Shown piece after piece: positions 1-21,706 of a DNA stretch of 21,706 bases. Below the pieces are notes generated by a model. That model searched no databases. It was not told where the DNA came from and saw nothing but the letters and a program-made list of their open reading frames with translations. Within the stretch, counting starts at the first letter, position 1, and every line of letters begins with the position of its first letter. A program made the translations under genes and the position numbers. The DNA is taken from NCBI GenBank assembly GCA_052390515.1, contig JBQTGV010000122.1, positions 1 through 21,706 of the forward strand. The letters run 5' to 3'. The DNA is from Candidatus Eiseniibacteriota bacterium. Its GTDB lineage: Bacteria > ARS69.

Positions 1-25
1 TGGGGCGATCGGGAGTCGGCGCGCC

Positions 26-1063
26 GTGATCGGGGAGCGCGCGGCCGGCGTTGTCGTCGCCTGCTCGACGTGGTTCGCCGCGGCGCAGGCCTGCACGCAG
101 GACTGCCTGCTGTTCTCCAACGAGCCGGGGTATCCCGTCGTGCACCTCGACGCGGCGGCGATCGACTCGATCGGACGGTCCCTGTCCGACACGAACGTCG
201 CCCTGATCGAGAGCATCGACGAGCTGTACCGCGGCGGCCGCTACGGCGAGCCCGGAAGCGATCAGGCCAAGGCGGACGCGCTCGCTGCGCTCATCTACCA
301 CGCGAAGGTGGCCTTCGACTTCGTGCAGGCCATCGCCGAGCAGGAGGAGTGCATCTACTCGACGTCGGAGGCCGACCTGCGGGACGCCTTCACCCGCAGC
401 TTCCGCAACCCCGGCATCTATCCGATCATGAACCTGATCGACGCCCGCGCTGGCTTCGGACGTTTCTGCATGAAGTTCGAGGTGGACGAGGAGGGTGAGC
501 GCGAGATCGAGGTCTCCGGGGAGAAGATGCGCGCCTGGACCGAGAGCATCGACATCGACGGCACGCCCCGCCGCGTCGTCAACATCGACATGAAGACGTT
601 CTCCAACGATCGCGTGCACGTGGTCTACGAGCAGTACTCCTGCGGCCGCTTCCGGACCTTCGACGCGACGGTGGGGGAGCGCCCCGTGCGCGTCTACACG
701 ATGGAAGAGCTGGAAGGTCAGTACGTGCGCAAGTTCGGCTTCCACAAGCCGCACGCGATCGTGCTGTGGAAGTCGCCGGGGCCGGGCGAGCTCGATCCGC
801 CGCCCGCCGACGGACGGTTCCTCGGGTCGGCGATCTACTTCCCGCGCCTCGAGCTCGACCTGCCGCTCTTCCTGCCCGCGCTCGGCTTCCACGATCTGCG
901 CCGGTTCGACTTCCCGGAGCCGGTGCTCACCGTCGACGCCACGCGGGGGCTGCAGAACCGCGAGCTGGAGTGGCTGCGCCTGCGCAAGAACGACCGCTTC
1001 GCGAACTGGGAGGGCGACGGGGAGACGCCGTCCTTCGTGGACGCGCGCTTCCCGGACTACTGA
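26..1063 (+). CDS. Hypothetical protein, probably secreted (345 aa; may start upstream of the window)
   Basis: Long ORF with strong G/C third-position codon bias and natural composition. Hydrophobic Ala/Val-rich N-terminus (GVVVACSTWFAAAQA). The frame is open back to the window edge, so the start is uncertain. No family motif recognised. Confidence 0.7.
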   Translation: MIGERAAGVVVACSTWFAAAQACTQDCLLFSNEPGYPVVHLDAAAIDSIGRSLSDTNVALIESIDELYRGGRYGEPGSDQAKADALAALIYHAKVAFDFVQAIAEQEECIYSTSEADLRDAFTRSFRNPGIYPIMNLIDARAGFGRFCMKFEVDEEGEREIEVSGEKMRAWTESIDIDGTPRRVVNIDMKTFSNDRVHVVYEQYSCGRFRTFDATVGERPVRVYTMEELEGQYVRKFGFHKPHAIVLWKSPGPGELDPPPADGRFLGSAIYFPRLELDLPLFLPALGFHDLRRFDFPEPVLTVDATRGLQNRELEWLRLRKNDRFANWEGDGETPSFVDARFPDY

Positions 1064-1073
1064 GGCGCCGCTG

Positions 1074-2585
1074 TCACAGCTCGTGCGGGAGGCGATCGAC
1101 CGGGGCGCGGAAGTACGTGTCCACCGGGTAGTGCAGGAAGTTGGACACGCGGCTGGTGTAGATGCAGGCGAAGTCCCGGACCTGGTGTCCGAAGCGCGTG
1201 ATCTCGTTGGCCTCCCGGAACAGCATGCCCCAGTGCCGGTTGAAGGAGCCGCTCACCGCGTCGTCCAGCTTCACGACCAGCTCGTGCTGGCGGCCGGCCT
1301 CGACCTCGAGCCCGGCGCGGCGCTCGCGGTGGTCGGCCACCTTGCGGGCAAGCTGGCCCCGGACCTCGTCGGCGCTCCCCGCGGAGCGCTCTAACAACGT
1401 CTCCAGCCGCAGCAGCTCCACGCGGGTCATCTGCTCCTCGTGCGCCAAGCGATCGCGCTGCTTCACGGCCTCGTCGAGCCGGGCGAGCTGCCCGGCGATG
1501 CGTTCCGTGGTGAGCAGCTCGGTCTCGAGCTCGGGAATGATCATGGCGGTGCGCCATCCCACGCTCTTCTTGGAGCGGAGGATGTCGCCGTACGTGTGAT
1601 CGCCCCAGTACAGGATGCCGTCGCCGGCGAATCCGAGGTTCTTCTCGAAGTTCCAGACGTCGCCTCCGGACCAGACCTCTGCCCCGGGGCCGTCGATCGC
1701 GACGGGCTGCGGCTTGGACCGGCGCAGGAAGAAGCTCGGCTTGCGCGCATCCACCGCCACGAGGTCGAAGTACGTGCGCCATGGCCGCGAACCGCCCAGC
1801 AGGTACGAGAGCAGAACGTCGGTGTAGTAGTACTCCGAGTTGGTCAGCAGGAAGACCCGCTTGCCCGTGCGGCGCATTGCGTCCAGGAACGACCCGAGGC
1901 GCGGGTCGAGGGATACGAAGCGAGCCGGATCGGCCTGGATCTCGCTCTTGATCGAGCCGTCGCCGTGCGCCTCGTCGATCATCGCGCGGACGTCGTCGAA
2001 GAGCGCGCCGTAGTCCGGCCGCCGGCCGCGCTCCTCGTAGAAGTCCACCAGCGACAGGTACAGGTAGACCTCGGGAAGGTGGAAGAGCGTGTCCACCGAC
2101 ACGTACGCCTCCGCCGAGGTGCGGATCCGGCGCATGCGGTAGATCCGCTTTCGTTCCGCGGAGGTCAGCGACTTGCGGCCGTGGAACGCGCGCACCACGT
2201 AGTTGTGGTAGTCCATCTTGAGGATGTTGCCCCGGCGCCGGTCGATCACGAGGCCGCGGACGACGAACTCGGGATCGAAGGGCACGTCCAGGATCTCCCG
2301 GGGGTGCCCGCGCTTCTCGACCAGCTTCTTCTGGGTCAGGCGGAAGGCGAGATCATCGAGCTCGCGGTAGCGGTAGTGGGCCAGGGTGTAGTCGAGATCG
2401 AACCCGACGGCCCCGACGGAACGCATGCGCAGGTTGCGGTTCACGAAGATCCGCGCGGCACGCGGCGCCCCGCCCGGGTGGTGCGCCGGGGTGGCCCGAA
2501 ACTCGGAAGAGAACTGCTGGACGGGAGCGGGGAGACCGGCGGTCATCTTCTCACTCGGGTCGGAACGCGACTCGTCCCTCGGCAT
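1074..2585 (-). CDS. HAD-superfamily (subfamily IG) 5'-nucleotidase, cytosolic cN-II-like
   Basis: Motif I GFDLDYTLAHY, plus RGLVIDRRRGNILKMD, FLLTNSEYYYT, VDARKPSFF, YWGDHTYGDI and GWRTAMIIPELE. Start moved from 3059 to ATG 2585, which has GAGGTG just upstream; the 5' extension overlaps the XRE gene and is low complexity. Confidence 0.9.
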   Translation of the reverse strand: MPRDESRSDPSEKMTAGLPAPVQQFSSEFRATPAHHPGGAPRAARIFVNRNLRMRSVGAVGFDLDYTLAHYRYRELDDLAFRLTQKKLVEKRGHPREILDVPFDPEFVVRGLVIDRRRGNILKMDYHNYVVRAFHGRKSLTSAERKRIYRMRRIRTSAEAYVSVDTLFHLPEVYLYLSLVDFYEERGRRPDYGALFDDVRAMIDEAHGDGSIKSEIQADPARFVSLDPRLGSFLDAMRRTGKRVFLLTNSEYYYTDVLLSYLLGGSRPWRTYFDLVAVDARKPSFFLRRSKPQPVAIDGPGAEVWSGGDVWNFEKNLGFAGDGILYWGDHTYGDILRSKKSVGWRTAMIIPELETELLTTERIAGQLARLDEAVKQRDRLAHEEQMTRVELLRLETLLERSAGSADEVRGQLARKVADHRERRAGLEVEAGRQHELVVKLDDAVSGSFNRHWGMLFREANEITRFGHQVRDFACIYTSRVSNFLHYPVDTYFRAPVDRLPHEL

Positions 2586-2671
2586 GATCGCACCTCGCCC
2601 CATCGGCAGCGGCCGGGAGCAAGATGAGGGCGGCGGGCGGAAGCGTCCACCCGCGGCCGCGACGCGGCAGG

Positions 2672-3019
2672 CTAGGCGACGCCCTTGCGCGGCTCCGTGG
2701 GATCGAGCGAGTTCATCGCCTTCGTCTCGTTCTCGAGCTCCGCCTCGAGCTCCAAGACGAGCCGCTTGAGCATGTGGATCTGCTCGAGCTTGGAGAGGTG
2801 CCCCTCGGTGCTCGCGTCCGTGTTCTCCCCCAGAAGGGTTCCCACGGTCGTTCCCAGCGCCTCCGCGATGCGATGCGTGACCTTGACGCTGGGCACTCGG
2901 ATCATGGATTCGATCTGGCTGATGTATGCCGGCGCGACGCCGACGGCCTCCGCGAGCTTCGTCTGCGTGACGCCCTGCATCTGCCTGAGGATCTTGATGT
3001 TCTTCCCGATCGGATGCAT
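2672..3019 (-). CDS. XRE/Cro-family helix-turn-helix transcriptional regulator (115 aa)
   Basis: IGKNIKILRQMQGVTQTKLAEAVGVAPAYISQIESMIRVPSVKVTHRIAEALG is a typical HTH_3 pattern, followed by a helical coiled-coil-like tail. GGAGG and GAGGG lie upstream of the ATG. Confidence 0.9.
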   Translation of the reverse strand: MHPIGKNIKILRQMQGVTQTKLAEAVGVAPAYISQIESMIRVPSVKVTHRIAEALGTTVGTLLGENTDASTEGHLSKLEQIHMLKRLVLELEAELENETKAMNSLDPTEPRKGVA

Positions 3020-3066
3020 CCCTCGACCAACCTCCGCCGGCGAAATAGCTCAGGGGCAACCGTTCA

Positions 3067-3096
3067 AGAATAGGGTGAGACGCGGGTCTGTCTCAA
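3067..3096 (-). promoter_or_regulatory. Putative sigma70-type promoter of the XRE gene with an overlapping inverted repeat
   Basis: The minus strand reads TTGAGA-N18-TATTCT in a locally AT-richer gap. A perfect inverted repeat TGAGAC-N8-GTCTCA at 3076-3095 overlaps the -35 and spacer. Confidence 0.55.
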
Positions 3097-3149
3097 GGGG
3101 ATTTTTTCCAGCCTACCGCGAGATCGATCGACGGCTCGGCCCGCCAGGC

Positions 3150-3884
3150 TCAAGCGGTCCGCACGCTCCCCGGGCCGGATCCGGACCGCCGGGCGGGGCC
3201 CGCGCGCTTCGGCCGCCACTCTCGGACGGTGGATCCCTCGCCGACGACGATGAGGTCGGCCATGGCGGGGAAGAGGCCGTTGTCGAGTACCCCGGCGATG
3301 GCGTTGATGCGACGTTCGAGATCCGCGGCGTCCTCGATCCGGGCGAACGTCGCGTCGAGGATCCAGTTCCCGTTGTCGGTCACGTAGGGGTCGGCCCCGT
3401 CCCGGCGAAGGGTGGCCGCGGCGCCCAGGCGGGAGAGCGCCCGGTCCACCTCAGTTCGCTCTTCGGGGACGAGTTCCACCGGAACGGGGCATCCGTCCCC
3501 GAGCCGCGCGACCGACTTCGCGGAGTCCACGATCACGACGAACTCGCGCGCCGCCTTGGCCACCCGCTTCTCGCGCAGCAGCGCACCGCCCAGTCCCTTG
3601 ATGAGGTCGCCGGCGGGATCCACCTGGTCCGCTCCGTCCACGGCGAGGTCCAGCTCGGGGCACTCGTCGAGGGCGACGATCTCGATGCCGAGCGCTCGAG
3701 CGCGCGCCGCCGTCCGCTCCGAGGTGGGAACGCCACGGACGCGAAGGCCTTCGCCGATACGCTCGGCCAGGGCATCGAGAAAACGATCGGCGGTGGAGCC
3801 GGTGCCGAGCCCGAGCGTCATGCCGTCCCGGACGAGCTCGGCGGCCCGCCGGCCCGCCGCCCGCTTCTCGTCGTCCTGGCTCAT
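3150..3884 (-). CDS. rpiA: Ribose-5-phosphate isomerase A
   Basis: Motifs GLGTGST, VPTS, DGADQVD, LIKGLGGALLREK, VTDNGNWILD and GVLDNGLF. GGAGAGGG RBS. Start overlaps the upstream stop (ATGA). Confidence 0.95.
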   Translation of the reverse strand: MSQDDEKRAAGRRAAELVRDGMTLGLGTGSTADRFLDALAERIGEGLRVRGVPTSERTAARARALGIEIVALDECPELDLAVDGADQVDPAGDLIKGLGGALLREKRVAKAAREFVVIVDSAKSVARLGDGCPVPVELVPEERTEVDRALSRLGAAATLRRDGADPYVTDNGNWILDATFARIEDAADLERRINAIAGVLDNGLFPAMADLIVVGEGSTVREWRPKRAGPARRSGSGPGSVRTA

Positions 3885-4552
3885 CCCTCTCCTTCTCCCT
3901 CTCCCTCCGCGAACTCGAGCTCGAGCGCTTCCGTCGCCTCACGGATGTTCGCCTCGAGACCGGCGTCCCCCGGCGCATGCTCCAGCCCGCGTCGCCACAA
4001 CCGGATCGCCCGGGGCAGCTCCCCGTCTCGGGCCATGAGAGCCCCGAGGTTGCGATACGCCGGGACGTAGTCGGGATGATCCGCGAGCAGTCCGCTGTAC
4101 TCGCGGACGCACTCCGGGTAGCGCTCGGCCTTCTCGAGAATCCAGGCGAGAGTGTAGCGCGCCTCCGGACCGGGGTCTCCACCGTCGAGCACTCGCCGCA
4201 CGACGGCGATGCCGTCGTCGGGGAATCCGGCTCTCGCCATGCCTCGACCGGCTTCGAGGAGCAGCGCGGGGTCGGCCGAAGTGCGCGCAGCCTCGCGGAA
4301 GTGCGCCACCGCGGCGGCGGGGTCGTCGCTCTCGAGGGCGATGTCCCCCGCGGCGACGCGCACTTCCGGAGCCACGGGCGACTGCGCGAGGAGCGGGGCG
4401 AGGACCTTCGCCGCCTGGCGGGGCGAGCGGCCCGTCAGCTCCCTCGCCGCTCGCAGCGCCTCCTCCGGACCGAGCTCGCCGCGTGACCCGTCGCACGCGG
4501 GGCCGCCGGAGAGGACGACGAGCGCCATGAACGCAAGTCGCACGATCCGCAT
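3881..4552 (-). CDS. Exported tetratricopeptide-repeat protein, possible lipoprotein
   Basis: N-terminal MRIVRLAFMALVVLSGGPAC (basic + hydrophobic + Cys). TPR-like segments such as ARYTLAWILEKAERYPECVREY and AYRNLGALMARDGELPRAIRLWRRGLEHAP. Alternative GTG start at 4567. Confidence 0.75.
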   Translation of the reverse strand: MRIVRLAFMALVVLSGGPACDGSRGELGPEEALRAARELTGRSPRQAAKVLAPLLAQSPVAPEVRVAAGDIALESDDPAAAVAHFREAARTSADPALLLEAGRGMARAGFPDDGIAVVRRVLDGGDPGPEARYTLAWILEKAERYPECVREYSGLLADHPDYVPAYRNLGALMARDGELPRAIRLWRRGLEHAPGDAGLEANIREATEALELEFAEGEGEGEG

Positions 4553-4654
4553 GGAGAGAAGCCTCACCGATCACCGCCTGTCCGCGGAGCGCGTCGCCCC
4601 GGACTCACTCGGCACATCGGCCGCGCGCCTCGACGCCTTTTGCCGGCGGCCGGC

Positions 4655-5122
4655 TCAGCCCGGATGCAGCGTCTCCTCGCGCCGGAAGAGCGCCTTGACC
4701 TGTTCCGCGTCCGAGACGCGCCGGAGCTCGCCGAGCAGCGAGTCGGAGGCCAGCATGCGGGAGATCGCCGCGAGCGCCTGGATGTGGGCGCCGGCCATCT
4801 CCGGCGGCGACACCAGCAGGAAGAAGACCGAGCAGGGCGCGCCGTCCAGTGACTGGAAGTCGATCGGCTGCGGGGAGACGCCGAACGCGATCTCCATGTC
4901 GCCGACGAGCTCGCTCTTGCCGTGAGGGATGGCGACGCCACGGCCGATTCCGGTCGACATCCGGCGCTCCCGGTCGAGGACCGCTCCCAAGATCCGCTCG
5001 CCGCGCGCGCCGGCGAGCGCGCCGGGGAGGAGCGTGACGAGCTCGCGGAGGCCGTCGGCCTTGGTCTTCGCGTGGTGGGGGATCCGGATGCGGCGCGCGT
5101 CGAGCTTCTCGGAGAGTCTCAA
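4655..5122 (-). CDS. Stand-alone PTS EIIA domain protein (fructose/mannitol/Ntr type, PtsN-like)
   Basis: Signature RERRMSTGIGRGVAIPHG with the phospho-His, plus IDFQSLDGAPCSVFFLLV and HIQALAAISR. Probable TTG start at 5122 with GGGGGA upstream. Confidence 0.9.
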   Translation of the reverse strand: MRLSEKLDARRIRIPHHAKTKADGLRELVTLLPGALAGARGERILGAVLDRERRMSTGIGRGVAIPHGKSELVGDMEIAFGVSPQPIDFQSLDGAPCSVFFLLVSPPEMAGAHIQALAAISRMLASDSLLGELRRVSDAEQVKALFRREETLHPG

Positions 5123-5166
5123 GGAACGGTTCCCCCGCCGATCATGCCCGCGCGGCCGGCGCAAGC

Positions 5167-6705
5167 CTAGCACCGCCGCGGGAGCGCCTCAAGCACGGCA
5201 CCCCGGTGCACCACCCGCCCGCCCGCCACGGTGAGCGCCATCTCGTCCTCGTCGCTCCCGGGCAGCGCTCCGGGCGATGCGGGGAGCACGACGATGTCCG
5301 CGTGCGCGCCGGGCTCGAGCGTCGCGCCGGCACTGTCACCGGCGACCGCGCGGGCCGCTTCCACGGTGTAGAGCCGGTGAGCCTCCGCGAAGGTCAGGCG
5401 TTCGTCGGGGACCGGGTGCTTCATCGCCGAGCGGATCCCGAAGAGCGGCGACGGCGGCATTCCGTCGGACCCGAAGAACACTCCCGTCCCGCGGCGCAGC
5501 AGCGTCCCGAACGGGTTCATGCGGCGCAGCCGCTCCGCTCCCAGGGCGCGCTCGTAGAGGCCGCCGGGGCCCGCCCAGAGTCCGACGAAGTTCGGCTGGA
5601 CGCAGGGGCGAACGCCGAGCTCGACGAGCCGGGCGATGTCCTTGTCGCGGGGGAGCTCGAGGTGCTCGATGCGGTGACGCTGCGCGGCGATCTCCGCGCG
5701 CGGCAGCTTCGCGAAGGCGTCGAGCACCTGCGCGATGGCCCGGTCGCCGATGGCGTGGACCGCGACGGTGAGTCCGGCGCCGTGTCCCGCACGGACGATC
5801 GCCTCCAGCTCCGCGTCGGTGTAGAGGAGCGTTCCGCGCGCTCCTTGCCGGTCCGCGTAGTCCTCGAACAGCGCGGCCTCGCGCGCGCCCACGGAGCCGT
5901 CCGCCCACGCCTTGATGCCGCGCAGGCGCAGGCGCGACGAGAGCGGAAGGGCGGCGAGCCGCGGGTCGGCGAGGCACTTCGCCCAGATGAACGCGTCGAT
6001 GCGCGGGGTCGGATGGACGGCATCGAAGCGCTCCGCATAGGCGTCGCAGGCGCCGGGGCGAAGGAAGTCGCATGCGGTGGTGATGCCCAGCGAGAAGCAG
6101 AGCCGGGCAGCCGCGGCGAATGCCTCGCCGAGCTCGTCCTCATCGGGAGGGAACAGCTCTTCCAGTTGCTGCACGACGCCCTCGCGGCAGAGGCCGCTCT
6201 CCTCGTCGATTCCCGTGCCCTGCCAGACGGCCCGCAGGCGCTCGAGGCCGCGCGTGTTGGCCACCGCGGTGTGGTCGTCGATGCGGCGGAGCACGACGGC
6301 CCGATCCGGCGCGACGCGGTCCAGCTCCGCGCGCGTGGGCAGCGTGGAATCGGACCAGTTCGTCTCGTCCCACTCCTCGAAGACCAGCAAGCGGCGGCCG
6401 GGGTGAAGCGTCAGTCCCTGGTCGACGGCGTCGAACAGCTCGGCCCGCGATCGGCAACGCACGAGCGTCGGATGCGACGCCTTGATGCCCATCTGCAGGA
6501 AGTGGAAGTGCGCGTCGTGGAAGCCGGCGGAGACCGCCCGTCCTGCAGCGTCGAAGACCCGTCCGCCGGGAGGCAGCAGGGCCAGGATGTCCTCGGCCTG
6601 TCCGATCCGCGCGATGGTCTCGCCGTCGACGAGCAGGGAGTCGGCGCCGTCCGGTCGGGACGGCAGCAGCGCGCCGCGAACGATCGCCCAAGCGGATCCG
6701 GACAA
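5167..6705 (-). CDS. Metal-dependent amidohydrolase (Amidohydro_3, YtcJ/NfdA-like)
   Basis: Motifs GFHDAHFH, IKAWADGSVGAREA, VHAIGDRA, HRIEHLE, FGSDG, LEPGAHADIVVL and TVAGGRVVH. TTG start with GGGAGG RBS. Confidence 0.88.
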   Translation of the reverse strand: MSGSAWAIVRGALLPSRPDGADSLLVDGETIARIGQAEDILALLPPGGRVFDAAGRAVSAGFHDAHFHFLQMGIKASHPTLVRCRSRAELFDAVDQGLTLHPGRRLLVFEEWDETNWSDSTLPTRAELDRVAPDRAVVLRRIDDHTAVANTRGLERLRAVWQGTGIDEESGLCREGVVQQLEELFPPDEDELGEAFAAAARLCFSLGITTACDFLRPGACDAYAERFDAVHPTPRIDAFIWAKCLADPRLAALPLSSRLRLRGIKAWADGSVGAREAALFEDYADRQGARGTLLYTDAELEAIVRAGHGAGLTVAVHAIGDRAIAQVLDAFAKLPRAEIAAQRHRIEHLELPRDKDIARLVELGVRPCVQPNFVGLWAGPGGLYERALGAERLRRMNPFGTLLRRGTGVFFGSDGMPPSPLFGIRSAMKHPVPDERLTFAEAHRLYTVEAARAVAGDSAGATLEPGAHADIVVLPASPGALPGSDEDEMALTVAGGRVVHRGAVLEALPRRC

Positions 6706-6754
6706 GCCACGCCTCCCGCGCCGCGGGCGCAGAGTCTAGCATGCAGGCGTCGCG

Positions 6755-6784
6755 TTGACGCTCGCGCGAGCAGCATGGCAGAAT
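6755..6784 (+). promoter_or_regulatory. Possible sigma70-type promoter for hutH-icd-EIIA
   Basis: TTGACG-N18-CAGAAT with a TG extended -10 in the divergent gap. The -10 is imperfect. Confidence 0.3.
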
Positions 6785-6819
6785 GCCGCGCTTTTGCGGA
6801 TCCGCCCGAGGTGTCGCTG

Positions 6820-8340
6820 ATGCTCGTGCTCGACGGAGACGGCCTGACGCTACATGACGTCGTGCGCGTGGCCCGGGAACGCCGTCCGGTTCGCGTCGGC
6901 GAGGAGGCGATCGAGCGCGCCCGCCGCGCGCGCGCCTTCCTGGAGCGCTGCGTGGCCGAGGGGCGGGTCATCTACGGGGTCAACACCGGGATCGGCCAGC
7001 TCGCGCACGTGGCCGTCGCGAGGGAGCATCTCGACGAGCTCCAGGGCAACATCGTGCGCAGCCACGCGGCGGGATTCGGGCCGCCGCTCGCCGACGACGA
7101 AGTCCGCGCGATCCTCCTCCTCAAGCTGAACCTCTTCGCCAAGGGACGCTCCGGCGTCCGCGTCGAGCTCATCCGCGCGTTCGAGGCGCTGCTGCGCGCG
7201 GACGTGCTCCCCGTCGTACCGGCCAAGGGTTCTCTCGGGGCGAGCGGAGACCTCGCGCCGCTCGCGCACGTGGCGCTGTGCCTGCTCGGCGAGGGCGAGG
7301 CGCGCCTGGAAGGTCGCACGTTGCCGGCGGGGGAGGCGTTGCGCATCGCGGGTCTGACGCCGTTCGCGCTGTCGTTCAAGGAGGGCCTCGGTATCATCAA
7401 CGGCTGCCAGCTCATGGCCGCGCGCGGGACGCTCCTGCTGCACGACGCGCGCGTTCTCTGGAAGACCGCGCAGGCCGTTTCCGCTGCCGTGCTGGATGCG
7501 CTGGGAGCCGCCGATGCGCCGTTTGCCGAGCGGGTGCACGCCGCCCGGCCGTACCCTGGCCAGCGTGCCGTCGCGGCGAACCTGCGCAGGCTGCTCGCCG
7601 GCCCGCGCAGCATCGGCGACCGCGTGCAGGACGCGTACTCGCTCCGCTGCGTGCCGCAGATCCTGGGCGGCATCGGGGATGCGTTCGACGACCTGGAGCG
7701 GCGTCTCGCGGTGGAGATCAACGCCGCGAGCGACAATCCCCTGGTCTTCGCGGAGGAAGAGGAGATCGTGGCCGCCGGGAACTTCCACGGCGAGAGCCTC
7801 TCCCTCGCGCTCGATCTGTTCGGAATGGCGCTCGCGGAGATCGCGTCCCTGGCCGAGCGGCAGGTGAACCGCCTGCTGAACCCGGCCCTTTCGGGGCTCC
7901 CGCCGTTCCTCGCCCAGGACAACGGCCGGAACTCCGGCCTCATGATCCTGCAGTACACCGCGGCGTCGCTCGTCTCCGAGAACAAGGTTCTCGCTCACCC
8001 GGCGAGCGTCGATTCGATCCCCGTCTCGGCGGACCAGGAGGACCACGTTCCCATGGGGGCCACCTCGGTGCACAAGGCGGCGCAGATCCTGGAGAACGTG
8101 GCCGGCGTCCTGGGCATCGCCGCGATCTGCGCGGCCCAGGCGCTGGACCTGCGAGCCGGCGCCCACGTGGCCCCGGCACCCCGCGCCCTGCGCGACCGCC
8201 TGCGGAGGGACGTTCCCTTCTGGGCCCGGGACCGGTACGCTTCCCCGGATATGAGGACCGCCGCCGCTCTCGCGCGGAGCGGCGAGCTGCTCGCCGCCGT
8301 CGAAGCGGTGGCGGGGGAACTGGAAACCCGTGCGCGATGA
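6820..8340 (+). CDS. hutH: Histidine ammonia-lyase (MIO-dependent)
   Basis: [16 protein letters not shown] (SH pair typical of HAL), MIO-forming [23 protein letters not shown] and QEDHV (Glu as in HAL rather than Gln as in PAL/TAL). True start ATG 6820 with GAGGTG RBS; the 5206 start of the ORF track is an antisense extension. Confidence 0.9.
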
Positions 8341-8377
8341 CATCGAGAGGGAGGAAGGTGCTCCCGGGAGGCGGAAG

Positions 8378-9634
8378 ATGAAGGGCACTGAGACGGACGC
8401 GCCGCATTTCGCGAAGGTCGTTCCGCCGGTCGGGGAGCGCATCGGAAGGAGCGCTCAGGGCCTCGTGGTGCCGGACCGCCCGATCATTCCGGTGATCGAG
8501 GGGGACGGCATCGGACCGGACATCATGCGGGCGACCCGGCGCGTCCTGGACGCGGCGGTGGAGAAGTCCTACGGCGGCCGCAAGAAGATCGCCTGGTTCG
8601 ACGTCTTCGCCGGCGAGACCGCGCAGGAACGCTACGGCGAGTGGCTGCCGGAGGACACGTTCGAAGCCATCCGGCACTTCCGCGTGGCCCTCAAGGGGCC
8701 GCTCACCACGCCCGTGGGAGGTGGCTTCCGCAGTCTCAACGTCACGCTCCGCCAAGTGCTGGACCTGTACGCGTGCGTGCGTCCGGTGCGCTACTTCCAC
8801 GGGGTTCCGAGCCCGGTGCGCGAGCCGGAGAAGATGAACGTGGTCATCTACCGCGAGAACACCGAGGACGTGTACGCCGGCATCGAGTGGGCGGCGGGCT
8901 CGCCCGAGGCGAACCGGATCATCGACATCCTCGGCTCGGAGATGGGCATCCAGGTGCGCCGGCCGTCCGGGATCGGGATCAAGCCCATCTCCGAGTTCGG
9001 AACGAAGCGCCTGGTGCGCATGGCCATCGACGCCGCCATCCGCCAGGAGCGGTCCAGCGTCACGATGGTGCACAAGGGCAACATCATGAAGTACACGGAG
9101 GGCGCGTTCCGCGACTGGGGCTACGAGCTGGCCCGAGAAGAGTATGCGGGCCGGGTCGTCGCCGAGGAGGATCTGCAAGGCCCCGCGCCGGCGGGCCGTG
9201 TCGTGATCAAGGACCGAATCGCCGACAGCATGTTCCAGCAGATCCTCACCCGCACCGACGAGTACTCCGTCCTGGCGATGCCCAACCTGAACGGCGACTA
9301 CCTTTCCGACGCGTGCGCCGCGCAGGTCGGTGGACTGGGGATGGCACCCGGAGCGAACCTCGGGGACGAGGCCGGTCTGTTCGAAGCCACCCACGGAACG
9401 GCTCCGAAGTATGCGAATCGGGACATGGTCAACCCGGGCTCGCTGCTGCTCTCCGGGGCGATGATGCTCGAGCATCTCGGCTGGCGCGAAGCGGCCCGCG
9501 CGGTGGAGAACGCGCTGGAGCGGACGATCCTGCAGAAGCGCGTGACCTACGACCTCGCGCGGCTGCTCCAGGACGTCCGGCCCGTCAAGACTTCCGAGTT
9601 CGCGTCGGCGATCATCGAGAATCTGGCCGGATGA
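8378..9634 (+). CDS. icd: NADP-dependent isocitrate dehydrogenase (E. coli-type homodimeric)
   Basis: [78 protein letters not shown] and VTYDLAR (KY and Y..R are NADP determinants). ATG 8378 has a GGGAGG RBS. Confidence 0.97.
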
Positions 9635-10116
9635 GCGGTCTCGAGGACCGGCTTCCGCCGGAGCGGATCCGGCTCGATCTCGACGCACGGTCGGCGGACG
9701 ACGTGATCGGCGAGCTCGCCCGGCTTCTCGGCGGGCGGGACGCGACGGTCCAGGAAGCCGTGCGCGACGGGTTGGCGTGGCGCGAGCAGGTCTCGCCCAC
9801 CGGAGTCGGCGGCGGAATCGCGTTCCCGCACGCCCGGGTGGACTCGATGGCGGGGATCCGCCTCGCGTTCGTGCGGACGGTGCGGCCGATCGACTTCCGC
9901 GCGATGGACGGGCGGGGAGTGGACCTGTTCCTGGCGCTGGCCGGGCCGGAGCAGGAGCGGCGCGAGTACCTCTCGGTTCTGGGCATGGTCTCGTACCTGT
10001 TCCGGTCCTCGGGCGTCCGGGAGGAGTTCCGCAAGGCCACCACGCCCGAGGCGGTGAGGGACCTGGTCCGCCGCTTCTCGCCCGGGGGGGCTGGAGTGGG
10101 GGGAGAAACGCTCTAG
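9631..10116 (+). CDS. Second stand-alone PTS EIIA domain protein (PtsN-like)
   Basis: [19 protein letters not shown] with the phospho-His, and [20 protein letters not shown] 9631 overlaps the icd stop (ATGA). It is the C-terminal part of track ORF 8641..10116. Confidence 0.88.
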
Positions 10117-10248
10117 CTTCGAGGTGATGTCCGCCGGACCGGGGGAAAACCGGAGGCACTTCAAGCTTCATTCCGGTTCGGTCGAAACTGGAGCCGTGAG
10201 AGACTGCGGGCACCGCGGCTCGGCCTCGGCGCCCGACGGGAGGTTCGC

Positions 10249-11013
10249 GTGCAGGAGATACCCCTCACGACCGGGGGATCGGAGTGGCTCGCGGTGTCGA
10301 GCCTGTCCGACGTCGGTTGCGTGCGCGACAACAACGAGGACTCCATCGGGGTCTTCCCCAACGACGACCCGGCGAAGGGTACGCTCCTGATCGTCGCCGA
10401 CGGCATGGGTGGAGCCGCGGCCGGCGAAGTAGCCAGCCGTCTCGCGGTGGAGCGGGTCCGCGAGGGCTACTTCCGGTCGGACGAACGAAGCCCGGCGGTC
10501 GCGCTGCGCGTTGCGCTCGAGACGGCCAACACGTCGATCCTGGAAAAGGCGCGCAACGACCGCCGCCTCTCCGGAATGGGAACGACCTGCACCGCAGTCG
10601 CGGTCATCGGCCGCGAGCTGTGGTTCGCGCACATCGGGGACAGCCGCGCCTACCTCAAGACGGGCACGAGTCTCCGGCAGCTCACCAGCGACCATTCGCT
10701 GGCCGCGGAGCTGGGACGCACGGGCGGCGCGGAGGATCTTCGTTCCCGTGCCCGCAACGTGCTCACCCGCTGCCTCGGCGTTCGCGCGGAAGTCCAGATC
10801 GACGTCTCCGAGACCCCGACGCCGCTGCCCGACGACGCCGGGCTCGTGATCTGCTCGGACGGCCTGTGCAATCTCGTGAACGACGGCGAGATCCACCAGA
10901 TCGTATCCATGCACGGTCCGGACGGTGCATGCCGGCGCCTCGTGCAGCTCGCCAAGGAACGCGGCGCCCCCGACAACGTCAGCGTCGCCGTCGGTCGAAT
11001 CACCCGCGACTGA
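10249..11013 (+). CDS. PP2C/PPM-family Ser/Thr protein phosphatase (Stp1/PrpC-like)
   Basis: SDVGCVRDNNEDS, VADGMGG, GMGTT, AHIGDSRAY, LTSDHS, RNVLTRCLG, CSDGL and DNVS. GTG start with GGGAGG RBS. Confidence 0.93.
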   Translation: MQEIPLTTGGSEWLAVSSLSDVGCVRDNNEDSIGVFPNDDPAKGTLLIVADGMGGAAAGEVASRLAVERVREGYFRSDERSPAVALRVALETANTSILEKARNDRRLSGMGTTCTAVAVIGRELWFAHIGDSRAYLKTGTSLRQLTSDHSLAAELGRTGGAEDLRSRARNVLTRCLGVRAEVQIDVSETPTPLPDDAGLVICSDGLCNLVNDGEIHQIVSMHGPDGACRRLVQLAKERGAPDNVSVAVGRITRD

Positions 11014-11034
11014 CCGCCGGTCCTCTCCGGCGAT

Positions 11035-11063
11035 TTGCCGATTCGGGAATCGCGTGCCATGAT
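11035..11063 (+). promoter_or_regulatory. Possible promoter with an internal palindrome upstream of the TPR/TM and FG-GAP genes
   Basis: TTGCCG-N17-CATGAT with a TG extended -10. A perfect inverted repeat CGATTC-GG-GAATCG lies at 11039-11052. Confidence 0.35.
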
Positions 11064-11117
11064 CTTCGCTCTAGGGCACGCGCCCGCCGGCGGGCGCGCT
11101 CCATCCAGGAGAGACTC

Positions 11118-11738
11118 GTGCGAACCGGACGCCGTCCCCGGGTCTGGCTGCGCCGCCTCGTCGCGGTCGCCGGGACGACCGTCGTGTCCTTCCCGGCCGC
11201 CGCCGCCGGAACGACCCGCGAGGCGCTGGACCTCGCCGTAGACTACTTCCTCGTCGCCGATTATCGGACCGCGCTCGAACGGCTGACCGGGTTGCTCGAC
11301 GGGCGCGGGTTGACCGACGATCGCCTGGTCCAGGCTCACGTGCTTCGCGCGCGCTCTCTCGTCGGCCTGGGCAGGACGGAGTCCGCGGTCGCGGCGTTCT
11401 GCTCGGTTCTTCGCCTGGACGGAGAGTGGCGCCCGGATCCAGGCACGGCGCTTTCGACCGGCGAGCTCGCCGCCTTCCACCGAGCGGTGCCGCTGTCCCT
11501 GCCTCCGGTCGCGCCGCCACCTCCGCACCGGGCGGAGCTCTCCCCGGTCGACACGCCTTGGCTCGAGCCGGCCCGGCTCGGCATCGGGCCGGCCCAGGAA
11601 GCGCGCTCCTGGTACCGCCGCCCGCTCGTGCTTGGCGTCGCCGGTGGCGTAGCCGCGGGCGTCCTGATTCTCGTGTTCGACGAGGGCGCAGCCGACGAGC
11701 CGGCCCGTCTCCCGGACTTCCCGGAGCCTCCCGAGTGA
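11118..11738 (+). CDS. Hypothetical exported protein with TPR-like helices, Pro-rich linker and C-terminal hydrophobic helix
   Basis: GTG 11118 with AGGAG RBS. Signal-like N-terminus ending PAAAA; TPR-like AVDYFLVADYRTALERL and AHVLRARSLVGLGRTESAVAAF; C-terminal WYRRPLVLGVAGGVAAGVLILVF then LPDFPEPPE. Stop overlaps the next start (GTGA). Confidence 0.7.
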   Translation: MRTGRRPRVWLRRLVAVAGTTVVSFPAAAAGTTREALDLAVDYFLVADYRTALERLTGLLDGRGLTDDRLVQAHVLRARSLVGLGRTESAVAAFCSVLRLDGEWRPDPGTALSTGELAAFHRAVPLSLPPVAPPPPHRAELSPVDTPWLEPARLGIGPAQEARSWYRRPLVLGVAGGVAAGVLILVFDEGAADEPARLPDFPEPPE

Positions 11739-14700
11739 CCCTCCGCCGGAGGCTGCCGCGCCGCGGCCGGTTCCTCCCGACCCTGATGTGGATCGCGCTC
11801 GCGGCCGCCGCCCCCGCGCGGGCCCAGTTCCGGGACGTCACGTCCCTGGTGCCGCTCGGTTCGGAGACGACCGCCGGCGTCGCCTGGGTCGACTTCGATG
11901 GCGACGGCGATCTCGATGTCTTCGCCACGACCTACGGCAACGTTCCCGGGAACGAGTTCAACCGCCTCTACGAGAACGTCGGCCTCCGTTTCGAAGATCA
12001 TCCGGTCGCGGCGCTGGGGCTCGGCCCGTACCTCTGCACCGGATCGGCCTGGGCGGACTTCGACGACGACGGCGACGCGGACGTCTTCGTGACCTCGGAG
12101 TCGAGCGCCGGGACCGGGCTGTTCCGCAACGACGGGAACGACGCGTTCGTGGACATCACCCCGCCCGTCCTGCGCGCGGACAGCTCGTCCTACACGCCGG
12201 TCTGGGTGGACTACGACCTCGACGGCGATCTGGACCTGAGCGTCGCCTCGCGGTTCGGCGGGCGCCTGTTCCGCAACGACGGCGGCGGCGGGTTCGCGAA
12301 CCGCACTCCCGCAGCGCTCGACGTGCTCACCTGGTCGGTGGAGTGGAGCGACTGGGACCGGGACGGAGACCCCGACGCGTTCCTGGGAACGATCGACCAG
12401 CCGCTCGTGCTCGCGCGCAACGACGGGGGCGGCGCGTTCCGCGACGTGGCCCTGGGCAGCCTGGGTGGAGGGACGGACGGCGCGTTCTCGGGTGGCTTCG
12501 CCGACTACGACCGGGACGGCGACGACGACCTCTACGTGACTTACTTCTTCGAGCCGGCGCGTCTCTTCCGCAACGAGGGCAGCTTCGGTTTCGCGGACGT
12601 GACGCCGGCGCTGCTGCAAGGCACCGGGGCTGCCTACACCTCCTCGTGGTGCGACTTCGACCTCGACGGCGATGCGGACATCCTGCGCCTGGGTCACGTG
12701 CCGGGCGGAACCGCTCTCTACCGCAACGATGCGGCGTCGTTCCGCGACGTATCCCCGCTCCTGGGCTCGGTGACGCAGAGCAACGTGTGGAGCGGGGCGT
12801 GGGGCGAATGGGACGGGGACGGGCGGCCGGACCTCTTCCTGGGACTCCACGGATCCACGTCGGATCGGCTGCTGCGCAACGAGAACGGAGCGAGCCGACA
12901 CTGGCTGCGTGTGGACCTCCAGGGCGCCCTCTCCCAGCGGCAGGGCATCGGCGCGCGCGTCGACGTGATCGCGGGTGGCCGCATGACCTCGCTCCAGGTC
13001 TCCGGCGGCGGCGACGGTTGGTGCTCGCAGGAGCCGGCCTCCGCGTGGTTCGGCCTGGGAGCGGACGTCTCGGCGCAGGTCCAGGTGAGCTGGCCGAGTG
13101 GACAGGTGCACGTGATCAGCGGCGTGTCCGTGGACCGTGTGCTCACCGTGGCGGAGCCGGGGCTCGCGTCTGCCCTTCAGCTCGTGCCGGTACGGAGCGC
13201 GTTCGATCTGAACCTGCGTCTGGACGGAGCGCGCGTCACCTCGGCGACGCTGTTCGCGCGCTCGGGCGGCTCGGGCGGCTACGCCTCGTTTCCGCTCTTC
13301 GCCATCGGCGGGGTGGCGCTGCGAGCGCGCCTTCCCGCGGATCTCGTGACGGAAGCGGGGATGGAGTACTGGGTGGAGTACCGGCTGAACGGCGGGACCC
13401 CGCGGACGACGCCGTACGAAGGCGTGAGCCGTCCGGCGTTCCTGCCCGCGGAGTTCACGAATCTGGCGAGCCCCGTCGCGCTTCCGGCGAGGCGCTTCGC
13501 GCTGTTCGGCTTCCCGTTCGTGCCGTCCGACTCGACCGCCGCGGCGCTCTTCGCCGACGACCTGGGCGCCCTGGACGACCGGCGCTGGCGGCTCGGACGC
13601 TGGGACTCGCGCGGGCGACGCTATGTCGAGGCGAGCGACTCGACGCTCACGCTGAGCCCCGGACAAGCTTTCTGGCTGATCACGGATCGGGAAGTGCGGC
13701 CGGCTGCATCCGGTCGCGGCCGGGACATCCGGGCCGGCGTGCCGATCACGCTCGAGCCGGGTTGGAATCAGGTCGCTCATCCGTTCTTCTTCCCGGTCCT
13801 CGTGAGCGACGTCGACTTCTCCGGCGCCCCCAACGTGGAGCGCCGGATCGTGCGCTATGGGAACGCCGGCTACGAGGATGCGGCGGTGCTCGAGCCGTGG
13901 GAGGGGTACTGGATGCACAACGAGAACGTCGCGACCGAGACGATCGTCGTCGCGCCGCGGGCGGCTCCGGCCGGTCGCGTGTCGGCGTCGCCGCCGGTCC
14001 CGGCGAAGTGGAGCGTCGCTCTCTCGGCTCGCCAGGGCGGGGCGATGGACGGAGGCAACGAAGCCGGCGTGGCGGCCGAGGCCGTCGAGGGCCGCGACCG
14101 CGGGGACTCGCTCGAGCCGCCCGCCGCGCCCGGGCACGTTCGCCTGTGGCTCGAGGCGCCGGGCGAGGGCGGCGCCACCCGCGAGTTGACCCGCGACCTC
14201 CGCTCCGCGTCCGGCGGTGGCCACGTCTGGGAGGTCGCGGTGAGCTCCGAGTCGGGCGAGCGGGTGGAGCTGACCTGGTCGGGTCTCGCCGGTCTGCCCG
14301 CGGGATTCGAGGCGGTGCTGTTCCCGCGGGAGACGGGCGCCCGGGTCGCGCTCTCGGAGCGGGACGGCGTCGCGCTGCCCTCGGGAAGGACGCATCGCTT
14401 CCGCTTGGCAGTCGGCTCGCGCGAGTTCGTCGCTGCGGTCGAGACCGGGGCGATCGATCCGCCGCGCGGCGTCGAGCTCCGAGCGCCGTGGCCCAGCCCG
14501 TTCGCCGCCTCGACGACGATCGGATATGGAGTTCCTGCGCCCGGGCGGGTGACGCTGACCGTGCACGACGTGCGGGGGCGGCTCGTGCGCACGCTCGTCT
14601 CCGGCACGGTGCCGGGGGGACGGCACTCGGCGCGTTGGTCCGGCGACGACGAAGGCGGGCGGGCGGCATCGTCCGGCGTCTACTTCGTCCGTCTTTCCGC

Positions 14701-14743
14701 GGGAGAGCGCACGGTGACGCGCAAGGTGCTGCTCGCGCGGTGA
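11735..14743 (+). CDS. Large secreted FG-GAP/VCBS-repeat + ASPIC/UnbV (CRTAC1-like) protein with C-terminal FlgD-Ig-like domain
   Basis: Signal peptide ending APARA|Q. Seven DxDxDGDxD-type repeats. ASPIC-like GIGARV...SQEPASAWFGLG...VSWPSG. C-terminal PSPFAASTTIGY...VHDVRGRLVRTL...WSGDDEGGRAASSGVYFVRL...TRKVLLAR. GTG start coupled to the upstream stop. Confidence 0.85.
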   Translation: MTLRRRLPRRGRFLPTLMWIALAAAAPARAQFRDVTSLVPLGSETTAGVAWVDFDGDGDLDVFATTYGNVPGNEFNRLYENVGLRFEDHPVAALGLGPYLCTGSAWADFDDDGDADVFVTSESSAGTGLFRNDGNDAFVDITPPVLRADSSSYTPVWVDYDLDGDLDLSVASRFGGRLFRNDGGGGFANRTPAALDVLTWSVEWSDWDRDGDPDAFLGTIDQPLVLARNDGGGAFRDVALGSLGGGTDGAFSGGFADYDRDGDDDLYVTYFFEPARLFRNEGSFGFADVTPALLQGTGAAYTSSWCDFDLDGDADILRLGHVPGGTALYRNDAASFRDVSPLLGSVTQSNVWSGAWGEWDGDGRPDLFLGLHGSTSDRLLRNENGASRHWLRVDLQGALSQRQGIGARVDVIAGGRMTSLQVSGGGDGWCSQEPASAWFGLGADVSAQVQVSWPSGQVHVISGVSVDRVLTVAEPGLASALQLVPVRSAFDLNLRLDGARVTSATLFARSGGSGGYASFPLFAIGGVALRARLPADLVTEAGMEYWVEYRLNGGTPRTTPYEGVSRPAFLPAEFTNLASPVALPARRFALFGFPFVPSDSTAAALFADDLGALDDRRWRLGRWDSRGRRYVEASDSTLTLSPGQAFWLITDREVRPAASGRGRDIRAGVPITLEPGWNQVAHPFFFPVLVSDVDFSGAPNVERRIVRYGNAGYEDAAVLEPWEGYWMHNENVATETIVVAPRAAPAGRVSASPPVPAKWSVALSARQGGAMDGGNEAGVAAEAVEGRDRGDSLEPPAAPGHVRLWLEAPGEGGATRELTRDLRSASGGGHVWEVAVSSESGERVELTWSGLAGLPAGFEAVLFPRETGARVALSERDGVALPSGRTHRFRLAVGSREFVAAVETGAIDPPRGVELRAPWPSPFAASTTIGYGVPAPGRVTLTVHDVRGRLVRTLVSGTVPGGRHSARWSGDDEGGRAASSGVYFVRLSAGERTVTRKVLLAR
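11876..12885 (+). repeat. Seven intragenic FG-GAP-type Ca-binding repeats (protein-level)
   Basis: WVDFDGDGDLD, WADFDDDGDAD, WVDYDLDGDLD, WSDWDRDGDPD, FADYDRDGDDD, WCDFDLDGDAD and WGEWDGDGRPD, each followed by an L(F/Y/A/L)(R/E)N motif. Boundaries approximate. Confidence 0.85.
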
Positions 14744-14803
14744 GGTGCCCGGTTCAGCCTCGTCGCTGGTCTCTCCAGACGGAACACGAGTCGCCCTCGT
14801 CCG

Positions 14804-15994
14804 TCAGGACGGGCGCTCCGCCGTCAGCGCCATGGCGAATCCCATGCCGCCGCTCACGCACAGCGTCGCGATTCCGCGCGCCGCGCCGCGCCGGCGCATC
14901 TCGTGCGCGAGCGTGGTCAGGATCCTCGCGCCGCTCGCGCCGATCGGGTGGCCCAGGGCGATCGCGCCGCCGTTGACATTGGTCCGCTCGAGGTCGAGGC
15001 GAAGCTCCCTCGCCACGGCGAGAACCTGCGCGGCGAAGGCCTCGTTGAGCTCGACGAGCTCGACGTCGCCGAGCTTCCATCCCAGGCGGCCCAGCAGCTT
15101 GCGTGTGGCTGGTACGGGACCGATGCCCATGATGCGCGGGTCCACGCCCACCGCGACCCACCCGCCGATCCACGCGAGCGGCGTGACGCCGCGGGCGCGC
15201 ACCTCGGCGCTGCCGGCGAGAACGACGGCGGCCGCCCCGTCGGTGATTCCCGAGGAGTTCCCGGCGTGCACCGTCCCGCCGTCCCGGAAGACGGCCGGCA
15301 GCTTCGAGAGCTTCTCCAGCGTCGTGTCGGCGCGGTAGTGCTCGTCGCGCGTCAAGCGCTGGCCGTTCCTTCCCGGAACGGCGACGGGCACGACTTCCGC
15401 GTCGAAGCGCCCGGCCTCCCACGCGGCCGTGGCGCGAAGCTGGCTGGCCAGCGCCAGCTCGTCCTGCTCGCGGCGGGAGATGCCGCCCTGCTCGGCGAGG
15501 GTCTCCGCCGTCCTGCCCATGAGCTGGTCGGCGAGCGGGCAGTGGAACCCGTCGCGATACATCGCGTCGACGACCGCGGAATCGCCCAGGCGGTATCCAA
15601 GACGGGCGCGCTCCAGGAGGAAGGGGACGCGGGTCATGCTCTCCATCCCGCCGGCGAGCACCAGACGCGCATCGCCGCGCTGCAGCGCCGCGGCTCCCAG
15701 AGCCACGGCCTGGAGTCCGCTCGCGCAGGCCTGATTCACGGTGTAGGCCGGCGCGGACTCCGGGACGCCGCATCCGACGCTCACCGGCCGCGCCGGGTTG
15801 GGTCCGTTCCCCGCCTGCCGCGCCATGCCGAAGATGGTCTCTCCGACGTCGGCGGGATCCACCGCGGCACGCTCCAGCGCGGCACGTCCGGCGACGACGG
15901 CGAGGTCCCTCGCCGGAACGTCGGCCAGCGAGCCGAGGAACCGGCCGATCGGCGTTCGCGCCGCGGAGAGGATCGCCACCGGTTCCAATCGCAT
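14804..15994 (-). CDS. Thiolase (acetyl-CoA C-acyltransferase)
   Basis: ARTPIG, catalytic NQACASG, AGGMESM, GNSSGITDGAA, ELNEAFAAQ, GHPIGASG and CVSGGMG. Confidence 0.95.
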   Translation of the reverse strand: MRLEPVAILSAARTPIGRFLGSLADVPARDLAVVAGRAALERAAVDPADVGETIFGMARQAGNGPNPARPVSVGCGVPESAPAYTVNQACASGLQAVALGAAALQRGDARLVLAGGMESMTRVPFLLERARLGYRLGDSAVVDAMYRDGFHCPLADQLMGRTAETLAEQGGISRREQDELALASQLRATAAWEAGRFDAEVVPVAVPGRNGQRLTRDEHYRADTTLEKLSKLPAVFRDGGTVHAGNSSGITDGAAAVVLAGSAEVRARGVTPLAWIGGWVAVGVDPRIMGIGPVPATRKLLGRLGWKLGDVELVELNEAFAAQVLAVARELRLDLERTNVNGGAIALGHPIGASGARILTTLAHEMRRRGAARGIATLCVSGGMGFAMALTAERPS

Positions 15995-16090
15995 CCGTTT
16001 CTGCCGTTCCCGAATCGCGCGGCATGAGGTAAGGAGAAAGTCGCCGCGGGGAAGATACTCGAATCACGGGCTTCGCGCCCGGGGGCCTGG

Positions 16091-16876
16091 ATGCCGGCCA
16101 TCTCCGTGCTGACCGACTTCGGGCTCCGCGATCCGTTCGTCGGCGAGCTGAAGGCCGAGCTGCTCCGCGGCGGCTGCGAGACCGTGATCGATCTCACGCA
16201 CGAGATCGACCCCGGGAACGTTCGCGAAGCTTCGTGGGTACTGCTGAAATCGTGGGCTCGTTTTCCGAGCGGGACCTGTCACCTCGCCGTGGTGGATCCC
16301 GGAGTGGGAAGCGCGCGACGGGCCATCGTCGCGGCCGCGGGTGGACACCGCTTCGTCGGTCCGGACAACGGGATCCTCGCGGCGGCGCTCGCGGATGCGG
16401 GGGGCGCCGTGATCCACGAGATCGCCGCGCCTGTCCCCGCGTCGGCCCGGAGGGGGACGACGTTCGACGGGCGAGACTTGTTCGCGCCGGCCGCGGCGCG
16501 CCTCGCCCGGGGGGCGGCGCTCGCGGAGTTCGGGCCGAAGATCGGCGAGATCGTGCGGCTCGCGCCCTTCGATCCGGTCCCGGACGGGGGCGGTTGGAGC
16601 GCCGAGGTGATTCGCGTGGATCGGTTCGGCAACGTGGTGACAGTTGTCGAGGAGTCCTTCCTGAGGAGTGCGTTCGGTGAGGGCTGGACGGGGATCACCG
16701 TCACGGCGGGGGGGAGAGCGGTGCGGGGGATACGCCGCGCCTACGACGAGGTCGGCGCAGGCGAACCGCTCCTGACCATCGGCGGCTCGGGAACGCTGGA
16801 GCTCTGCGTGAATCGCGGGCGCGCGAGCGACGGGCTCGCCCTCCGCGCCGGAGACTCCGTGCGAATCGTCCGGTAG
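16091..16876 (+). CDS. SAM hydroxide adenosyltransferase / SAM-dependent halogenase superfamily protein (DUF62)
   Basis: LTDFG, IDLTHEI, HLAVVDPGVG, GPDNG, TFDGRDLFAP, DRFGN and LELCVNRG. Confidence 0.92.
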   Translation: MPAISVLTDFGLRDPFVGELKAELLRGGCETVIDLTHEIDPGNVREASWVLLKSWARFPSGTCHLAVVDPGVGSARRAIVAAAGGHRFVGPDNGILAAALADAGGAVIHEIAAPVPASARRGTTFDGRDLFAPAAARLARGAALAEFGPKIGEIVRLAPFDPVPDGGGWSAEVIRVDRFGNVVTVVEESFLRSAFGEGWTGITVTAGGRAVRGIRRAYDEVGAGEPLLTIGGSGTLELCVNRGRASDGLALRAGDSVRIVR

Positions 16877-16956
16877 CGCGGCGAGGCAGTGGAGTCGGGG
16901 AACGTCGCGACCGAAGAGGGGAAGGGATGGCCAAGCCGCTCGGCGAAAGGGGAAGC

Positions 16957-18261
16957 ATGATTCGGCAGTCGTGGCGCTTGCTGGTGTTCTGCGCGGCATT
17001 CGCGGCAGTGCTCTCGGGGTGCAGGCAGGACGCGGTCGAGCGGATCGCGCCGCACCCCGAGCGCATCGTTCAGGTCCTGCCGCCGCCTCCTCCACCCACG
17101 GACCGCCGCGAGGTGGAGATCCGCCGCGGCGAGCCGCTGGACGGTGCGATGCACCGGCTCGGGCTGTCGGCCGCGGAGCGATGGGTGGTGGGAGCGGCCT
17201 TCGGGGAGAAGGTCGATCTGCGCCGCGTGCTTCCCGGCGAGCGCCTCGAAGTCCAGCGGGATGCTTCGGGCCGCCTCGTTCGAGCAGCGTTGCACCGCGA
17301 CGAGCTGCAGAAGGTGGAGATGGAGCTTCCGGAGAGCGGACCCCCGGCGGTCGCCGTGGTGCGTCACGAGCCGGAGGTGCAGGTCCGCTGCGTCGTGGGC
17401 GAGCTGCACGGAAGCCTCTACGAATCCGTCCTCGCGGAGGGAGGAGACGCCGACCTGGTCAACCGCTTCGCCGACATCCTCTCCTGGCAGGTGGACTTCG
17501 TCACCGAGCCCCGAGAGGGCGACCGCTTCCGCATCCTCGCGGAGCGACGCTCCTTCGAAGGCAAGGACCTGGGATTCGGCGAGATCCTGGCCGCGGAGTA
17601 CGACGGAGACTGCGTCGAGGGGCGCGCCGTGCGCTGGTCCGGCGAGTCCGAGAAGGCGGGCTGGTACGACGATCGCGGGGAGTCCGTGCATCGCGCCTTT
17701 CTCAAGTCCCCTCTGAACTACTCGCGCATCAGCTCGGGCTTCTCTCGAGCCCGCCGGCACCCGGTCCTCAAGAAGGTCATGCCGCACTGGGGAGTTGACT
17801 ACGCCGCACCTCGGGGCACTCCGGTGAGCGCTCTCGGCGACGGAACGGTCGAGTTCGCGGGGATGAACCGCGGACTGGGCAATTACGTCGAGGTGCGGCA
17901 CAACTCGACCTACACGACGTGCTATGGCCACCTCGATCGCATCGCCAAGGGCGTCCGGCGCGGCGCGCGGGTGGAGCAAGGCCAGGTGATCGGAACCGTC
18001 GGCTCGACGGGTCTCTCCACCGGGCCGCATCTCGACTTCCGAGTGAAGCGGGGCGGTAGCTTCATCGATCCGCTGCGGCTCGAGTCCCCTCCGGGTCGCG
18101 CGCTTCTCGCCGAGGAGCAGGAGCGCTTCGCCCGTTGGCGGGACCGCGTATGGGTCCTCGCCGACCGGATCGAGCCCGGCGAAGAGCTCGCCTGGGACGA
18201 GGCGTGGGCCCGGGTACCGCCCGACGGAGCGCCTCGGGAGTTGCTGGCCCTCGCGCCCTGA
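16957..18261 (+). CDS. M23-family metallopeptidase lipoprotein (MepM/Csd3-like peptidoglycan endopeptidase)
   Basis: Lipobox VLSGC. FLKSPLNYSRISSGF, RRHPVL, HWGVDYAAP (HxxxD), YGHL and STGPHLDF. ATG 16957 with AGGGGA upstream; alternative start 16927. Confidence 0.9.
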   Translation: MIRQSWRLLVFCAAFAAVLSGCRQDAVERIAPHPERIVQVLPPPPPPTDRREVEIRRGEPLDGAMHRLGLSAAERWVVGAAFGEKVDLRRVLPGERLEVQRDASGRLVRAALHRDELQKVEMELPESGPPAVAVVRHEPEVQVRCVVGELHGSLYESVLAEGGDADLVNRFADILSWQVDFVTEPREGDRFRILAERRSFEGKDLGFGEILAAEYDGDCVEGRAVRWSGESEKAGWYDDRGESVHRAFLKSPLNYSRISSGFSRARRHPVLKKVMPHWGVDYAAPRGTPVSALGDGTVEFAGMNRGLGNYVEVRHNSTYTTCYGHLDRIAKGVRRGARVEQGQVIGTVGSTGLSTGPHLDFRVKRGGSFIDPLRLESPPGRALLAEEQERFARWRDRVWVLADRIEPGEELAWDEAWARVPPDGAPRELLALAP

Positions 18262-18346
18262 GGCGGCGACGTGGTTGACATCGCGCCTCGCCCCTTCGAA
18301 CATGATTGGGTACGTGCGGTCGCCCCTCTTTCCGTGGAGGTCTGGC

Positions 18347-18646
18347 ATGCTTCGCCGAAGCTGGGTGTTCGCCCTCGCCCTCGCGCTCTCGTTCGCCGTC
18401 GGTCACCTCACGGGCGGCCGTGACGCCGCCGTCCCCGCCGTTCCCGGGGTGACGCCCGCCTGGGCCGGCGACCCGATGTCGATCGACGACCACGCCACGT
18501 TCGTCAGTACCGACGGGGGGAACGCCTACCTCTGGCGCCGGGACGGGGACCGGCTCGTCCTCGTGAGCCACTGCATGCGCATGGAAGTCGGTGCCGAGGG
18601 TCAGGCGACCTACGTCTCCCTCCCCGGGGTCGAGCGCGGCTCCTGA
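18347..18646 (+). CDS. Small hypothetical exported protein (99 aa)
   Basis: GGAGG RBS 6 nt before the ATG. Basic + hydrophobic N-terminus MLRRSWVFALALALSFAVG. GC-biased codons. Confidence 0.7.
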   Translation: MLRRSWVFALALALSFAVGHLTGGRDAAVPAVPGVTPAWAGDPMSIDDHATFVSTDGGNAYLWRRDGDRLVLVSHCMRMEVGAEGQATYVSLPGVERGS

Positions 18647-18672
18647 AGCTTCCGGTCAAGGAGCGCCCGAGC

Positions 18673-18954
18673 ATGGACGAATCCTGGAACAGGTTCTGGG
18701 ACAGCCTGATCGGCGACTGGGTCGCTATCCTCGTCCTGGCCTTCGGGATCCAGGGCTTGTGGTTCGGCCTGGTCCGGGTCGTCGCCGGACCGGGAACGGA
18801 CACGGGGGGCCTGCTCGGGCGAATCTCCGAGCTGTTCTTCGTCCCCTTCCGGGAGGGCCTGCCGAGCGCGGGGGGCGCCGCGGTCGTTCTCGGCCTCCTC
18901 TGGGCGGTAAAAAGGGCCTTGGACGCCCGATCGGAGTTTCCGGGGCGGCGTTGA
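18673..18954 (+). CDS. Small hypothetical membrane protein (93 aa, about two TM helices)
   Basis: AAGGAG RBS. Hydrophobic segments WVAILVLAFGIQGLWFGLV and AGGAAVVLGLLWAV. Confidence 0.65.
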   Translation: MDESWNRFWDSLIGDWVAILVLAFGIQGLWFGLVRVVAGPGTDTGGLLGRISELFFVPFREGLPSAGGAAVVLGLLWAVKRALDARSEFPGRR

Positions 18955-18979
18955 CGTTCGTCGCCACTGGTTCTAAACT
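18951..18979 (+). promoter_or_regulatory. Sigma70-type promoter for the small secreted peptide gene and probably the downstream activator
   Basis: TTGACG (18951-18956), 17-nt spacer, TAAACT (18974-18979): near-consensus in a very GC-rich background. Confidence 0.7.
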
Positions 18980-19063
18980 GAACTCGTCCGGGAGCTGTGA
19001 ACCAAGTTCCTGGGCACCGCCCTTCTTCGCGGGGGGCGGGGCGCTGTGCGCAGGGAGATCCGA

Positions 19064-19339
19064 ATGCCGAAGCAGTTGCGGAATCTCATCGCTGTGTTCG
19101 CCCTGCTCGCGTCGGCGGGCGTTGCGGCGGCCGGACCCGGGCAAGGGTCGGGTCGTCCGGGTGGAGACGGAGACCCCGACGGTCCCATGGTGATCCAGCC
19201 GATTACGGCGGTGAACCAGCCGACCGCAGATCGGAAGAGCGCGGCGTTGACCGACGGGGCGGAGGTCCGAGCGAAGCAGGGCTGGTGGATGAAGTCGCTG
19301 AGAGCGTACCTCAAGCTCTCTCGGTGGTTCTCCATCTAG
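19064..19339 (+). CDS. Small secreted protein (91 aa), candidate signalling-peptide precursor
   Basis: AGGGAG RBS before ATG 19064. Sec-type signal MPKQLRNLIAVFALLASAGVAAA, then GPGQGSGRPGGDGDPDGP, a polar linker and the tail GWWMKSLRAYLKLSRWFSI. Confidence 0.75.
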   Translation: MPKQLRNLIAVFALLASAGVAAAGPGQGSGRPGGDGDPDGPMVIQPITAVNQPTADRKSAALTDGAEVRAKQGWWMKSLRAYLKLSRWFSI

Positions 19340-19450
19340 TCCGTTCCCTCAGGGCTCGCCTGGATCCGTTCGTCCGCCGTCGCGCCCCGACAGCGGGGTG
19401 GTGCGCCGGCCGAGGTGAAGCGGATTCACAGGCGGCAGAGGTGTGAAGGG

Positions 19451-21706
19451 ATGAGAGGTCCTCACGAAGAGCCGCACGTCGGGAAGACTCCCGGTGGAGC
19501 GGACCACGACGTGAAGCCCCTGTCCGGACAGGGCGAGGATCTCTCGTTGCTCGAGCAGCTGGCCAGCTTCAGCCAGAGCGCCGGAGAGTTCACGTCGGCG
19601 ATGGAGTATTACGAGCAGATCCTGCGCATCGCCGAGCGCGCGCGGCAATCACCCGATCTCGTCGCCAAAGTCCTCCGCCAGATGGCCATGTGTCAGTGCC
19701 AGACCGGCGACTACACCCGCGCCCTCGGGCTCTTCGATTCGGCGCTCGCGCATCTCGAGGACGGTGGTGAAGAGCTCGAACGGTGCTCCATCGAGAATGA
19801 GCGCGCCTTCGCGCTGCTGAGTCTGGGCCGCTACGAGGAAGCGGAAGTCGCGGTGAGACGTGTCACCGAGCGGATCGTGGATCCCCGCGCCGCCGGAGAG
19901 CTCGCCCGCGCGCAGAAGAGCTTCGGTGTGATCGCCATGCGGCGGGGCGACTGGGACGCTGCGAGCCGCTCCTTCGAGGCGGCGCTCGCCGGGTTCCGGA
20001 TGATCTCCGATCGCGCGGGTTCGGCGCAGTGCCTCAACAATCTCGGCCTGATGGAGAAGAACCGTGGCAACCTCGAAGCGGCGGTGAAGTATCTGCGCGA
20101 GGCGCTCGGACACTTCGAGGACCTCGGCGACACGCCGCACATCGGGATGGGTCTCTACAACCTGGGCCTCGTCGAGTTCAAGATGGGACTGTGGGAGGAC
20201 GCGCACGCGCACTTCCAGCGTTCCGTGCGCCTGCTCGAGAGCATCGGCAACCGCTGGGAAGTCTCGCGGGTCCTCCTGAACCTGGGGAACTACTACCGGC
20301 ACAAGCGAGACTGGGACCAGGCGCAGGCCCACTACGACCGTGCCCGGCTGCTGATCGAGGAGCTCGGGGAGGCGCGTGAGCGCGTGCTGGTGGACGAGCT
20401 GCAGGGAGATCTGGCGCTCGCCTCCGAGCTGTACGAGGACGCCCGCAAGCTGTACCGCGCGGCGCTGGAGGGTGGGCAGCAGCTCGCTCCCCAGGGCGAC
20501 CTGGTCCTCGAGGCGCGCCGCCGGCTCGCCGACCTCGAGTCGCGCGTCGGCCGGATCGTCGAGGCCAAGCAGCATCTTGCGGAGGGGTTCGCCCTGTCGG
20601 AACGGCTCGACGAACCGATCGAGCGAGGCGCCTTGCTCCGAGTCCAGGCCCGTATCGAGTCGGCGGACGGCGACGTGGCGACGGCCGTGGAGACCTACCG
20701 AGCCGCGCTGCGGCTGCACGAGGCCTGCGGCGCGCCGTTCGAGCTCGCTCTGACGCGCCTGGAGTTCGCGACGTTCTGCATCGAGAACATCATCGAGCTC
20801 GACGACGCCGCGGCGCACCTGGAGCAGGCTCGCCGCACGTTCGAGCGCATCGGCGCCCAGTACGAGGCCGGCCATGCGTATCTGCTGGCCGCCAAGCTGG
20901 AGATGGTCTGCGATCATCCGACCGGCGACGCGCGTCACCACCTCGAGTCCGCGATCGAGCTGCTCGAGCGCATCGGCAGCGAGGACGACCGTGAGGCGCT
21001 GCGCGAGGTCCATCGCGATATCGATCGCTTGCTGGAGGAGACGTCGCTGTCCGAGCGCAACGACCTTGCTGCGCTGAACGAGGCCGTAGCTCGCATCCGG
21101 GCGGCGGAGGAACCCGAGGACAAGGTACGCATGATCGAGAGGACGCTCGAGGAACGGATGAACGCCGATCATGCCGGACTGCTGCTGAGCGCCGCGGGCG
21201 ATGGCTTCGTAGCGGCTCCCGGAAGCTCCCTCGCGGCCGGTGCGGCCACGCGTGCGGCGAAGCTCATCGGACGGCTCCGTGGCGAAGGCCCGCTCGCGCC
21301 GAAGCCGCTCGTGTCCACGTCGCCGGCGCGGGATCCCCGTCTCACCGGTTTCGACCGCGGTGTGCTCGATGGTCTGGGTTCCGTCGCGTTCATGCCGCTG
21401 TGCTCGGACGGGGAGGTTGTCGGCGGTCTCTACGTCGACCTGCAGCTCGATGCGGGCTACTTCCACCAGCCCGAGCTGGATTTCCTCGTGGCCTTCGCCA
21501 CGACCGCGACGATGGCCGTCCAGGAAATGCGGCTCGAGGCGGTCCGCGTCGAGAATCAGCGGCTCCGCCGCCGGGTGGCCAGCCGGGCCGGATTCGAAGG
21601 GATCGTCACCCAGAGCCGCCGGATGCTGGACATTCTCGATCTCGTGGAGAGGCTGCGGGACAGCCGCGCGACGATCCTGTTCCAGGGCGAGACCGGCACC
21701 GGCAAG
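19451..21706 (+). CDS. TPR-array + GAF + sigma54-interacting AAA+ enhancer-binding protein (3'-truncated by window end)
   Basis: Absent from the ORF track because there is no stop in the window. Manual translation from ATG 19451 is open for 752 codons: many TPR helices (CLNNLGLMEKNRGNLEAAVKYL, LYNLGLVEFKMGLWEDA, LLNLGNYYRHKRDWDQA), a GAF-like SVAFMPL..DGEVVGGLYVD...FHQPELDFLVAFA, a coiled linker ENQRLRRRV, then FEGIVTQSRRM...ATILFQGETGTGK (Walker A of NtrC-type proteins). Alternative GTG start at 19511. Confidence 0.9.
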   Translation, partial: MRGPHEEPHVGKTPGGADHDVKPLSGQGEDLSLLEQLASFSQSAGEFTSAMEYYEQILRIAERARQSPDLVAKVLRQMAMCQCQTGDYTRALGLFDSALAHLEDGGEELERCSIENERAFALLSLGRYEEAEVAVRRVTERIVDPRAAGELARAQKSFGVIAMRRGDWDAASRSFEAALAGFRMISDRAGSAQCLNNLGLMEKNRGNLEAAVKYLREALGHFEDLGDTPHIGMGLYNLGLVEFKMGLWEDAHAHFQRSVRLLESIGNRWEVSRVLLNLGNYYRHKRDWDQAQAHYDRARLLIEELGEARERVLVDELQGDLALASELYEDARKLYRAALEGGQQLAPQGDLVLEARRRLADLESRVGRIVEAKQHLAEGFALSERLDEPIERGALLRVQARIESADGDVATAVETYRAALRLHEACGAPFELALTRLEFATFCIENIIELDDAAAHLEQARRTFERIGAQYEAGHAYLLAAKLEMVCDHPTGDARHHLESAIELLERIGSEDDREALREVHRDIDRLLEETSLSERNDLAALNEAVARIRAAEEPEDKVRMIERTLEERMNADHAGLLLSAAGDGFVAAPGSSLAAGAATRAAKLIGRLRGEGPLAPKPLVSTSPARDPRLTGFDRGVLDGLGSVAFMPLCSDGEVVGGLYVDLQLDAGYFHQPELDFLVAFATTATMAVQEMRLEAVRVENQRLRRRVASRAGFEGIVTQSRRMLDILDLVERLRDSRATILFQGETGTGK

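Follow-up and report, generated by a model that had tools for sequence, protein, structure and literature searches.

The window, which is the whole stretch of DNA analysed here (21,706 nucleotides), ends with two genes on the + strand: a small open reading frame (ORF) of 91 codons plus stop (19064-19339), defined by ORF calling, alignment and AF2 modelling, and the first 752 codons of a gene for a TPR-GAF σ54 activator (19451-21706, open at its end), delineated by ORF calling, Pfam and AF2. Upstream of both lies a σ70-type promoter (TTGACG-17 nt-TAAACT; 18951-18979), which was identified by a consensus scan and by its conservation in orthologues. The first-pass annotation had described a single near-consensus promoter, and indeed our scan returned one σ70-like site on the + strand, with 9 of 12 matches compared to 0.1 such sites expected in shuffled sequences. 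The TTGAC and TAnAnT boxes of this promoter are retained in all 12 orthologous loci, while the flanking sequences have diverged. The promoter overlaps the stop codon of an upstream gene for a protein with two transmembrane (TM) segments. The 5' leader contains an inverted repeat (18988-19013) that is conserved among orthologues and is possibly an operator or a 5' hairpin. It includes the sequence TGTGAAC-N4-GTTCC (18996-19012), a degenerate copy, with 3 mismatches, of the enhancer motif described below. Seven of the 12 loci have an exact GTGAAC..sTTCCC at about −412 to −459, and variants occur in others. A Shine-Dalgarno (SD) sequence, GGGAG (19053-19057), was read 6 nt before the small-ORF ATG. 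As had been noted previously, the 111-nt intergenic region (19340-19450) lacks a U-tailed terminator, the sole terminator-like match between 18600 and 19600 being located outside it at 18813-18832. Toward its end, 21 nt before the activator ATG, a genome-wide motif scan revealed the palindrome GGTGAA-GCGGA-TTCACA (19414-19430). A 448-nt contig from an RNA library of a relative with about 96% identity spans 18996-19442, with indels confined to the part after the small-ORF stop, and further contigs from this relative cover parts of the activator gene; these are assembled contigs, in which transcript ends and levels are invisible and whose uncovered parts are uninformative.

The small ORF (ATG at 19064, stop at 19339) has a GC3 of 0.81, and its earlier description as a secreted protein agrees with its sequence features. 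Residues 1-23 (19064-19132) form a predicted signal peptide with a basic n-region, a hydrophobic core (mean Kyte-Doolittle value 2.45 across 15 residues) and a predicted cleavage site between AAA and GP, after which 68 residues remain; the protein is thus presumably exported and cleaved. Past the cleavage site there is an invariant GDPDxP motif (residues 36-41; 19169-19186), followed by a variable linker and a basic, aromatic C-terminal helix predicted by AF2 (residues 66-90; 19259-19333). The AF2 model has helices at residues 3-20 and 66-90, with pLDDT values of 83-90 for the blocks covering residues 71-90, and a disordered middle part. Across 58 small-ORF sequences, A23, G36, P38 and P41 are invariant. 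The protein evolves fast, with about 30% identity between orthologues compared to about 60% for the activator, yet both motifs are retained. Among 1.84 billion representatives the family comprises 59 clusters, 57 of which are 71-109 amino acids (aa) long, while one of the other two measures 105 aa and the second is a fusion call of 209 aa; the length is at most 100 aa in 55 of the 59. Neither Pfam nor NCBIfam assigned a family to the small ORF or to either of the two small genes upstream of it. The ESM Atlas returned leads of 0.87-0.89 for the small ORF, namely 'hypothetical protein' clusters that are mostly labelled Eiseniibacteriota.

The domain composition proposed for the large protein in the first-pass annotation, a long TPR array, a GAF domain and the start of an AAA+ domain with neither a receiver domain nor a TM segment, was borne out by Pfam and hydropathy analyses of its 752 residues. 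Pfam matched TPR_12 (6.6e-37), among others, and a GAF domain at residues 561-689 (21131-21517; 3e-6), and the highest hydropathy over 19 residues was 1.18, too low for a TM segment. AF2 (pLDDT 85.8) predicted 25 helices followed by an alpha/beta GAF domain, with a TPR superhelix at residues 29-532 (19535-21046). At the end of the window, residues 718-752 (21602-21706), including Walker A, match positions 1-35 of Sigma54_activat with 15.7 bits, below the cut-off of 20.2 because the domain is truncated here. Since the window is an entire contig (positions 1 to 21,706), the activator gene has been cut off by the assembly. Its remainder is located on contig C203 of the same genome, which begins within the same Walker A codons with an overlap of 14 nt, a match seen at no other two contig ends. 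Positions 3-848 of C203 encode the rest of the AAA+ domain with a GAFTDA loop, the lid and an HTH_8 domain (Sigma54_activat, PF00158, profile positions 32-167 at 3.4e-55; AAA_lid_14; HTH_8 at 1.6e-14). The joined protein has about 1029 aa, and its orthologues have 1027-1050. A GAFTGA sequence on contig C211 was rejected as the continuation of the gene, being a chance match in a non-coding frame. Thus, of what had been anticipated beyond the window, the HTH domain and a −24/−12 promoter are present, but the σ54-contact loop reads GAFTDA and not GAFTGA. G[AS]FTDA is likewise found in 11 of 11 orthologues, whereas more distant homologues in Zixibacteria and in a soil-metagenome lineage read GAFTGA. 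GAFTDA is listed among the natural variants expected to keep activity, an example being DVU2106 of Desulfovibrio vulgaris (PMC4641369), and the activator may well be σ54-competent. Absence of rpoN, and absence of a small ORF upstream of homologous activators, had been named as observations that would speak against the original proposal; neither applies, since an rpoN gene is present (contig C161, Sigma54_DBD at 1.4e-64) and the pairing is conserved (see below). The same genome also holds paralogous long activators on contigs C62 and C25.

Past the activator, C203 carries three enhancer sites (at 933, 966 and 1032), a σ54 promoter (1180-1195) and, from about 1307, a gene for a sigma factor. Three enhancer sites and a −24/−12 promoter precede the next gene in all 12 loci, with fixed spacings of about 33 and 64-66 nt between the sites and with the promoter 137-149 nt further on. 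This promoter reads TGGCAC-N5-CTGCA in the present genome and conforms to TGGCA[CT]-N5-NTGC[AG] in 12 of 12 loci. The enhancer consensus, TGTGAA-N5-TTCACA, has 13 sites with at most 2 mismatches in the 4.27-Mb genome, four of which lie in this locus, including the sole cluster genome-wide. Its best match is the palindrome at 19414-19430, the only site in the 4.27 Mb with at most one mismatch, and GTGAA-N5-TTCAC is found exactly at −31 to −37 before the activator in 7 of the 12 loci and nearly so in others. Judging from these motifs, the palindrome is likely an autoregulatory binding site. The gene following the activator encodes an RpoS/RpoD-like sigma factor in all 12 loci, a σ70-family protein with regions 1.2, 2, 3 and 4 whose top NCBIfam matches are RpoS and RpoD, both below the cut-off. 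In Zixibacteria, a strict σ54 pattern matched upstream of only 1 of 46 small ORFs, so these operons are not obviously σ54-dependent.

Homologues of the activator were expected to be accompanied by a small secreted ORF, and this proved correct in all 12 genomes of the same small phylum, where an ORF with a signal peptide, GDP[DE]xP and a predicted C-terminal helix is located 104-132 nt upstream of the activator gene, in a single clear copy per genome. A signal-peptide ORF takes the equivalent position before homologues of this enhancer-binding protein (EBP) in 49 of 50 loci from 12 families of Zixibacteria, and in 18 of 18 loci of the soil-metagenome lineage, with only 27-30% identity between the EBPs. 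The soil count covers 18 of 59 loci; set aside were five that have no activator N-terminus (L108, L111, L113, L115, L118), L122, and L123-L157, which are 35 loci matched weakly and solely in the AAA+ part. In every lineage the small ORF is co-oriented with the activator gene, the spacing ranging from a 4-nt overlap to 144 nt, and its best-kept part across lineages is the extreme C-terminal segment rich in W, R, K and Y. GDPDE and a C-terminal W-rich helix reappear in two soil loci, and many small ORFs of Zixibacteria have a conserved hydrophobic segment followed by a variable tail of 15-40 residues. When the small-ORF profiles of the own phylum and of Zixibacteria were compared with hhalign, the signal peptides alone were aligned (probability 69%), so these ORFs are equivalent by position and their homology is unsupported; the ESM Atlas gave no usable match for a Zixibacteria small ORF. 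The flanks differ between lineages, with GT9 and LplA genes beside the pair in the one Zixibacteria locus scanned. Single-sequence queries with the 2-TM gene and the gene for a secreted protein that lie upstream in the own phylum found neither above chance in 41 Zixibacteria genomes (two marginal matches with E of about 0.007-0.008 for one gene, none for the other). The adjacency of the pair is thus conserved far beyond the shared ancestry of the neighbouring genes. The cassette is real and conserved, and no description of it was found in the literature searched.

The first-pass annotation had likened the pair to RRNPP systems such as Rap-Phr, NprR-NprX, PlcR-PapR and AimR-AimP, and this likeness holds in part. 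The published RRNPP signature consists of a propeptide of 10-100 aa, a Sec/SPI signal, a receptor of 250-500 aa, TPRs, and genes that are direct neighbours (PMC10075063). The present pair shares four of these five features, namely the length of 91 aa, a signal peptide as judged from sequence features, the TPRs, and a same-strand neighbour across a 111-nt gap, but its receptor is about 1029 aa long. In both cases a Sec-type propeptide gene adjoins a gene for a cytoplasmic TPR protein, and the propeptide evolves fast with its conserved part at the C-terminus. However, the receptor described here combines a GAF domain, a σ54 AAA+ motor and HTH_8, whereas RRNPP outputs are an HTH or a phosphatase; its host belongs to a diderm candidate phylum and not to the Firmicutes or their phages, and the small protein is longer and has a second invariant motif beside the cleavage site. 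No RRNPP-receptor-specific match was found with Pfam, and among the best 40 or so of 500 Foldseek matches to the TPR fold there were generic TPR superhelices only, with none of Rap, NprR, PlcR, PrgX or AimR. In its downstream domains the activator resembles NifA, NorR, FhlA and DVU2106, which likewise proceed from GAF to σ54 AAA+ to HTH_8 without a receiver and have an enhancer and a −24/−12 promoter beside the gene; a full-length orthologue has NifA and NorR among its top NCBIfam matches, below cut-off. Unlike these, it has a TPR superhelix of about 500 residues before the GAF domain, an exported small ORF heads its operon, and its target is a sigma gene. A two-step sigma cascade is also known from Borrelia burgdorferi, where the enhancer-binding protein Rrp2 and σ54 drive expression of RpoS (PMC2940757, PMC3037356). 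Compared to the NtrC-like Rrp2 as described there, the input module here is TPR-GAF with an exported partner, there are three enhancer sites, and the sigma gene adjoins the activator gene.

Based on these data, we propose that the locus is a conserved signalling cassette in which the exported protein is the cognate input of the activator and a sigma cascade the output, a reading that we regard as quite possible though short of probable. The σ70-type promoter would drive a two-gene operon for the Sec-exported 91-aa protein and the cytoplasmic, receiver-less TPR-GAF σ54 activator. The latter is the presumed binder of the TGTGAA-N5-TTCACA-type sites, three of which lie 150-250 bp upstream of the TGGCAC-N5-CTGCA promoter, where σ54 polymerase would then transcribe the gene for an RpoS/RpoD-like group-2 sigma factor. 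Feedback could operate through the site just before the activator gene and the degenerate site in the operon leader. The cleaved small protein, most likely its basic C-terminal helix, would be sensed by the acidic TPR array and would thereby set the activity of the AAA+ motor; that the two proteins touch is purely hypothetical, as is the route by which an exported product would reach a cytoplasmic sensor, be it RRNPP-style re-import or sensing before export. In the own phylum the TPR region carries a net charge of −18 to −38, against +1 to +5 for the final 18 residues of the small proteins, but this complementarity is absent in Zixibacteria. The contrast is a weak hint, since just three lineages were compared and base composition is a confounder. 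The organism is a diderm (9 Omp85 matches), so that a secreted signal would need to pass both membranes on the way out and again on the way back, and no peptidase, exporter or importer genes are linked to the pair across lineages; of the seven SBP_bac_5 (Opp/Dpp-type) matches in the genome, six exceed the Pfam cut-off, and all are unlinked to the pair. That a Sec-exported propeptide is the dedicated ligand of a TPR-GAF activator in diderm candidate phyla (an Eisenbacteria-like phylum, Zixibacteria and soil relatives), which would represent peptide-to-TPR communication or export sensing outside the Firmicutes, is put forward as conceivable but doubtful. If true, cell-density or envelope-state signals would be wired via σ54 into a sigma cascade, RpoS-like in this lineage. 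Signalling by peptides through TPR receptors is considered characteristic of Firmicutes. Receiver-less σ54 activators usually have unknown inputs, and in this case one family of them keeps a constant small exported partner across deeply diverged lineages. In the own phylum the full circuit is legible in the sequence, from promoter, partner and sensor to enhancer, −24/−12 promoter and target sigma factor. This offers a compact, testable system in which an extracytoplasmic protein may control a cytoplasmic AAA+ activator, and a starting point for understanding how phyla without cultured members control stationary phase or stress responses.

Other mechanisms, which the first-pass annotation had not considered, suit the same arrangement just as well. 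One is a secretion monitor acting in cis, in which the small ORF encodes an arrest peptide of the SecM/MifM/VemP type that stalls until the Sec machinery pulls on the signal peptide; stalling would in turn unfold the mRNA or block termination in the 111-nt gap, giving more activator when export or membrane energisation fails. A C-terminal composition rich in W, R, K and Y is typical of MifM, and this segment is the most widely kept part of the small ORF. Like SecM, MifM, VemP and more recently described arrest peptides, the small ORF lies upstream in a probable common transcript and has an export signal at its N-terminus and a conserved C-terminus, set apart by more than 30 spacer residues (PMC10987492, PMC7897499), the anatomy that the arrest-peptide screen looked for, and the K-Y-x-I-W class of that screen resembles its C-terminal segment (PMC10987492). 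Its co-orientation and proximity to the downstream gene in all lineages, and the GC-rich hairpins that follow its stop in several orthologues, would fit as well. However, the downstream gene encodes a transcription activator and is neither a sec gene nor yidC, whereas criterion (i) of the screen asks for an ORF upstream of a sec or yidC gene (PMC10987492). Moreover, pairing of the activator SD with the 3' end of the small ORF was not predicted in any of 12 folds (probability 0-0.16), lineages differ widely in the length of the gap, the invariant GDP[DE]xP or HPWD motif beside the cleavage site would have no role, and in many Zixibacteria the variable tail comes after the conserved hydrophobic segment. 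Stalling is a decidedly unlikely account; if correct, it would mean that secretion monitors also act on a target other than sec and yidC genes.

Export could also be sensed in trans, with the cytoplasmic precursor binding the TPR array as antagonist or co-activator and Sec export removing it, so that the activator reports export capacity; FlgM and the TPR chaperones that co-regulate type III secretion follow a comparable logic. This explanation draws on the same conserved pairing as the proposed cassette and needs neither re-import across two membranes nor a linked transporter, and hence agrees with the lack of transporter genes beside the pair. Nevertheless, we consider it very unlikely, since we are aware of no comparable case involving a Sec signal peptide, Sec substrates normally leave the cytoplasm quickly, and the conserved motif directly behind the cleavage site points to a function of the protein once it has been exported and matured. 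Finally, the small ORF might have no regulatory link to the activator. It would then encode a protein of the envelope or cell surface and simply share a transcript with the activator or belong to its regulon, while the TPR-GAF module would sense another input, for instance a small molecule bound by the GAF domain. GAF domains of NifA-, NorR- and FhlA-type activators do bind small ligands, and the small ORF would itself be under regulation through the degenerate enhancer-like site in its leader. We regard this as unlikely, because order, orientation and close spacing of the pair persist at 27-30% activator identity while all examined flanks change, which is hard to explain other than by a direct functional tie. 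The small ORF, furthermore, has no second copy in any of the 12 genomes.

The sigma-70-like promoter, the small secreted reading frame and the TPR-type activator that the first-pass annotation had described at the end of the window were all borne out by our analyses. The promoter (TTGACG-17-TAAACT, 18951-18979, + strand) is the sole match of the region, and it is followed by a Shine-Dalgarno sequence, GGGAG, located 5' of the ATG of a 91-residue open reading frame (19064-19339, + strand; hereafter the small ORF). The small ORF product has a basic N-terminus, a hydrophobic core (Kyte-Doolittle value of 2.45) and AAA|GP. A stretch rich in Gly, Pro and Asp, which contains GDPDGP, follows; the middle is variable, and the C-terminal end reads WWMKSLRAYLKLSRWFSI. 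In an AlphaFold2 model based on an alignment with 58 relatives, residues 3-20 form a helix, followed by disorder and a confidently modelled helix at residues 66-90. A gap of 111 nt without a U-tailed terminator separates the small ORF from the activator gene, which starts at 19451 on the + strand and reaches the contig end after 752 residues. Pfam searches of this window part revealed many TPR families, a GAF domain (residues 561-689) and, of the Sigma54_activat profile, positions 1-35, and no receiver domain; the same part contains no hydrophobic segment (maximum hydropathy of 1.18). In its AlphaFold2 model (pLDDT 85.8), 25 helices build a TPR superhelix (residues 29-532), and a GAF fold comes next.

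The window corresponds to the whole of contig C122, one of 223 contigs in a genome of 4.27 Mb (95% complete, 70.6% G+C). On another contig of this genome, C203, a PF00158 match (C203:3-410) begins right at the contig start, and its alignment opens with position 32 of the profile. C122 ends and C203 starts in one and the same set of Walker A codons, where the two overlap by 14 nt (window 21690-21706, C203:1-14). A comparison of the contig ends of the genome revealed no other contig ending at this Walker A site. Because a genome-wide profile scan detected 23 PF00158 matches and the terminal 32 nt of the window are also 91% identical to another activator gene on contig C209, the break is a repeat-induced assembly gap and not a truncation of the gene. 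The piece on C203 comprises 281 aa with Sigma54_activat positions 32-167 (3.4e-55), AAA_lid_14 and HTH_8. Joining the two pieces therefore yields a full activator of ~1029 aa, and its orthologues measure 1027-1050 aa. Of the downstream features that the first-pass annotation had anticipated, the HTH and a putative -24/-12 promoter with a candidate target gene were found, but the loop reads GAFTDA and not GAFTGA. The orthologues have this unusual loop too (G[AS]FTDA in 11 out of 11), as well as DEIDKT in the Walker B region, and the loop of the more distant homologues in Zixibacteria and a soil lineage is GAFTGA. In a regulome study in D. vulgaris (PMC4641369), GAFTDA (DVU2106) is among the variants expected to keep activation. 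The genome also contains rpoN, the absence of which, together with that of GAFTGA, had been named beforehand as counting against the proposed system. A gene for a sigma-70 family protein and then recD2 are located 3' of the C203 piece, and the same order is present in the complete genome of a relative.

Each of the other 11 species with a genome in the window's GTDB phylum encodes an orthologue of the activator (49-64% identity), this phylum being sampled by one family only (12 genomes including that of the window). In all 12 loci, a same-strand small ORF is present 104-132 nt upstream of the activator, as the first-pass annotation would predict; its product starts with a signal peptide and A|GP (in one locus A|NP), carries GDPDxP and has a C-terminus of the W..LR.YLRL type. 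The TTGAC and TAnAnT boxes of the promoter are likewise invariant in these 12 loci. A small-ORF HMM identified one clear copy per genome, always beside the activator (12/12), with an extra match (E 0.009) in one genome. When 1.84 billion cluster representatives were searched with this HMM, 59 clusters were obtained, 58 of which have lengths of 71-109 aa; in the remaining one (209 aa) the small ORF was called as a fusion to the gene upstream of it. The motifs are invariant across 58 sequences, and the NCBI label of one family member is 'hypothetical protein'. The small ORFs are ~30% identical to each other, whereas this value is ~60% for the activators. Further upstream in the window are genes for an M23 peptidase with a Csd3-like domain (16927-18261), a secreted protein of ~100 aa (18347-18646) and a two-TM protein of 93 aa (18673-18954), the latter two without a family match in Pfam and NCBIfam. 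The two-TM gene precedes the cassette promoter in 12/12 loci of the phylum and the secreted gene is present in 7/12, and single-sequence queries detected neither of them above chance level in 41 Zixibacteria genomes.

The pairing extends beyond the phylum. In the Zixibacteria genome G030, an activator that is 27% identical and shares this architecture is preceded by a signal-peptide ORF, and matches to the activator at E 1e-30 or better are present in all 151 Zixibacteria genomes, the full-length matches listed covering most families. We examined 50 Zixibacteria loci, namely the best 30 (all from one family) and 20 picked from 11 other families, and found an upstream ORF of 93-147 aa in 49 of them (none was found in L097). 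These ORFs combine a signal peptide with a motif of the [DE]HPWD type that hardly varies, a linker that is acidic and rich in Gly and Ser and, at the C-terminus, a segment of hydrophobic and aromatic character. The flanking genes in Zixibacteria differ from those of the window: in L015, the sole locus of which the flanks were scanned with Pfam, a GT9 glycosyltransferase gene is located upstream of the pair and an LplA-like gene downstream of it; six translated loci likewise have LplA-like reading frames on the downstream side. A third group of activators, from soil metagenomes (29-30% identity), is associated with an upstream signal-peptide ORF in 18/18 loci examined, and the products of these ORFs terminate in a segment that is basic and aromatic, for example LRLLFSVARRLDYWLFLLR. 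Outside the phylum, the expectation of a secreted ORF upstream of the activator thus held in nearly all loci examined, and GDPDE is present in two of the 18 soil loci. Because only the signal peptides align in a profile comparison of the small ORFs from the window's phylum with those from Zixibacteria, what the two share is position and architecture, without demonstrable homology of the partners. The cassette is real and conserved across at least three uncultured lineages. Full-text searches on sigma-54 TPR/GAF activators and on RRNPP systems in Gram-negatives returned, among the matches listed, no paper in which a TPR-GAF activator is paired with a small exported ORF. As a separate observation, the Zixibacteria operons have a strongly conserved CTTGACA-N17-TAnnnT promoter (33/46 by strict pattern; L042-L071, L079-L098), ~95-200 nt before most small ORFs, and immediately after it a conserved GGCA(A/G)A-N3-TGCG element, the spacing of which is too short for a -24/-12 promoter; an operator at the point where transcription starts is one possibility.

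Three 17-bp sites resembling TGTGAA-N5-TTCACA are located 3' of the activator stop (C203: 933, 966 and 1032), and downstream of them is a putative -24/-12 promoter, TGGCACAACGTCTGCA (C203:1180-1195). All 12 loci of the phylum have two or three such enhancer-like sites at ≤3 mismatches (one in L004), with the same layout throughout the aligned region (spacing of ~33 and 64-66 nt), and a TGGCA[CT]-N5-NTGC[AG] element 137-149 nt past the last site. The next gene encodes the sigma-70 family protein, which has regions 1.2, 2, 3 and 4 and for which the best NCBIfam matches, RpoS and RpoD, are both below cut-off. At ≤2 mismatches the enhancer consensus occurs 13 times in the genome, and four of these sites are in the cassette locus. 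Three of the four form the cluster, and the fourth, with 1 mismatch the best of the genome, is a palindrome at 19414-19430, 21 nt 5' of the activator ATG, which is kept in orthologues. A degenerate copy of the motif is present in the operon leader, just 3' of the promoter. The simplest reading, in which binding is predicted from the adjacency and motif sharing, is that the activator would bind TGTGAA-N5-TTCACA-type sites, switch on the adjacent sigma gene through sigma-54 and feed back on its own operon; this gene is hereby identified as the probable output of the cassette in the phylum. An RpoS-type sigma gene under the control of sigma-54 has a known parallel in the Rrp2-RpoN-RpoS cascade of Borrelia (PMC2940757, PMC3037356). 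In the soil group, a -24/-12-like element of the TGGCATGCAG type is positioned exactly 210 nt past the activator stop in five of the seven loci scanned (L099, L100, L101, L103 and L104, which are closely related), and such elements are found 729 and 601 nt past the stop in the more distant loci L116 and L119. Since the genes downstream of these elements do not encode a sigma factor, the layout of an activator followed by its own sigma-54 promoter is general, with targets that vary. In most loci of the window's phylum (C203:1000-1030; L004-L014), a CAAC-N3-4-TT(C/G) element, for example AATCAACGACTTCC, is also present between enhancer sites two and three; it resembles an IHF site (WATCAANNNNTTR).

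That precisely these two genes are so deeply conserved as a pair speaks for a direct functional tie between the small protein and the activator, and the reading that we rank highest, albeit tentatively, is that the small protein is a direct input to the TPR sensor. The first-pass annotation had likened the pair to the RRNPP systems of Firmicutes. Of the five elements of the RRNPP signature (PMC10075063), the pair has a small propeptide, a Sec signal, a TPR receptor and adjacency, but the activator does not have the receptor size. The organism is diderm, its genome encodes Opp/Dpp-type binding proteins of which none is linked to the pair, and the best structural matches listed for the TPR fold are only generic TPR proteins. 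In the window's phylum, a strongly acidic TPR array goes together with a basic C-terminal helix of the small protein, a weak hint that the two may be in contact. The specific peptide-signalling mechanism is a hypothesis, one among several readings.

Next in rank, and in our view unlikely, is that the small protein is merely co-expressed with the activator, which is hard to reconcile with a pair that is kept while its flanks change. We consider it less likely still that the small ORF is an arrest peptide: it has the signal, spacer and conserved C-terminus sought in a screen for such peptides (PMC10987492), but it is not upstream of a sec or yidC gene, as that screen also stipulates. Moreover, RNA folding revealed no SD-masking structure tied to the end of the small ORF. 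Least probable of all seems an export-gated antagonist, for which we know of no Sec-dependent precedent.

With respect to the small-ORF transcript, a soil metatranscriptome library contains a 448-nt contig of a ~96%-identical relative that covers window positions 18996-19442, spanning from ~10 nt past the predicted transcription start (near 18986) to just 5' of the activator ATG, with all three indels located after the small ORF stop. The contig hints at a discrete transcript of the small ORF, though contigs cannot show transcript ends. Directly 3' of the small ORF stop, very stable GC-rich hairpins are present in several orthologues (L005, L010 and others), that of L010 having a perfect stem of 10 bp; a possible role is that of U-less terminators or attenuators through which the amount of small protein relative to activator would be set.
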